From assembly GCA_963705305.1 (NCBI GenBank), contig OY970067.1:3456001-3520000 (forward strand): a stretch of DNA of 64,000 nucleotides, read 5' to 3'. Source of the DNA: an uncultured Methylomirabilota bacterium. Lineage in GTDB: Bacteria > Methylomirabilota > Methylomirabilia > Methylomirabilales > 2-02-FULL-66-22. Shown piece by piece: positions 1 to 64,000 of the stretch. Position numbers and translations under genes: made by a program. Below the pieces are notes generated by a model. It was not told where the DNA came from, made no database searches, and was given only the letters and a program-made list of their open reading frames with translations. How positions within the stretch are numbered: the first letter of the stretch is position 1; the number at the start of each line of letters is the position of its first letter.

Positions 1-118
1 GCCCTTCGACAAGCTCAGGGCGGTGAGCACAGTCGAACCGCTCACGGTCCCGAGCGAAGTCGAGGGACATCTGGACCTTTTTGAGCAGCCTGGGGGAAAG
101 CGGGTTTTCAGCACCGTG
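1..118 (+). mobile_element. MITE family A copy 1 (left end truncated by window)
   Basis: Shares CATCTGGACCTTTTTGAGCAGCCTG inner repeat and REP-like CCTTCGACAAGCTCAGG/CCCGAGCGAAGTCGAGGG modules with copies at 5073, 27476 and 56990; ends GTTTTCAGCACCGTG followed by TTAG. Confidence 0.75.
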
Positions 119-133
119 TTAGAGGGAGGCGGC

Positions 134-1067
134 GTGCAGCAGTCGCGGATTCGATACATTTGGCGGCTGGCGGGATTGATCCTCTGGCTGTGTTTCGGAG
201 CGATGCCCGTCCGGGCCGCAACCGTTCCCGACATGCTGGGACGATCGGTGATTGTCCCCGCCGGCCCGCTGCGCGTCGTCTCGCTGGCGCCCAGCCTCAC
301 GGAGACGGTATTTGCCCTGGGGCGGGGAGACTGGCTGGTGGGGGTGACGGACTACTGCGATTATCCCCCGGCGGCGCGGCGCAAGCCGAAGATCGGAGGG
401 CTGGCCGCGCCGGATCTGGAGCGCATCCTCCAGGCCCGGCCCGATCTTGTCCTCACCACCGCCGAGGGGAACTCCCGCGAGACGCTCCTCCGGCTGGAGC
501 GGCTGGGCGTCCCCGTCTTTGCGGTCACCCCCGAGGGGTACACCGGCATTCTCCGCTCGATCGAGCGCCTGGGGGACGTCCTCGACGCCGAGTCGACGGC
601 CGCCGCCCTGCTGCGGGACATCCGGGGGAAGATCGACGCCGTCCGCCGTCGTGTGGATGGGCGGCCGCGGCCGCGGGCACTGTTTCTGCTGTGGACCGAT
701 CCCCTGATTGCCGCCGGGCCGGGGACATTCATTCACGATCTTCTGGAGATGGCGGGAGGTTCGGAACGTCCTGCCGGCGGGCGGCGTGCCCTACCCGCAC
801 CTTGGCTGGGAAGAGGTGGTCGCTCGTGCGCCGGACGTCATCCTGGTAGCGAATCATCGGGAGCGCTTCGGGGCGGCACCGGCCGCTCTAGAGTCCGTCG
901 ACGCCGGATGGCGGACCTGGCAGAGCATCCCCGCCGTCCGGGCCGGCCGGCTGGTGGCCGTGCCGGCCGACCCGCTTCTCCGGCCCGGCCCGCGGGTGGC
1001 GGAGGGAGTGGAGCGGCTGGCAGCGATTCTCCACCCCGACCTGTTCGAGCCGGAGCGGACGCCATGA
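134..1067 (+). CDS. btuF: Cobalamin-binding periplasmic protein (frameshifted as assembled, extra T at ~761)
   Basis: GGGAGG RBS then GTG at 134; signal peptide; RVVSLAPSLTETVFALG..VGVTDYCDYP motif. C-terminal half (RNVL..WEEVVARAPDVI..LLRPGPR) continues in another frame to TGA 1067; removing one T restores AGGRNV. Confidence 0.85.
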
Positions 1068-2104
1068 GCCGCGGCCGGACGGTGGCGCTTCCGCCGAGGC
1101 GGGTCGGCGCCTTCGTGGCCCTCGCGGCCCTCCTGGTGGTCGGGTTGCTGCTGTCCCTGATGGTCGGCAGCGTGCCGGTGCCGCCGAGCCAGACCCTCCG
1201 CATTTTGGCGGGCGGGAGGACCGGACCGGATGATGTCGCCGCCGCGGTCGTCCTCCGCATCCGCCTGCCGCGCGCACTCCTGGCCGGCCTGGTGGGCGCC
1301 TGCCTCTCCCTGGCCGGCCTGGGCTTTCAGGCCATCACGCGGAACCCGCTGGCCGACCCGACGGTCCTGGGCGTCTCCAGCGGGGCAGCCTTCGGGGTGA
1401 CCACGGCGATGCTCCTCGGGATCCTGGGGCCGCTGGGATCCCCGGCGCTCGGCCCGCTGTGCGCCTTTGCGGGGGCGCTGGCGGCAGCCGTCAGCGTCTA
1501 CGCCATTGCCCGCGTGGAGGGCCGGCTCCCCGTGGCCACCCTGCTGCTTTCGGGGGTGATCGTGGGCCTCTTCTTCAGCGCCTGCGTGATGCTGATGACG
1601 GCGCTCCTGGCCTCCTCGGAGCTGCAGGGGGTGGTGTTCTGGCTGATGGGGAACCTGGGGCCGACGGACGGGGCGACGCTGGCCGTCCTGGCAGGGAGTC
1701 TGGCCGTGGGCCTGGCGGTCCTGGCCGGCCAGGCCGGCCGGATGAACCTGCTGGCCCTGGGCGAGGAACAGGCACTGCAACTGGGGGTGGAGGGGGAGCG
1801 GATCAAGCGGCTGGTGTTCGTGGCGGCCTCCCTGGTTACGGGAGCCGCCGTATCCACGGCCGGCTCCATCGGGTTCGTCGGGCTCATCGTTCCGCACGCC
1901 GCCCGCATGCTTCTGGGGCCGGATAACCGCCGGCTCATTCCGGCGACCGTCCTCTTGGGGGCCGCCTTCCTGATCCTGGCGGATCTTTTGGCACGGACCA
2001 TCGCCTCGCCCACGGAGCTGCCGGTGGGAGTAGTGACCGCATTCTGCGGAGCGCCCCTCTTCGTCTATCTGCTGCGGCGAAGGCGGGGAGGGGGATCGCT
2101 GTGA
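1064..2104 (+). CDS. btuC: FecCD/BtuC-family ABC permease
   Basis: ATG overlaps btuF stop (ATGA); IRLPR..NPLADP..LGVSSGA, GSIGFVGLIVPH and ELPVGVVTA motifs. Confidence 0.9.
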   Translation: MSRGRTVALPPRRVGAFVALAALLVVGLLLSLMVGSVPVPPSQTLRILAGGRTGPDDVAAAVVLRIRLPRALLAGLVGACLSLAGLGFQAITRNPLADPTVLGVSSGAAFGVTTAMLLGILGPLGSPALGPLCAFAGALAAAVSVYAIARVEGRLPVATLLLSGVIVGLFFSACVMLMTALLASSELQGVVFWLMGNLGPTDGATLAVLAGSLAVGLAVLAGQAGRMNLLALGEEQALQLGVEGERIKRLVFVAASLVTGAAVSTAGSIGFVGLIVPHAARMLLGPDNRRLIPATVLLGAAFLILADLLARTIASPTELPVGVVTAFCGAPLFVYLLRRRRGGGSL

Positions 2105-2916
2105 TTGCGGTGGAGTGCTGGGAGGTGACCTATCGGTACCGCAGCGGCCGCGGTGTGGCGGGCGTGACGCTCCAGGTGTCGGCGGGCGAGCTGGTGGGCG
2201 TCGTGGGGCCGAACAGCGCGGGCAAGAGCACCCTGCTGCGCCTCCTGAGCAAGGTCCTGGCCCCGCAGCGCGGCCGAATCCTCATCCAGGGCCGGGATAT
2301 TTCATCCCTCAGCCGCCTGGAGGTGGCCCGGCTCGTCGCTGTCGTCCCGCAGGAGCTTCAGGTGGCCTTTCCGTTCACGGCGGCGGAGGTTGTTTTGATG
2401 GGCCGCTTCCCGCACACCGGGGGGCGCCGCAGCGCGACGGACCGGGCGGCGGTCTGGACGGCCATGCAGGCGACCGGGATCACCGACCTGGCGGGCCGGC
2501 GCATGGACGAGCTGTCGGGCGGAGAGCGGCAGCTGGTGTCCGTTGCGCGGGCGCTGGCCCAAGAGCCGGAGGTCTTCCTGCTGGACGAGCCCACAGCCCA
2601 CCTGGATCTCCAGCACCAGCGGCGCGTCCTGGAGATCCTGCTGGAGGAGCGGCGCGTCTCGCGACGCGCCACGATTCTGGTGTCCCACGACCTGGCTCTG
2701 GCGGCCGAGCACTGCGACCGCCTGATTCTCCTGGCGGACGGCTCTATCCTGGCCGCCGGCCTCCCCGAGGAGGTGATCACCACCCGAGCATTGGAATCGG
2801 CATTCGGCTGTCCCGTGGATGTCGAGCGGCATCCCCTCAGCGGGCGCCTGCATGTCCGGGGGCGCCTGTTCTCCCGGGACAGCCTCGTCGATCACGGCAC
2901 CACCCCCCGAATGTAA
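2101..2916 (+). CDS. btuD: ABC ATP-binding subunit, cobalamin/Fe-siderophore type
   Basis: Walker A GPNSAGKST, LSGGERQ signature, LLDEPTAHLD, SHDL. Confidence 0.9.
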   Translation: MIAVECWEVTYRYRSGRGVAGVTLQVSAGELVGVVGPNSAGKSTLLRLLSKVLAPQRGRILIQGRDISSLSRLEVARLVAVVPQELQVAFPFTAAEVVLMGRFPHTGGRRSATDRAAVWTAMQATGITDLAGRRMDELSGGERQLVSVARALAQEPEVFLLDEPTAHLDLQHQRRVLEILLEERRVSRRATILVSHDLALAAEHCDRLILLADGSILAAGLPEEVITTRALESAFGCPVDVERHPLSGRLHVRGRLFSRDSLVDHGTTPRM

Positions 2917-3090
2917 GGGAAGCTGGTTGGTCCGGGGGAAGGCGCGCAGCCGCCCACCCGGAGAATCCAGCACGGTCCCGCCACTGTGCGTGGGGAGCGA
3001 CCCCGCAGGATGCCACTGTCCCAAGCCGGTCGAGGGATGGGAAGGCGCGGGTGAGCGAGGATCCACAAGTCAGGAGACCTATTCGGGGGG
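2903..3090 (+). promoter_or_regulatory. Cobalamin (AdoCbl) riboswitch
   Basis: AAGGGAA-GCTGG..AATCCAGC-ACGGTCCCGCCACTGT, GCCACTG..GGGAAGG and AGTCAGGAGACCT motifs; P1 CCCCCCGAAT (2903-2912) pairs with ATTCGGGGGG (3081-3090); directly upstream of btuB. Confidence 0.9.
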
Positions 3091-3124
3091 CTGGCCCACG
3101 ACTTCGCGGAGAGGAGAGTGGCGC

Positions 3125-5062
3125 ATGTCTCCAACTAGCGTACGGTTTCTGCCCGCAATCATGGCCGGCATGCTGCTCTGGGCGTCGGCGCTCTGTCCCG
3201 GGCGGGGGGAGGCCCAGACCCCGTCGGATCAGGGGCCGGAACTGCCCCTGGAGGAGGTCGAGGTCACGGCCGCCCGCGTCCCCGAGACCCTCGCCCGGAC
3301 CGCGGCGGACGTGACGGTGATCACCCGGGCCCAGCTGGAGCAGCAGCAGATCACCACCGTGGCGGACGCGCTCCGCATGGTGCCGGCCCTGAATGTGGTC
3401 GAGTCGGGAACTCCCGGATCCGTGACCAGCGTGTTCGCCCGGGGGGGAAATTCCGACCACACGCTGGTCCTGATCGACGGCGTCCGGGTGAACAGTCCGA
3501 CCACCGGCATGTTCGATTTCGCCAACCTGACCACGGCCGGGGTGGAGCGGATCGAGGTGGTCCGCGGGCCGTCCAGCGCCCTGTATGGATCGGAGGGGCT
3601 CACGGCCGTCATCAACATCATCACCAGGAAGGGGGAGGGCACGCCTCAGGGCGGCATCGAGACGGAGGCAGGGTCCTACCAGACATTCCGAGAGCGGGGA
3701 TGGAGCGCCGGCGCGGCGGGTCCGCTGCGGTATTCCGTGGACGTCGCGCGGGATGACAGCAGCGGGAAATTCGCCCACGACGAGTACAACAATACCGCCG
3801 CGGCCGCCCGCCTGGACGCAGAGGTGCTGCCGACCCTCAGCCTGGATCTGTCCGCCCGCTACACCGATGCCTTCAAGAACCTGCCGGGGGTTACGGGCCG
3901 AACGGATTTCTTGACCGGGCAGCCCGATGCCACGCAGAGCAACCGGGAAGGCCTGACGACGGTGAGCCTGGGGGCAACGCACACCCCGACGGACTGGTGG
4001 AGCCATCGCCTTCAACTGTCGTACGTGGAGGACGACGTGGACTTCCGCGATCCGCAGGAAGACCAGGAGCTGGCCCAAGGACTGCTGACCTCGTCGGCAA
4101 CCGGCAAGACACATACGACCCGCCTGGCGGCGGACTGGCAGCATAACCTCCGGCCGGTCTCGTGGGATGCGTTGACCCTGGGCATGCAGGTGGAGCAGGC
4201 GAAAGGGGACCAGACAGATGTGTCCGGGGCCACGGTGCTGAACAAGACGTTCACCAACTACGCCTTCTACGGGCAGAACCAGGTGACGGTGTGGGACCGC
4301 CTGATCCTCACCGCCGGGCTGCGGGAGGACGACTACAGCACCTTCGGCAGCCATCTCAGCCCGAAGTACTCGGTCGCATACCTCCTGCCGGAGACCAACT
4401 CCAAGCTCCGCGCGAGCTACGGGGAGGGGTTTCACGCGCCGACCATCAACGATCTGGCCTACCCGGGCTTCAGCAATCCCAACCTGAAGCCCGAGCAGAA
4501 TCGCAGCCTGGAATTCGGCGTGGATCAGAGCCTGTGGACGGAGCGCATCCTGGCAAGCCTCACCTGGTTCCAGAGCCGCTTCCGAGACCTGATTCAATAT
4601 GATTACGCGACCAGCAAACCCGAAAACATCGCCCATGCCCGGACCCAGGGGGTCGAGGCCGCGCTGACGATCCGCCCCGGCTACGGGCTGAATGTCGTCG
4701 CCGGGTACACCTACCTGGAATCGCTGGATGACAACGGCCAGCCCCTGCTGCGGCGGCCGGAGAACAGCTGGAACTTCACGGTGAATTACGCGCCGCTGAA
4801 GCGGGTGAATCTGTATTCCACCCTTCTGTACGTGGGGAAGCGGGCCGACACGGATCCCGTCACGTACGCGGATGCCGAAAACTACAAGTACGTGACCTGG
4901 GGGGCGGGGGCCTCGGTCACGATCCTCGAGCGGGCGGGTTTCCTCCGGAACCTCCGCGCCCACGGCAAGCTGGACAATATCCTGGGGGTTCATTACCAGG
5001 AAGCCCTGGGATTTCCGGCCCTGGGACGCCGGTATACGCTCGGACTCTCGGGGGAGTTCTAG
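3125..5062 (+). CDS. btuB: TonB-dependent receptor, BtuB-like vitamin B12 transporter
   Basis: GAGGAG RBS; signal peptide; TonB-box-like EEVEVTA; plug motifs RGGNSDHTLVLIDG and ERIEVVRGPSSALYG; NPNLKPE; C-terminal Phe; downstream of a B12 riboswitch. Confidence 0.9.
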   Translation: MSPTSVRFLPAIMAGMLLWASALCPGRGEAQTPSDQGPELPLEEVEVTAARVPETLARTAADVTVITRAQLEQQQITTVADALRMVPALNVVESGTPGSVTSVFARGGNSDHTLVLIDGVRVNSPTTGMFDFANLTTAGVERIEVVRGPSSALYGSEGLTAVINIITRKGEGTPQGGIETEAGSYQTFRERGWSAGAAGPLRYSVDVARDDSSGKFAHDEYNNTAAAARLDAEVLPTLSLDLSARYTDAFKNLPGVTGRTDFLTGQPDATQSNREGLTTVSLGATHTPTDWWSHRLQLSYVEDDVDFRDPQEDQELAQGLLTSSATGKTHTTRLAADWQHNLRPVSWDALTLGMQVEQAKGDQTDVSGATVLNKTFTNYAFYGQNQVTVWDRLILTAGLREDDYSTFGSHLSPKYSVAYLLPETNSKLRASYGEGFHAPTINDLAYPGFSNPNLKPEQNRSLEFGVDQSLWTERILASLTWFQSRFRDLIQYDYATSKPENIAHARTQGVEAALTIRPGYGLNVVAGYTYLESLDDNGQPLLRRPENSWNFTVNYAPLKRVNLYSTLLYVGKRADTDPVTYADAENYKYVTWGAGASVTILERAGFLRNLRAHGKLDNILGVHYQEALGFPALGRRYTLGLSGEF

Positions 5063-5072
5063 ACGTGGCTAG

Positions 5073-5263
5073 CAGGCTGCTGAAAAAGGCCCATCTGCAG
5101 CGTTGGCGTGCTCCCGCGACGCTGCGGCGTACCCGTCAGTACGCCTCGCGTCTCGGATCGCGCGCCGCCTTGCCGTTCGACGGGCTCACGGTCCCGAGCG
5201 AAGTCGAGGGACATCTGGACCTTTTTGAGCAGCCTGGACAAAGGCGAATTCTTCAGCGTCTTG
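5073..5263 (+). mobile_element. MITE family A copy 2
   Basis: CTAG then CAGGCTGCTGAAAAAGG ... CCTTTTTGAGCAGCCTG ... TTCTTCAGCGTCTTG; internal GGCGTAC-N6-GTACGCC hairpin; homologous to the other copies. Confidence 0.85.
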
Positions 5264-5265
5264 CT

Positions 5266-6287
5266 ATGCGCCGGCGGAGCGAGGGGGGAGGGCTCGGGTG
5301 GTGGGCCGTCGTGTCGCTGGGCCTCCACGGCGCCCTTCTGACCGGCGTTCTCTCGCTGACTGCTCCGGCGCCCATCACCCACCCGGCGAGCCTGCGGGTG
5401 CGTCTGCTGCAAGAGGCGCCCGAGCCCCCGAGGCTGGCGCCTGCCCCAAAGGCCGCCGTGCCCGCGCCCCTGCCGCCTGTGGCCGGGAAGCCGGTCCTGC
5501 GGAGAGCGCCGGTGCCCGGCCCGACCAGGGCATCGGCAGCGGCCCGCCCGCCGGTTCTGGCTGCTCCACCGAACGACCCGCCCGAGGCGCCCCGGCCGGA
5601 GACCGCTGCATCGTCCAACCAGGGGGAGATGCCGGGCAGTGCGCCGGGGCCGCCGGCTCAAAAACACCTCGTGGGTGCCGAGGCATCGCCCGCGCGGGGG
5701 AGCCCGGGACGCGGGGCGGGCGGTCGCGTTGAATCGCCAGGGGGATCCGGGGAGCCCGCCGCCGGACCCGTCCCGCCCGAGGTGCCTTTGCCGGCTCGCG
5801 CGGAGATCGGTGCGTCAATCGTTCGCCTCGTCCCGCCGGGTAGCGGCGGGATGGGCGGGGTCGGATTCGGGGCGGCCGGCCACGGATCAGGGGACGGCGG
5901 CAGGGGTGGAATGGCCGGGGCGCTCGCGGCGGCGGGTCCCGGAGGCCGGGGGACCGGAAGCGGCGCCGGCGGTCTGCTGGCGTCCGGCGGCGGGGGGGAG
6001 GGCCAGGCGGCGGGGCCAGCCTGTCCGATCTCCTCCGCACGATCCGCCGCCGGATCGAGCAGGCCAAGAGTTACCCACAGGGTGCCCGCGAGCGGGGATT
6101 GGAGGGGACGACGGAGCTGCGCTTCCGCATCGCCCCGGACGGCCGCGTGGCGGCCGTGGAGATCGTGCGCTCTTCCGGCTCGCCGCTCCTGGACGAGACC
6201 GCCAAAGCCACCATCCTGCGGGCGGCTCCCTTCCCCGTGGTGGCGGGCTGGATCCGCATCCCGCTGGCCTTCCGTCTCACGGAATAA
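5266..6287 (+). CDS. tonB: Energy transducer TonB (frameshift at G7 tract 5992-5998)
   Basis: N-terminal anchor VSLGLHGALL; Pro/Gly-rich linker; TonB_C (IRRRIEQAKSYP..GLEGTTELRFRIAPDG..SSGSPLLD) lies in a shifted frame; one added G joins the frames. Confidence 0.8.
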
Positions 6288-6490
6288 CCGCCCCCTCTCT
6301 GAGGAGACGCGCTTACGCAAGGTGACTCTTGCTTGACCGCTCGCCCCATCTTCGCCGCCGCTCCCAGCCACCTCCATATACCGTTTTCGTATCTCGGTGG
6401 TGATCCCCGCTCGCGCCGGACCGGTCGGCGTATGCCGCGGTCGCGGTCGGAAATGGGGCGATGGGAACCCGGGATGGGCCGGGAAAGCGC

Positions 6491-6526
6491 TTGTTCTGCC
6501 CCGGAAGCTTCCCTATAATTGGGAAG
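6491..6526 (+). promoter_or_regulatory. Sigma70-type promoter for second tonB, with a palindrome around the -10 box
   Basis: TTGTTC-17 bp-TATAAT; CTTCCC-TATAATT-GGGAAG inverted repeat at 6508-6526. Confidence 0.6.
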
Positions 6527-6575
6527 ATTTGTCGCTCGTTCGGGCGGCCGCTCTTGCTCTTGAGGCTGTTTGACG

Positions 6576-7636
6576 ATGACCCAATCGACGTTCGGAAAAA
6601 CGTTCCTCATTTCACTGGTGCTGCACGCCGGCCTCCTGGGGGCCGTGTTGTGGCTGGCCTCGCGGGCCCCGGTTCTCCCCCAGGCACCCCTCCGCATCCG
6701 AATCATCGAGCCACCGCCGGTCGCCCCGGGGCAGGAGACGCGAGGCGCTCCGGCGGAGAAGCCCGCCCCGCTCGAGATCCCGGGGAAGGGGACCCAGGCC
6801 GGCCGGCAGCCGCTCCCGACAGAGCGGGTGGCGCCGCCGCGGCGCGCGGCACGGGTTCCGGAGGTCCAGGGGTCCCGCCAAGCCAAGCCGAGCCCGATCG
6901 AGGGGCCGGGGAAAAACGCGGGCGCCCCCAAAGGCTCCGTTCCCGCCGAGGTGATGCGGCCGGCGACTCCTCCGTCGGCGGGCCAGCCCGTTCCGTCCCA
7001 GCAGTTGGCGATGCGCTCGACGGCCCCCCCGGCCGCTCCGGCAGCGCCGAAGGTCACGGCGCCGGCTCCGCCGCCGCTCACGGCTCCCCCCCGGACCGGC
7101 CGCGGGAGACGCCGCAGGCGCCGACATCGACAACCCCGCCCGATCAGAGCGGTCTCCGGCTGGGAGGGCCCACGGCAACCCGGGTCCAGCCGTCGCCGGC
7201 TCCGGCATCGCCCCCGGGCGCGGCCGGCAGGCGGCCCTCGCTCCGCGAGCAAATCGACCAGCTCGGCTCGGGGCTCACGGCGGACGCAGGCGGCCCGGCC
7301 AAGCAGACCATGGACCTGGACAGCCGGGATCCGCTGTATGTCTCCTATCTGGCCCAGGTAAAGCGACGCATCGAGCGGGTCTGGACCTACCCCCCGGAGG
7401 CCCAGGCCGAGGGGATCGGGGGCGAGCTGTTCCTGACCTTCACGCTGAACAAATCCGGCACGCTGACCAACGTGCGGCTGCTGCAGAGCTCCGGTTTTCC
7501 CATCCTGGACGAGGAGGCGATCCAGGCCATCAAGGAGGCTGCTCCCTACGATCCGTTCCCCCCCCAGCTGGGGGGCGAGCCGTGGAATATCCGCGCCTCG
7601 TTCAGTTACTTTCCGTATTATCGCTACCGTAGGTAA
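6576..7636 (+). CDS. tonB: Second TonB-family protein (frameshift at C7 tract 7086-7092)
   Basis: ISLVLHAGLL anchor; Pro-rich linker; TonB_C YLAQVKRRIERVWTYP..SSGFPILDEEA in another frame; one added C joins the frames. Confidence 0.8.
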
Positions 7637-10086
7637 TGACGCCACCCGTGGACATCCCCCTGGCGGCACGCCTTGATTTCCTGGCCTCGGCCCTCTGGCG
7701 GCGGATCGCGGGGCGTCCGCCCTCGAGACGCCCGGCAGGCGGCCGGCTGCAGCTCGCGGGCTTGGACGGTGAGGTGTGGATCTGCCGGGATGCCGCCGGC
7801 TCGGCCGAGATCTACGCCGACACGCTGCGGGACCTCGGACGGGGGCTCGGTGTGGCCATGGCCCAGGACCGCCTGGGACAGATGGAGATGCTTCGCCGCC
7901 TGGCGGGGGGGCGTTTGGCCGAGCTCTTGGGAGATCGGCCGATCGCCCGCTCCCGCCCGAACTTCCCCGGGCCCACGCTTCTGGCGGTGGATCGGCTGTA
8001 TCGCAGCCTCCGCATGTACCCCGTGGGGCAGCAGGAGGTCGACCGGCTCTCGCCCGACGCGGCAGATCTCCTGGCCGGCTTCAGCCAGGGGGTCACCGCC
8101 TGGGCGACCGAGTGCCCGCCCGCACACCTTCCACCCGAATGCCTTCTCACCGGGACACGCCCCGCGCCCTGGATGCCCGCCGACTCGCTGGCCGTGGGAC
8201 GCCTCATCGGGTGGATGCTGGGACTCGCCTTCCTGGCCAAGCCCGTCCTCAGCCTCCTGGCGGCCGATCCTGTGCTGCGCCCCATGCTGCCGCCGGATCA
8301 GGCCAATGCAACCTGCATCGCGGCAGATGGGCCGCCGGCGGAGGCCGCCTGCCTCGACCTGCTGGCACGGCAGGCGCTTGGCCTCGCGGGACCGGGGGCG
8401 GGGAGCAACAGCTGGGCGCTGGCCGGCCGGCGAACGGCCTCCGGCCTCCCCCTGCTGTGCAACGATCCACACCTGGTCTTCGGCCTGCCTCCCCTCTGGT
8501 ACCCGGTGGCCTTGCACGGTCCCGAGCACGAGGTGATCGGCGCCACCATCGCCGGATTACCGGCTGTCCTGATCGGGCACAATGGGAAACTGGCCTGGGG
8601 ATTGACCGCCACGATGGCGGATGACGGGGATTACTACCGGGAGACGCTGGATGGGCCGGGGGAGCGGTACCTGCGTGGATCGACCTGGCACCCTGTCGAG
8701 GTGGTGGAGGAGCGCTTCCGCGTCCGCGGGTCGCAGGACTCGATTCGGGAGCGCGTGCCGTACGTTCGCCATGAGGGAGTCCTGTGCCCGCTGGTCCCGG
8801 CCGCCGCCAGCCGCTCGCCGATTTCCTTCCGCTGGGTCGGGCTGGAGCCGTGGCGCGGACTGGACGCCCTCATCGGGATGAACCGGGCCCGCAGCCTGGA
8901 GGAGTTCGAGGGGGCTGTGGCCGAGTTTGCACTCCCGGCCCAGAACGTGGTGGTGGCGGATCGCCGGGGGAACATCGCCTACTTTTGCGCCGGGAGGTTT
9001 CCGCGGCGGCCCGGGCTGGCCGGCTGGCCGACGATCCTGGACGGGGCCCTGCCGCAGCACGCCTGGGGAGGCTATCTGTCCTGGTCGGAACATCCCAAGA
9101 GCGTCAATCCGCCGGCCGGCTACCTGGTGACGGCCAACAACCGGCCCGCGACTAGCCTTCCGCCGACGATCGCGGCCGGGTTCTGGGAGCCCCCCTATCG
9201 CGCCACCCGCATCGCGTCGCTCCTCACCCGGTGCGTCGACGCCCGCGTGGAGGATATGGCCCGCATCCAGGAAGACGTGGTGTCGCTCCAGGCGGCCGGC
9301 ATCCTGGAGGGCGTTCTCCGACCGGTGGCGGACGCCCTTCGGGATCCACGCAGCCGGCAGGCGGCCTCCGCGCTGCTCGCCTGGGATTGCCGGCTGGGAG
9401 AGGAGAGCGCGCCGGCCGCGTTGTACGGGTTGTTCTATCAGGCGCTCCTCCAGCGGTGCATGCGCCCGCCGCTGGAGGCGCGGGCCCCGGGTCTGTTTTC
9501 GCAGTATCTCTCCATCCTCCACCTGGCTGTTCCCGCCGTCGATACGCTCCTGCTCACGGGCGCGAGCCCGCGCGATCCTGCGGGGCACGCGGCGACCGTC
9601 GAGGACTGCCTCCTGACGGCCTGGGAGCAGGCCCACGACCGGATGGGATCGGAGCCGGAACGTTGGCGGTGGGGGGCGCTGCACACCCTGACCCTCTCCC
9701 ATGGGTTCGGGCGGACGGGGCACCGGATCCTGCGCGGACTCGCCTGGCTGCTCCGGCTCAATCGGGGCCCGTACCCTCGACCGGGAGACGGGATGACCGT
9801 CAACCTGGGAGCCTTTGCCCTGACCGAGCCGTTCGACGTCCAGGTCGGCCCGGCCTACCGGCAGCTCGTGGACCTCGGGACGCCCGAGGCGTCCCGCTGG
9901 ATCATCGCCGGCGGGGTGTCGGGCGATCCGCGTTCGATGCACTATGCGGATCAGATCGAGACCTGGCGGCGGGGCGCCACCCGCCCGATGCGCCTCCGGC
10001 CGCGCGCCGAGGCCGCCGGGGACGTGTTCCTGCGACTGGTCCCGGCCGGCCGGGGCGATTGCGTCCCGCCAGCTTGCGTGTTATAA
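7636..10086 (+). CDS. Penicillin acylase family Ntn-hydrolase (peptidase S45)
   Basis: AQDRLGQME in the alpha chain; GSNSWALAG..SG.PLLCNDPHL with the beta-chain N-terminal Ser; TANN; GGVSGDPRSMHYADQ. Confidence 0.9.
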   Translation: MTPPVDIPLAARLDFLASALWRRIAGRPPSRRPAGGRLQLAGLDGEVWICRDAAGSAEIYADTLRDLGRGLGVAMAQDRLGQMEMLRRLAGGRLAELLGDRPIARSRPNFPGPTLLAVDRLYRSLRMYPVGQQEVDRLSPDAADLLAGFSQGVTAWATECPPAHLPPECLLTGTRPAPWMPADSLAVGRLIGWMLGLAFLAKPVLSLLAADPVLRPMLPPDQANATCIAADGPPAEAACLDLLARQALGLAGPGAGSNSWALAGRRTASGLPLLCNDPHLVFGLPPLWYPVALHGPEHEVIGATIAGLPAVLIGHNGKLAWGLTATMADDGDYYRETLDGPGERYLRGSTWHPVEVVEERFRVRGSQDSIRERVPYVRHEGVLCPLVPAAASRSPISFRWVGLEPWRGLDALIGMNRARSLEEFEGAVAEFALPAQNVVVADRRGNIAYFCAGRFPRRPGLAGWPTILDGALPQHAWGGYLSWSEHPKSVNPPAGYLVTANNRPATSLPPTIAAGFWEPPYRATRIASLLTRCVDARVEDMARIQEDVVSLQAAGILEGVLRPVADALRDPRSRQAASALLAWDCRLGEESAPAALYGLFYQALLQRCMRPPLEARAPGLFSQYLSILHLAVPAVDTLLLTGASPRDPAGHAATVEDCLLTAWEQAHDRMGSEPERWRWGALHTLTLSHGFGRTGHRILRGLAWLLRLNRGPYPRPGDGMTVNLGAFALTEPFDVQVGPAYRQLVDLGTPEASRWIIAGGVSGDPRSMHYADQIETWRRGATRPMRLRPRAEAAGDVFLRLVPAGRGDCVPPACVL

Positions 10087-10124
10087 CCGGATCAGCTGGC
10101 TTCGAGCGCACCGGGGAGCCGCTG

Positions 10125-11249
10125 ATGTCAGACCGGACCATGCACACAGAGCTGGGACCATACCTCCTCTCCCACGAACTGGAGGGACTGTTCGCCGTGG
10201 ACGAATGGCAGCTCACGGACGGCACGGTCCGCTTCCGGGGGCGCCTCCTGGTCGAGTCCGATCGGGCCATGACGGCCCTCACGGCCCGGGTCGAGCCATA
10301 CGGCTACGTCCCCATGCTGCGGAGCGCGCAGGAGATCGTCTTGGTTCGACTGCCGGCGGTCCGCCGTGCGCAGGCGCGGGCCGGCTGGCGGGGCTGGCCG
10401 CTCAATCTGGCCCTCTTCCTGGCGACCGTCGCCACCACCGTCCTGGTCGGCACCGGCGTGGACATCACGACTCCCTTCTTCAGCGGGATTTCGGCTTGGC
10501 TGGCCTTCCTGTGGACGCCGGAGAATCTCCTGCGGGGCGTGTCGTACTCGGCGGCCCTGCTCTTCGTCCTGGGCCTGCATGAGCTGGGGCACTACCTCAC
10601 GGCGCGGCGCTACGGAGTGCAGGTCAGCCTTCCCTACTTCATCCCGCTCCCCCTGTGGCCGATCGGCACCATGGGGGCCGTCATCCGCATGCGGTCCGTC
10701 ATTCCCAACCGCAAGGTGCTGTTCGACGTCGGCATCGCGGGACCGCTCCTGGGCCTGATCGTGGCCGTGCCGGTGCTCGTCGTGGGCCTGATCCTTTCCC
10801 CGGTGAAGCCCCTGGCGGGGGCGGGGCTGCAGGAGGGGAATTCCCTGGCCTATCTCCTGCTCAAGTGGATCATCAAGGGGCCGATCCCCTCCGGGTACGA
10901 TGTCATGCTGCACCCCGTGGCGCTGGCCGGCTGGCTGGGGCTCTTCGTCACGGCCCTGAACCTCATGCCGCTGTCCCAGCTGGACGGCGGCCATATCGTG
11001 TACGCCCTCTTGGGGCGGAGGTACCGGAAGGCCATCTGGGTCTTCGTGGGGGCCCTGGTCCTGCTGTATGTGATCTCGCAGTGGCCGGGCTGGCTGGTGT
11101 GGGTGGCCCTGGCGGTGGCCCTGGGCCTCCGTCATCCGCCCCCGCTGGACGACGTGACCCCGCTGGACGGGCGCCGGCGGGTCCTGGCCTTCGTGGCGCT
11201 GGCTCTGCTGATCCTCCTGCTGCCGCCGCTCCCACTCTATGAATACTGA
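10125..11249 (+). CDS. Site-2 protease family (M50) membrane metalloprotease
   Basis: HELGH zinc motif, IAGP, LNLMPLSQLDGGH; multiple TM helices; promoter-like TTGCGT-17-TATAAC just upstream. Confidence 0.9.
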   Translation: MSDRTMHTELGPYLLSHELEGLFAVDEWQLTDGTVRFRGRLLVESDRAMTALTARVEPYGYVPMLRSAQEIVLVRLPAVRRAQARAGWRGWPLNLALFLATVATTVLVGTGVDITTPFFSGISAWLAFLWTPENLLRGVSYSAALLFVLGLHELGHYLTARRYGVQVSLPYFIPLPLWPIGTMGAVIRMRSVIPNRKVLFDVGIAGPLLGLIVAVPVLVVGLILSPVKPLAGAGLQEGNSLAYLLLKWIIKGPIPSGYDVMLHPVALAGWLGLFVTALNLMPLSQLDGGHIVYALLGRRYRKAIWVFVGALVLLYVISQWPGWLVWVALAVALGLRHPPPLDDVTPLDGRRRVLAFVALALLILLLPPLPLYEY

Positions 11250-12330
11250 GATGGGACCCCCCGGGAGCTCGCCGCCGCTCCTCCCCGGAAAGCCGCCGCT
11301 GGAGCTCTTGGACCGGCTCTTTCGCGCATACGAGATCCGCGACCCCCGCGTGGTCATGGGCCCGAGCGTCGGAGAGGATGCCGCGGTCCTGGATCTGGGG
11401 GATCGCTACCTCGTTGCCAAGGTCGACCCGATCACCTTCGTGACGGAGGAGATCGGCTGGTACGCGGTTCACGTCAACGCCAACGATCTGGCCGTGCGGG
11501 GCGCGCTCCCGTGCTGGTTCCTCATGACGCTGCTCCTGCCGGAGCGGGGGACCACGGAGGGGCTGCTGGCGTCCATCCTCGCCCAGGTGCAGGACGCCTG
11601 CCGGACCGTCGGGGCGGTGCTGGTGGGCGGCCACACGGAAGTCTCCCGCGGCCTGGATCGGCCGATCCTGGCCGGCACCATGCTGGGGGAGGTGGACAAG
11701 GACCGCTTGGTGACCACGGGCGGTGCCCGGCCCGGGGACGCGCTGCTCCTGTCTAAGGGTATCGCTGTGGAGGGCGCCTCGATCCTGGCACGCGAATGCG
11801 ACGCCCTTCTGGCGTCCCGCGGCCTGCAGGCCAGTGTCCGGGAGCAGGCCCGGGCCCTGCTCCACCAACCGGGGATCTCGGTGTTGCCGGAGGCCCGGCT
11901 GGCCCTCCGCGCGGCTCGGGTGCGCGCCATGCATGATCCCACGGAGGGCGGGCTCGCCACCGGCCTGCTGGAGCTGGCCGTGGCCGCCGGGGTGGGGATT
12001 CGGGTCGAGCGGGAGGCCGTCCCGGTCCTGCCGGAATGCGACGCGATCTGCCGCGTGCTGGGCCTGGACCCGCTGGGAGTGATCGCGTCCGGGGCCCTGC
12101 TGCTCGCCTGTCCTCCCGAGGCGTCGGACCGGGTACTGGCCGCCTGGAAGGAAGGCGGGATCGCCGGAGCCGTGATCGGTCGAGTCACGTCCGCCGAGGA
12201 CGGGTGTGTGCTCGTGTGCGGGAGAGAGACCCTTCCGCTGCCCCGGTTTGCCCGGGACGAGATCGTGCGCTTTTTCGATCAGACGCCGCCGCCGGCCGGC
12301 GGCTACGGGTTCCGGGGATCGCAGCCGTGA
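11239..12330 (+). CDS. AIR synthase-related protein (PurM/HypE/ThiL superfamily)
   Basis: GEDAAV..KVDPIT, VNANDLA, VGGHTE and MHDPTEGG motifs; start position uncertain. Confidence 0.8.
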   Translation: MNTEMGPPGSSPPLLPGKPPLELLDRLFRAYEIRDPRVVMGPSVGEDAAVLDLGDRYLVAKVDPITFVTEEIGWYAVHVNANDLAVRGALPCWFLMTLLLPERGTTEGLLASILAQVQDACRTVGAVLVGGHTEVSRGLDRPILAGTMLGEVDKDRLVTTGGARPGDALLLSKGIAVEGASILARECDALLASRGLQASVREQARALLHQPGISVLPEARLALRAARVRAMHDPTEGGLATGLLELAVAAGVGIRVEREAVPVLPECDAICRVLGLDPLGVIASGALLLACPPEASDRVLAAWKEGGIAGAVIGRVTSAEDGCVLVCGRETLPLPRFARDEIVRFFDQTPPPAGGYGFRGSQP

Positions 12331-12377
12331 GGGGGCGCCGCGTCTGAACCGATCCGTCTGAGGCCAAGGAGAAGCCC

Positions 12378-13139
12378 ATGAGCCTGTCAGGTCCCGTCCC
12401 CGCCATGAAAGCCCGCATCCTGATCGTGGAGGACGACCCCGTCCAGGCGGCCCTGATCGGCGAGATCTTGAGCGAGCAGGGCTACGAGGCGAACGCCAAG
12501 GAGACCTTGGCGGAGGCGCGCCAGGTCCTGGACGTGGAACTCCCGGACCTGCTCATCCTGGATCGGGTGCTTCCGGATGGGGACGGCAGCATCCTCTGCG
12601 AGGAGCTGAAGACGGATCGGATGCGGCGGGAGATGCCCGTCATCCTCCTTACCGCCCGCGATCGCGTGGAGGATCGGGTCGAGGGGCTGCTGCGGGGAGC
12701 CGACGACTACATCCTGAAGCCATTCCATCCGCAGGAGTTCCTGGCCCGGGTCTACGGAGCCCTGCGAACCCTGTCCCTTCAGCGGGAGCTCAGGCGACAG
12801 GCCGAGGAGCTGGAAGAGAAGCAAAAGGCGCTGATGATCGCCCAGAGCCGCCTCATCAAGGCGGAACGGCTGGCAGCCATCGGGGAGATCGGCTTGGCCA
12901 TCCGGCACGAGATCAACAATCCGCTCGGGACCGTCCTGGGGTTTGCCGACCTGCTGCTGGCCAAGGGGGAGGAGTTTTCGCCGGACGTCCAGAAGAAGCT
13001 GGAGGCGATCCGGCGGGCCTCGCTCAGAATCCGGGACGTGGTGAGGCGCCTGGAGGACATCCAGGAAGATCGAACCATCGAGTACATTCCCGGCATCGCC
13101 ATGACCGACCTGGGCGAAGAGAAAGCACCGCCGGGCTGA
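12378..13139 (+). CDS. Response regulator receiver fused to a HisKA dimerisation domain (no HATPase)
   Basis: ILIVEDD..LLILDRVLPDGDG..LTA..GADDYILKPF receiver; coiled coil; AIRHEINNPLG H-box; protein ends about 60 aa later. Confidence 0.85.
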   Translation: MSLSGPVPAMKARILIVEDDPVQAALIGEILSEQGYEANAKETLAEARQVLDVELPDLLILDRVLPDGDGSILCEELKTDRMRREMPVILLTARDRVEDRVEGLLRGADDYILKPFHPQEFLARVYGALRTLSLQRELRRQAEELEEKQKALMIAQSRLIKAERLAAIGEIGLAIRHEINNPLGTVLGFADLLLAKGEEFSPDVQKKLEAIRRASLRIRDVVRRLEDIQEDRTIEYIPGIAMTDLGEEKAPPG

Positions 13140-13185
13140 GGCCGATTCGGTTGTCGGACTCGCCGGCTGGCGGAGCGCGACTCAG

Positions 13186-13399
13186 GAGGCTCTGAAAGAC
13201 CTGGCTTCACTCAGGCTGCTGAAAAAGGCCCAGATGCAAGGCGCCGTCACCCATCCCTCGGGATGGGTACCCGGTGCCCATCCGCAGGATGGGTGCAGGC
13301 GCGAGACGTCCTTTGTGCGTACGGCGCAGCGCCGTGGGAGCGCGGGGGGTACCCGTCCCCAGGACGGGTCCCTGCAGGTGGGTCTTTTTCAGCAGCCTG
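13186..13399 (-). mobile_element. MITE family A copy 3
   Basis: TCAG direct repeats at 13182-13185 and 13400-13403; CAGGCTGCTGAAAAAGG..CTTTTTCAGCAGCCTG inverted repeats; three ACCCATCC-N-GGATGGGT-type hairpins. Confidence 0.85.
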
Positions 13400-14323
13400 T
13401 CAGGCGGGGAGGAGGCGGTGCCGTGCCCAGCAGCCCAGGGCCAGCCAGAGTCGATGGATGTCGGAGAGGCGGATCCGGCGCGAGAGCACCTCGGCGGGGG
13501 CGGCGGCAATCCGGTCCAGGATACGGGAGTAGATGGTCCGCATGACCTCTGCGGCTAGCATGCTGCGGCGATCCTCGACGGGCAGGGCCGCCCGGGCGGC
13601 CGCGTAGAACTGGCGGGCGCGCGCCACCTCGAATCCCATGAGGTCGAGGAATGCCGGGGTCACCCGGCCCTGAAGCAAATCCTTTTGGCCGTAGCCAAAT
13701 CGATCGAGATCCTCCTCCGGAAGGTAGATCCGGCCCCGCTCGGCGTCGCTCTTGAGATCGCGGAGAATGTTGGTGAGCTGAAAGGCCGTGCCCAGGTGCT
13801 CGGCATACGTTCGGGTCTCGGGCCGCGTGTACCCGAAGATCTCGATGCAGATGAGGCCCACGACGCCGGCGACCCGGTAGCAGTACTCCTCTAGCTCGGC
13901 AAACGTGGCGTACCGCCCCTTCACGAGGTCCATCTCCACGCCCCGCAGCAGCTCCTCAAAATAGACACGGGGGATCCCGTACGTCCGGATCACTTCAGCC
14001 AGCCGCCGGGTCACGGGATGGCTGGCCTCACCGCGGAAGCAGGCGTCCAGCTCGGCACGCCAGGCTTTCAGGCGTTCCATGGTGGCGGCGCCATCCGGGC
14101 CGTGGCCGCGCGCGTCGGGGGGGGCGGGCCGATCCATCGCATGGGGAGACGCCTGGAGCTCGTCGACCAGATCATCGGTAACACGGCAGAAGGCGTACAC
14201 CGCAACCAGCGCCTCGCGCTGCGGGCGAGGCAAGAAGAGAAAGGCGTAGGCGAAGTTCGATCGGCTGGCCTTGGTGACGGCCTGGCAGATCTTGCGAGTG
14301 GCAGACGTGCCGGAATCAGGCAT
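13400..14323 (-). CDS. hpnD: Presqualene diphosphate/phytoene synthase family, HpnD-like
   Basis: SNFAYAF..YAFCRVTDDLVDE, YCYRVAGVVG, FQLTNILRD..DAERGRIYLP. Confidence 0.8.
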   Translation of the reverse strand: MPDSGTSATRKICQAVTKASRSNFAYAFLFLPRPQREALVAVYAFCRVTDDLVDELQASPHAMDRPAPPDARGHGPDGAATMERLKAWRAELDACFRGEASHPVTRRLAEVIRTYGIPRVYFEELLRGVEMDLVKGRYATFAELEEYCYRVAGVVGLICIEIFGYTRPETRTYAEHLGTAFQLTNILRDLKSDAERGRIYLPEEDLDRFGYGQKDLLQGRVTPAFLDLMGFEVARARQFYAAARAALPVEDRRSMLAAEVMRTIYSRILDRIAAAPAEVLSRRIRLSDIHRLWLALGCWARHRLLPA

Positions 14324-14410
14324 CGGGCATGCCTTCGCCTCCGGTCGGTCGGGACCCGTCCGGAGCGCCTGCGAGCGGCGGTCGCGCCGCGGCCTCCGCC
14401 GTCGAACGGA

Positions 14411-15367
14411 TCAGGCCGCGTCCTTGGCGGCGCGATCGCGGATCAGTTCGGGCGGAAGGGCGAAGTTGACCTCCTCGGTGACGGCCTCGACCTCCTCGAT
14501 CTCGGACACTCCCCGGGTGCGGAAAAATCGGACGACTTCCTCCACCAGATACTCGGGGGCGGAGGCTCCCGCTGTGATGCCCAGGGACTCCACGTTCTCG
14601 ATCCAGGCGGGGTCGATCTGCGACATGTCGTCGATGAGGTACGCCCGCGCGCCGGCGTCCCGGGCGACCTCGGCCAGCCGGTTGCTGTTGGAGCTGTTCT
14701 TGGAGCCGATGACCAGGATCACCGGGACACGCATGGCCAGCGCCTTGACGGCCTGCTGCCGGTTCTGGGTGGCGTAGCAGATGTCGTCCTTGGCCGGGGC
14801 GGAAAGGTTGGAGAAGCGCTGGCGCAGCGCGCCGATGACCGAGGACGTGTCGTCCAGGCTCAGCGTCGTCTGGGTGATGACGGCGACGCGCTCCGGTTCG
14901 GAGATCTGAAGGGTCTGGGCTTCCTCGACCGACCCGATCAGGTGGATGTGCTCGGGCGCGTGTCCCATGGTGCCGACGACCTCATCGTGCCCCTCGTGGC
15001 CCACCAGGACGATGGGGCGCCCTTCGCGGGCAAATCGGATCGCCTCGTGATGCACCTTGGTGACCAGCGGGCAGGTGGCGTCGATCACCTTGAGGCCCCG
15101 GGCCGCTGCCTGCTCCCGGACCTCGGGGGAGACGCCATGGGCGCTGAAGATGACCGTCGCCCCGTCCGGGACCTCGTCCAGCTCGTCCACGAAGATGGCG
15201 CCTTTGGCGCGGAGCTCGTTCACGACATGGACGTTGTGCACGATCTCCTTGCGGACGTAGACGGGCCCCGGGTACAACTCGAGCGCGAGATTAACGACGT
15301 CTATCGCACGATCGACCCCGGCACAGAAGCCTCGCGGCTTGGCCAGGAACAGCTTTCTGACCGGCAT
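14411..15367 (-). CDS. ispH: 4-hydroxy-3-methylbut-2-enyl diphosphate reductase
   Basis: PRGFCAGV, IVHN, SAHG, DATCPLV, DDICYATQNRQ, SSNS, TAGASAP. Confidence 0.97.
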   Translation of the reverse strand: MPVRKLFLAKPRGFCAGVDRAIDVVNLALELYPGPVYVRKEIVHNVHVVNELRAKGAIFVDELDEVPDGATVIFSAHGVSPEVREQAAARGLKVIDATCPLVTKVHHEAIRFAREGRPIVLVGHEGHDEVVGTMGHAPEHIHLIGSVEEAQTLQISEPERVAVITQTTLSLDDTSSVIGALRQRFSNLSAPAKDDICYATQNRQQAVKALAMRVPVILVIGSKNSSNSNRLAEVARDAGARAYLIDDMSQIDPAWIENVESLGITAGASAPEYLVEEVVRFFRTRGVSEIEEVEAVTEEVNFALPPELIRDRAAKDAA

Positions 15368-15408
15368 GACCACTCCCTCGAGATGGGTGAGATTGGGTGA
15401 CATGGCCT

Positions 15409-15446
15409 GCAAAATGGAGGCTATTCATTTTGCCGGAGGTTGTCAA
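15409..15446 (-). promoter_or_regulatory. ispH promoter with an overlapping palindromic operator candidate
   Basis: Minus-strand TTGACA-17-TAGCCT (15446-15418); GCAAAATG-N9-CATTTTGC at 15409-15433. Confidence 0.55.
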
Positions 15447-15517
15447 CCACTATTGTCCTGATCCATCGCCGCGGGGGCCGGCTTTCCGATCGGCTGCGGC
15501 CGGGCGGCGGCGGGCGA

Positions 15518-15546
15518 TTGACAGGCCTCGGATTCCCCCGTATAAA
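15518..15546 (+). promoter_or_regulatory. Sigma70 promoter of the ABC exporter operon
   Basis: TTGACA-17 bp-TATAAA. Confidence 0.7.
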
Positions 15547-15638
15547 GGCGACGAGGCCGCTTTCAGGAGGAGCGCCGGCGCGGCGGGGGTGCCGGGAGGG
15601 CGAGCGGGGGCGGCGCTGGGAGCGGGGTGTCATCCGAG

Positions 15639-16580
15639 ATGGACCTGGCCATCGACACGACGAATTTGAGCCGTCAATTCGGCACGGTGCAGGCGGTGTC
15701 GAATCTCTGCCTCCACGTCCGGACGGGGGAGATCTTCGGATTTTTGGGTCCCAACGGCGCGGGCAAGACGACCACCATCCGCATGCTGTGCGGACTCCTC
15801 CTGCCCAGCGCGGGCACAGCCCGGGTGGCGGGATTGGATGTCTCCCTGGACCCTGAGGGGGTGAAGCGCCGCGTCGGGTACATGCCCCAACGGTTCAGCC
15901 TGTACGGGGACCTGACGGTCGGGGAGAATCTGGATTTCTTCGCCGGGGCGTACCGGCTCTCGGGACGCCGGCGGCGGCAGATGGTGGCGGAGACGTTGGA
16001 GCGGGTGGGGCTGGCCGAACGGCGTCGGGAGCTGACGGATCACCTCTCGGGCGGGTTGAAGCAGCGCCTGGCGCTAGGCTGCGCCCTGGTGCACGCCCCG
16101 ATCCTCCTGTTCCTGGATGAGCCCACGGCCGGCGCCGACCCCGCCTCGCGCCAGCGGATTTGGGACCTGCTGTACGAGGTGGGGGCGGAGGGCCGCACCA
16201 TCCTGGTTACGACCCATTATGTGGAGGAGGCGGAGCGCTGCCAGACCATCGGGTTCATGCATCGGGGGCGCCTGATCGCCTCCGGGTCGCCCGAGCGCTG
16301 CAAGGCGGAGCTGCGCGACGTCATCCTGGAGGTGGACGCCGCCCCCATCATGCCGGCCGCGGCGGCGGCGCGGGCGCTGGCCGGGGTGGCCGGGGTCACG
16401 GTCTACGGACGCACGCTCAGGGTGTTCAGCCGGGCCTCCGCCGATCTGGCCCAGCCGCTGCAAACGGCGCTGGCGGCCCGCGGGGTCGCGGTGCGCGGCC
16501 TGCGGACCGTGGCGCCCACGCTGGAGGATGTGTTCATGTCGCTCACCCGGGGGCTCCCGGAGGAGACGGAGGACTCATAG
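15639..16580 (+). CDS. ABC-2 type exporter ATP-binding subunit (YbhF-like)
   Basis: GPNGAGKTT, LSGGLKQRL, LDEPTAGADP, TTHY, C-terminal PTLEDVF. Confidence 0.9.
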   Translation: MDLAIDTTNLSRQFGTVQAVSNLCLHVRTGEIFGFLGPNGAGKTTTIRMLCGLLLPSAGTARVAGLDVSLDPEGVKRRVGYMPQRFSLYGDLTVGENLDFFAGAYRLSGRRRRQMVAETLERVGLAERRRELTDHLSGGLKQRLALGCALVHAPILLFLDEPTAGADPASRQRIWDLLYEVGAEGRTILVTTHYVEEAERCQTIGFMHRGRLIASGSPERCKAELRDVILEVDAAPIMPAAAAARALAGVAGVTVYGRTLRVFSRASADLAQPLQTALAARGVAVRGLRTVAPTLEDVFMSLTRGLPEETEDS

Positions 16581-16582
16581 CG

Positions 16583-17728
16583 GTGCTGTCGGTTATCATC
16601 CACATGTCACTCAAGGAGCTCCGCCAGATCCTGCGGGATCGGCGGACCCTCATTCTGATTCTGGTGATGCCCATCCTGCTGACCTTCCTTTTCGGCAAGG
16701 CGCTGGAGACCGGCGAACTGCGCCAGATCCCCTCGGTGATCCTGAACCTGGACGGATCCCCGGAGAGCAACGTCATCGCCACCGCGTTCAGCACCTATGA
16801 CGAGGTCGACATTCGGCGGGAGGTGCACTCGCTGAAGGAGGCGCAGGATCTCATGGCGCAGGGGAAGATCAAGGCGGCCATCATCATCCCGAAGGGGTTC
16901 ATGCGGGATATCGAGGCCGGCCGGGAGGCCCAGCTCCAACTCTTGTTGGACGGGACCGATAACAGCTCGGCCCCCATCGTGGAGGGGGTGGCGCAGCGGG
17001 TGATCCAGCGCTACAACGCGCAGCAGGCGATCAAGGGGCTGTGGGAGCGAGGGGTGCGCCCGGACCGCGGCCTGCGGCTCATCCAGCCCGTCTATGTGCA
17101 GACCGAGATCCGCTACAACCCCGGCCTCCAGTATCTGGGCTATGTCATGCCCGGGGTCATCGGGCTGACCTTGCAGCTGATCACCGTGATGCTGATGGCC
17201 ATCACCATCCCGCGCGAGCGCGAGCGGGGGACGCTGGACCAGCTCATGGCGACGCCCATCACCCGGACCGAGCTGATCCTCGGCAAGCTGCTCCCCTACT
17301 TCGGCATCTCGCTCCTCAACGTGGCCACCATCCTGTACGTCGCGGACCGCTGGTTCAACATCGCGGTGGGAGGACAGCTGTCGCTGCTGCTGAGCCTCTG
17401 CGCGCTGTTCGTCCTCTCCTCCCTGGCCACCGGCCTGCTCATCTCGGCGGTGTCGCGCTCCCAGTTTCAGGCGGTGCAGATCGCGGTGTTCTATGTGCTC
17501 CCCGTGTTCCTTCTCTCCGGGGCTTATGCCCCCATCGAGGCCATCCCGGAGTACATCCGACCCATCTCCTACCTGTTCCCTCTGATGTATTTCTCGCGAG
17601 CGGTCCGCGCCGTGACCCTGCGCGGGGCGGACATCCTGCTGGTCTGGAAGGACCTGACCATCCTGGGAGGATTCGCGGTCGTCTTCCTCTACTGGGCCAT
17701 TCTGGCCTTTCACAAGCGGGTGGCGTAG
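16583..17728 (+). CDS. ABC-2 permease (YbhR/YbhS-like)
   Basis: KELRQILRDRRT, YNP, RERERGTLDQL..TP, GKLLPY, LSG..PIE. Confidence 0.9.
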   Translation: MLSVIIHMSLKELRQILRDRRTLILILVMPILLTFLFGKALETGELRQIPSVILNLDGSPESNVIATAFSTYDEVDIRREVHSLKEAQDLMAQGKIKAAIIIPKGFMRDIEAGREAQLQLLLDGTDNSSAPIVEGVAQRVIQRYNAQQAIKGLWERGVRPDRGLRLIQPVYVQTEIRYNPGLQYLGYVMPGVIGLTLQLITVMLMAITIPRERERGTLDQLMATPITRTELILGKLLPYFGISLLNVATILYVADRWFNIAVGGQLSLLLSLCALFVLSSLATGLLISAVSRSQFQAVQIAVFYVLPVFLLSGAYAPIEAIPEYIRPISYLFPLMYFSRAVRAVTLRGADILLVWKDLTILGGFAVVFLYWAILAFHKRVA

Positions 17729-17881
17729 CAGGCTGTTCAAAAAGGCCCATCTGCTGCGTTGGTCCGCTCGGGCACTTGCTGCGGCGTACTGGAAGTACGC
17801 CTCACTCGGCCCTTTGCGGACCGCCTTGCATCTGGGCCTTTTTGAACAGCCTGAGCGAAGGGGCAGACTTTCCGCATCCTG
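17729..17881 (+). mobile_element. MITE family A copy 4 (minimal form, no inserted modules)
   Basis: Starts immediately after the TAG stop; CAGGCTGTTCAAAAAGGCCCA..TGGGCCTTTTTGAACAGCCTG inverted repeat; GGCGTAC-N6-GTACGCC core. Confidence 0.85.
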
Positions 17882-17914
17882 CCTGGTGAGGTGTGCGGCC
17901 GGACCGGGAGGGAG

Positions 17915-19036
17915 TCAGCCGGCCAGGACGTCCCGGTAGTAGCTCTCGTACTGCGGAACGATCAGCTCGCTGTCGAACTGTGTGACGGCCCGCGCGCGCG
18001 CAGCCGCTCGGAACTCGGCGTGGCGGGCGGAATCCTGCAGTAGGCAGAGGGCGGCGCGGGCCATCCCCTCCACGTCCCCGACCTCCAGCAGAAAGCCGCT
18101 TTTTCCATCTTCCACCACCTCCGGCACCCCGCCCACCCGTGTCCCGATGACGGGGACGCCGCAGCTCATGGCCTCCAGCGCGGCCAGGCCGAAGGCCTCC
18201 TCCTCGCTGGGCAGCAGTAGGAGATCCGCCACGGACAGCAGGCTCTCCACGTCATCCTGCTTTCCGAGGAAGATCACGTCCTGGGCCACGCCCAGCGTCT
18301 GGGCCAGGTGAAGGGCCTGCGGCCGGTCCTGCCCGTCCCCGATGAGCAGCAGGCGGGCGGGCATCGTGGCCCGCAGGGCGGCGAACACCCGCACGGCGTC
18401 GGGGACGCGCTTGACCGAACGGAAGTTGGAGAGGTGGACCAGGATCCGCTCCCGCCGGGGGGCGAGGTGCTCGCGCAGGGTGGGACGGTCCGCCGGCGCG
18501 AAACGCCGGGTGTCCACAAAATTGGGAATGACCTTGAGGGGGCGCGCCAGGTCGAAGACCTCCCGCGTCCTGGCGGCGAGGTAGTGCGAGACGCAGGTCA
18601 CCCCGTCGGACTGTTCCAGGGCGAAACGGGTCATGGGGAAGAGCGACCGGTCGTTTCCCACCAGCGTGATGTCCGTCCCGTGCAGGGTGGTGACGATCTT
18701 CGGCCGCGCCCGGCCAAGGATGGACTTGGCCAGGAAGGCCGAGACGGCGTGCGGGATGGCGTAGTGCACATGGAACAGATCGAGTCCGCTCTGGCTCCCG
18801 ACCTCGGACATCTTGGCGGCCAGGGCGATGGCGTAGGGCGGATGCTCGAGGAGCGGGTAGTTCACCATCTCCACTTCGTGGAAGAAGATATGCTCGTCGT
18901 AGTGCTGCAGGCGAAAGGGCAGGGCGTAGCTGATGAAGTGGACCTGATGCTGCCGCTGGGCCATGGCCTTGCCCAGCTCGGTGGCGACGACGCCGCTCCC
19001 CCCGTAGGTGGGGTAGCAGGTGATTCCGATCTTCAT
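17915..19036 (-). CDS. bshA: N-acetyl-alpha-D-glucosaminyl L-malate synthase
   Basis: MKIGITCYPTYGGSGVVATELG, HVHYAIPHA, TTLHGTDITLVG, SNFR..KR, E.FGLAALEAM. Confidence 0.95.
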   Translation of the reverse strand: MKIGITCYPTYGGSGVVATELGKAMAQRQHQVHFISYALPFRLQHYDEHIFFHEVEMVNYPLLEHPPYAIALAAKMSEVGSQSGLDLFHVHYAIPHAVSAFLAKSILGRARPKIVTTLHGTDITLVGNDRSLFPMTRFALEQSDGVTCVSHYLAARTREVFDLARPLKVIPNFVDTRRFAPADRPTLREHLAPRRERILVHLSNFRSVKRVPDAVRVFAALRATMPARLLLIGDGQDRPQALHLAQTLGVAQDVIFLGKQDDVESLLSVADLLLLPSEEEAFGLAALEAMSCGVPVIGTRVGGVPEVVEDGKSGFLLEVGDVEGMARAALCLLQDSARHAEFRAAARARAVTQFDSELIVPQYESYYRDVLAG

Positions 19037-19094
19037 GGCCGCCTCTCCGCGCGGCGCGGCAGATCGCGGGCGGGCCGCCGCGTTCGCGATGGGC

Positions 19095-20723
19095 TCAGGC
19101 GCCGCGCAGGCTCACCAGCTGGTGATCCCATCCGGGCCCGTCGATGTGGCGGCCGAGGACGGCCAGGAATGCCGGGCCGTACTTGGCCAGGTAGGGCAGG
19201 GCGGGCAAACCCCGCTCCTGCGGCTTGCCGCCGGGCATGAGGGCCTCCCGGACGCGCTGCACCTGCTGGCGGGTCTCGCCCTCCCGCCGCTTCAAGGCCT
19301 GAACGACCTTGCGCTCCAGCTGGTCCAGATGCCCCTTCAGGTGTCCTGCCGTCTGGCCCACGGTGGCCTGCAGGGTCGGGTCGATCCCGGAGACGACCGC
19401 CCCCACGCCCCGGAAGATCTCCTCCAGGTCGGCTCGCGCCCGGGTCAGGGTGGTCTCGGCGTCCGGAGGGAACTGGGCGCGCAGCACGCGACTGGCAAGC
19501 TGCTCCGGCTCCAGCACCAGGTCCGGCAGCTCCAGGTGGAACCGCTCCATGAATTGGGCGATGCGGGGCTCCACCAGGGTCAGGGTGGCGCGCGGCAGCA
19601 CCAGCGGCATGGGGACCTGGAACGCCTCGTACACCGGCCGGAGCTGGGCGAAGTAGCTCAGCTCTCCGGGGCCGGCCACGTAGGCCAGCGTCGGAAAGAG
19701 GGAGTCCTGGACGATGGGCCGCAGGGCCACGTTGGGACTCAGCCGCTCGGGCTGCGCCTCGGCCAGCCGGAGCAGCTCCGCGGCGGGCATGGGGGCGGCG
19801 CGGTCGCGCACCCGGAACGCCGATCCGTCGCGGGTCAGCGCCCGCCGCCCCTCGTCCAACAGAAAGCAGTTCACCCCGTCGGGACGCGCCTCGATCTGGG
19901 CCGGGTACCCCAGGTGCCCCAGGGACCGGCTGACCTGCAGGATCGCTTGCGACGAGCGGGGGGCGGTCTCCAGCTCCTGGCGAAATACGCCCGCGGCCAG
20001 TCGCTTCAGCGCCGGGTCTGCGGCATCCACCAGCACCAAGCCGGTATCTCCCAGGAGGTGGACCATCCAGCAGGCGAAGGCGTCCGCCAGCGTGCGCTCG
20101 GGCGTGTATGCCCGGGTCAGCGCCTCCCGGAGTGGAGAGAGGAGGTCGGTCGCCGGCAGGAGGTCCCAGGCCTGACGCAGCGTCTCCTGAACGGCCGTGC
20201 CCAACCGGAGGACGGACGGCATGAATCCTTCCGGGTTCTCCCACTGCGTGTGGCGAAGGGTGACCAGGGTGCCGCTGCGATCCAGGAGGTGGATGTGGTC
20301 CGCCTCGGCCACGTCGTGGTCCTCCGAGGCCATCCAGAACAGGGGGACCACCGGCCGCCCGAGCGTATGGCGGAACCGCTCGGCCAGCGCGACGGCGGTG
20401 AGGGCCTTGTACAGAGTGTACAGCGGCCCGCCGAAGAGGCCGGTCTGCTGCCCGGTCACCACGGCCAGCGTGCCCGGCTGGGCCAGCTCCGCGATGCGCT
20501 GCCGGACGATGGCCGGGATGCCCCAGGCCGCGTGGCGAGCCAGGAGCGCCGCCTGCAGCCCGCTCCGGCGGTAGGTGCGGGCCACGCAGGTTTCGGCCTG
20601 GCGGTGCGGCGAGTCGGGGTCATGGGGGTCCCAGGCGTAGAAGGGGGCCAGCGTCGAGAACGCATGGGCGTAGTCGCGAACGAGCGGAGAGAACCCCGGG
20701 AGTTGCCGGATGTCGAGGTGCAT
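19095..20723 (-). CDS. bshC: Bacillithiol biosynthesis cysteine-adding enzyme
   Basis: VVTGQQTGLFGGPLYTLYKA, FWMASEDHD, SPNVALRP, YVAGPGE.SYFAQL, PQER. Confidence 0.93.
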   Translation of the reverse strand: MHLDIRQLPGFSPLVRDYAHAFSTLAPFYAWDPHDPDSPHRQAETCVARTYRRSGLQAALLARHAAWGIPAIVRQRIAELAQPGTLAVVTGQQTGLFGGPLYTLYKALTAVALAERFRHTLGRPVVPLFWMASEDHDVAEADHIHLLDRSGTLVTLRHTQWENPEGFMPSVLRLGTAVQETLRQAWDLLPATDLLSPLREALTRAYTPERTLADAFACWMVHLLGDTGLVLVDAADPALKRLAAGVFRQELETAPRSSQAILQVSRSLGHLGYPAQIEARPDGVNCFLLDEGRRALTRDGSAFRVRDRAAPMPAAELLRLAEAQPERLSPNVALRPIVQDSLFPTLAYVAGPGELSYFAQLRPVYEAFQVPMPLVLPRATLTLVEPRIAQFMERFHLELPDLVLEPEQLASRVLRAQFPPDAETTLTRARADLEEIFRGVGAVVSGIDPTLQATVGQTAGHLKGHLDQLERKVVQALKRREGETRQQVQRVREALMPGGKPQERGLPALPYLAKYGPAFLAVLGRHIDGPGWDHQLVSLRGA

Positions 20724-20755
20724 CAGCGTGTGTCCATTAGTCACTTGCCTATTGG

Positions 20756-20786
20756 CAGGTTGCTGAAAAACCCCTTTAGCCGCCTG
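20756..20786. repeat. Collapsed remnant of MITE family A (ends only)
   Basis: CAGGTTGCTGAAAAACC followed after a few bases by a degenerate inverse (TTTAGCCGCCTG). Confidence 0.5.
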
Positions 20787-20843
20787 AGGGTAGCAGAGCA
20801 ACACGGGAACGGCAAGGCGGGGGCACGGGTGCAACGTTGCGGG

Positions 20844-21121
20844 CTAGTCACATGTGTCCGAAATCTGCCGACTTTCGCCCCGGCTCCGCGCCGCGGCACC
20901 TAGGGTCTACACCCACCCTTCGGGCGGGTACCCGGAACCGGCCAGCCTTGCTCCGGCGGCGATGCCCCGGGAGGGCACGCCGCGCCGCGGAGCGCCTGTC
21001 GATAGGCCACGTGGTTCCTGCGAGGCCGCGGCGACCGGACCCGGCTGGCCCGCGGACCCGGTGCCTTGGTGCAGAGCCGGAGCTCAAGATAAGTAAGAGG
21101 ATTTCGGACAGGGTACACTAG
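20844..21121. mobile_element. IS630-like MITE (family B) with a long internal fold-back
   Basis: Ends CTAGT-N6-TGTCCGAAATC / GATTTCGGACA-N6-ACTAG; internal arms CGGCTC..GGCACC / GGTGCC..GAGCCG; right CTAG contains the stop codon of the adjacent gene. Confidence 0.65.
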
Positions 21122-21786
21122 GGATGGCGCGCGAGGAAGGCGGCCGTCCACGGACAGCGATGGGGAGCGGAGGCCAGTTCCGCCTGCAGCCGGACGAGGT
21201 CCGCGGACGTGTCCACATCGAACCAAGGGTCGAGCAGGCGCACGGAAAGCCCGGCCCCCGAAGCCTGCGCCAGGGTCTGTTCCAGGACGCCGATCGTGCC
21301 CCAGGCGATCTCCTCGAAGAGCCTCGGGGCTGGGCGGCGGAGGCCCACCAGGTAGTATCCCCCGTCCTCGGAAGGTCCCAGCACGACATCGACGGCCGCC
21401 GTCCGCAGACAGCGGACGGCGGCTGCCAGATGCGCGTCGGGGAGGTTCGGGCTGTCGGTTCCGATGATCACCACGCCGGCGTGGCCGCGGCAGAGCAGGT
21501 CTCGGGCAAGACAGTCAAGACGCGTCCCCAGGATGCCGTCTGCCTGCGTGAGGAGGTGGATGCGGGGACCGGCGAGGCGGCGGAAGTACCCCTCGGCCTC
21601 CGGCGGGGTGTAGGCCAGATAGGGGCTCGCTCCCTCCAGGCGGTCCAGCTGGGCGATCTTGTCCAGGAGAAAGGCCCGGGAGAGATCGGCAGCCTCCTGG
21701 AGGGACAGCGGAGGGCAGAGCCGCGTCTTGACCCGGCCGGGCGCCGGTTCCTTGGCCATGACCGCAACCGCGACCGTCAACGCCAT
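21118..21786 (-). CDS. DUF2064/TIGR04282-type glycosyltransferase (CofC-like fold)
   Basis: MAKEPAPGRVKTRL, Q..G.LG.R, IGTDSP, VLGPSEDGGYYLVG, WFDVDT..DL. Confidence 0.85.
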   Translation of the reverse strand: MALTVAVAVMAKEPAPGRVKTRLCPPLSLQEAADLSRAFLLDKIAQLDRLEGASPYLAYTPPEAEGYFRRLAGPRIHLLTQADGILGTRLDCLARDLLCRGHAGVVIIGTDSPNLPDAHLAAAVRCLRTAAVDVVLGPSEDGGYYLVGLRRPAPRLFEEIAWGTIGVLEQTLAQASGAGLSVRLLDPWFDVDTSADLVRLQAELASAPHRCPWTAAFLARHP

Positions 21787-22057
21787 CCCCCGCGACCACC
21801 GCGTGTCTTTTCGACAGCGGAAAAGACGACCCCCGTGCCATGCTAGCCGTATTGTGGAGCCAAGGTCAAGACGCAGCCGGGGATGGATTGGCGGCGCCCC
21901 GGAGAATCCGGGAACCTTCCCCCGCAACACGTGTCAAACATGACAGGAGGACAACAGTAAGGACGGCGGACCGCCCACGACCGCCGCGGCCGGGGTGTCA
22001 GGGAAGGCGCTTCCATCCAGAGCGCGACCGGATTCCTCAAAGAGGTCGCGCTTTTTC

Positions 22058-22087
22058 TTGACGGGTGTTTTCTCGATTTGCTATAAA
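22058..22087 (+). promoter_or_regulatory. tol-pal promoter
   Basis: TTGACG..TGCTATAAA (extended -10). Confidence 0.55.
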
Positions 22088-22107
22088 GGACCAATGGGTC
22101 CAGCTCG

Positions 22108-22827
22108 ATGAACGCAGCCACTCTTGTCCTCCAAGCCGGGGTCGTCGTCAAGGTCGTCCTCACCGTCCTGCTGTTTTTCTCTCTCACCTGCTGGACCATC
22201 ATCTTTCTGAAGCTCCGGGCGCTCGGCCGGGCGGACCGGCAGGACGGGCGGTTCCTGAGGCTGTTTCGGGACAGCAAGAATTTGTATGCGGCCTTCGAGG
22301 AAAGCCGGCGCTTCCCCCAGAGCCCGTTGGCAGCCCTTTTCCGTGAGAGCTACCGCGAGCTGAGCCTGGCCGTCAAGGGCGGACCGGCGGGGGGCGCAAA
22401 TCCCGGGACGGCGGACGCCTCGAGCCGCGGGCTGGAGCTGCCGCCGGAGGACCTGCTCTCGCGAATCACACGCACCCTGCGCCACGCCAGCCTGCGGGAG
22501 ATTGCGGCCCTCGAGCGGGCGCTGATGTTTCTGGCCACGACGGGGAACACCACCCCCTTCATTGGGCTGTTCGGGACGGTCTGGGGCATCATGGATGCGT
22601 TCCACAGCATCGGGATCACCGGCTCCGCCAACCTGGGGGCGGTGGCGCCCGGCATCGCCGAGGCGCTCATCACCACGGCCGCCGGGCTGGTCGTGGCCAT
22701 TCCGGGGGTCATCGCCTACAACTACTTTCTCAACCGGATCAAAGGGGCGGCCACGCGTATGGATCTGTTCGCCCTCGAGTTCATTGGGATGGCCGAACGG
22801 ATCATCCTCAAATCGGGACGGCAGTGA
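22108..22827 (+). CDS. tolQ: Tol-Pal protein TolQ
   Basis: FLATTGNTTPFIGLFGTVWGIM, VAPGIAEALITTAAGL..AIP. Confidence 0.93.
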   Translation: MNAATLVLQAGVVVKVVLTVLLFFSLTCWTIIFLKLRALGRADRQDGRFLRLFRDSKNLYAAFEESRRFPQSPLAALFRESYRELSLAVKGGPAGGANPGTADASSRGLELPPEDLLSRITRTLRHASLREIAALERALMFLATTGNTTPFIGLFGTVWGIMDAFHSIGITGSANLGAVAPGIAEALITTAAGLVVAIPGVIAYNYFLNRIKGAATRMDLFALEFIGMAERIILKSGRQ

Positions 22828-22874
22828 GCGCGCCGCTCTCGGTCTCCACGGGTTCCAGATGAGGCGGGACGGCC

Positions 22875-23309
22875 ATGGCGCCCAGAGCGATTGAGCCCGG
22901 CGGCGAGAGCCGGTTGGGGCCTGCCCTGGCGGAGATCAACGTCACGCCCTTCGTGGATGTGGTGCTGGTTCTGCTGGTCATCTTCCTGATCACCGCCCCG
23001 ATGATGCTGGGGGGCATCGACGTTCGGGTGCCCAAGACCGAGACCCAGACGGTTCGCCCGGACGAGCGTTTGGTCCTCACGGTCACCCGGGATCGGGGGG
23101 TCTTCCTGGAGAATCAGCCCATCAGCCTGTCCCGGCTGTCGGCGGTCCTGCGTGGCATGGTCCGCCGGAACCCCAAGGCGGCGGTCTTCCTGAAGGCGGA
23201 CGAGGCCGTGAGCTACGGGGTTGTGATGAAGGTCATGGATGTGGTGAAGAAGGCCGGGATCGACCGCGTCGGCATGGTGACCGAGCCGGTCAGGTCGAGC
23301 GGGGGATGA
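22875..23309 (+). CDS. tolR: Tol-Pal protein TolR
   Basis: EINVTPFVDVVLVLLVIF.ITAP, KAD..V.YG. Confidence 0.92.
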   Translation: MAPRAIEPGGESRLGPALAEINVTPFVDVVLVLLVIFLITAPMMLGGIDVRVPKTETQTVRPDERLVLTVTRDRGVFLENQPISLSRLSAVLRGMVRRNPKAAVFLKADEAVSYGVVMKVMDVVKKAGIDRVGMVTEPVRSSGG

Positions 23310-23312
23310 CCC

Positions 23313-24176
23313 ATGGCGGCTGCGGCCGGGCCACTGCTGGCGCCTGGACCCAAGCCCCGCGAGGTGTGGCTCACCGTCGGCCTGTCGGTGCTGCTCCACG
23401 GGCTACTCACGGGCGTCGTTCTCATTGTTCCGCACTTCCAGATCGGACACTACATCACCGTGCCGGTCACCTACACCGTGAATCTCGTCGACGCCCCGCC
23501 CGGCGAGCAGGCGGCCGGACGATCCCGTCCGGCCACGGCTCCGCCCGCGGCGCCGCCGGCTTCAGCCGCTCCGGCGAGCCGCCCTGTGCCGCCGGCGCCG
23601 GCCGTGGTGCCGCGTTCGGCTCCGGCCAGTCCTCCTCCTGCAGAGGAGCTAACGTTGCCCGGACGGCGCCCCGTCCAGCCGGCCCCGCGGCGGCCGGAGG
23701 CCTCGCTCCGCCTGCCGCCCGCCCGCCCGGCTCCATCGCCGCCGCCGGGCCCGATCCAGATGGGACAGCTCGTCCCTGAGACGCCGCTCACCCCGGCTGC
23801 GCCCGCGCCGACCGTCGCATCGGCGGGGACCGAGGGGTCCAGCGCCAAGACCGGCGGGGCGGAGCTGGTGAAAGAGGGGGCCGGCGGGGGCACCGCGCTG
23901 GCGTATTACCTCACACTGGTGGACCGCAAGATCCAAGACTTCTGGGTTCCCATCGGGGCCGGCAAGGGATCCGAGTCGGTGGTGAGTATCCAGTTTCGCG
24001 TGCTGCGGTCCGGTCAGGTGCAGAACGTGCAGCTGGAGACGAGCTCGGGCGATGCATCGCTGGACGCATCGGCCATGCGGGCCATCCGGCAGAGCATTCC
24101 GCTGCCTCCCTTTCCCAATCTGCTGACCGACCCGTACCTGGACCTTCGATACCGTTTCGTCATGGAGCGTGGATGA
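23313..24176 (+). CDS. tolA: TolA/TonB-family energy transducer
   Basis: SVLLH anchor, Pro/Ala linker, TonB_2-like C-domain; sits between tolR and tolB. Confidence 0.8.
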   Translation: MAAAAGPLLAPGPKPREVWLTVGLSVLLHGLLTGVVLIVPHFQIGHYITVPVTYTVNLVDAPPGEQAAGRSRPATAPPAAPPASAAPASRPVPPAPAVVPRSAPASPPPAEELTLPGRRPVQPAPRRPEASLRLPPARPAPSPPPGPIQMGQLVPETPLTPAAPAPTVASAGTEGSSAKTGGAELVKEGAGGGTALAYYLTLVDRKIQDFWVPIGAGKGSESVVSIQFRVLRSGQVQNVQLETSSGDASLDASAMRAIRQSIPLPPFPNLLTDPYLDLRYRFVMERG

Positions 24177-25501
24177 TGCGTGGACGGACGTGGATCGCCC
24201 TCGGGGCGATTGGATTGATGGGATGGGCCGCCGCCCTTCCGGCCCGGGCACAGGTGATCCAGCGCGAGCTGCGCGAGCGGGTCGTGCCCAAGGTCACCTT
24301 GGCCATCGCGGGGTTCGGCCCCTTCGTCGAGCAGGGACAGGACCTCGGAAAGCTGGGTGCCTCCATCCTGGCCGGCGACCTGACGTTCACCACCGTATTC
24401 GACGTGATGGATTCGGCCACACTGCCCTTCGATCCGCGGACCGTCCAGCCGGATCAGGAAAAGGTGCTGTTTCCGGGGCTCAGCTCCCTCAGGGTGCAGC
24501 AGCTGGCCGAGGGCCAGGTGTCCAGCCGGGGGCCCGAGGTCGTGGTGGAGGGACGCCTCTTCGATGTGGGCACGGGGAACATGATTTTCGGCAAGCGGTA
24601 CGTCGGGGATCCGAAGTTCTTCCGGCTCATCATTCACCGCTTCGCGGACGACATCCTGTTTCATGTGACCGGAGAGCGGGGGGTGGCCCAGACGCAGATC
24701 GCCTACGTGTCGGCTATCAGTCGCACCGAAAAAGAGCTTTACGTCATGGATTACGACGGGGCCAACCCCGTCCCCATCACCGGGAATCACTCGATCAACC
24801 TGTCGCCCCGCTGGTCGCCGGACGGCCACCTGCTAGCATACACGTCGTACCAGCTGGACCCCAAGACCCGGCGGGACAACCCGAATCTCCTGGTGCTCAA
24901 TTGGGACAGCGGCCGCCGGAGCGTCCTGTCCGCCCGGCCCGGCCTCAACATCACGCCCGCCTGGTCCCCCGACGGCCGGTGGATCGTCCTGGCCATGAGC
25001 GCGGGGGGCGGGACCAATCTCTTCCTCATGCCCAAGGGCGGGGGCAAGGCGACGCCGCTGACCGCCGGGACCGCCGTCTCGGTGTCCCCCTCCTTTTCCC
25101 CCAACGGCCGGCAGATCGTCTTCAACTCGGACCGCGGGGGGACGCCCCAGATCTACGTGGTGGATGTGGACGGCTCCAATCTGCGCCGGATCACCTTCCA
25201 GGGGAGCTACAACTCCTCTCCGCGCTGGTCGCCGCGGGGTGACAAGATCGCCTTCATGTGCCGCCTGGCGGGAAACCAGATCTGCCTGATCGACCCCGAC
25301 GGATCGGAGCTCGCGCAGCTCACCACCCTGGGGAGCAACGAGGATCCGGACTGGTCCCCCGACGGCCGGCACCTCGTCTTCAGCTCGACACGGATGGGCC
25401 ACCGGGATATTTTCGTCATGCACGCCGATGGAACGGAGCAAACCCGCCTGACGAACAACGGCAGGGACAACTACCTCCCCGACTGGGGTCCGGCCCCCTA
25501 G
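24173..25501 (+). CDS. tolB: Tol-Pal beta-propeller protein TolB
   Basis: Signal peptide; H.FAD..TGERG..TQIAYV; repeated PD40 P.WSPDG motifs. Confidence 0.95.
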   Translation: MMRGRTWIALGAIGLMGWAAALPARAQVIQRELRERVVPKVTLAIAGFGPFVEQGQDLGKLGASILAGDLTFTTVFDVMDSATLPFDPRTVQPDQEKVLFPGLSSLRVQQLAEGQVSSRGPEVVVEGRLFDVGTGNMIFGKRYVGDPKFFRLIIHRFADDILFHVTGERGVAQTQIAYVSAISRTEKELYVMDYDGANPVPITGNHSINLSPRWSPDGHLLAYTSYQLDPKTRRDNPNLLVLNWDSGRRSVLSARPGLNITPAWSPDGRWIVLAMSAGGGTNLFLMPKGGGKATPLTAGTAVSVSPSFSPNGRQIVFNSDRGGTPQIYVVDVDGSNLRRITFQGSYNSSPRWSPRGDKIAFMCRLAGNQICLIDPDGSELAQLTTLGSNEDPDWSPDGRHLVFSSTRMGHRDIFVMHADGTEQTRLTNNGRDNYLPDWGPAP

Positions 25502-25533
25502 CGGCTTTCCCGACCGAAGGAGGTGGACTGGTC

Positions 25534-26172
25534 GTGCCACACGGACGATGGGTGAATGGGCTGCGGCTGATCGGACTCTGCCTCCTGGTCGGCGTGGCCC
25601 TCCTGGGGTGTGCCAAGCAACCCGAGCTGGGGACGGCCGGGCCCGCTGGCATGGGACCGTCAGCCGTGACGGCGCCTGCCGGCCCGGGCAGCCCCGCGAC
25701 CGGGGCGCCGGGATCGAGCGGGGGCGAGATCGCGGTGACCCGGCCCACGCTGCCCACGGAAACACCCATAGAATCCCGGCCCTCCCTCTCCTCTCCGGCT
25801 GCGGGGACGGTCTCGGGAGCGGGCGCCCAGGCCGCCTCGGCCCTCCAGGATGTGTTCTTCGACTACGACAGCTCTGCCATCCGCGGGGACCAGCAGAGCG
25901 TGCTGGCCGCCGACGTAGCCTGGCTGCAGGCCAACCCCGGGGTGCGCCTGAGCCTAGAGGGGCACTGCGACGAGCGCGGCACGCCGGAGTTCAACCTCGC
26001 CCTGGGAGATCGTCGCGCCAAGGCGGTGAGGGCGTACCTGGTGGCCGCCGGCGTCGGGGCGGATCGGATCACGACCATCAGCTACGGAGAGGAACGTCCA
26101 TTTGTGCCGGGCCACGACGAGAGCGCCTGGCGGTGGAACCGCCGGGTCCACTTCGTGGTCGCCGTGCCCTGA
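25534..26172 (+). CDS. pal: Peptidoglycan-associated lipoprotein
   Basis: Lipobox LLGC; FFDYD, EGHCDERGT.EFNLALG.RRA, SYGEERP, NRR. Confidence 0.95.
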   Translation: MPHGRWVNGLRLIGLCLLVGVALLGCAKQPELGTAGPAGMGPSAVTAPAGPGSPATGAPGSSGGEIAVTRPTLPTETPIESRPSLSSPAAGTVSGAGAQAASALQDVFFDYDSSAIRGDQQSVLAADVAWLQANPGVRLSLEGHCDERGTPEFNLALGDRRAKAVRAYLVAAGVGADRITTISYGEERPFVPGHDESAWRWNRRVHFVVAVP

Positions 26173-26264
26173 CGGCAGCAGTGAACAACTGACCCACAGG
26201 CCGCCTGCGCCGCCTGCTTGGGCGGCGCCCAGGCGCGACGAGGGAGAGAACCTTGGACGCAATC

Positions 26265-27383
26265 ATGATCAAACGGACACGCAGCGCATGGCGAACGGGG
26301 GCTCTGCTCCTGGGTGCGATCAGCCTCCTCGGCGGCTGCGCAACCCCCGAGGACATTACCACCCTCCGCCAAGACATGCTCCGCCTCCGCCAGGACATGG
26401 CCGGCCTGGCCAAGGCCGACGAGGGGGCCCGCGCCTTCACGGACGAGCGGCTGAGCAAGCTGGAGACGGAGTTCCGCAACCAGTTCGAATCCTCGGTGAA
26501 GGAGAGCGAGGGATCGCGCGTCGCGCTGAACCAGCGGCTGGACGAGCTGTCCACGGAAACCAGCTTCGTCCAGGGAAAGCTGGAGGAGAACGCCTCCACG
26601 CTGCGTGACCTGAACACCCGGCTGGACGACATGAGCCAGCAGGTCCGCCAGACCGGGCAGCGCCTGGACAGCATGGATCAGCAGGTGCGGACCCTCGACC
26701 AGGAGGTCAAGGCCTGGCGGCAGCCGCCGCTGGTGGCTCCGGCGCCGGGACAGGTCTTCGGTCAGATGCCGACCACCGCGCCCGGACAGGCCACGCCGCC
26801 GCCCTCCGGCTCGCCGGCGCTCCCCACAGTGCAATCGCCCGCCGCGGCTCTCCCGCTCCATCAGGCGGGCGTCCCGCAGCCCCCGGCGGTGCAGCCGCCG
26901 CCGGCGACGTTTCCGTCCTCGCAGTCGCCGATGGCATCGCTGCCCTCGGCCACCCTTCCGTCGGCGCCGCCGACACCGGCAGCTCCGGCGCCCGCCCCCC
27001 CGGCCGTCCTGCCGCCCGAGGATCTGTACAAGAGCGCTCTGAGCGATTACACCCGAGGGGATTACGACCTGGCCATCGCCGGCTTCCGCAGCTACATCCA
27101 GAACTACCCCAAGACCAGCCTGGTTCCGAACGCCGAGTACTGGCTGGGCGAGTCCTACTATGGCCAGAAGAGCTACACCCAGGCCATCGAGGCATTCGGC
27201 GGCGTCATTCGTGACTATCCCGACAGCCCCAAGGTCCCCAGCGCGATGTTCAAGCAGGGGGATGCGTATCTTCAGCTGGGGGATGCCCAGAAAGGGACGA
27301 GTGCGCTCTGCGAGTTGATCGCCAAGTTTCCGAGGACCCGGGAGGCCCGGCTGGCGCGGGAGCGCAACCTGAAGTGCCGGTGA
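26265..27383 (+). CDS. cpoB: Tol-Pal system protein YbgF/CpoB
   Basis: Lipobox LGGC; coiled coil; Pro-rich linker; TPR YP..NAEYWLGESYY..YPDS.KVP.AMFK; follows pal. Confidence 0.9.
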   Translation: MIKRTRSAWRTGALLLGAISLLGGCATPEDITTLRQDMLRLRQDMAGLAKADEGARAFTDERLSKLETEFRNQFESSVKESEGSRVALNQRLDELSTETSFVQGKLEENASTLRDLNTRLDDMSQQVRQTGQRLDSMDQQVRTLDQEVKAWRQPPLVAPAPGQVFGQMPTTAPGQATPPPSGSPALPTVQSPAAALPLHQAGVPQPPAVQPPPATFPSSQSPMASLPSATLPSAPPTPAAPAPAPPAVLPPEDLYKSALSDYTRGDYDLAIAGFRSYIQNYPKTSLVPNAEYWLGESYYGQKSYTQAIEAFGGVIRDYPDSPKVPSAMFKQGDAYLQLGDAQKGTSALCELIAKFPRTREARLARERNLKCR

Positions 27384-27408
27384 GTTGATTCGGGCGGGGA
27401 AACAGCAA

Positions 27409-27450
27409 CGGCGGCGCCTTCCTCAGGGGAGGGCGCCGCCGGATTTTTTT
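27409..27450 (+). terminator. Intrinsic terminator of tol-pal
   Basis: CGGCGGCGCCTTCC-loop-GGAGGGCGCCGCCG followed by T7. Confidence 0.85.
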
Positions 27451-27475
27451 GGAGGCTGGGCGGGGGACCGCTTAG

Positions 27476-27747
27476 CAGGATGCTGAAAAACCTGTCTTCG
27501 CCCAGGCTGCTCAAAAAGGTCCAGATGTCCCTCGACTTCGCTCGGGACCGTGAGCGGTTCGACTGTGCTCACCGCCCTGAGCTTGTCGAAGGGCCCGCCG
27601 AACGGCAAGGCGGCCTCACCCATCCCTCGGGATGGGTACCCGGGGCCGAGTGAGGCGTACTTCCGGTACGCCGCAGCGAGCGCCCGAGCGCGCGGGGCAC
27701 CCATCCGAAGGATGGGTCTCGGCAGATGGGCCTTTTTCAGCAGCCTG
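27476..27747 (-). mobile_element. MITE family A copy 5 (most expanded)
   Basis: TTAG direct repeats at 27472-27475 and 27748-27751 (the second includes the dnaA stop); three TIR-like motifs; nested REP-like modules. Confidence 0.88.
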
Positions 27748-29121
27748 TTAGGGGGTCAGCCGCACGCTCAACTCTTCGATCTGCTTGCGAAATACCTCTT
27801 CGCCGGCGATCATCCGCTTGACCTTCTCGCAGGCATGGATGACCGTCGAGTGATCCTTGCCGCCAAAGCCGTCCCCGATGTCCGGCAGGGACGCCTTGAC
27901 GATCTCCCGGCACAGGTACATGGCGATCTGGCGGGGCAGAACGATGGACTTGTTCCTCCCGCGGGAGCGGAGGTCGTCCACCCGCACTCCGAAGAACTCC
28001 GCCACGGCCTTCTGGATAGCCGAGATCGTCGGCAGGCGCTGCTGTTCCGCGGTCAGCTCTTTCAGGACCTCCTGGGCCAGCTCCAGGCTCACCTCCCGGT
28101 TGGTGAAGGAGGCATGGGCCACCAGGCGCACCAGCGAGCCCTCCAGCTCGCGGATGTTGGACTTCACGTGCTTGGCGATGAAGAGCGAGACCTCGTCCGG
28201 CAGGCGTACCCCTTGGGCCTGGGCCTTCTTCCGCAGGATGGCCGCCTTCGTCTCCAGGTCCGGCGGCTGGATGTCGGCGATCAGCCCCCACTCGAACCGC
28301 GACCGCAGCCGCTCCTCCAGCGTCGGGATCTCGCGAGGCAGGCTGTCGGAGCTGATGACGATCTGCTTGGAAGAATCGTACAGATCGTTGAAGGTGTGGA
28401 AGAACTCCTCCTGCGTCCGCTCTTTCCCCGCGATGAACTGGATATCGTCGATCAGGAGGAGGTCCAGGCTCCGGTAGCGGTTGCGGAACTCGACGGTGGC
28501 ATCGAAGCGGATGGCGTTGATGAGGTCGTTGGTGAACTTCTCGGAAGAGACATACGAGACCTTGATCCGCGAGTCCCGCGTTCGGGCCAGGTTGCCGATG
28601 GCGTGCAGCAGGTGGGTCTTGCCCAGCCCCACCCCGCCGTAGATGAAGAGCGGGTTGTACGTCTTGGACAGCTGCTCCGCCACGGCCATGGAGGCGGCGT
28701 GGGCGAACTGGTTGCTGGTGCCCACGACAAAGGAGTCGAAGGTGTACTTCGGATTGAGCTGGGACACCCCTTCGCGCTGGCGCCGCGATGTGCGGCGGTC
28801 GGCGGTCTCCTCCCGGGGAAGGGAGATCACCGGTGTCTCCCGGTCCCGGTCCGGCAGGACCAGGGTCAATTCGACCTTGGTGAACATGAGATCTTCCAGG
28901 GCGGACCGCAACAGACCCAGATAGTGCTCCTCGAACCATTCCTTAAAGAAGCGGTTGGGGAGCAGCACCCGAAATCGGTGATCCTCGATGGCCCCCAAGG
29001 TCAAGGGACGGAACCAGGCTTCGAAGCTCTGCCGACTGATGCGGCTGCGGATGACCGCCAGTGCTTCCTCCCAGAGATCCCGCCCATTCCGCGCCGACAC
29101 CGAAGCGTCCGTGCCCGGCAT
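27748..29121 (-). CDS. dnaA: Chromosomal replication initiator DnaA
   Basis: LNPKYTFDSFVVG..N, YNPLFIYGGVGLGKTHL, LLIDDIQF, RLRSRFEWGL, NIRELEG, PRQIAMYL, DHSTVIHA. Confidence 0.98.
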   Translation of the reverse strand: MPGTDASVSARNGRDLWEEALAVIRSRISRQSFEAWFRPLTLGAIEDHRFRVLLPNRFFKEWFEEHYLGLLRSALEDLMFTKVELTLVLPDRDRETPVISLPREETADRRTSRRQREGVSQLNPKYTFDSFVVGTSNQFAHAASMAVAEQLSKTYNPLFIYGGVGLGKTHLLHAIGNLARTRDSRIKVSYVSSEKFTNDLINAIRFDATVEFRNRYRSLDLLLIDDIQFIAGKERTQEEFFHTFNDLYDSSKQIVISSDSLPREIPTLEERLRSRFEWGLIADIQPPDLETKAAILRKKAQAQGVRLPDEVSLFIAKHVKSNIRELEGSLVRLVAHASFTNREVSLELAQEVLKELTAEQQRLPTISAIQKAVAEFFGVRVDDLRSRGRNKSIVLPRQIAMYLCREIVKASLPDIGDGFGGKDHSTVIHACEKVKRMIAGEEVFRKQIEELSVRLTP

Positions 29122-29134
29122 GCCCAACCCTCCG

Positions 29135-29380
29135 ATCAAGTTATCCACAATCCATCCAATAGGCAAACATCCTGCAATTTCAAGGTCAATTGGCTGCTGA
29201 AGTCCGTGGAGGCCCTCCCAGAGCGGGCTCGGAGTTATCCACAGCTTTCTCCACAGATGTGGATAACTGGAAGTCCTCTGTTTCGTTGGATCTTCGGGAG
29301 TTGTCCCCAAACACGACGGGATGTTGGATGTACCGATAAGTATACAACATATTGAAAATAAATAGTTTCTTAGATCAATG
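29135..29380. other. Probable replication origin oriC
   Basis: Perfect DnaA boxes TTATCCACA at 29141-29149 and 29235-29243 and TGTGGATAA at 29258-29266; one-mismatch box at 29247-29255; AT-rich tract at 29335-29380 with an IHF-like site; directly upstream of dnaA. Confidence 0.75.
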
Positions 29381-29392
29381 AGACGTTGGGCC

Positions 29393-29630
29393 CCCCTTTT
29401 AGCGCACCCTTCCAATGGGTGTCAAGCCTCTTTTTAGGAAAAAAAATCATCACCGGAAGTCCTTGTATTCTTGGCAGTTTCGCAGGGAGGAAAAAGGAGG
29501 GGGGCGGGCTGGCGCGGCTGGACGCCCCGGGTCCACGCCGAATCGCCCGTCTCAGGGAGAATGGGGTTCTGGTCCGGAGCGCCCGGTGGGCATTTCCCTT
29601 GACACCCCCTTTCAAGCTGAAATAAATTGA
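29393..29630. promoter_or_regulatory. Divergent promoters for dnaA (-) and the liv operon (+)
   Basis: CTTGACACCC on each strand (29417-29426 minus, 29598-29607 plus), each followed by a TAAA-type -10 box. Confidence 0.5.
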
Positions 29631-29752
29631 GACTTCTTTCCGGGGCTCCGTAGCGTCGGGGCCCGCCGCATGGACGGATCTTCGCCGCTTGAGCCGCAGA
29701 ATGTGGCCAGGGGTGGAAGTCGGGGGTGGGTCGGCGGGACAAGGAGACGCGT

Positions 29753-30970
29753 GTGAAGGCATCCAGCGTGATCATCATGGTAGGGCTCGGCCTGTGGCTG
29801 TGCGGGTCCGCGCCGAGCGCGGCGGCCCAGACGCCCATCCGGATCGGCGAGATCAACTCCTACACCGGCATCGCCGCCGGGTTCACCCTCCCCTACCGGG
29901 AGGCGATCGAGATGGCAGTGGACGAGGTGAATTCGGGCGGGGGCCTCCTGGGCCGGAAAGTGGAGGTGCTCTTCCGGGACGACAAGGGGAGCCCCCCCGA
30001 GGCGATCCGCCACGCGCAGGAATTGGTCGGGGCGGAGAAGGTGGCCCTGCTGGCAGGGACCTTTCTCAGCAACGTGGGGCTGGCCGTCTCCGACTTCGCC
30101 CGCCAGAACAAGACCCTCTTCGTGGCCGCCGAGCCTTTGACGGAGGCGCTCACCTGGTCCAAGGGGCACCGCTATGTCTTCCGTGTCCGCCCCAACACCT
30201 ACGAGCAGGGGCGGATTCTCGCCGAGCGCGCGGCCAAGCTCCCCTACCGGAAGTGGGCGGTCATCGGGCCCAACTACGAGTACGGCCGGCGTGCCTGGGA
30301 GACGTTCTGGGAGCGGCTCCGGGAGCTGAAGCCGGATGTCGAGCTGGTGGGCGAGCACTGGCCGACGCTGGGCAAGATCGAGCCCTCGGGCTACGTCACC
30401 GCCCTCCTGGGCCAGCGGCCGGAAGCCGTCTATGTCTCGCTCTTCGGCAGCGACTGGATCGCCTTCGTGCGCGAGGCCGGCAAGCGGGGCCTCTTCCGGC
30501 AGGCCTTCTTTGCCGGCCCCCTTCTGGGCGAGCCGGAGTACATGGACCCGCTCGGCCTGGAGGCCCCGGAGGGGGTCCTGGTCACGGGCTATCCGTGGTA
30601 CGACATCCAGACACCGGCCCACCGGGCGTTCGTCAAGGCCTTTACGGCCCGGACGGGGCACCATCCCGTGATGGGGAGCCTGGTGGGCTACATCACCTTT
30701 TCGTCCATCTTTCAGGCCATCCGGAAGGCCCGGAGCACCGACACCGAGCGGCTGATATCCGCCCTGGAAGGGCTGCGCGTCGAGACTCCCATCGGGCCCA
30801 TCACCTATCGCCCCTTCGACCACCAGTCCACCATGGGGGTCTGGGTGGGCCTGACCCGGCGGGATACCGCGCGGGGCGTCGGGGTGATGGCGGATTGGCA
30901 GTACGTCCCCGGCGAGAAGATGCTTCCATCCGAGACCGAGGTGATGAAGATGCGGCAGGCGGCCCGCTGA
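29753..30970 (+). CDS. Branched-chain amino acid-type ABC substrate-binding protein (LivK family)
   Basis: Signal peptide; IRIGEINSY..A..EVN..GG.LGR..RDD; NYEYG. Confidence 0.88.
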   Translation: MKASSVIIMVGLGLWLCGSAPSAAAQTPIRIGEINSYTGIAAGFTLPYREAIEMAVDEVNSGGGLLGRKVEVLFRDDKGSPPEAIRHAQELVGAEKVALLAGTFLSNVGLAVSDFARQNKTLFVAAEPLTEALTWSKGHRYVFRVRPNTYEQGRILAERAAKLPYRKWAVIGPNYEYGRRAWETFWERLRELKPDVELVGEHWPTLGKIEPSGYVTALLGQRPEAVYVSLFGSDWIAFVREAGKRGLFRQAFFAGPLLGEPEYMDPLGLEAPEGVLVTGYPWYDIQTPAHRAFVKAFTARTGHHPVMGSLVGYITFSSIFQAIRKARSTDTERLISALEGLRVETPIGPITYRPFDHQSTMGVWVGLTRRDTARGVGVMADWQYVPGEKMLPSETEVMKMRQAAR

Positions 30971-31033
30971 GTCCGGCATCCGGCCGGGGGTGACCGCGGG
31001 CCGCCCGGCGTGATTGGCCGCATCCTTTATTCC

Positions 31034-32881
31034 ATGTCCCTCATCGCTGTCCAGTTCCTCACCGGCCTGACCAACGCGATGTTCCTGTTCCTCATCGCCT
31101 CGGGTCTCTCCCTCATCTTCGGCGTGACCCGCATCCTGAACTTTGCGCACGGCTCTTTTTTTATGCTGGCGGCCTATCTCACCGCCTCGCTTGCCAGCGG
31201 CTTGCCGGTGGGGGTAGGGGGCTTCTACGGCGGGGTCCTGCTGGCTCCCCTGGCGGTGGCGCTCCTGGGCGGGGCCGTCGAGGTCTGCCTCTTGCGCCGG
31301 ATCTACCGGGCGCCGGAGCTGTATCAGCTTGTGCTGACGTTCGCCCTGGTCCTGGTGATCGGCGCCGGGGTGCGGTTCTTCTGGGGAGCGGAAAACCGGA
31401 CCGGGCCCACCGCGCCGGGCCTGACGGGGGCCGTCCCCATCCTGGGCCAGCTGTTCCCGACCTACGATCTGGCGGTCCTGGCGCTCGGTCCCCTGGTGGC
31501 CTTGGGGCTCTGGGGGCTGCTATACCACACCCGCTGGGGGATCCTCATCCGCGCAGCCACCCACGACCGGGAGATGGTGGGCGCGCTGGGCGTGAACCAG
31601 GCCCGGCTGTTCACCGGCGTGTTCATCCTGGGGTCGTGGCTGGCTGGCCTGGCGGGGGCGCTCCAGGCGCCCCGGCAGGCCCTCAGCACGGTGATGGACG
31701 CCCGGGTGATCGTGGAAGCCTTCGTCGTGGTCGTCATCGGAGGGATGGGCAGTGTGTGGGGGGCACTTCTGGGGGCCCTGCTGATCGGCTTCCTGCAGGC
31801 CTTCGGGATTCTCTGGCTGCCGCGCGAGCTGCACCTGGTGCTGGCCTCGGTGCTCATGGCGGCCGTCCTCATCCTGCGGCCATGGGGGCTCTTGGGCCGG
31901 CCCATGATCACCGCCCGGTCGGCTGGCGCCGAGACGCCTCTCTTGCCTGCAGCCGGACCGCGGCCCGCCCGCTGGGGGATCGTCGCCCTGGTGCTGCTGC
32001 TGGTCGTGCTGCCGGGGATGCTGCCTTCCTTTTTCGTCTGGCTGCTGGTGGAGATCCTGGCCTATACGCTGTTTGCCGGGAGTCTCCAGCTGCTGATCGG
32101 GGGCGCCGGCTTGGTGTCCTTCGGCCACGCGGCCTACTTCGGCCTGGGCGCCTATGCCGCGGCTCTGACCGTGACGTGGGCCGGCCTGCCGATGCCGGCG
32201 TCGCTGGTGGTGGCGCCGGCCGTCGCCGCGTTGGCGGCTCTGGGATTCGGCTTCTTCTGCGTGCGGCTGACCGGCGTTTACTTCGCCATGCTGACGCTGG
32301 CGTTCGCCCAGATCGGCTATGCCGTGGTCCACCAGTGGTACGGGTTCACCGGTGGAGACAACGGGATTCTCGGTGTCTGGCCGCCCCCCGTGCTGGCCTC
32401 CCCGGCCCGGTACTACGCTCTGGCCCTCCTGGTGACAGCCGCAGGTCTCTTGGCTCTGGGCCGCATCGCCCGGTCACCCTTCGGCTTGGCGCTGCGGGCG
32501 GCGCGCGATCATTCCGAGCGCTGCGAGGCGCTGGGTGTGAACGTCCGGGCCTGCCAGCTGGCGGCGTTCGGGGTGGCGGGCTTCTTCGCCGGTCTGGCCG
32601 GCGCCCTCTTTGTGTTCCTGAAAGGCAGCGCCTTTCCGGAGTACCTGGCCATTCCCATGTCGATCCGGTCGCTGGTCATGGTCCTGCTGGGAGGAATCGA
32701 GGGCCTGGCTGGCGCCCCGGTGGGGGCGGCGACCTACCTGATTCTGGATACGGCCGTCACCCGGTATACCGATTACTGGCAGGCGGTGTTGGGGGGGATT
32801 CTCATCATCCTGGTGATCGCCGCTCCGCGCGGCATGCTGGGCGCCCTGAGGCGCCGGGGCCGGAAGGGGGGCGGCCCGTGA
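31034..32881 (+). CDS. Fused LivH/LivM permease
   Basis: GLSLIFG..NFAHG, VVVIGGMGS (LivH); SFGHAAYFGLGAY, YFAMLTLAF, TGGDNG (LivM). Confidence 0.88.
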   Translation: MSLIAVQFLTGLTNAMFLFLIASGLSLIFGVTRILNFAHGSFFMLAAYLTASLASGLPVGVGGFYGGVLLAPLAVALLGGAVEVCLLRRIYRAPELYQLVLTFALVLVIGAGVRFFWGAENRTGPTAPGLTGAVPILGQLFPTYDLAVLALGPLVALGLWGLLYHTRWGILIRAATHDREMVGALGVNQARLFTGVFILGSWLAGLAGALQAPRQALSTVMDARVIVEAFVVVVIGGMGSVWGALLGALLIGFLQAFGILWLPRELHLVLASVLMAAVLILRPWGLLGRPMITARSAGAETPLLPAAGPRPARWGIVALVLLLVVLPGMLPSFFVWLLVEILAYTLFAGSLQLLIGGAGLVSFGHAAYFGLGAYAAALTVTWAGLPMPASLVVAPAVAALAALGFGFFCVRLTGVYFAMLTLAFAQIGYAVVHQWYGFTGGDNGILGVWPPPVLASPARYYALALLVTAAGLLALGRIARSPFGLALRAARDHSERCEALGVNVRACQLAAFGVAGFFAGLAGALFVFLKGSAFPEYLAIPMSIRSLVMVLLGGIEGLAGAPVGAATYLILDTAVTRYTDYWQAVLGGILIILVIAAPRGMLGALRRRGRKGGGP

Positions 32882-33651
32882 CGGCACCCCTGCTCCAGGT
32901 CCGAAACGTGCGGAAAGCCTTCGGTGGGGTGGAGGCGCTGGCAGGAGTCGGCCTGGAGGTCGCCCACGGGGAGATCCGCGCGGTCATCGGTCCGAACGGC
33001 GCCGGCAAGACCACGCTCTTCAACGTGATCACAGGGCAGCTCCGCTGCGATGCGGGCGAGATTCTCTTCCGGGGCAGGCGGGTGGACGGGCTGGCCCCGC
33101 ACCGCGTCTGGCGCCGGGGAATCAGCCGAACGTTTCAGATCACCGCAACTTTTGCCGGTCTGACGCTGCTGGAAAACGTCCAGGTCGCCGTGCAGTCCAG
33201 CCTGGGGCAAAGCCGCTCCCTGTTCGGGCGAGCCGCCGACCTGGCGCGCGAGCCCGCCCTGCAGCTGCTGGGTCGCGTAGGCCTGGCGGAACAGGCGGGG
33301 GCGGTCTGCGGGACGCTCTCCCTGGGCGATCTCAAACGCGTGGAGCTGGCCATGGCCTTGGCCAACAACCCGGAGCTCCTGCTCCTCGATGAGCCAACGG
33401 CGGGGATGGCCCCGGCAGAGCGGATGGATCTCGTGACCCACATTCTCTCCATCGTGCGGGAGCGTGGGGTGTCGGTCCTGTTTACGGAGCACGACATGGA
33501 CGTCGTCTTCGCCGCCGCCGAACGGATCACGGTGCTCCATCAAGGACGCGTACTCGCCGAGGATACCCCGCACGCAGTGCGGGAGAATCCGGCGGTGCAG
33601 GCGATCTACCTGGGGGGCTCCGCGACCCCCGGAGGGGCGCACGATGTCTGA
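32878..33651 (+). CDS. livG: ABC ATP-binding subunit, LivG-like
   Basis: IGPNGAGKTT, RTFQ, LLLDEPTAGM, EHDM. Confidence 0.85.
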   Translation: MTAPLLQVRNVRKAFGGVEALAGVGLEVAHGEIRAVIGPNGAGKTTLFNVITGQLRCDAGEILFRGRRVDGLAPHRVWRRGISRTFQITATFAGLTLLENVQVAVQSSLGQSRSLFGRAADLAREPALQLLGRVGLAEQAGAVCGTLSLGDLKRVELAMALANNPELLLLDEPTAGMAPAERMDLVTHILSIVRERGVSVLFTEHDMDVVFAAAERITVLHQGRVLAEDTPHAVRENPAVQAIYLGGSATPGGAHDV

Positions 33652-34381
33652 CGCGGTCGGCACGTCCGAAGCGAGGCCCCTCCTGGATGTTGCCGGGCTG
33701 TGTGTCCGGTACGGGCTGCACCGGGTCCTGGAGGGGATCAGCCTGCGGGTGGCGCCGGGCGAGGTGGTGGCCCTCCTGGGGCGAAACGGGGCCGGGAAAT
33801 CCACCACCCTCAAGGCGATCATGGGTCTGGTCCCGGCGGCGTCCGGCCGGGTGACATACGACGGCGGATCTCTCCTGGGGAGGCCCCCCTACGAGACCTG
33901 CCGTCTGGGCGTCGGCTACGTTCCCCAGGACCGTCGAATCTTCCCGGATCTCAGCGTGCGTGAGAACCTGGAAGTCGGCATGCAGGCGCGGCGGGGGGCT
34001 GCGCCGGTCTGGACGCCGGAGCGGATCGGCCGGCTCTTTCCCGCCCTGGCAAGTCTGGCCGGACGGCGCGGAGGCAGCCTGAGCGGTGGCGAGCAGCAGA
34101 TGCTCACCATCGCCCGGACGCTCATGGGGAATCCCCGCCTCTTGCTCCTGGATGAGCCCTCCGAGGGGTTGGCGCCGCTGGTGGTGCAGGAGATGGCCGG
34201 GCACATCCAGCAGCTGAAGGCGGAGGGAATGGCCATCCTGCTTTCCGAGCAGAACCTCCACTTTACCACCCGCGTGTGCGATCGCGCCTACATCCTGGAA
34301 AAAGGACAGATCCGGTATGCGGGCACACTGGCGGCGCTGCTGGCGGAGGAGACCATCCGCCGGCGGCACCTGATGGTGTGA
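33644..34381 (+). CDS. livF: ABC ATP-binding subunit, LivF-like
   Basis: LGRNGAGKST, LSGGEQQML, LDEPSEGLAP, EQN. Confidence 0.87.
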   Translation: MSDAVGTSEARPLLDVAGLCVRYGLHRVLEGISLRVAPGEVVALLGRNGAGKSTTLKAIMGLVPAASGRVTYDGGSLLGRPPYETCRLGVGYVPQDRRIFPDLSVRENLEVGMQARRGAAPVWTPERIGRLFPALASLAGRRGGSLSGGEQQMLTIARTLMGNPRLLLLDEPSEGLAPLVVQEMAGHIQQLKAEGMAILLSEQNLHFTTRVCDRAYILEKGQIRYAGTLAALLAEETIRRRHLMV

Positions 34382-34628
34382 CCGGCGCGGCGACCCCTGG
34401 CAGGACTGCCGCGGCGTGGGTGTCCTCCCGCACGGGGCAAGTCCCCCCGGCAGGATCCAGAGCTCCAAGGGAGAGAATTCTCCCGCGCTGCGATGTGCGT
34501 GCGCGGCCTGAGGGGGATGCGCGCGCAGCGTGCACGAACGCTTGACTTTCGCTGGCATTTCCGGGGATCATGTCGGCTAGATCGACTCGGGGTGACGGTG
34601 GGAGACCGCCTCAACGATCTCGACGGCA

Positions 34629-35165
34629 ATGCCGGAGGGGCGTATGGTGCCGGAAGGGGAGAAGCTCTCGGCGGAGCGTCGTGCCGATCTCCTGCAGCTC
34701 GCCGCCGCCGCCCGGGACCAGCCGGCCACTGAGAGCATCGGAACTTCCCTTCTTCTCTTCGTCCTGGCCGGGGAGAGCTACGGATTTCCCCTCGATCGCG
34801 TCCGCGAAGTCGTCAAGCTGGCTCCGATCGCCCCGGTTCCCTTCATTCCGGCGCATATCCTCGGGGTGATAAACCTTCGAGGGGAGATTCTGCCCGTCTT
34901 GGATCCCAGGAGACTCTTGGGACTTCTCCCAGCCTCCCCCGGGCCGAGAGGGCTGATTGTCGTCGTCAAAGCCTCGACGCCGGTCGGCTTCCTGGCCGAC
35001 GAGGTTCAGGACGTGGTCGAAGTGCGGGGGTCCGTGGACCCGCCCCTGGCCACCCTTCCCGAAAGGCAGGCGGCATATCTTCAGGGGCAGATCGTCCATG
35101 ACGGGCGGCTGATCGGAGTTCTAGACGTGGAGGCCCTCCTGGCAGGCGGCGGCGAGGGCGGATGA
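34629..35165 (+). CDS. cheW: CheW adaptor
   Basis: F.L.GE.YG..V.EV..VP..P.HILGVINLRGEILPVLD; start may be 34644. Confidence 0.9.
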   Translation: MPEGRMVPEGEKLSAERRADLLQLAAAARDQPATESIGTSLLLFVLAGESYGFPLDRVREVVKLAPIAPVPFIPAHILGVINLRGEILPVLDPRRLLGLLPASPGPRGLIVVVKASTPVGFLADEVQDVVEVRGSVDPPLATLPERQAAYLQGQIVHDGRLIGVLDVEALLAGGGEGG

Positions 35166-35569
35166 TGGCCTGGGCCCCATGCCTGGAGGTCCTGTGCTTC
35201 CGCCTGGGCGGCAGCCTGTGGGGAATCGAGGCCGCCCAGGTGGAACGGATCGCCGGTCCGGCGGAGGCGATCGAGGGGCCGGTTTTGGATCCGGCGCACG
35301 CGCTGGGAGTGGCCCTCCCGCATCTCCCGGCGGGGCCCCGACTCGTCCTGCGACTCGAAGCGACCCGGGCGGTTCTCCCCGTCGACGAGGTGGTCGACCT
35401 GGTCTCCCTGTTCCCCCACGACCTTTCCGCCCTGCCGCCTCTGGTCGCGGGCGCCTTGCCGGATGAGCGCATCTGGGCGATGGCAAAAGTGGGGGCGGAG
35501 GTCGTGCTGCTCGTGGATGCGGAGGCCGTGGAGCGAGCCTGCGCGCCCCTCCCGGATCCGGCAGGCTGA
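35162..35569 (+). CDS. Second, divergent CheW-like protein
   Basis: FRLGG..WGIE..V, LPVDEVVDL, LLVD; translationally coupled to cheW. Confidence 0.7.
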   Translation: MMAWAPCLEVLCFRLGGSLWGIEAAQVERIAGPAEAIEGPVLDPAHALGVALPHLPAGPRLVLRLEATRAVLPVDEVVDLVSLFPHDLSALPPLVAGALPDERIWAMAKVGAEVVLLVDAEAVERACAPLPDPAG

Positions 35570-35704
35570 CAACGGGAGGGACTTCCACGGAGGAAAGGTC
35601 CGGGCGGCCCGGATCGGCCGGGCGGCGCATCGGTGGCCATACATTTCGCCAGACGGGGGAAAGGAGCATCCCGGCCCCACAGCCTCCGTACAAGAGGAGG
35701 GTGC

Positions 35705-37182
35705 ATGAGACTCCGCACGAAGTTCAGCCTGATTGTGGCAGGGGCGATGGCGCTGATCATCGTCCTCCTCGCCGTCGGGATTCACGCGCTCCAGCAACGT
35801 CACCTGGAGCGGATGCTCCGTGAACGGGGAACCGTGCAGCTCCAGCTGCTGGCCCAGTCCAGCGTCGCCGCGATCATGGATAACGACATGATCCCCCTGG
35901 CCCCCTTCCAGACCCAGTTTCGCGATGACGAGGACATCCTCTTTGCATCGGTCCAGGGGAAGGCCGGGAAGCTCGTGGATGTGATCAAACCGCAGCTGCC
36001 CAATCTCCCCCCCACCTCGTTCTGGAGCAGCCAGTCAAGGCTGGGGACGAGACGATCGGCAGCGTCGTCCTGGGCCTGTCGCTCGTCAAGGTCAACCGGG
36101 ACCTGCGGCAAGCCACCCTGCTGATCCTGCTGGCGGCAATCGCGAGCATCGCCCTGATCGTGGGCCTGATGGCTCTGGTCTTCACCCGGGTCGCCATCGT
36201 CCCCTTGAACCAGATCACGGCCGCCACCCAGCGGCTGGCGGCGGGAGACCTCCGGGAGACCCTGCCCCTCGGACGCCGGGATGAGCTGGGCCGCCTGGCG
36301 GAGGCCTTCAACGCGATGGTCGCCTCGCTGCAGGTGGTGGTGAAAGAGGTGCAGCGGGCCGGCCTCCAGGTCAGCTCCACCAGCGCCGAGATCCTCGCCA
36401 CCAGCGAGCAGCATGCCTCCGGATCTGCCCAGCAGGCGGCCGCGGTGGCCGAGGTGACGGCCACCATGGAGGAGCTCAGCAGCAGCGCGGCCCAGATCGC
36501 CGAGAACGCCCGGGCGGTGGAGGGGGTGGCGGCGGAGACGTCCCAATCGGCCCAGGCCGGGACGGCCGCGGTCGAGGAGGCCCTCCGGGCCATGGAGGGG
36601 ATCCGGGCCCGGGTCGAGGAGATCTCCCGGAAGACCCTCGCCCTCGGGGAACGGTCCCAGCAGATCGGTGATGTCCTCGGCCTCATCAAGGAGATCGCAG
36701 GGGAGATCCATCTCCTGGCCCTGAACGCGGCCATCGAGTCCGCCGCCGCCGGCGAGCACGGGAAGCGTTTTGCCGTCGTTGCCGCCGAGGTGCGGCGGCT
36801 GGCGGAGCGGACCCGGGCCTCAACCGAGGAGATCCGGGGGATCATTGGGGAGATCCAGTCCGCCACCAACAGCTCGGTGCTGGCCACCGAGCAGGGAATG
36901 AAGGAGGCCGAGGCCGTGGCCTCCCGGGCCGAGCGGGCCGCGGAAGCCTTGGGAGAGATCCTGGGCAGGATCGGGCAGACGGCCCAGGCCGCCAAGCAGA
37001 TCAGTGTCGCCACCCAGCAGCAGCGCACGGCCAGCGACCAGATCGTGGCCACCATGCGGGAGCTGGCCGAGGTGATCAAGCAGACCGCCGCCGGCATGAA
37101 GCAGTCCACGGTGGCGGCCGGGGAGCTGAACCAGCTGGCCGGGGAGCTGAAGGCGCGCGTGGGCGCCTTCCAGGTGGCCTGA
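35705..37182 (+). CDS. Methyl-accepting chemotaxis protein (frameshift at C7 tract 36007-36013)
   Basis: TM1, small periplasmic domain, TM2, HAMP (DELGRLAEAFNAM), LLALNAAIE.A.AGEHG.RFAVVA.EVR; one added C joins the frames. Confidence 0.87.
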
Positions 37183-37183
37183 G

Positions 37184-39394
37184 ATGGACCAGGGGTTCGA
37201 CACCTCCTCCGCCCTTCAGCTGTTCGTGGCCGAGGCCCGGGAGCGCCTCGGGCGGATGAGCCACGCGCTGCTGGCCTTGGAGGCGCGGCCCGATGATCTG
37301 GAGGCCATCCGGCACATGCTCCACGAGGCGCACACGCTGAAGGGGGCGGCCCGGATGCTGGGGCTGACAGCCATCGGCACCCTGGCCCATCGGGTGGAGG
37401 ATGTTCTGTTGGCGGTCGAGGAGCACGCGCCTCCGCTGTCCGGTGAGACAGCCGATCTGGTCTTCGAGGCCTTGGACGCCCTGGGCGGAATGGTGGACGG
37501 CATCGGCCCGAACGCGCCGGAGCCGGATCTCGGCCCGCTGCTCCAGCGACTGGAAGTGGCGGCGGGAGGGCGGGCTCGGCCGAGGCAGTCTGCCCCGGCA
37601 GCGCCGGCCGAGGGACCGGCTCCCGGCCCTTCCGCGGCCCGGCCGGCGGAGCCCGCGGAGACCAGCGTTCGTGTAAGCCTGGAGAAGCTCGATCAGCTGG
37701 CCAACTTCGCCGTGGAGATGCTGGTCAGCCGCATGCGCGCGGCCGAGGCCCGGCGGGGCCTGCAAGAAGCCGTGCGGCTCAGCCGGGCCGGCCTCAAGCA
37801 GTGGCCGGCTCTGCGGGACAGTGTGATCCAGCCATCGGCAGGCGAACGGGCGGCCGAGCTGGTCCGGCAGGCGGAAGCCTGGAACCGGGATCTTCGGAAG
37901 GTGCTCGAGCGGGCCTGGGATGAGCTGGAAGAGGTGCGCGCGGAGCAGGGCCGGCTGGTGACCGAGCTGCGGAATCAGGTGATGGGCATTCGGATGCAGC
38001 CTCTCTCCGTGGTCTTCGAGGCGCTCCCGCGCGCCGTGCGGGACCTGGCGCGAGGGTTCGGCAAGGATGTCCAGCTCCTCCTCACCGGCGGCGAGGTGGA
38101 GTTGGACCGCCGGATCATCGAGGAGCTGCGGGAGCCGCTGCTGCATCTGATCCGGAACGCCCTGGATCACGGCCTGGAGGCGCCCTCGGTGCGGGTGGCT
38201 GCGGGCAAGCCCGCCAAGGGGCTCCTGGTCATCCGAGCCTGGCCCGCCGGGAATCGTGTGGTGGTGGAAGTCGAGGACGACGGAGCCGGCATGGATCCCG
38301 CCGTCCTGCGGGAGACGGCTGTCCGTCGGGGGCATCTGGACCAACAGACCGCCGCCGTCCTGAGCGATGCGGAGGCGCTGGATCTCATCTTCTCCCCCGG
38401 GTTCAGCACCAGCCGGCTCATCACCGATGTGTCGGGACGCGGAATCGGGATGGAGGTGGTTCGAAAGGTCGTCGACAGGCTCCGGGGCTATGCCGGTGTG
38501 GACAGCGTACCGGGGCGGGGAACCCGGATCACGCTGGATCTGCCGTTGAGCCTCGCCATGCTGCCGGCCCTCCTGGTTCGGGCCGGCGGGATTCCCTACG
38601 CGCTGCCCGCCACGGCGGTCGAGCGCGTGGCCAGGTTCCGCGCGGAGGAGCTGTCGCGCCTGCAAGGGCGGCGGGCGCTCTCCCTGGAGGGGGAGACGAT
38701 CCCGCTGGTGGACCTGGCTGCGCTCTTGGGCATGGCGCGGCCGGCGGGCGCGGCGGAGATCGGGCCGGCGGTCGTCCTACGGGCACGGGCTTCCCGGGTG
38801 GGTTTCGTGGTCGACGAGATCTGCGAGGAAGTTGAGGTCGTGCAAAGAGAGCTGGGAGCCTTTTTGAGCCGGGCCGAGGTGGCCGTCGGGGCGACGGTCC
38901 TGGGGAGCGGGGAGGTTGCCCTGATTCTGGATCCAGCCCGGCTGATTCGAGCCGCGCAGGGGGCTAGGACGGCTCCGCTGAATGCGCCCGCCGTCCCGCC
39001 TGAGGAGGCTGCGCGCCTGCTGCTGGTGGAGGATTCGCTCATTGCGCGGGACCTGCAGCGGACGATCCTGGAGTCGGCCGGCTACCGGGTGACCGTGGCC
39101 CTGGACGGGATGGATGCTCTGGAGAAGCTGCGGGCGGAAGCCTATGCCGCGGTTGTCACCGATGTCGAGATGCCGCGGATGGACGGCTTCGAGCTCTTGG
39201 CGTGGATCCGGGCCCAGGAGGCCACGCGGGAGCTCCCCGTGGTGGTCGTCACCAGCCGGGAGCGTCCGGAGGACCGTCGCCGCGGTTTGGAGCTGGGCGC
39301 CGACGCCTATATCTTGAAAAGCAGCTTCGACCAGTCCAGTCTCCTGGACACCCTCCGACTGCTGGTCGGGGGCGCAAGCCGGGTGGGCGGATGA
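37184..39394 (+). CDS. cheA: CheA-receiver hybrid histidine kinase (WspE/FrzE-like)
   Basis: Hpt AHTLKGAA; HLIRNALDHG; DDGAG; PGFST..VSGRGIGM; CheW domain; C-terminal receiver. Confidence 0.93.
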   Translation: MDQGFDTSSALQLFVAEARERLGRMSHALLALEARPDDLEAIRHMLHEAHTLKGAARMLGLTAIGTLAHRVEDVLLAVEEHAPPLSGETADLVFEALDALGGMVDGIGPNAPEPDLGPLLQRLEVAAGGRARPRQSAPAAPAEGPAPGPSAARPAEPAETSVRVSLEKLDQLANFAVEMLVSRMRAAEARRGLQEAVRLSRAGLKQWPALRDSVIQPSAGERAAELVRQAEAWNRDLRKVLERAWDELEEVRAEQGRLVTELRNQVMGIRMQPLSVVFEALPRAVRDLARGFGKDVQLLLTGGEVELDRRIIEELREPLLHLIRNALDHGLEAPSVRVAAGKPAKGLLVIRAWPAGNRVVVEVEDDGAGMDPAVLRETAVRRGHLDQQTAAVLSDAEALDLIFSPGFSTSRLITDVSGRGIGMEVVRKVVDRLRGYAGVDSVPGRGTRITLDLPLSLAMLPALLVRAGGIPYALPATAVERVARFRAEELSRLQGRRALSLEGETIPLVDLAALLGMARPAGAAEIGPAVVLRARASRVGFVVDEICEEVEVVQRELGAFLSRAEVAVGATVLGSGEVALILDPARLIRAAQGARTAPLNAPAVPPEEAARLLLVEDSLIARDLQRTILESAGYRVTVALDGMDALEKLRAEAYAAVVTDVEMPRMDGFELLAWIRAQEATRELPVVVVTSRERPEDRRRGLELGADAYILKSSFDQSSLLDTLRLLVGGASRVGG

Positions 39395-40449
39395 ACGGCG
39401 CGGGCTCCCCCATCCGGGTCCTCGTCGTGGATGACTCGTCCGTGGCCCGTCATGTGCTCGGGCGGCTGCTGGAGAGCGATCCCGGGGTCCGGGTTGTCGG
39501 CTACGCCGCCGACGGGAACGAGGCTGTGCAGAAGACCATGGCCCTCCGGCCGGACCTGATCACCATGGACATCCGCATGCCCGGGATGGACGGCCTCGAG
39601 GCCACGGAAAAGATCATGGCGTATCAGCCCACCCCCATCCTGGTGGTCACCTCCTCCCGGGACCGTCGCGGAGTCCAGATCACGATGGAGGCGCTTGCCG
39701 TCGGGGCGGTGGAGGTGGTGGAGAAGCCCTCGGTCCATCCGGACGATTCCTGGGGCACGCTGGGCGCCCAGCTGGTAGAGAAGGTCAAGCTCCTGGCGAA
39801 GGTGAAGGTGATCACCCATCTCAAGGGGCGGACCCGCCACTTGCTTGGGCGGCTGCGACCGGCCGACCGGGAGAAGGTCCATCGAGTTGTCGGCGTCGGG
39901 GTCTCCACGGGAGGCCCCGGCGTCCTGGCGAAGATCCTCAGGGCCCTGCCCGCCGATTTCTCCCTCGGCCTCGTTGTCGTTCAGCACATGACCGACGGCT
40001 TCACGGCCGGCCTGGCGGACTGGCTGGGCCGCGAAACCCGACTGCCCATCCGCCTCGCTCGCGAGGGGGATGGGCTGAAGCCCGGGCTGGTCTGCGTCGC
40101 TCCGGAGGGGGCGCATCTCGTGGTCGAGCGAAGCGGGCGGCTGCACTTGAGCCGGGCGCTTCCGGTCGGAGGACACCGCCCGTCGGCGGATGTTCTCCTC
40201 CGCTCTCTGGCGGAGGCCTATGGACACGAGGCGATCGGGGTGTTGCTGACGGGGATGGGGCGGGATGGGGCCGAAGGGTTGAAGGCGATCCGGGATGTCG
40301 GCGGCCACACCATCGTCCAGGATGAGGAGAGCTGCGCCATCTTCGGCATGCCCAAGGCGGCCATCGAGCTGGGCGCGGCACGGGAGGTGCTCCCACCCGC
40401 AGGCATCGCGGAGCGCCTTCTGCAGCTGGCCCGCCAGGGAGTGGGATGA
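39391..40449 (+). CDS. cheB: Protein-glutamate methylesterase
   Basis: Receiver domain plus GVSTGG, VQHM, RPSAD, LTGMGRDGA. Confidence 0.95.
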   Translation: MNGAGSPIRVLVVDDSSVARHVLGRLLESDPGVRVVGYAADGNEAVQKTMALRPDLITMDIRMPGMDGLEATEKIMAYQPTPILVVTSSRDRRGVQITMEALAVGAVEVVEKPSVHPDDSWGTLGAQLVEKVKLLAKVKVITHLKGRTRHLLGRLRPADREKVHRVVGVGVSTGGPGVLAKILRALPADFSLGLVVVQHMTDGFTAGLADWLGRETRLPIRLAREGDGLKPGLVCVAPEGAHLVVERSGRLHLSRALPVGGHRPSADVLLRSLAEAYGHEAIGVLLTGMGRDGAEGLKAIRDVGGHTIVQDEESCAIFGMPKAAIELGAAREVLPPAGIAERLLQLARQGVG

Positions 40450-41912
40450 GCTCTCTCGCCGCATTTGCCGGGAGGGAATTCGAAGCCTTCCGGGACCTGG
40501 TTCGGAACGGTGCGGGCTTGCAGTTCGACGAGAGCCGGCGCGAGGCGCTGCGCCTGGCCGTCCGAGCGCGCGCGACGGCATGTGGCGACAAGACATTCCA
40601 GGACTACCTGGCCCGTCTCCGAGGCCCGGGACAGGCCGTGGAGCTTTCCCGCCTGCTGGATCTCCTCACCATCCAGGAGACCTATTTCTTCCGCAACCCC
40701 GAGCACTTCCAGGCGCTGGCCGAGAGGATTCTCCCTCACCCGCATGCGCCGTCCAGCCGGCAGCCCATCCGCATCTGGAGCGCCGGCTGTGCGACCGGGG
40801 AAGAGCCGTACTCGATTGCGCTCACCCTGTTGGAGGCGGGAATGCGCGGGGCCGAGGTGGTCGGAACGGATGTGAGCGAGACGGCCCTGGAGATCGCGCG
40901 GAGGGGTCGCTACGGCCGGCGGGCTGTGCGCCTGGTCCCGGAGCCTCTGTTGGCCCGCTACTTCACGACGGAAGGGGACCGGTACGTGGTGGGGGAGGCC
41001 GTACGCAGCCTGGTTCGCTTCGAGCATCTGAACTTGATTCAAGAGCCGTTTCCGGTGTCGCGCTTCGCCGGCTGCCACGCGATCTTCTGTCGAAACGTTC
41101 TCATCTACCTGGCGCCGGAGAGCGTTCGACGTCTGGTCGTGCTTCTGGCCCAGTGCCTGGCCCCCGGGCACGCGCTCTTTCTCGGGGCCTCGGAAACCCT
41201 CTGGCAGCTGAGCGACGAGTTCGAGCTGGTGGAATGGGCGGGGAGCTTTTACTATCGCAGGCGGGCGCCGGTTTCCGCCCCAGGGCCTCCGGCTGATCGG
41301 GCGGCCGCTCCGCAGATTCTGACGCCGCCCGCGCCGCGAACATCAAGGGAGCGGCGCCGCCGGGCGCCTGCCCCGCCGCCGCCCCCCAAGTCGGGGCTCG
41401 AGCAGGCGGTGGAGGCCATCCGAGCGGGGGATGTGCAAGCGGCGTCGGCCGTGTTGGAGGCTGCGGCCGCCGGGCCGGAGGCAGATGCGGAGAGCCTGAT
41501 CCTCCTGGGATATCTGCGTCTCTGTGCGGGGAGCACGGAAGCGGCTGCCGAGCTCGCCCGGCGCGCCCGGTCGATGCAGCCCTGCTGCGCCGACACGCAT
41601 GTGCTCGAGGGCCTGATCGCCAGAGAAGAGGGGAGGGAGGCGGCGGCCGTGGCTGCTTTCAAGCGGGCCCTGTATCTGCAGCCGGCCTCTGCCCTGGCCC
41701 GCTATCAGCTGGCCCAGCACTTCGCGCATTGCGGCGATCGCCGGAAAGCCGAGCGGGAGGCGGCAGAGGCGATTCGCCTGCTGGATGCGGGGGCGGCTCC
41801 GTCCGTGCTGTCGGCCGCCTATCCCGCGGAATCTCTTCGCCGTGCGTGCTGCCTGACGCGTGAGAGGGTGCAGGCTGCCGTCAGCCCCGAGCTGTCTGCG
41901 GGGACAGGGTAA
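40446..41912 (+). CDS. cheR: CheR methyltransferase with C-terminal TPRs (WspC/FrzF-like)
   Basis: ETYFFR, RIWSAGCATGEEPYS, IFCRNVLIY, LGASE; TPR tail FKRALYL.P. Confidence 0.92.
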   Translation: MSSLAAFAGREFEAFRDLVRNGAGLQFDESRREALRLAVRARATACGDKTFQDYLARLRGPGQAVELSRLLDLLTIQETYFFRNPEHFQALAERILPHPHAPSSRQPIRIWSAGCATGEEPYSIALTLLEAGMRGAEVVGTDVSETALEIARRGRYGRRAVRLVPEPLLARYFTTEGDRYVVGEAVRSLVRFEHLNLIQEPFPVSRFAGCHAIFCRNVLIYLAPESVRRLVVLLAQCLAPGHALFLGASETLWQLSDEFELVEWAGSFYYRRRAPVSAPGPPADRAAAPQILTPPAPRTSRERRRRAPAPPPPPKSGLEQAVEAIRAGDVQAASAVLEAAAAGPEADAESLILLGYLRLCAGSTEAAAELARRARSMQPCCADTHVLEGLIAREEGREAAAVAAFKRALYLQPASALARYQLAQHFAHCGDRRKAEREAAEAIRLLDAGAAPSVLSAAYPAESLRRACCLTRERVQAAVSPELSAGTG

Positions 41913-42045
41913 GAGCCGGGCCCACGATTCCGCGTCGGTCCGCTCCAGCGGCGTAGGAATAGGTGTGAAGAGACGCATCGCACGCGCATAGATCGGCGCA
42001 GGCCGGCAGTCCGGTGCGGGTCAACCGGAGATAGAGACGGGATCC

Positions 42046-42459
42046 ATGTGGAAGGCCAAGATCCTGATCGTCGAGGACAGCCAGAGCGTCTCCCAGCTGC
42101 TTGCCGACGCCTTCCGATTCGACGACTTCGAGGTCCTACAGGCCTATACCGCGGTCGATGGGCTCCGGCTCGCCGGGGAGGAGGTGCCGGACGTCATCCT
42201 CATGGATATCCAGCTGCCCGACGTGGATGGGCTCACGGCGGCGCAGGCCTTGAAAAATGATCAGGTCACCAAGCACATTCCCATCGTGGCCATGACGGCC
42301 CACGATATCATCGGGGATCAGGCCAGGCTCATGAGCCGGATCTGCGTGGGCTACATCCAGAAGCCCATCCTCACGCGGGATCTCCTGAATCTAATCTCGG
42401 CCGTTCTCAGGCTGCCTGGGGATCAGGGGCCTCCCACCCGCCGACACCGACCCGCTTAG
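42046..42459 (+). CDS. Single-domain response regulator
   Basis: ILIVED..PDVILMDIQLP.VDG..IPIVAMTA..YIQKP. Confidence 0.9.
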   Translation: MWKAKILIVEDSQSVSQLLADAFRFDDFEVLQAYTAVDGLRLAGEEVPDVILMDIQLPDVDGLTAAQALKNDQVTKHIPIVAMTAHDIIGDQARLMSRICVGYIQKPILTRDLLNLISAVLRLPGDQGPPTRRHRPA

Positions 42460-42581
42460 AGCCATAGCAGGAACGCGAGCACGCTCGTACAGCTCCGCAA
42501 GACAATTAAAGTTTCTTTGTTTTTCTATAGATCGCAAGGAAGTATTTCGTAACATATTGAATTTATTTATAGCACTTAAAG

Positions 42582-42611
42582 CTTGACATATATAGGCTCA
42601 AGTTTTATATT
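42582..42611 (+). promoter_or_regulatory. clpB promoter with an overlapping HAIR-like (HspR) operator
   Basis: TTGACA-17-TATATT; CTTGACA-N7-GCTCAAG versus HAIR consensus CTTGAGT-N7-ACTCAAG. Confidence 0.65.
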
Positions 42612-42660
42612 ACTTATCGTATAAATGTAGAAGATCGATTCAAATCGAGAGGAGCATACA

Positions 42661-45270
42661 GTGCGTTTCGACCAGTTTACCTTCAAAGTGCAAGAGGCAA
42701 TCCAGGCGGCGCAGAAGGCCGCCGAGGAGATGCAGCACCAGGCCGTGGATGTGGAGCATCTGCTTCTGGCCTTGACGGAACAGGAAGAAGGCATCCTCCT
42801 GCCCGTGCTCCAGAAGGTCGGGGCCGGCCCCAAGCAAATCGCCAGCTCCCTGCGCCAGGAGCTGGGGAAGCTGCCCAAGGTGTACGGGCCGAGCCAAGTC
42901 TACATGACCCCGCGCCTCAACGAGGTGTTCCGGCGCGCGCAGGAGGAGGCGGCCCGTCTCAAGGACGAGTACGTCGGGGGCGAGCATCTGCTCTTGGGAA
43001 TCCTCGGCGACGCCTCGGGCGTGGCCGGGCAGGTCCTCAAGTCGGCCGGCGTCCGCAAGGATGGCGTCTACGCGGCCCTGCAGTCGGTGCGGGGAGGCCA
43101 GCGGATCACCGATCCCAATCCGGAAGAGAAGTACCAGGCGCTCCAGCGGTACAGCCGGGACCTGACCGACCTGGCCCAGAAGGGCAAACTGGATCCGGTC
43201 ATCGGCCGCGACGAGGAGATCCGGCGGGTGATCCAGGTGTTGTCGCGCCGGACCAAGAACAATCCCGTCCTCATCGGCGAGCCCGGCGTCGGGAAGACCG
43301 CCATCGTGGAGGGGCTGGCGGACCGGATCATCCGGGGCGACGTGCCGGAGTCCCTCAAGGAAAAGCGGGTGGTGGCCCTGGACCTGGGTGCGCTGGTGGC
43401 GGGCACCAAGTATCGCGGGGAGTTCGAGGATCGGCTGAAGGCGCTGCTCAAAGAGGTGACGCAGGCCGAGGGGCGGATCATCCTGTTCATCGACGAGTTG
43501 CACACGCTGGTCGGCGCCGGGGCGGCCGAGGGGGCCGTGGACGCCAGCAACATGCTCAAGCCGTCGCTGGCGCGGGGCGAGCTGCGCTGCGTGGGGGCGA
43601 CGACCCTGGACGAATACCGGAAGCGAATCGAGAAGGACGCCGCCCTAGAGCGGCGGTTCCAGCCCATCGTGGTCCGGCAGCCCAGCGTGGAGGACACCAT
43701 CTCGATTCTCCGCGGCCTGCGGGAGCGGTACGAGGTCCATCACGGAGTGCGGATCAAGGACGCCGCCCTGGTGGCGGCGGCGACCCTCTCCCACCGCTAC
43801 ATCACCGACCGCTTTCTGCCCGACAAGGCGATCGACCTAGTGGACGAGGCCGCCAGCATGCTGCGCATGGAGATGGACAGCCTGCCCACCGAGCTAGACG
43901 AGGTGGAGCGCAAGCTCCGTCAGTTCGGCATCGAGCGGGAGGCCATGAAGCGGGAGACCGATCCGGACACGCTGGAGCGCCTGACGCGCCTGGAGGCCGA
44001 GGTGGCCGAGCTGGAGCAGCGCCGGGACGAGCTGCGGAGCCGCTGGGACCGGGAGAAGACCAGCATCCAGCGCATCCGGGCCTTGAAGGAGCAGATCGAG
44101 GCCGCCCGCCTGGAGGCGGAGAAGGCCGAGCGGGAGGGCGACCTGGGCCGGGTCGCCGAGATCCGGTACGGCACGCTGACGGGCCTCACCAAAGAGCTCA
44201 AGGCCGAGCAGGAGGCCCTGTCGTCCCGGCAGGTGCAGGAGCGGATGCTGAAGGAAGAGGTGGACGAGGAGGACATCGCCAAGGTGGTCTCCCGCTGGAC
44301 GGGGATCCCGGTGGCCAAGATGCTGACCACCGAGGCCCAGAAGCTCCTGAGCATGGAAGATCGCCTGAGCGAGCGGGTGGTGGGGCAGGCGGAGGCCATC
44401 CTGGCCGTGTCGAGCGCCATCCGGCGCGCGCGGGCCGGGCTCCAGGACGAGAACCGGCCCCTGGGCTCGTTCCTGTTCCTGGGACCGACCGGGGTGGGCA
44501 AGACGGAGCTGGCGCGGGCTCTGGCGGAGTTTTTGTTCGACGACGAGCGGGCCCTGGTTCGCTTGGACATGTCGGAGTTCATGGAGAAGCACTCGGTGGC
44601 CCGCCTGATCGGCGCCCCGCCCGGCTACGTCGGGTACGAGGAGGGGGGGTATCTGACCGAGGCAGTGCGCCGCCGGCCCTATGCCGTCCTGCTCTTCGAC
44701 GAGATGGAGAAGGCCCACGCCGATGTGTTCAACATCCTCCTGCAGGTGCTGGACGAGGGACGGCTCACCGACGGCCAGGGGCGGACGGTGGACTTCAAGA
44801 ACAGCATCATCATCATGACCTCCAACCTGGGCAGCCAGTACATCCAAGAGGACGAGGACGAGGAGACCATCCGGAGGAAGGTCGGCGACCTGCTGAAGAC
44901 GGCGTTCCGTCCGGAATTTCTGAACCGCGTGGATGAGACCGTCATCTTCCACCGGCTCTCGCTGCCGCAGATCGCGCAGATCGTGCGCATCCAGCTCCGG
45001 CACCTGCAGCGCCGGCTGGCCGGGCGCAAGCTGGAGTTGGAGGTCGGCGATCGGGCGCGCGAGTTCCTGGCGCGGGAGGGATTCGATCCGGTGTATGGCG
45101 CCCGGCCGCTCAAGCGGGCGATCCAGCGCCTCATCCAGGATCCCCTGGCGCGCCGGGTGCTGGAGGGCGAGTTCCAGGAGGGCGACCGCATCGAGGCCGA
45201 CCTCGACGGAAGCGAGATCGTGTTCCGCCGCGTCGCGGCCGGGTCCGTGGCATCCGGCGACACCCGGTAA
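42661..45270 (+). CDS. clpB: Chaperone ClpB
   Basis: Two AAA+ domains ([16 protein letters not shown]), long middle coiled coil, GAPPGYVG. Confidence 0.97.
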
Positions 45271-45449
45271 CACGCCGATCGCCGCCTGCCGCACCGCTGG
45301 GTTCCGTTCCGCCGCCCTCTCGGCTCTCCAGCCGGGAGGGCGGTCGTGTCTGGGCCGCCCCGCGAAGCCGGGTTTTCCATTGACGCTCCCAGGGGGCTTC
45401 AGTAAGCTCGCCCGGAAACGCCGGAGCAGGCGGACGGAGCGGGAGGAGC

Positions 45450-46883
45450 ATGAGTGCGGTGAGCGTGGTCAACTGCGTGGCACGAGGGCTCGGCGAGGTC
45501 GGGGTCCGGCCGGGAGAGCGTCTGGTCGTGGCCGTATCGGGCGGTGTTGATTCCATGGTCCTCCTGGACTCCCTGTGGCGACTGCAGGACCGCCTGGGCC
45601 TCCGGCTGCACGTGGCGCATGTCCATCACGGCCTGCGGGGAAAGGCGGCGGATGCGGATGCGGCCTTCGTCATCGCCGAGGCCGCCCGCCGGGGCCTGGG
45701 CGCGACCGTGGAGCGGCTGGCGCCCGCGGAGCGAGGCCGGGGAACGTCGCTTGAGCTCTGGGCCCGGGAGGCGCGCTACCGCTGCCTGGAGGCCGTCCGA
45801 AAGAAGGTGCGGGGCTCGCGCCTCGTGACGGCCCACACGCAAAACGATCAGGCCGAGACGCTCCTGCTGAACCTGCTGCGCGGGACCGGCCCCCGCGGCC
45901 TCGCGGGGATCCCCAAGAGCCGGGAGCGCATCATCCGGCCGCTCTTGGCGGTGTCGCGAGCCGAGGTGGAGGCCTACGCCGCCTCCCGCCGGGTGGCCTT
46001 TTGCCAGGACGCCTCCAACGCCTCGGATGCGTATCGGCGGAACCGCATCCGGCATCACCTGCTTCCCCAGCTGGCCAAGGAGTACAATCCGCGGCTGGTC
46101 GAGTCGCTGGCCGCGTTGGCTGCGCTCGTGTCCGAGGACGAGCAGGTGCTCAGCGCCGCCGCCGCGAGACTGGAGGCGAAGGCGGTGCAGCTCTCCGCCG
46201 CCGGTGCCTCCGTAGAGGCGGCGGCGGTCCGCAGCGCGCCGCCGGCCCTGGTGCGCCGGGTGTTCCAGGAGCTTTTCCGCCGGCTCACCCGCGAGCAGCA
46301 CGCGCTCACGCGCCGCCACCTGGCCGCCCTGCAGCACCTCGTGATCTCCGACGGCACGGTTCGGCTGCCGGGCGGCCTGCGGGGATGGCGGGCCGGCGGC
46401 GTCATCCGCATCGCGGCGGGCGGGGAAGACCGCGCGGAGAGGCGATCGGATGCGGCGGAGCGTCCGCTCCGCCCGGGCGCCTGGGTGCGGTGGAAGCCTC
46501 TGGACTGCTGGATCAGACTGCGCCGGGTCCCCGCCGGAAGCGCCCCGTCGCGATGGAAGGCGCGGGGGACCCTGCTGAGTCCCCGGCTGCTGGAGTTGCC
46601 GCTCCGGCTGCGCGCGTGGCGGCCGGGCGATCGCTTTCGGCCGTCGGGTCTGGGCGGGCGGAAGAAGCTCCAGGATTTCTTTATGGACCTGAAGGTCCCG
46701 CGGCAAAAGCGCGATCGGGTTCCGCTGATCCTGGCGGGGGACCGGATTGCCTGGGTGGCCGGCTACCGAGCGGCGGAGGAGTTCTGCTGGCACGGCGAGT
46801 CCACGGCGTGTCTGGGGGAGATTCGGTATGCGGAGCGAGAAGATGCCCTACCGGCTGGGCCCGGTTCTGATCACCGAGGCTGA
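45450..46883 (+). CDS. tilS: tRNA(Ile)-lysidine synthetase
   Basis: AVSGGVDS, H.HHGLRG, AR..RY, TAH..NDQAET, RNRIR, KKLQDFF.D.KVP; promoter TTGACG-17-TAAGCT at 45380. Confidence 0.95.
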   Translation: MSAVSVVNCVARGLGEVGVRPGERLVVAVSGGVDSMVLLDSLWRLQDRLGLRLHVAHVHHGLRGKAADADAAFVIAEAARRGLGATVERLAPAERGRGTSLELWAREARYRCLEAVRKKVRGSRLVTAHTQNDQAETLLLNLLRGTGPRGLAGIPKSRERIIRPLLAVSRAEVEAYAASRRVAFCQDASNASDAYRRNRIRHHLLPQLAKEYNPRLVESLAALAALVSEDEQVLSAAAARLEAKAVQLSAAGASVEAAAVRSAPPALVRRVFQELFRRLTREQHALTRRHLAALQHLVISDGTVRLPGGLRGWRAGGVIRIAAGGEDRAERRSDAAERPLRPGAWVRWKPLDCWIRLRRVPAGSAPSRWKARGTLLSPRLLELPLRLRAWRPGDRFRPSGLGGRKKLQDFFMDLKVPRQKRDRVPLILAGDRIAWVAGYRAAEEFCWHGESTACLGEIRYAEREDALPAGPGSDHRG

Positions 46884-47385
46884 GATCCGCACCCGGGTGG
46901 AGGAGCTGGCGGCGGCCATCTCGCGCGACTACGCGGAGCGGAACCTGCTCTTGATCTGCGTCCTGAAAGGGGCCGCTATCTTCTGGGCCGACCTGTGCCG
47001 GGCCCTGCAGATCCCGTGTCAGAGCGATTTCGTGGCCATGGAGAGCTACGCCAGCGCCACCAGCCCGCTGGGAGAGCCGCGCTTCACCAAAGCCGCCGAT
47101 GTGGATCTGGCGGGGCGGGACGTGCTCATCGTAGAAGACATCATCGACACCGGCCACACCTGGGCGCGCCTTCGAGCGCTGCTGCAGGCCCGGGGTCCGC
47201 GGAGCGTGGCCATGTGCGCGCTTCTGGATAAAGTCGAGCGGCGCGAGGTCCCGGTCCCCATCGAGTATTCCGGCTTTGTCATTCCCAATGTCTTCGTCGT
47301 CGGCTACGGCCTGGACTACGCCCAGCAGTACCGCCATCTGCCCCACATCGCCACCCTCCAGCCGGAGCCGTCGCTCTCCCCATGA
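46828..47385 (+). CDS. hpt: Hypoxanthine phosphoribosyltransferase
   Basis: VLKGA, VLIVEDIIDTG.T, FVVGYGLDY..YR.LP. Confidence 0.93.
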   Translation: MRSEKMPYRLGPVLITEAEIRTRVEELAAAISRDYAERNLLLICVLKGAAIFWADLCRALQIPCQSDFVAMESYASATSPLGEPRFTKAADVDLAGRDVLIVEDIIDTGHTWARLRALLQARGPRSVAMCALLDKVERREVPVPIEYSGFVIPNVFVVGYGLDYAQQYRHLPHIATLQPEPSLSP

Positions 47386-47391
47386 TCCGGA

Positions 47392-47500
47392 GAGCAAAGG
47401 GCAAAGAGCAAGAAGCTGAGGGCCAAGGGCGGCGGCGATGGGACCGGGTCATTGGTCCGGGACCAGGCCCACGCTTTGCTCTATGCGCCATGCTCTGCGC
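47392..47500. repeat. Inverted pair of degenerate heptamer tandem arrays
   Basis: GAGCAAA GGGCAAA GAGCAAG AAGCTGA GGGCCAA ... CGCTTTG CTCTATG CGCCATG CTCTGCG. Confidence 0.6.
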
Positions 47501-47632
47501 GGTGCACCTGGCGTGGGGCGGCGCTCCGAAGCCCTGGAAATCGTATGTTTCCTGTTGTCTTTCGCCCTATCTCATGGTACAAATTCCTTGAAATTTTGAA
47601 GGAAGAGTCTGCCCCGTCGAAGGAGAGTCGGT

Positions 47633-49453
<1,821 letters not shown>

Positions 49454-49790
49454 CCTTCTCTGCCGCCCGCGGGCGTTGTGGTTGCGCCGGGGGATGGAAC
49501 GTCCACACCGCCAGAATCGGAAGACCAATGGGCCAAGGGCTCCTCGCCACCCGGGGGATCCGGACGGGCGTCTCGTGCCCACACGCCCCGGCGGGCCGGG
49601 TGATTGATCGGTCCGTCGGCTCCTCTCGCCTTGGTGTCTTCCCTTCGCTCTGCCTGCTATATCCCGCGTCGAAGCGTCTCCCGTTTCCAGAGGGCCGGGG
49701 CGGACCGGCTCGGGCCGCGTGCCACCGGCCCGCGCGCGGATCGTCGCCGGAGAAGGTGGTGCCGCAGAAAGCGGGCGAGAGGGGAAGACG

Positions 49791-50609
49791 GTGGCCAATC
49801 TGATCCAGCAGTTCCGCTGGATTGACGCCCTGGACATTCTGATCGTGGCGTTTGCCATCTACCGGATCATCCTGGCGCTTCGCGGCACCCGGGCGTTCCA
49901 GATGCTGATCGGGCTGGCGTTCCTGTACCTGGCCTCCTGGGTGTCCATGCGCATCGGGCTAGTGACCGTCAACTGGGCCCTATCCAACCTGCTGGCCGTA
50001 TGGCTTCTGCTCCTGATCATCCTGTTCCAGCCGGAGCTGCGGCGGGCCCTGGCCAGTGTGGGGCGGCGGGGGAGCCTGCTGCGCGCCTTCTCCCGGTACC
50101 AAGAGGCCCACATGATCGACGAGGTGGTGCGCGCCGTCACCTCGCTGGCGGCGAAGAAGGTCGGGGCCATCATCGTCGTAGAGCGGGACTCCCGCCTGTC
50201 GGATATCGTGGATTCGGGGACGACCATCGATGCGGTCGTGTCGCGGCGACTGCTGGAGTCGATCTTCTATCCGTACTCCCCCTTGCACGACGGGGCGGTG
50301 ATCATCAGCGACGATCGGATCGTGGCGGGGGCATGCTTCCTGCCCCTCAGCATCAATCCCGACCTTCCGCGGGATCTCGGCACGCGCCATCGCGCGGCGG
50401 TGGGCGTCACGGAAGAGAGCGACGCCATTGCCATCGTGGTGTCGGAAGAGACGGGGACGATCTCGCTGGTGGTGGGGGGTGAGATCACCCGGAACCTGGA
50501 TGCGGGCGCTCTGCGGCAGCGGCTCAGCGGCATGCTGCGGCCGTCCATGAAGCCCTTCATGTGGGGGCGCGGGCGGGCCCAGGGCGCGCTGCGAAATCCG
50601 GCCGAGTAG
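49791..50609 (+). CDS. cdaA: Diadenylate cyclase CdaA
   Basis: Three TM helices, FQPELR, HDGA, GTRHRAA, VSEETG. Confidence 0.95.
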   Translation: MANLIQQFRWIDALDILIVAFAIYRIILALRGTRAFQMLIGLAFLYLASWVSMRIGLVTVNWALSNLLAVWLLLLIILFQPELRRALASVGRRGSLLRAFSRYQEAHMIDEVVRAVTSLAAKKVGAIIVVERDSRLSDIVDSGTTIDAVVSRRLLESIFYPYSPLHDGAVIISDDRIVAGACFLPLSINPDLPRDLGTRHRAAVGVTEESDAIAIVVSEETGTISLVVGGEITRNLDAGALRQRLSGMLRPSMKPFMWGRGRAQGALRNPAE

Positions 50610-50725
50610 GTGGGTGTGACGGCTCCCGGGGCCGAGCGGCCACGCCGACGCAGTCCGTCGGTGGGCGGGGCGGGGGGCGGAGAGCGGGCCGGCGGCGGCC
50701 GGTACGGGGGCGAGCCGAAGAGATC

Positions 50726-51373
50726 ATGCGGGCCTGGCTGCTCAACAACCTCGGGCTGAAGCTCCTTTCTCTGATCCTCGCCGTTCTGCTCTGGGCGGTC
50801 GTGCTCGGCGAGCAGAAGGTGGACGTGACCGTGAGCGTTCCCGTGGTCCTCAATCTGCCGCCCAAGATGGTTCTCATGAACAATCCGGGGGATTCGTTCG
50901 AGGTCCGCTTGCGGGGCCCCCAGACGCTGGTGACGAACCTTCCCGCGCGGCAGGTGGTGTTGGATCAGGTCCCGGACACGTTCGAGGAGGGGGAGAACAT
51001 CATCTCCGTCCTGCCGAGCATGTTCCGGGCGCCCCGCGGCATCCAGGTGGTGGACGTCACTCCGCATCGCCTGCAGGTGGTCCTGGAGCCCCTGGCCGAA
51101 CGCGAGGCCGAGGTGATTCCGCGCATGGAAGGAGAGTTGGCGCCGGGGTTCGTGCTGCGCGGAGTGACCGTGAGCCCGTCGAAGGTCCGGGTCAGCGGGC
51201 CGTCCAGCGAGCTCGAGCGACTGGCGCGCGTCCGCACCGCGCCCATCAACCTGGAGGGTCATACGGACCCGTTCTCCGTCCAGGTTCTGCTGGAGCCCCC
51301 GGAGCGCCTGGTGCGGGTGAAGGGATCCGCGACCGTGACGGTGCAGGTGGACATCGGGCCGAAGAAATCGTGA
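50726..51373 (+). CDS. cdaR: CdaR/YbbR-domain protein
   Basis: [16 protein letters not shown] anchor, V.L.GP and P.KV.VSGP YbbR repeats; lies between cdaA and glmM. Confidence 0.87.
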
Positions 51374-51432
51374 GACGCGCGGCCGGGCCCGACCGGGCGG
51401 CCGGCCGCGCGCCCGCGCGCACGGAGAGAGGA

Positions 51433-52782
51433 ATGGGGCGGCTGTTCGGAACGGACGGGGTGCGGGGCGTCGCCAACCAGGAGCCCATGACCCCCGAGAC
51501 GGTGGTCAAGCTGGGACGGGCGGCGGCCCACCTGCTCAAGGCCGGCGGCGACCAGCGCAGCATCGTCATCGGGAAGGACACGCGCCTGACGGGCTACATG
51601 CTGGAGACGGCGCTCACGGCCGGAATCACCTCCGTGGGGGTGGATGCGCTGCTGGTGGGGCCGCTGCCGACGCCGGGGATCGCCTTCATCACGCGGAGCC
51701 TGCGCGCCGATGCCGGCGTGGTCATCTCCGCCTCGCACAACTACTACGAGGACAACGGGATCAAGTTCTTCTCCGGGGACGGCCTGAAGCTTCCGGACGC
51801 CCTGGAGGCCCGCATCGAAGAGCTGATCCTGTCCGGGGCCATCGACCGGATCCGTCCGGGGGCGCGGGAGATCGGCAAGGCCTATCGCATCGGGGACGCG
51901 GTCGGGCGGTACATCGAGTTCGCCAAGAACACGTTCCCCAAGGGACTGACCCTCCGGGGGCTGAAGGTGGTAGTGGACTGCGCTCACGGGGCAACCTATC
52001 GGGTCACGCCCGCGGTCCTGCGCGAGTTGGGGGCGGATGTGGTCGCCCTCAACGTCGCTCCCGACGGGCTGAACATCAACGCCGGCTGCGGCTCGCTGCA
52101 TCCCGAAGGCCTGCAGCGGGCGGTGGTGGCCGAACGGGCCCATATCGGCTTTGCGCACGACGGGGACGGCGACCGCGTGCTGGCCGTGGACGAGCGGGGT
52201 GCGCTGGTCGACGGCGACCAGATCCTGGCCATGTGCGCCCTGGATCTGCTGGCGCGGGGACGCCTGCCGCAGGAGACGCTGGTCGTCACGGTGATGAGCA
52301 ATATCGGGCTCGAAGTGGCCATGCGGGAGCGGGGCATCCGGGTCATCCGGACGCCGGTCGGCGACCGCTCCGTACTCGAGGAGATGCTGCGCGGCGGCTA
52401 TGTCCTGGGCGGGGAGCAGTCGGGCCACATTATTTTCACCGAGCACAACACCACCGGCGACGGTCTGGTCACCGCGCTGCAGGTGCTGGCGACCATGCTT
52501 CGCGTGGGCAAGCCGTTCTCCGAGTTGGCGGCGTGCATGCCGCGCTTCCCTCAGATCCTGGAGAACGTCCGGGTTCGGCGCCGGACGGATTTGGAGACGC
52601 TGCCGGGGGTACAGGCGGCCATCCGGGAGGCGAGCGCCGCCTTGGGGGAGACCGGGCGCATCCTGGTCCGGTTCTCGGGCACCGAGCCGCTGGTGCGCGT
52701 CATGGTGGAAGGGCCCGAGGAGGCTGTGATCCGCCGTCTGGCGGGACAGATCGTGGACGCCGTGCGGGTCGCCCTCGGGTAG
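51433..52782 (+). CDS. glmM: Phosphoglucosamine mutase
   Basis: [32 protein letters not shown]. Confidence 0.97.
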
Positions 52783-52847
52783 ACGGCGATGGAGGCGCGC
52801 AGCTCCGGCGGCCTGCCGCTCCGCCGGAGAAGGAGCAGCGGGACGGT

Positions 52848-53576
52848 ATGACCACCCTCTTTGTCGGGCTGGACGCGATGGTGGCCCTTCGCCGGTCGGG
52901 CGGGGGCCGTGACCCGGATCCCGCCCTGGCGGCCGCGCTGGCCGAGCTGGCCGGCGCGGAGGGCATTTGCATCGGCTGCCGGCGCGGGCGAGACGAGTCG
53001 ACGGTCCGAGACCTGCGGGTTCTCCGGGAGGTGGTCCGGACCACCCTGAACGTCTGCCTCTCCCCGGCGGAGGAGTGCCTCAGTGTGGTGCTGGATGTGC
53101 GGCCCGACCTGGCAACTTTCGTCTCCGAGTCGCGAGAGGGGTCCGGCGCGGACCAGGGGGTGGACGTTGAGGATCGCCGGGAGGAGCTCCTGCCCATGGT
53201 CGAGTCGCTCAAGAGCAGCGGGATTGCCGTGGGGGTCCTGGTGGATCCCAGTCCGACGCAGGTCAAGGCGGCACACCGGCTGGGGGCGGGGGTGGTCGTG
53301 CTGCACACCGGACGACTGGCCTGGGCGTCTGAACCGGCGGGGCGTGAGGCGGAGTTCGAGCGACTGGTGAACGCGGCCAAGATCGGACAGCGGCTGGGCC
53401 TTGCCATCCACGCCGCCGGGGGCCTGCACTACCAGAGCGTGGTGCCCGTTGCCCAGGTGGAGGAGGTCGAGACGGTCCACGTCGGGCACGGCCTGGCGGC
53501 CCGGGCCGCCCTGGTGGGCGTGCAGGAGGCGGTGCGCGAGATGCTGCGGAAGCTGGCCGGTGGCCGGAGCCGATGA
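52848..53576 (+). CDS. pdxJ: PdxJ (PNP synthase) homologue with a degenerate active site
   Basis: Length (242 aa), PDP..AA..AE.AGA.GI, LHTG and VGH motifs, and the glmM-pdxJ-acpS context; catalytic His/Glu residues replaced. Confidence 0.8.
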   Translation: MTTLFVGLDAMVALRRSGGGRDPDPALAAALAELAGAEGICIGCRRGRDESTVRDLRVLREVVRTTLNVCLSPAEECLSVVLDVRPDLATFVSESREGSGADQGVDVEDRREELLPMVESLKSSGIAVGVLVDPSPTQVKAAHRLGAGVVVLHTGRLAWASEPAGREAEFERLVNAAKIGQRLGLAIHAAGGLHYQSVVPVAQVEEVETVHVGHGLAARAALVGVQEAVREMLRKLAGGRSR

Positions 53577-53947
53577 TCCTGGGGTTGGGGACGGACCTGG
53601 TTCTGGTTTCCCGCGTGGAGCGCCTCCTCGTCCGCCATCGCGAGCGGTTCCTCGAACGAGTCTTCACAGCGGAGGAGTGCGCCGATTGCCTGGGCCGGGC
53701 GCGTCCGGCCCAGCACCTGGCCGCCCGCATGGCCGCCAAGGAGGCGGCCATGAAAGCCCTGGGCAGCGGCTGGGGGATGGGCGTGTCGTGGCAGGACATC
53801 GAGGTGCGGGCAGGGGGCGGGCCGCCGACGCTCTGCCTGCAGGGGGCGGCTCGCCGGCATGCGGAGCGCCTGGGGATCCGCCGGACGCTGGTCAGCCTGT
53901 CCCACGAGGGCGACTACGCCCTGGCGGTGGTGGTCGCCTCGGATTGA
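53573..53947 (+). CDS. acpS: Holo-ACP synthase
   Basis: GLGTDLV..R, AAR.AAKEA..KALG, SLSH. Confidence 0.95.
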   Translation: MILGLGTDLVLVSRVERLLVRHRERFLERVFTAEECADCLGRARPAQHLAARMAAKEAAMKALGSGWGMGVSWQDIEVRAGGGPPTLCLQGAARRHAERLGIRRTLVSLSHEGDYALAVVVASD

Positions 53948-53993
53948 GGCAGGACGGCGGGAGCGGGTCTGGCGGCCTGGAGGACGGGGCGGG

Positions 53994-55610
53994 ATGATCA
54001 AGGCGGTGACCGCGGACGAGATGCGGGAGATGGACCGGCGGACCGTGGCTGAGTTCGGTCTGCCCTCGCTCCTCCTGATGGAGAATGCGGGCGCGGAGAC
54101 GGCCCGGGAGATGCTCTCCGCCTTTCCGCGGCTCCGCCGCTCCTCGGTGGTCATCCTGTGCGGGCGGGGGAACAACGGCGGGGATGGCTTCGTGGTGGCG
54201 CGGCGCCTGCTGGCGCAGGGCGCGGCCGTGCGGACGCTCCTGCTGGGCCGGCGCGAAGAAGTGCGGGGCGACGCCCGCATCAACCTGGAGATCCTCGAGA
54301 AGCTAGGGGCGGCCCCGACGGAAATTCCCGCCGCCGACGGCCTCTCCGCCGTCCGGGAGCATCTCGCGGCCGCGGACGTGGTCGTGGACGCCCTGCTGGG
54401 GACGGGCGCCCAGGGACCGGCCCGGGGCTTTCTGGCCGAGGCCATAGCCGCCATCAATGCGGCCGGACGCCCCGTGGTATCGGTGGACATTCCCTCGGGG
54501 TTGGGGGCCGATGATCCCGATCCTCCCGGCCCGGCCGTACGCGCCACCCTCACCGTGACATTCGCGCTCCCCAAGCGGAGCCTGCTCCTGTTTCCGGGGG
54601 CGGCGTATGCGGGGACGCTGAAGATCGCGGACATCGGCATCCCGCGGCGGCTCGCGGCCGACCCGGCGCTCCCGGTGGGACTCCTGGAGGCGGCCGATGT
54701 GGCGCCGGCGTTTCCCCGCCGCGATCCGGCCTCCCACAAGGGTACCTTCGGACACGTCCTGGTGATCGCGGGCTCGGTTGGCAAGACGGGCGCGGCCGCC
54801 CTGGCCGGCCTGGGGGCCCAGCGGGTGGGGGCGGGGCTGGTGACGCTGGCGGTCCCGCAGAGCCTGAACGCCATCCTGGAGGTCAAGCTGACCGAGGTCA
54901 TGACCGTTCCCATCCCGGAGACCGACGCGCAGACCATGAGCCTCCGCGCCTTCGAGCCGTTGCTCCGACTGGCGGAGGCCAAGACCGCGATCGCGATCGG
55001 CCCGGGCCTGGGGACGCACCCGGAGACGCAGGAGCTGGTCCGGAAGCTCCTCGTGGGCCTCCGGCTGCCTCTGGTCGTGGATGCCGATGGTCTGAATGCG
55101 CTGGCGGGTCGCGCCGATATTTTGGCGCAGGCGTCGGGGCCGGTGGTACTAACCCCCCACCCCGGGGAGTTCTCCCGGCTGCTGGGGCTGGACCGGGACG
55201 TGCTGCTGAGGCGGCGTCTTTCGCTTGTTCGCGAGACGGCCCAGCGGCTGCATCTGACCGTGGTCTTGAAGACGGCCCGGACGCTGGTGGCCGGGCCGGA
55301 AGGCGACACCGCCATCGTTCCCACCGGCAATCCGGGAATGGCGACCGGGGGCACGGGAGACGTGCTGACTGGCCTCATGGCCGGGCTCCTGGCCCAGGGG
55401 GTGGCGCCGGTGCAGGCGGCCCGCGCCGCCGCCTATCTGCACGGCCTGGCCGGCGACCTGGCGGCCGAGCGGCTGGGGGCGGAGAGCATGCTCGCGGGAG
55501 ACCTGCTGGAGTCCGTTCCGGAGGCGATCCGGCGGGTGAAGGCTGCGGCGGACGATGGGGGCGGCCCGGCGACCGGGCGACCGGGTCATCCGGGGGGGTC
55601 CGGGGCCTGA
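53994..55610 (+). CDS. nnr: Bifunctional NAD(P)H-hydrate epimerase/dehydratase
   Basis: LMENAG, G.GNNGGDG, DALLGTG, VDIPSG, HKG..G, IGPGLG, DADGL, TPHPGE, GGTGDVL. Confidence 0.95.
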   Translation: MIKAVTADEMREMDRRTVAEFGLPSLLLMENAGAETAREMLSAFPRLRRSSVVILCGRGNNGGDGFVVARRLLAQGAAVRTLLLGRREEVRGDARINLEILEKLGAAPTEIPAADGLSAVREHLAAADVVVDALLGTGAQGPARGFLAEAIAAINAAGRPVVSVDIPSGLGADDPDPPGPAVRATLTVTFALPKRSLLLFPGAAYAGTLKIADIGIPRRLAADPALPVGLLEAADVAPAFPRRDPASHKGTFGHVLVIAGSVGKTGAAALAGLGAQRVGAGLVTLAVPQSLNAILEVKLTEVMTVPIPETDAQTMSLRAFEPLLRLAEAKTAIAIGPGLGTHPETQELVRKLLVGLRLPLVVDADGLNALAGRADILAQASGPVVLTPHPGEFSRLLGLDRDVLLRRRLSLVRETAQRLHLTVVLKTARTLVAGPEGDTAIVPTGNPGMATGGTGDVLTGLMAGLLAQGVAPVQAARAAAYLHGLAGDLAAERLGAESMLAGDLLESVPEAIRRVKAAADDGGGPATGRPGHPGGSGA

Positions 55611-55654
55611 AGATCGGGAGCCGGGGGCCGTGGCGAACGGCCGGGGGGGTCGCC

Positions 55655-56989
55655 ATGCAGATCGAGAAGAACGCGGACAAGCTGGTCAAGACGCTGCGGG
55701 TCATGATCCAGGACGAGCCGGGCTATCTCGGCAGGCTCTGCACGGCCATCGGCCAGGCGCGCGGGAACATCGGCGAGATACACATGGTGCGCGTCGGGCT
55801 GACCCGCATCGCCCGGGATCTTACGGTCTACGTGGATGACGAGCCCCACCTGCAGCGGGTGCTGGAGGCGATCCGTCCCCTCCAGGGGATCGAGGTGGTC
55901 GAGGTCGTGGATGAGGTCCTCAAGCGCCACGAGGGGGGCAAGATCGCCACCGTCTCGCGGTACCCGCTGGACAGCATCGCGGACGTGCGCAAGGTCTACA
56001 CCCCCGGTGTGGCCACCGTCTGCCGGCTCATCCACGCCGACCCCGACCTGGCGTCCCGCTATACCAGCATCGGCAACACGGTGGCCATCGTGACCAACGG
56101 GACCGCCGTCCTCGGGCTGGGCAACATCGGCCCCGTCGCAGGCATGCCGGTGATGGAAGGCAAGGCGGTGCTCCTGGAGCGGCTGGTGGGGGTGAACGGG
56201 GTTCCCATCCTGCTCACGACCCGGGATGCGACCGAGTTCGTCGAGGCCGTGAGCGGCATCGGGATGACCTTCGGGGCCATCAACCTGGAAGATGTCGCCG
56301 CGCCGGACTGCTTCGAGATCGAGCGGCGGCTTCAGGAGGCGCTGGACATCCCGGTGATGCATGACGACCAGCACGGCACCGGCGTGGTGGTGCTGGCCTC
56401 CCTGCTCCGCGCCTGTGCGCTGAGCGGCCTGACGCTGGCCCAGCAGACGGTCGGCATCATCGGCCTGGGAGCCGCCGGCATGGGCATCTCCAAGCTGCTG
56501 CTCTCCTACGGGGTCACGCGCCTCATCGGGACGGATTTGAAAGCGGAGGCGATGCAGCGACTGGAGGAGAGCGGGGGGCGGCGAGCGAGCCTGGAGGGGG
56601 TGATGGGGGAGGCCACCATCGTGGTGGCCACCACGGGGGCCCCCGGCCTGATTGCGCCCAGCCTGGTCCGGCGGGGGCAGGTGATCCTGGCCCTGTCCAA
56701 TCCCAACGCCGAGATCCAGCCGGAGCGGGCGCTGGCGGCGGGCGCGGCGTTCGCTGCGGACGGGAAGCTGGTGAACAACGCCCTCTCCTTCCCCGGGATC
56801 TTCCGGGGGGCGCTGGACACGCGCGCCCGGCGCATCACGGATGCCATGAAGATCACCGCGGCGGAAACCATTGCGGCGCGGGCGCCGGAGGGAGAGCTGG
56901 TGCCGGAGCTTCTGGACCGCACGATGCACCAGGCAGTGGCCCGGGCGGTCGCCGAGGCGGCAGTGCGATCGGGCGTGGCGCGCGCCTAG
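55655..56989 (+). CDS. NAD-dependent malic enzyme with an N-terminal ACT domain
   Basis: YTPGV, TNGTAVLGLG, MEGK, NLED, HDDQHGT, LSNP, NNAL.FPG; ACT-like DEPGYLG. Confidence 0.92.
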   Translation: MQIEKNADKLVKTLRVMIQDEPGYLGRLCTAIGQARGNIGEIHMVRVGLTRIARDLTVYVDDEPHLQRVLEAIRPLQGIEVVEVVDEVLKRHEGGKIATVSRYPLDSIADVRKVYTPGVATVCRLIHADPDLASRYTSIGNTVAIVTNGTAVLGLGNIGPVAGMPVMEGKAVLLERLVGVNGVPILLTTRDATEFVEAVSGIGMTFGAINLEDVAAPDCFEIERRLQEALDIPVMHDDQHGTGVVVLASLLRACALSGLTLAQQTVGIIGLGAAGMGISKLLLSYGVTRLIGTDLKAEAMQRLEESGGRRASLEGVMGEATIVVATTGAPGLIAPSLVRRGQVILALSNPNAEIQPERALAAGAAFAADGKLVNNALSFPGIFRGALDTRARRITDAMKITAAETIAARAPEGELVPELLDRTMHQAVARAVAEAAVRSGVARA

Positions 56990-57221
56990 GAGGCTGCTGA
57001 AAAACCCATTTTCGGTCAGGCTGCTCAAAAAGGCCCAGATGTCCCTCGACTTCGCTCGGGACCGTGAGCCCGCCGAACGGCAAGGCACCTCGCCGGGTAC
57101 CCATCCGCAGGATGGGTGCAGGCGCGAGGCGTACTCAGTATGTACGTCGCAGCGCCGCGGGAGCGCGGGGGCACCCGTCCGAAGGATGGGTCTCCGCAGA
57201 TGGGACTTTTTCAGCAGCCTG
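56990..57221 (-). mobile_element. MITE family A copy 6
   Basis: CTAG direct repeats at 56986-56989 (malic enzyme stop) and 57222-57225; GAGGCTGCTGAAAAA..TTTTTCAGCAGCCTG. Confidence 0.88.
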
Positions 57222-57256
57222 CTAGGCGGGCGGGGCCCCGGATTCGAGTACAGAGC

Positions 57257-57787
57257 ATGACGGTGCTGTCGCTTGGGGAGTGCGTGCTGGGCTGGGAGTC
57301 CGCGTCGGCGGAGGCGACCGAGGCGATGGGGGCGGCACTGGGACGCCTGCTATCGCCGGGCGATGTGGTGGCCCTGTTCGGGGAGCTGGGGAGCGGCAAG
57401 ACGGTGTTCGTGCGGGGCCTGGCCCGGGGACTCGGGTGCGATCCGGCGGAGGTCCACAGCCCCACCTTCACGCTGATCCACGAGTACGGCGGGATGCCCC
57501 GGGGGGGGCGGACCGCGCGGCTCGTGCACGTCGATCTGTACCGGATCCGGTCCGAGGACGAGGTGCCGGGGATCGGCTGGGACGCCTACATGAATTCCCG
57601 CGACGTGGTAGCGGTGGAGTGGGCGGAGCGGGCGGGCGGCCTGCTTCCCGGGGATCATCTGCGGGTTTGGCTGGAGGTGGCGGACGCCGATTGCCGCCGG
57701 CTGCGCGGGCAGGCTACGGGCCCGCGGTCCCTCGCGATCCTCTGCGAGTGGGTCGCCGCGGCGGGAGTGGCGGTGCAGGCCGCGTAA
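57257..57787 (+). CDS. tsaE: t6A biosynthesis ATPase TsaE
   Basis: GELGSGKT, SPTFTL..EY, HVDLYR, VEW. Confidence 0.93.
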   Translation: MTVLSLGECVLGWESASAEATEAMGAALGRLLSPGDVVALFGELGSGKTVFVRGLARGLGCDPAEVHSPTFTLIHEYGGMPRGGRTARLVHVDLYRIRSEDEVPGIGWDAYMNSRDVVAVEWAERAGGLLPGDHLRVWLEVADADCRRLRGQATGPRSLAILCEWVAAAGVAVQAA

Positions 57788-57788
57788 G

Positions 57789-57866
57789 CGAAATTCGAAT
57801 TTCGAACTTCGAATTTCGAAATTGAAGAACTCGAATCTCACGCCAAGCCGCAAAGGTCGCAAAGGA
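57789..57866. repeat. Heptamer (CGAAWTT-like) x5 palindromic array plus CGCAAAG nonamer repeats
   Basis: CGAAATT CGAATTT CGAACTT CGAATTT CGAAATT; CGCCAAG.. CGCAAAGGT CGCAAAGGA. Confidence 0.7.
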
Positions 57867-57941
57867 AAGCACGGACAAGGGGGAGTTCAAGGCTGGAATC
57901 TGAACGTTGATTGCGGATCGCTGAAGGCTGGGAGAATTCCC

Positions 57942-59345
57942 ATGAAAAATATGTGCCATCGTGACTGCCGGTGGCTGATCGCGGTGGCGGTCTTTCTGCT
58001 CGTGACGGCCGGCATCGCCGGACCGCCGGGGGAGGCGGCCCTGTGGCGGGACGCCGGCGGGGAGGGTGCGCGCCAGAACCCCGACCTCGCCCGGCTCAAC
58101 GGCGCGCTGATCAGCCTGGTGCGGGAGCTGCGGCCGGCGGTGGTGCAGATCGGGGTCCGCGGCGTCGAGCCGTCGGAGGAAGACCTGCCGCCGGGGCATC
58201 CGCCGCTGCCGCCCGAGGAGGCGGCCAAGCTCGGATCCGGCGTGGTCCTCACCCCGGACGGCTACATCCTGACCAACCAGCACGTGGTGGCGGACGGCAC
58301 TTCGATCGAGGTCCACTTCATGGGCGGCAAGGAGTTGCCGGGCCGACTGGTCGGCCAGGACGCGCGCGTGGATCTGGCCCTCATCAAGGTCGAGGCCAGC
58401 GGCCTGCCGGTCCTCCCGCTGGGTGACTCGGATGCCACGGAGGTCGGCGAGTTGGTGCTGGCCATCGGCAGTCCCTTCGGCCTGGAAGACTCCGTGAGCC
58501 TGGGCATCGTCAATCGCAAGGGACGGACCCCCGGCGCGCGCGCCTTCGTGGATTACATCCAGACGGACGCATCCGTCAACCCGGGGAATAGCGGCGGCCC
58601 CCTCCTCAACATGCGGGGGGAGGTGATCGGGATCAATACCGCCATCATTCCGAACCGCCGCGTTGCCTTCGCCATCCCGATCAATCTCGCCAAACGGCTC
58701 CTTCCGGATCTCCAGGCCCATGGACGGATCGCCTGGGGCTTTCTGGGCGTCGGGATCCAGGTCCTCACCAGGGACCTGGCGCGGGCCGTGGGTGCCGGAG
58801 ACGCCGGAGGGGTTTTGGTGAACAACGTCCTCGCCGGGCACGCCGCCGCCCAGGCCGGCATCCGCCGCGGCGACATCATTCTTGCGTTTGACGGCACGCG
58901 AACCCCCTCCGTAGTGGACCTGCAGCGGGTGGTGGCCTTCACGCCCGTCGGGAAGCGGGTCGCCGTGCAGCTCCTCCGCGGGGGCAGCCTGGAGACGCTG
59001 ACCGTGACCGTGAGGGAAGCCCCGCTGCCCGAAAGGCAGGCCGCGGTCCGGCCCGCTGCGCGGGACCTGGGCATGACGGTGGAAGATCTGGATGCGGAAA
59101 AGGCCAGGAAGCTCAAGCTGCCCGAGGGGACGACCGGACCGGTGGTGACCGAGGTGACCAAAGACGGGCCTGCCGCCGCCGGCGGCATCCGCATCGGGGA
59201 TCTCGTCCGCGAGGTGAATCGCCGCGAGGTGGGCTCGGTGGAAGGATTTCGAAGCGGGCTGCGCGCGCAAGGGGACGAGCCCGATCTCCTGCTGCTCCAG
59301 CGGGGAGAACAGTTCTTCTATGTGGCCGTAAAACCCAAACCGTGA
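57942..59345 (+). CDS. HtrA/DegP-family serine protease with two PDZ domains
   Basis: Signal peptide; TNQHVV, DLALIKV, QTDASVNPGNSGG; two PDZ domains. Confidence 0.93.
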   Translation: MKNMCHRDCRWLIAVAVFLLVTAGIAGPPGEAALWRDAGGEGARQNPDLARLNGALISLVRELRPAVVQIGVRGVEPSEEDLPPGHPPLPPEEAAKLGSGVVLTPDGYILTNQHVVADGTSIEVHFMGGKELPGRLVGQDARVDLALIKVEASGLPVLPLGDSDATEVGELVLAIGSPFGLEDSVSLGIVNRKGRTPGARAFVDYIQTDASVNPGNSGGPLLNMRGEVIGINTAIIPNRRVAFAIPINLAKRLLPDLQAHGRIAWGFLGVGIQVLTRDLARAVGAGDAGGVLVNNVLAGHAAAQAGIRRGDIILAFDGTRTPSVVDLQRVVAFTPVGKRVAVQLLRGGSLETLTVTVREAPLPERQAAVRPAARDLGMTVEDLDAEKARKLKLPEGTTGPVVTEVTKDGPAAAGGIRIGDLVREVNRREVGSVEGFRSGLRAQGDEPDLLLLQRGEQFFYVAVKPKP

Positions 59346-59422
59346 CTCGGCGGCCGCGCGATCGGCGATTCGGTCGCATGGGTCGGCACGGCCGGCGGCA
59401 GGCCGTGGGTACGAGGTGAGCC

Positions 59423-60247
59423 ATGAGCATCGTGACGATCTCGCGCGAGATGGGCAGCGGCGGCTACGAGATCGCCGCGGCGACGGCGAAGGCCCTGGGG
59501 TTCGCGTACGCCAGCCGGGAGATCCTGTTGGAGGCCGCCCGGGCCTACGAGGTGCCGGAGGAGAAGATCATCGACGTGGCGGACCGGCGATTGTCCCTGT
59601 GGGAGCGTTTCGACGAAGAGAAGCGCCGCTATCTCACCTTCATCGAGGCGGCCTACTACAACTTCGTGCAGCGGGGAAACGTCGTGACCGCCGGACGCGG
59701 GGGCCCGTTCTTCCTCCGCGGGGTGAGCCATGTGCTCAAGGTGCGGATCATGGCCCCCGTCGACGTGCGGGTGCGGCGGGTCATGCAGCGGGAGAAGCTG
59801 GACCAGCGGGCGGCCGCCCAGCGGGTGCGCGATTACGATCGGGAGATGGCCGGCCGCCTCGACTATCTGTTCGGGGTGGATTGGACCCACCCCCAACACT
59901 ACGACCTCGTTCTGAACACCGAGGCGGACACCTGGCAGTTCTATGTGGATCTGCTGGTGGCGGCCGTCCACCATCCGCAATTCCAGCCGACGCCGGAGTC
60001 GATCCAGCAGATTCAGAATCTCAGCCTGGCGGCGCAGGTCCGGGCCGCCATCGCCAAAGATCCGGTGACGAAGAACATCAACGTCGAGGTCGTGGCGCAA
60101 TCGGGCCAGGTGGCGCTGAAGGGGGTGGTCTTCAGCCCCGCCATGATGGATGCGGCGGCGGACGTGGCCCGGAAGGTTTCCGGCGTCATCGGCGTGTCCT
60201 GCGAAGCGGTCGAGATACCCCGGGTCTATCCCGGTCCCATCATGTAG
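59423..60247 (+). CDS. Cytidylate kinase-like family protein with a C-terminal BON domain
   Basis: TISREMGSGG, GRGG, R..R, YDLVLNT; C-terminal V.A..G.V.LKG.V..A..VSGV. Confidence 0.8.
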   Translation: MSIVTISREMGSGGYEIAAATAKALGFAYASREILLEAARAYEVPEEKIIDVADRRLSLWERFDEEKRRYLTFIEAAYYNFVQRGNVVTAGRGGPFFLRGVSHVLKVRIMAPVDVRVRRVMQREKLDQRAAAQRVRDYDREMAGRLDYLFGVDWTHPQHYDLVLNTEADTWQFYVDLLVAAVHHPQFQPTPESIQQIQNLSLAAQVRAAIAKDPVTKNINVEVVAQSGQVALKGVVFSPAMMDAAADVARKVSGVIGVSCEAVEIPRVYPGPIM

Positions 60248-60332
60248 CGGGACGTCCCGCTCGACCGCGTGACGGTCCGGACGCATCGGCCGGCCCACAC
60301 ACTGCCGTAGGGCCTGATTCAGGGGGCGTTGC

Positions 60333-61514
60333 CTGACCAGCACCCGGTTTCTTGCCGCCTATTACTTCTGGTATTTCGCCGCCGTCGGCGTCTTCGAACC
60401 CTATCTGGCCCCGCTGTGGCAGCAGTTCGGCTTCACGCCGGCCGCCATCGGCCTTCTCGGCGCCATCATGCCGGGGGTCGCGGCCATCGCCCCCTTTTTA
60501 TGGACCGCCTATGCCGATGCCACTCGCCGCGGTGATCGAATCCTCCTCGTCAATACCTGGCTGGCGGCCCTGGCGGCGCTCTTCCTGCCGAACCTGGGCC
60601 GGCTGCTGCCCCTGTCGCTGGCCATCCTGGCGTTTGCGGCCTTTCGCTCGCCGCTCATCCCTCTCGCCAACAGCATGGCCTTCCGGGCGCTGGGAGGCCG
60701 TCCGGAAGGATTTGCCGCCATCCGGCTGTGGGGCACCATCGGTTACATTCTGAGCGCGGTCGCGGCGGGCGTCGCGATGGATCGCGCCGGCCTGCGGCCG
60801 GGGACTCACGGCGGGGCGCTGGCTATGGCCGCGTGCGGTCTCATCGGGTGGATGGGGCGCCGGCGGGACCGGGTGACCCTGGCGGCCGCGACGCTGTCGG
60901 ACATTCGTGAGGTCCTCCGCGACCGGCGCTTCCAGCTGCTGCTGGCCGCCACCGCCCTGGCGCGGGTGAGCTTCGGCCCGTACCAGACCTTTTTCACAAT
61001 TCACCTGGAGGCGCTGGGGCTGTCGCGAGCATTCGCGGGAACGGCCTGGGCTCTGGCGGCCGGCAGCGAGCTGGGTGTGATGCTGATCTGGCGGCGCCTG
61101 GCCGGCATGGCGGCGGTGCGGACCTGGCTGGTGGCGGCCCTGGCGGCGCACGCGCTGCGCTGGAGCCTCTCTATGGGGGCCGAGCGGCCCGCGGCGCTCT
61201 TGCTGATCCAGCTGACGCATGCGCTGACCTTCGGCGTCTTCTACCTGGCATCGGTCCAGAGCGTGGACGCGCTGGTCCCGGACGGGCTGCGCGCCACGGC
61301 CCAGGGGCTCTTCGCCTCGCTGGCCTTCGGGGTGGGAAGCCTGCTGGGCAGCATCCTGGCGGGGCTCGGCTTTCCCAGGCTGGGCATGCGGGGGCTGTAC
61401 GCCGCGGCGGCGGCGGTGGCGGGGCTGGCGACGGCCATCTACTGGGGCGGCACGCGCGACGGGGAATTGGGCCGCCGGACCGTCTCCATCGCCGGCGCAG
61501 GCCGGGGGGCATGA
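60333..61514 (+). CDS. MFS transporter (HcaT/MFS_1-like), probable CTG start
   Basis: YF.YFA..GVF.PY first helix lies upstream of the first ATG; IRLWGTIG, QL.HA.TFG; in-frame stop at 60315. Confidence 0.8.
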   Translation: MTSTRFLAAYYFWYFAAVGVFEPYLAPLWQQFGFTPAAIGLLGAIMPGVAAIAPFLWTAYADATRRGDRILLVNTWLAALAALFLPNLGRLLPLSLAILAFAAFRSPLIPLANSMAFRALGGRPEGFAAIRLWGTIGYILSAVAAGVAMDRAGLRPGTHGGALAMAACGLIGWMGRRRDRVTLAAATLSDIREVLRDRRFQLLLAATALARVSFGPYQTFFTIHLEALGLSRAFAGTAWALAAGSELGVMLIWRRLAGMAAVRTWLVAALAAHALRWSLSMGAERPAALLLIQLTHALTFGVFYLASVQSVDALVPDGLRATAQGLFASLAFGVGSLLGSILAGLGFPRLGMRGLYAAAAAVAGLATAIYWGGTRDGELGRRTVSIAGAGRGA

Positions 61515-62743
61515 TGGGCGCGCGATGGGCCGTCCTCCTGTTCCTGTTCGGGATCAACCTCCTGAACTACATCGATCGGCAGATCCTCTACGCCGTCTTC
61601 CCCCCCCTTCAGCAGGCGCTGGGGCTCACGGATACCCAACTGGGCCTGCTGGCCTCGGCCTTCATGTGGGTCTATCTGGGCAGCGCGCCGATCTTCGGTT
61701 TCCTGGCGGACCGCCGGTCGCGGCCGCGGCTCATGGGGCTGGGGGTCGGGCTGTGGAGCGTGGCCACCGCGGCCACGGGAATGGTCGGGACGTACGCGCA
61801 CCTGCTCTGGGCGCGCGCCGCCGTCGGGATCGGCGAGGCCAGCTACGGGGCCGTGGCCCCCGCCCTCATCTCGGACCACTTCCCCCTGCGCGAGCGGGGC
61901 AGGGCCATGGCCGTGTTCTCCATGGCCATTCCGGTGGGCAGCGCGCTCGGGTACCTGCTGGGCGGGACGCTGGGGGCGGCGTTCGGGTGGCAATCGGCGT
62001 TTTTCGTGGTGGGCGTCCCCGGCCTGCTCCTGGCCTGGAGGGTGGCGCGCGAGATCGATCCGCCCCGCGGGGCCATGGATGGGGACGGCGCGCCACGGGC
62101 GGCGCCCCCGGCGGGCCGCCGGGCGGTTGGGGAGCTGGTGCGAACGCCCAGCTACCTGCTGAACTGCCTGGCCATGACGGCCATGACCTTCGTCATCGGC
62201 GGCTTGGCGGCCTGGATTCCGACCTACCTCGTACGCGTCCGAGGCATGGAGCTGGCGCAGGCGAATGTCGTCTTCGGCCTCTTGACGCTGATCAGCGGCG
62301 TGGGCGGGACCGCGGCCGGAGGGTGGCTGGGCGACCGGCTGCTGCGCCGCTTCCCGGCGGCCTACTTCCTGGTCTCCGGCGCCGGGCTGCTCTTCAGCGT
62401 CCCGTGCGCCGCGGGGGTGATCCTGCTGGAGAGCCGGACCTGGGCGCTGGCGGCCATCTTCCTGGCGGAGGTCCTGATCTTCCTCAACACCGGCCCCCTG
62501 AACGCCATCATCGCTGCCGTCAGTCGATCGGAGGTCCGGGCCACGGCCTTTGCCCTGAACATCTTCATCATCCACCTGCTGGGGGACGCCGTCTCGCCCG
62601 CGGTGGTGGGCTTGCTCTCCGATCGGGTGGGTCTGGCCGCCGCCCTCTGGATTGCGCCTGTCGGCCTGGCGCTGGCCGCCGCCCTCAGCTTCTGGGGCTG
62701 CCGGTACTACGCGGGGGATGCGGCGCGGGTGCAAGGAGCCTGA
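61511..62743 (+). CDS. Spinster-like MFS transporter
   Basis: NLLNYIDRQ, GFLADR..R, VGIGEASY..AP.LISD.FP..RG. Confidence 0.88.
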   Translation: MMGARWAVLLFLFGINLLNYIDRQILYAVFPPLQQALGLTDTQLGLLASAFMWVYLGSAPIFGFLADRRSRPRLMGLGVGLWSVATAATGMVGTYAHLLWARAAVGIGEASYGAVAPALISDHFPLRERGRAMAVFSMAIPVGSALGYLLGGTLGAAFGWQSAFFVVGVPGLLLAWRVAREIDPPRGAMDGDGAPRAAPPAGRRAVGELVRTPSYLLNCLAMTAMTFVIGGLAAWIPTYLVRVRGMELAQANVVFGLLTLISGVGGTAAGGWLGDRLLRRFPAAYFLVSGAGLLFSVPCAAGVILLESRTWALAAIFLAEVLIFLNTGPLNAIIAAVSRSEVRATAFALNIFIIHLLGDAVSPAVVGLLSDRVGLAAALWIAPVGLALAAALSFWGCRYYAGDAARVQGA

Positions 62744-62943
62744 GGGGGCGAGAGGGCGACAGGGCGAGGGGGAGAGGGGCGACAAGGGAACGCAGGGGTG
62801 CAGGGGAGCTGGGGTGAGGGGGAGAACCGGGGAACCGGGGAACCGGGGAACCGGAGATGCGCAGGGGAGCAAGGGCGAAAGAGCGCAGAGCGTTCGAGGC
62901 TGAATGCTGAGCGCTGACTCCTTACTGCTGACCGCTGACTGCC
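62744..62943. repeat. Mosaic of octamer and heptamer tandem repeats
   Basis: (GAGGGCGA)-like x5, (GCAGGGGW)-like x4, (GAACCGGG) x4, (GAGCNNN) x4, (GCTGANN) x6. Confidence 0.75.
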
Positions 62944-62945
62944 TA

Positions 62946-63977
62946 TCACGGCGCAAGCACGATCTTCCCGAACACCTCCCGCCGCTCCAGGAGGCGATGC
63001 CCCTCGGCGCACTCGGCCAGGGGAAGGCACCGGTCCACCACGGCGCGCAGCCGCCCCGCCGCAACGTGGGCGAGGATCTCCAGCAAGTCGGCCTTGCATC
63101 CCATGAAGGCGCCCAACAGGGCGATGGACTTGGAGAAGAGGTACCGGATATCCACCCGGACATCGTAGCCGGCGGTCGCGCCGCAGGTCACCAGCCGGCC
63201 GCCCCGGGCCAGGAGGGGGATGAGCGTCTCCCAGGTCGTGCCGCCCACATGATCGACCACCACATCCACGCCCCGCTTGCCTGCCAGGCGGCGGATCTCC
63301 TGGCCCAGGTCCTGGCCGGTGTAATTGATGCCGGCGTCCGCCCCCAGGGCCCGGGCCCGGGCCAGCTTGTCCTCGGTGCCGGCGACGGCGATCACCTGCG
63401 CCCCCTGCAGCCTGGCGATCTGCAGGGCGGCGCTGCCGACGCCGCTGCCGGCCGCCATGACCACCACCTGCTCCCCGGCCCTGACGCGGGCCTGCCGGAC
63501 CAGCATGTTCCAGGCGGTGAGAAAGGCGACGGGCAGGGCTGCGGCCGCGGTCGGCTCCATGCCATCGGGGATCGGCACGCAGTTGACCTCGGGGACGCAC
63601 ACGAGCTCGGCGCAGCCGCCGTCCAGGCGATACCCTCCGATGATCTGGTAGGCGGGGCAGAAGGTGTCCTCCCCCCGCAGGCATGCCGCGCACTGCCCGC
63701 AGCTGATGCCGGGCGAAACCAGGATCCGCTGCCCGACCTGCACGCGGCCGCACAGGGGGCCCGCGGATTCCACCTCGCCTGCGATGTCGCATCCGCCGAT
63801 CTTCGGCAGGGGGACGCGAATGCCCGGTAGCCCCTTTCGCAGCCAGACATCCAGGTGGTTCAGCGCCACGGCGCGCACGCGGACGCGCACCGCGGTCGGG
63901 TCGGGGGACGGATCGGGAGCCGATTCGAAGCGCAGCACGTCGGGCCCGCCATGCTCGTGGAACCGGACGGCCTTCAT
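62946..63977 (-). CDS. Zinc-binding dehydrogenase/quinone oxidoreductase (MDR family)
   Basis: LNHLD, GCDIAG, structural Zn motif CGQCAAC..C, AGSGVG, GKIVL. Confidence 0.9.
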   Translation of the reverse strand: MKAVRFHEHGGPDVLRFESAPDPSPDPTAVRVRVRAVALNHLDVWLRKGLPGIRVPLPKIGGCDIAGEVESAGPLCGRVQVGQRILVSPGISCGQCAACLRGEDTFCPAYQIIGGYRLDGGCAELVCVPEVNCVPIPDGMEPTAAAALPVAFLTAWNMLVRQARVRAGEQVVVMAAGSGVGSAALQIARLQGAQVIAVAGTEDKLARARALGADAGINYTGQDLGQEIRRLAGKRGVDVVVDHVGGTTWETLIPLLARGGRLVTCGATAGYDVRVDIRYLFSKSIALLGAFMGCKADLLEILAHVAAGRLRAVVDRCLPLAECAEGHRLLERREVFGKIVLAP

Positions 63978-64000
63978 GGAGCCTCCTCTCGCGGGATGGG

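Follow-up and report, generated by a model that had tools for sequence, protein, structure and literature searches.

In the 64,000-nucleotide stretch of DNA analyzed here (the window), a gene in the usual pdxJ position encodes a protein that has lost the catalytic residues of pyridoxine 5'-phosphate (PNP) synthase. We consider it fairly probable that this protein is a pseudoenzyme, descended in place from pdxJ in one family of the Methylomirabilales that makes PLP by PdxS/PdxT. Homology to an enzyme family, loss of catalytic residues and retention under purifying selection are combined in it. The first-pass annotation had described a full-length PdxJ homolog that lost catalysis without decaying, and had taken it for a possible pseudoenzyme or a TIM barrel put to new use; the alignment, the comparison within the clade, the dN/dS values and the intactness of the gene all agree with that suggestion. 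PNP synthesis would have been made redundant by PdxS/PdxT, whereby a second role of the barrel would have become visible, and the folded protein may now serve, without catalysis, in binding or as a scaffold. Its most likely binding partner would be a small phosphorylated molecule or a product of the conserved glmM-pdxJ-acpS-nnr module. Throughout, we take PdxJ to be the PNP synthase with EC number 2.6.99.2 and Pfam family PF03740, represented by the E. coli structures 1ho1 and 1m5w.

The open reading frame is intact from its ATG start to its TGA stop, and it begins after a gap of 65 nucleotides downstream of glmM and overlaps the start of acpS in the tetranucleotide ATGA at positions 53573-53576 (Table 1); the intact frame and this overlap had already been noted in the first-pass annotation. 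Pfam domains identify cdaA, cdaR (YbbR) and glmM upstream and acpS and nnr downstream, so that the earlier placement of the gene at the usual pdxJ position of a cdaA-cdaR-glmM operon holds. The identities of ftsH and tsaE in the window rest on tblastn matches in two Myxococcota-like loci (L077 and L081), whose reading frames carry the Pfam domains. For nnr, a possible alternative ATG lies further 5', at position 53859.

Table 1. Features of the pdxJ-like gene and its surroundings, in window coordinates.
Feature	Coordinates	Strand	Basis or remark
ftsH homolog	47633..49453	+	Opens the conserved cluster; tblastn matches in L077/L081 are Peptidase_M41/AAA_lid_3 ORFs
cdaA, diadenylate cyclase (DAC + CdaA_N)	49719..50609	+	Pfam
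cdaR-like, YbbR domain	50561..51373	+	Pfam
glmM (phosphoglucosamine mutase)	51370..52782	+	Pfam, four PGM_PMM domains; synteny
AAGGAG, Shine-Dalgarno-like	52830..52835	+	12 nt 5' of the pdxJ-like ATG; by reading of the letters
pdxJ-like ORF (P0001), 242 aa	52848..53576	+	Predicted PdxJ-fold TIM barrel without PNP-synthase catalytic residues
acpS (holo-ACP synthase)	53573..53947	+	Pfam PF01648
nnr / yjeF (YjeF_N epimerase + Carb_kinase dehydratase domains)	53994..55610	+	Pfam
tsaE-like ORF	57116..57787	+	Closes the conserved cluster; tblastn matches in L077/L081 are Pfam TsaE ORFs

The protein matches the PdxJ family PF03740 with 193.1 bits (cut-off 24.5) over profile positions 2-232 of 234, and it is predicted to retain the (beta-alpha)8 barrel of PdxJ. 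The AF2 model has a pLDDT of 91.3 and a pTM of 0.89, and the predicted fold resembles six solved PdxJ structures (including 3gk0, 5dlc, 3f4n and 1ho1) with TM-scores of 0.92-0.94. All six NCBIfam equivalog cut-offs for pdxJ lie above the scores obtained, the best of which was that of NF003625 (188.3 versus a cut-off of 190), with TIGR00559 at 142.4 versus 192.75. The Protein Atlas gave PdxJ-family clusters only, with no further lead.

A phmmer search against the PDB aligned the protein without gaps to E. coli PdxJ (1m5w; E 6.5e-41; about 34-36% identity), and in this alignment the E. coli number is the query number plus 2. Every substitution claimed in the first-pass annotation was recovered, namely N9G, H12A, R20G, H45G, H52E, E72C, T102G and T103A (giving GADQG), E153V and H193G, together with the further changes R51D, D49G, G105Q and N190H, and no His or Glu is placed at the catalytic positions. 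H45, E72 and H193, which we take to be the acid/base residues, and E153, the presumed transition-state residue, are conserved in 100% of 47 canonical PdxJ proteins from many phyla but have become Gly, Cys, Gly and Val, and out of the substrate-binding set N9, H12, R20, R47, R51, H52, T102 and T103 the window protein keeps R47 alone. What it shares with canonical PdxJ is the fold, the length, the slot glmM-pdxJ-acpS-nnr, and the residues D11, R17, the PDP motif, H155-T156-G157 (HTG), G194 and G215-H216. The glycine-rich beta7/beta8 loops (G192-G193-G194 and G215-H216), which in PdxJ hold the substrate phosphate, are thus retained, and G194 and G215-H216 are found in 90-99% of the clade. Unlike canonical PdxJ, the window protein has N9, H12, R20, H45, R51, H52, E72, T102, T103, E153 and H193 replaced, scores below the equivalog cut-offs, shows a roughly doubled rate of evolution when measured against glmM, and has conserved positions of its own. 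Apart from H12, these replaced residues are the losses that make PNP synthesis almost certainly impossible, and on this evidence the protein can almost certainly not produce pyridoxine 5'-phosphate.

The substitution pattern does not reflect chance, because 114 relatives of the window protein carry replacements at sites that are invariant or nearly so in the 47 canonical proteins. In this clade, R20G is found in 92% of the sequences, R47G in 88% (although the window protein itself kept the Arg), T102G in 91% and H193G in 92%, at four positions that are 98-100% conserved in canonical PdxJ. About 20 positions are newly conserved, including E108, D109 and R110 (98-100%), R156, W159 and H188 (E. 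coli position 190). The former pocket positions 9, 12, 45, 72 and 153, on the other hand, are variable inside the clade: position 12 is His in only 64% of the sequences and Ala in the window protein, position 45 is Thr, Ser, Gly or Ala, position 72 is Cys in 55% and Arg in 32%, and position 153 is Leu, Val, Arg, Thr or Trp. The earlier suggestion of three new cysteines at or near the active site did not stand as a conserved new cysteine or metal site, which was ruled out since the Cys at the E72 position occurs in 55% of the clade and that at the L46 position in 41%.

We considered the possibility that the barrel has become a different enzyme, acting on another phosphorylated substrate by means of D11, H155, H216, the new H188 and E108-D109-R110. 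Several of the roughly 20 newly conserved positions lie in beta-alpha loops on the catalytic face, as judged from the DSSP topology, the conserved glycines in place of bulky residues at R20, R47, T102 and H193 could enlarge the pocket, and both the phosphate-loop glycines and the signature of purifying selection would be expected. We nevertheless regard this as unlikely, given that the clade is variable at positions 12, 45, 72 and 153 and that no gene of a new pathway adjoins, the neighbors being the same as those of canonical pdxJ. The variability of the former pocket fits better with a non-catalytic role than with a new active site, although it is suggestive only.

Selection has kept the gene intact. 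Pairwise dN/dS values, estimated by the method of Nei and Gojobori (NG86), range from 0.17 to 0.43 with a median of 0.34, and in each of five pairs, which gave 0.17-0.41, none of 1000 bootstraps reached a value of 1; the neighboring genes gave 0.23 (acpS), 0.23 (nnr) and 0.50 (cdaR). Intact copies were identified in 20 of the 21 genomes of the family, with no truncation seen, while the remaining genome, which is 76% complete, yielded no match. A length of 238-274 amino acids has been kept in 107 aligned relatives. The gene is intact in all of the roughly 110 relatives that share the losses, it is under purifying selection and not decaying, and the neutral decay that the first-pass annotation had named as one possible refutation is not seen among the relatives. 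The rate of the protein is 2.2 times that of glmM, as compared to 1.0 times for canonical PdxJ, and this roughly twofold faster evolution indicates that the constraint is relaxed.

Such a relaxation would also be expected if the reading frame were kept for the translational coupling of acpS, and possibly nnr, and the protein itself had no role, so that selection on this slow path to loss avoids only stop codons and toxic misfolding. Each of the 14 family loci examined (on 10 distinct contigs), and the window too, has the stop codon overlapping acpS, whereas only 6 of 26 loci in the sister families show a stop-start overlap of pdxJ and acpS. No terminator-like site was found between glmM and acpS, and related lineages with PdxS have dropped the gene altogether. 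However, the dN/dS values are in the range of the functional neighbors acpS and nnr and below that of cdaR, and the newly fixed residues with 90-100% conservation are not expected from the mere avoidance of stop codons. Furthermore, a coupling leader could shorten, yet the relatives have kept their full length, and in a second lineage, described below, the degenerate copy persists with or without acpS behind it. We therefore judge a role in coupling alone to be distinctly unlikely.

By position, the pdxJ-like gene is orthologous to canonical pdxJ, which in 30 loci of the sister families, and likewise in other phyla, is flanked by glmM on one side and acpS-nnr on the other. The relationship is less clear from the trees, since neither FastTree nor the mixture-model tree groups the clade with the PdxJ of the sister families, and forcing them together costs 22.7 lnL units with an AU p-value of 0.061. 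This could mean that an old and already divergent PdxJ-like paralog took over the slot of the canonical gene. Yet the flanks, glmM upstream and acpS-nnr downstream, are identical in the family and its sisters, and the in-place tree remains acceptable in the AU test at the 0.05 level, with long branches in play. The nearest outgroup to the clade, P0121 (92 SH-aLRT), is only partly degenerate, with H45, R47, R51 and E72 kept, and it is 49-56% identical to the canonical PdxJ of the Methylomirabilales but only 46-52% identical to the degenerate clade, as would be expected of an intermediate. We find a replacement of the gene in its slot improbable on these grounds, and the in-place descent that we favor rests mainly on the synteny and the intermediate P0121.

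The distribution of the two vitamin B6 pathways is consistent with a redundancy of PNP synthesis in the family. In the 5.65-Mb genome, the pdxJ-like gene is the sole match to PdxJ, with no second copy, and PdxS (365 bits) is encoded with PdxT adjoining, in line with the earlier proposal that vitamin B6 would come from PdxST. The survey covered 151 genomes of the phylum. In the own family, 8 of 8 genomes encode a PdxJ with a low score (180-217 bits) and 7 of 8 encode PdxS; in two families (f2/f3), 27 of 30 genomes have a canonical PdxJ (296-343 bits) and 0 of 30 have PdxS; and in two others (f9/f10), 0 of 104 have PdxJ and 98 of 104 have PdxS. Sister families of the Methylomirabilales have thus retained a canonical PdxJ in this slot and do without PdxS. 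In four of five PdxJ-less genomes checked, glmM is directly followed by acpS; the gene in the pdxJ slot has been deleted in these other PdxS-bearing relatives. Close relatives would illustrate three fates of a redundant enzyme gene, namely continued service as an enzyme, deletion, and survival as a dead barrel, and the clean deletion implies that any second role is dispensable in the relatives concerned.

The presence of pdxA had been suggested as a further indicator of the pathway. A PdxA-family protein is encoded elsewhere in the genome (350 bits versus the TIGR00557 cut-off of 290), and the PdxA copies are found in the contexts Iso_dh/MgtC and xylose-isomerase-like/DRL. Family members that pass this cut-off also occur in relatives without any PdxJ homolog (57 of 93 and 10 of 11), so that PdxA is uninformative about the pathway and was dropped. 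That the protein is still a PNP synthase working through other residues, in a DXP-dependent route beside PdxS/PdxT, is hardly credible, for although this PdxA and the retained D11, R17, R47, G194 and G215-H216 would accord with it, PdxJ-less relatives carry PdxA as well, the score is under every equivalog cut-off, and H45, E72, H193, E153, N9, R20, H52 and T102/T103, which canonical PdxJ proteins of many phyla keep without exception, are gone.

If the protein is a pseudoenzyme, as we favor, it may not be the only one of its kind. Three Myxococcota-like genomes (loci L077, L081 and L096) carry an intact degenerate PdxJ-fold gene in the same slot, ftsH-cdaA-cdaR-glmM-X-(acpS)-nnr-tsaE, with another route to vitamin B6 in the genome and with R20, E72, E153 and H193 likewise changed. 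Unlike the window clade, these copies group with the canonical PdxJ of the Myxococcota (97 SH-aLRT), which indicates an independent origin. The back-up also differs, being another PdxJ, divergent in sequence yet complete in its catalytic residues, elsewhere in those genomes and PdxS in the window genome. No new motif common to the two degenerate lineages was found, except for an Arg at query position 156, and seventy other degenerate homologs have only structural residues in common, so that a single new function shared by all is not indicated. One further locus (L084) had at first looked degenerate but was not counted, because both pdxJ and glmM are split in it and a single-frame reading past the break is invalid.

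As a tentative hypothesis, we suggest that PdxJ may long have had a second role, without catalysis, in connection with the widely conserved ftsH-cdaA-cdaR-glmM-pdxJ-acpS-nnr-tsaE cluster, and that this role alone keeps the barrel once catalysis is redundant. If true, this would account for the repeated and independent appearance of dead copies in this slot, in at least two lineages, and for the large number of degenerate PdxJ homologs in metagenomes. One possibility is that the second role corresponds to the unexplained vitamin B6 link of the NAD(P)HX epimerase. A prediction of the three-chain complex of the pdxJ-like protein, AcpS and the N-terminal 230 residues of Nnr gave a score of 0.00 and a mark of 0.32, which speaks neither for nor against binding.

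A parallel is known from plants, where PDX1.2, a non-catalytic homolog of PdxS/PDX1, acts by joining its catalytic PDX1 paralogs. Like the window protein, it is a barrel of vitamin B6 biosynthesis that was retained after catalysis was lost. Unlike in that case, the window genome contains no catalytic PdxJ paralog, and the parent enzyme comes from the other vitamin B6 pathway. According to Niehaus et al. (2018; PMC5938422), gene clusters combine yjeF (nnr) with pdxJ in three phyla, while its clustering with acpS extends to seven, and a second function of the epimerase linked to vitamin B6 was proposed. The window shows the same pdxJ-acpS-yjeF cluster, but whereas pdxJ was there taken as a working synthase, the member described here is predicted to be catalytically dead and yet is retained. 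Its recurrence in the same cluster could offer a handle on this unexplained association.

In comparative studies, pdxJ serves as the signature gene of the DXP-dependent pathway and is called well annotated, as stated in PMC9997740, the supplements of which may list genomes with both pathways; our literature search, by titles, openings of abstracts and selected passages on PdxJ, found no description of a dead PdxJ, or of a PdxJ-like pseudoenzyme or paralog. Public sources label members of the clade as pyridoxine 5'-phosphate synthase, and judging from the residues lost they appear to be mislabeled. Pathway and auxotrophy predictions that rely on this label would be wrong for these Methylomirabilales, and probably also for many other uncultured lineages. 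Among the best 150 cluster representatives and the query, 92 of the 151 sequences differ at two or more of 16 key sites, which suggests that many PdxJ-fold proteins serving a different purpose still await exploration.

The pdxJ-like open reading frame between glmM and acpS encodes a protein that matches the PdxJ profile of Pfam (PF03740, 193.1 bits, profile positions 2–232 of 234) and misses all six NCBIfam pdxJ equivalog cut-offs, the closest with a score of 188.3 against a cut-off of 190 and TIGR00559 with 142.4 against 192.75. In an ungapped alignment with E. coli PdxJ (1m5w; phmmer against PDB sequences, E = 6.5e-41), in which the E. coli number equals the query number plus two, all of the substitutions listed by eye in the first-pass annotation are present, namely N9G, H12A, R20G, H45G, H52E, E72C, T102G, T103A, E153V and H193G, together with the further changes D49G, R51D, G105Q and N190H (E. 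coli numbering unless stated otherwise). We take H45, E72, E153 and H193 to be catalytic residues of PdxJ. Retained are D11, R17, R47, the PDP motif, H155-T156-G157, G194 and G215-H216. Judged from the sequence, the known acid/base chemistry of PdxJ, with the residues known for it, would be impossible for this protein. The PdxJ barrel fold is nevertheless predicted to be preserved: an AlphaFold2 model with 107 relatives as input has eight strands, a mean pLDDT of 91.3 and a pTM of 0.89, with the loop 96–101 (query numbering), the former T102/T103 loop, as the only low-confidence stretch, and a Foldseek comparison gave TM scores of 0.92–0.94 to the solved PdxJ structures of Burkholderia, Pseudomonas, Yersinia and E. 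coli.

Coordinates of the features discussed, with Pfam domains, mean within-genus identity to the window protein and dN/dS (Nei-Gojobori pairwise medians); L, fetched loci
Feature	Location	Strand	Description	Identity	dN/dS
pdxJ-like ORF, window	52848-53576	+	242 aa; intact, ATG to TGA	59%	0.34; ten closest pairs 0.17-0.43
AAGGAG, window	12 nt upstream of pdxJ-like ORF
ftsH				about 88%	0.11
cdaA, window neighbour			DAC + CdaA_N	80%	0.14
cdaR, window neighbour			YbbR domain	52%	0.50
glmM, window neighbour			four PGM_PMM domains	81%	0.17
acpS, window neighbour			PF01648	71%	0.23
nnr/yjeF, window neighbour			YjeF_N + Carb_kinase	71%	0.23
Canonical pdxJ, sister families					0.13 (dS saturated)
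444-aa ORF, window	55655-56989	+	between nnr and tsaE-like gene
glmM-acpS gap, G011	L085 1198-1501
PdxA-family gene, window genome	L005 (G000:C1:653950-654822)	-	in-frame TAG
PdxA-family gene, window genome	L006/L007 (G000:C1:3743937-3744813)		split across two frames
Degenerate slot PdxJ, Myxococcota-like MAGs	L077 4001-4681; L081 4001-4681; L096 4697-5404		intact
Second PdxJ, Myxococcota-like genomes	L097 4048-4755; L098 4043-4756; L099 3925-4677		outside slot
pdxJ and glmM, one MAG	L084 4001-4682 and 2576-3974		each split by frame break

The suggestion that the substitutions might be clade-wide was borne out. A search of 5.8 billion proteins returned 109 clusters with 51–64% identity to the window protein, named, where a name is given, as candidate division NC10 or Methylomirabilis and labelled in the source as pyridoxine 5'-phosphate synthase. 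The losses are common to all of these clusters; the next matches drop to about 40% identity, and this group keeps every catalytic residue. A comparison of 114 clade members with 47 canonical PdxJ proteins from many phyla identified 16 residues that are 98–100% conserved in the canonical proteins and lost in the clade (N9, T15, R20, H45, R47, D49, R51, H52, E72, E100, T102, T103, G105, F133, E153 and H193), and likewise Y159, N199 and E211 (94–98% in canonical PdxJ). Several replacements are conserved glycines (R20G 92%, R47G 88%, T102G 91%, H193G 92%), and other positions are variable, with C (55%) or R (32%) at position 72, L, V, R, T or W at position 153, T, S, G or A at position 45, and the histidine at position 12 retained in 64%. 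The new cysteines pointed out in the first-pass annotation proved not to be a feature of the clade in this comparison. About 20 positions are conserved in the clade only, including, in query numbering, E108, D109 and R110 (98–100%), E113, R156, W159, H188, P72/P73, N175 and K178.

The order ftsH-cdaA-cdaR-glmM-X-acpS-nnr, where X is the gene in the slot after glmM, was found within contig reach in all seven genus relatives fetched, and in seven contigs of public MAGs with Methylomirabilota, Methylomirabilia or Methylomirabilales in the title, four of which are identical to genus-relative contigs already counted. Canonical pdxJ follows glmM in all sister-family loci with an upstream flank (28 of 30), with acpS-nnr next in most. 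The cluster ending in tsaE with a canonical pdxJ is present in the Myxococcota and Thermodesulfobacteriota, and partially in one Planctomycetia and one Aminicenantes MAG. The pdxJ-like gene is the positional orthologue of pdxJ. In the window, a 444-aa ORF breaks the nnr-tsaE adjacency known from other phyla, and a weak test detected no terminator-like site between glmM and acpS.

The clade was not grouped with the sister-family PdxJ in the sequence trees, and forcing the two together cost 22.7 lnL (AU p = 0.061); the in-place tree is not rejected by the AU test at 0.05, yet its fit is not comfortable. The nearest outgroup, P0121, a protein known from short assembled contigs only, is sister to the window's clade (92 SH-aLRT) and partly degenerate, with H45, R47, R51 and E72 kept and N9, H12, R20, H52, T102, T103 and H193 lost. 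Its identity is 49–56% to the canonical PdxJ of the Methylomirabilales versus 46–52% to the degenerate clade, as expected of an evolutionary intermediate, which it may represent, and this pattern argues for divergence of the pdxJ-like gene in place. We consider it very probable that the gene diverged from pdxJ in this manner.

In the window genome, the ORF is the sole PdxJ match in the single 5.65-Mb contig, and PdxS (365 bits) and PdxT (213 bits), which form the other vitamin B6 route, are encoded adjacently elsewhere in the contig, in line with the idea that vitamin B6 would come from PdxST or salvage. Two PdxA-family genes in this genome look broken, one of which adjoins a LacI-type regulator (L006/L007). 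Among 151 genomes sampled across the phylum, the window's own family (f1, window genome included) has a low-scoring PdxJ (180–217 bits) in eight of eight and PdxS in seven of eight genomes, the exception being 96% complete. In the sister families f2 and f3 of the same order, canonical PdxJ (296–343 bits) was identified in 15 of 18 and 12 of 12 genomes and PdxS in none of the 30, and in the large genomes of f9 and f10, PdxJ was found in none of 104 and PdxS in 98. Of 20 further f1 genomes covered by a wider search of the order, 19 have an intact copy of the gene, and the one without a match is 76% complete. The counts include the unpublished genomes G047 (f5, also in the wider search), G029 and G058 (f9) and, in the wider search, G198 (f3), and L031 from G047 is among the 30 canonical sequences used for synteny, dN/dS and all trees; the conclusions are independent of these genomes.

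In four of five PdxJ-less relatives, glmM directly precedes acpS-nnr (the glmM side was unmatched in the fifth), which shows that loss of pdxJ from the slot is possible and has occurred. In G011, a genome of the window's taxonomic order with PdxS and no PdxJ, tblastn (E 1e-3) found no PdxJ remnant in the gap of about 300 nt between glmM and acpS. One f8 genome, G001, has PdxS (371 bits) as well as a canonical PdxJ in the slot (327 bits), and such a redundant state could be the one from which three outcomes arise, with pdxJ kept as an enzyme, deleted, or kept as a dead barrel.

The expectation of dN/dS below 1 for the pdxJ-like gene also held, with a median of 0.34, no replicate at 1 among 1000 codon bootstraps in each of five pairs, and 95% intervals within 0.10–0.74. 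Relative to glmM, the rate of divergence of the protein is 2.2-fold (12 pairs), compared to 1.0-fold for canonical PdxJ in the sister families (199 pairs). Based on these measures, the gene is about two-fold relaxed and clearly constrained. One explanation for its retention is that the ORF is a relic kept for coupling to acpS rather than for its protein. The stop codon overlaps the acpS start in all 14 family loci (10 distinct contigs; ATGA in 11, TGATG in 3) and in the window (ATGA), but in only 6 of 26 sister-family loci, a pattern that supports probable translational coupling. However, a relic would predict neither a dN/dS resembling that of the neighbours nor newly fixed residues. The comparisons instead indicate that the protein itself has been kept under purifying selection, with conserved positions of its own.

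We hypothesize that the window protein acts as a pseudoenzyme in the conserved pdxJ-acpS-nnr module, where it would bind either a protein partner or, via the glycine loops that it retains, a phosphorylated ligand. This module is described as clustered in several phyla and linked to B6 (Niehaus et al., 2018; PMC5938422). In the model, the charged clade-only motif where helix 4 begins and the residues R156 and W159 (query numbering) are placed in beta-alpha loops that, by topology, belong to the catalytic face. A new enzyme with a changed catalysis in the same barrel seems less likely, given that the former pocket positions vary within the clade, which would favor a non-catalytic role. The retention of a pseudoenzyme after replacement of a pathway is a known kind of phenomenon, but as far as we could see this PdxJ member is new, as are its phyletic pattern and the repeated occurrence of such copies in one conserved slot. 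No description of a catalytically dead PdxJ was found in the literature, and pdxJ is treated as a pathway signature gene in the most recent comparative study (PMC9997740).

Two PdxJ homologues were present in three of 32 searched genomes, all from one Myxococcota-like order. The low-scoring copy (179–211 bits) is located in the ftsH-cdaA-cdaR-glmM-X-(acpS)-nnr-tsaE slot, with E72, E153 and H193 changed in all three genomes, along with other key residues. The second PdxJ has 26–29% identity to the slot copy and keeps R20, H45, R47, R51, H52, E72, T102, E153 and H193; it is divergent (D11N, H12K, T103S, G194D), with all remaining key residues kept, and catalytically complete. Because it is only 36% identical to the canonical PdxJ of the Myxococcota, it may have been acquired horizontally. 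PdxS was not found in the two of these three genomes that were searched. In a mixture-model tree, the slot copies group with the canonical slot PdxJ of the Myxococcota (97 SH-aLRT), apart from the window's clade, and no new motif is common to the two; they are a second, independent degenerate case. In another MAG with PdxS, both pdxJ and glmM are split (L084), and this reflects either true decay of the copy or errors in the long-read assembly.

Across 1.84 billion cluster representatives, searched exhaustively, 2979 matches were obtained. When the best 150 of these and the query were compared at the 16 key positions, 46 showed no change, 13 a single change and 92 two or more. The counts refer to 50%-identity clusters, which over-represent fast-evolving sequences and may contain some errors. 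The 70 non-clade representatives with at least six changes have only structural residues (R17, D57, P25, G38, P88, G215 and G226) in common, and 59% of them have glycine in place of H193. The representative of a cluster with a Zixibacteria name has changes at 8 of these 16 sites. Four further proteins (P0123, P0133, P0140 and P0161), 397–433 aa in length, are fusions of an N-terminal part to a PdxJ domain that occupies the last 230 residues; of the 16 key sites, 4 are changed in P0133 and 7 in P0161.
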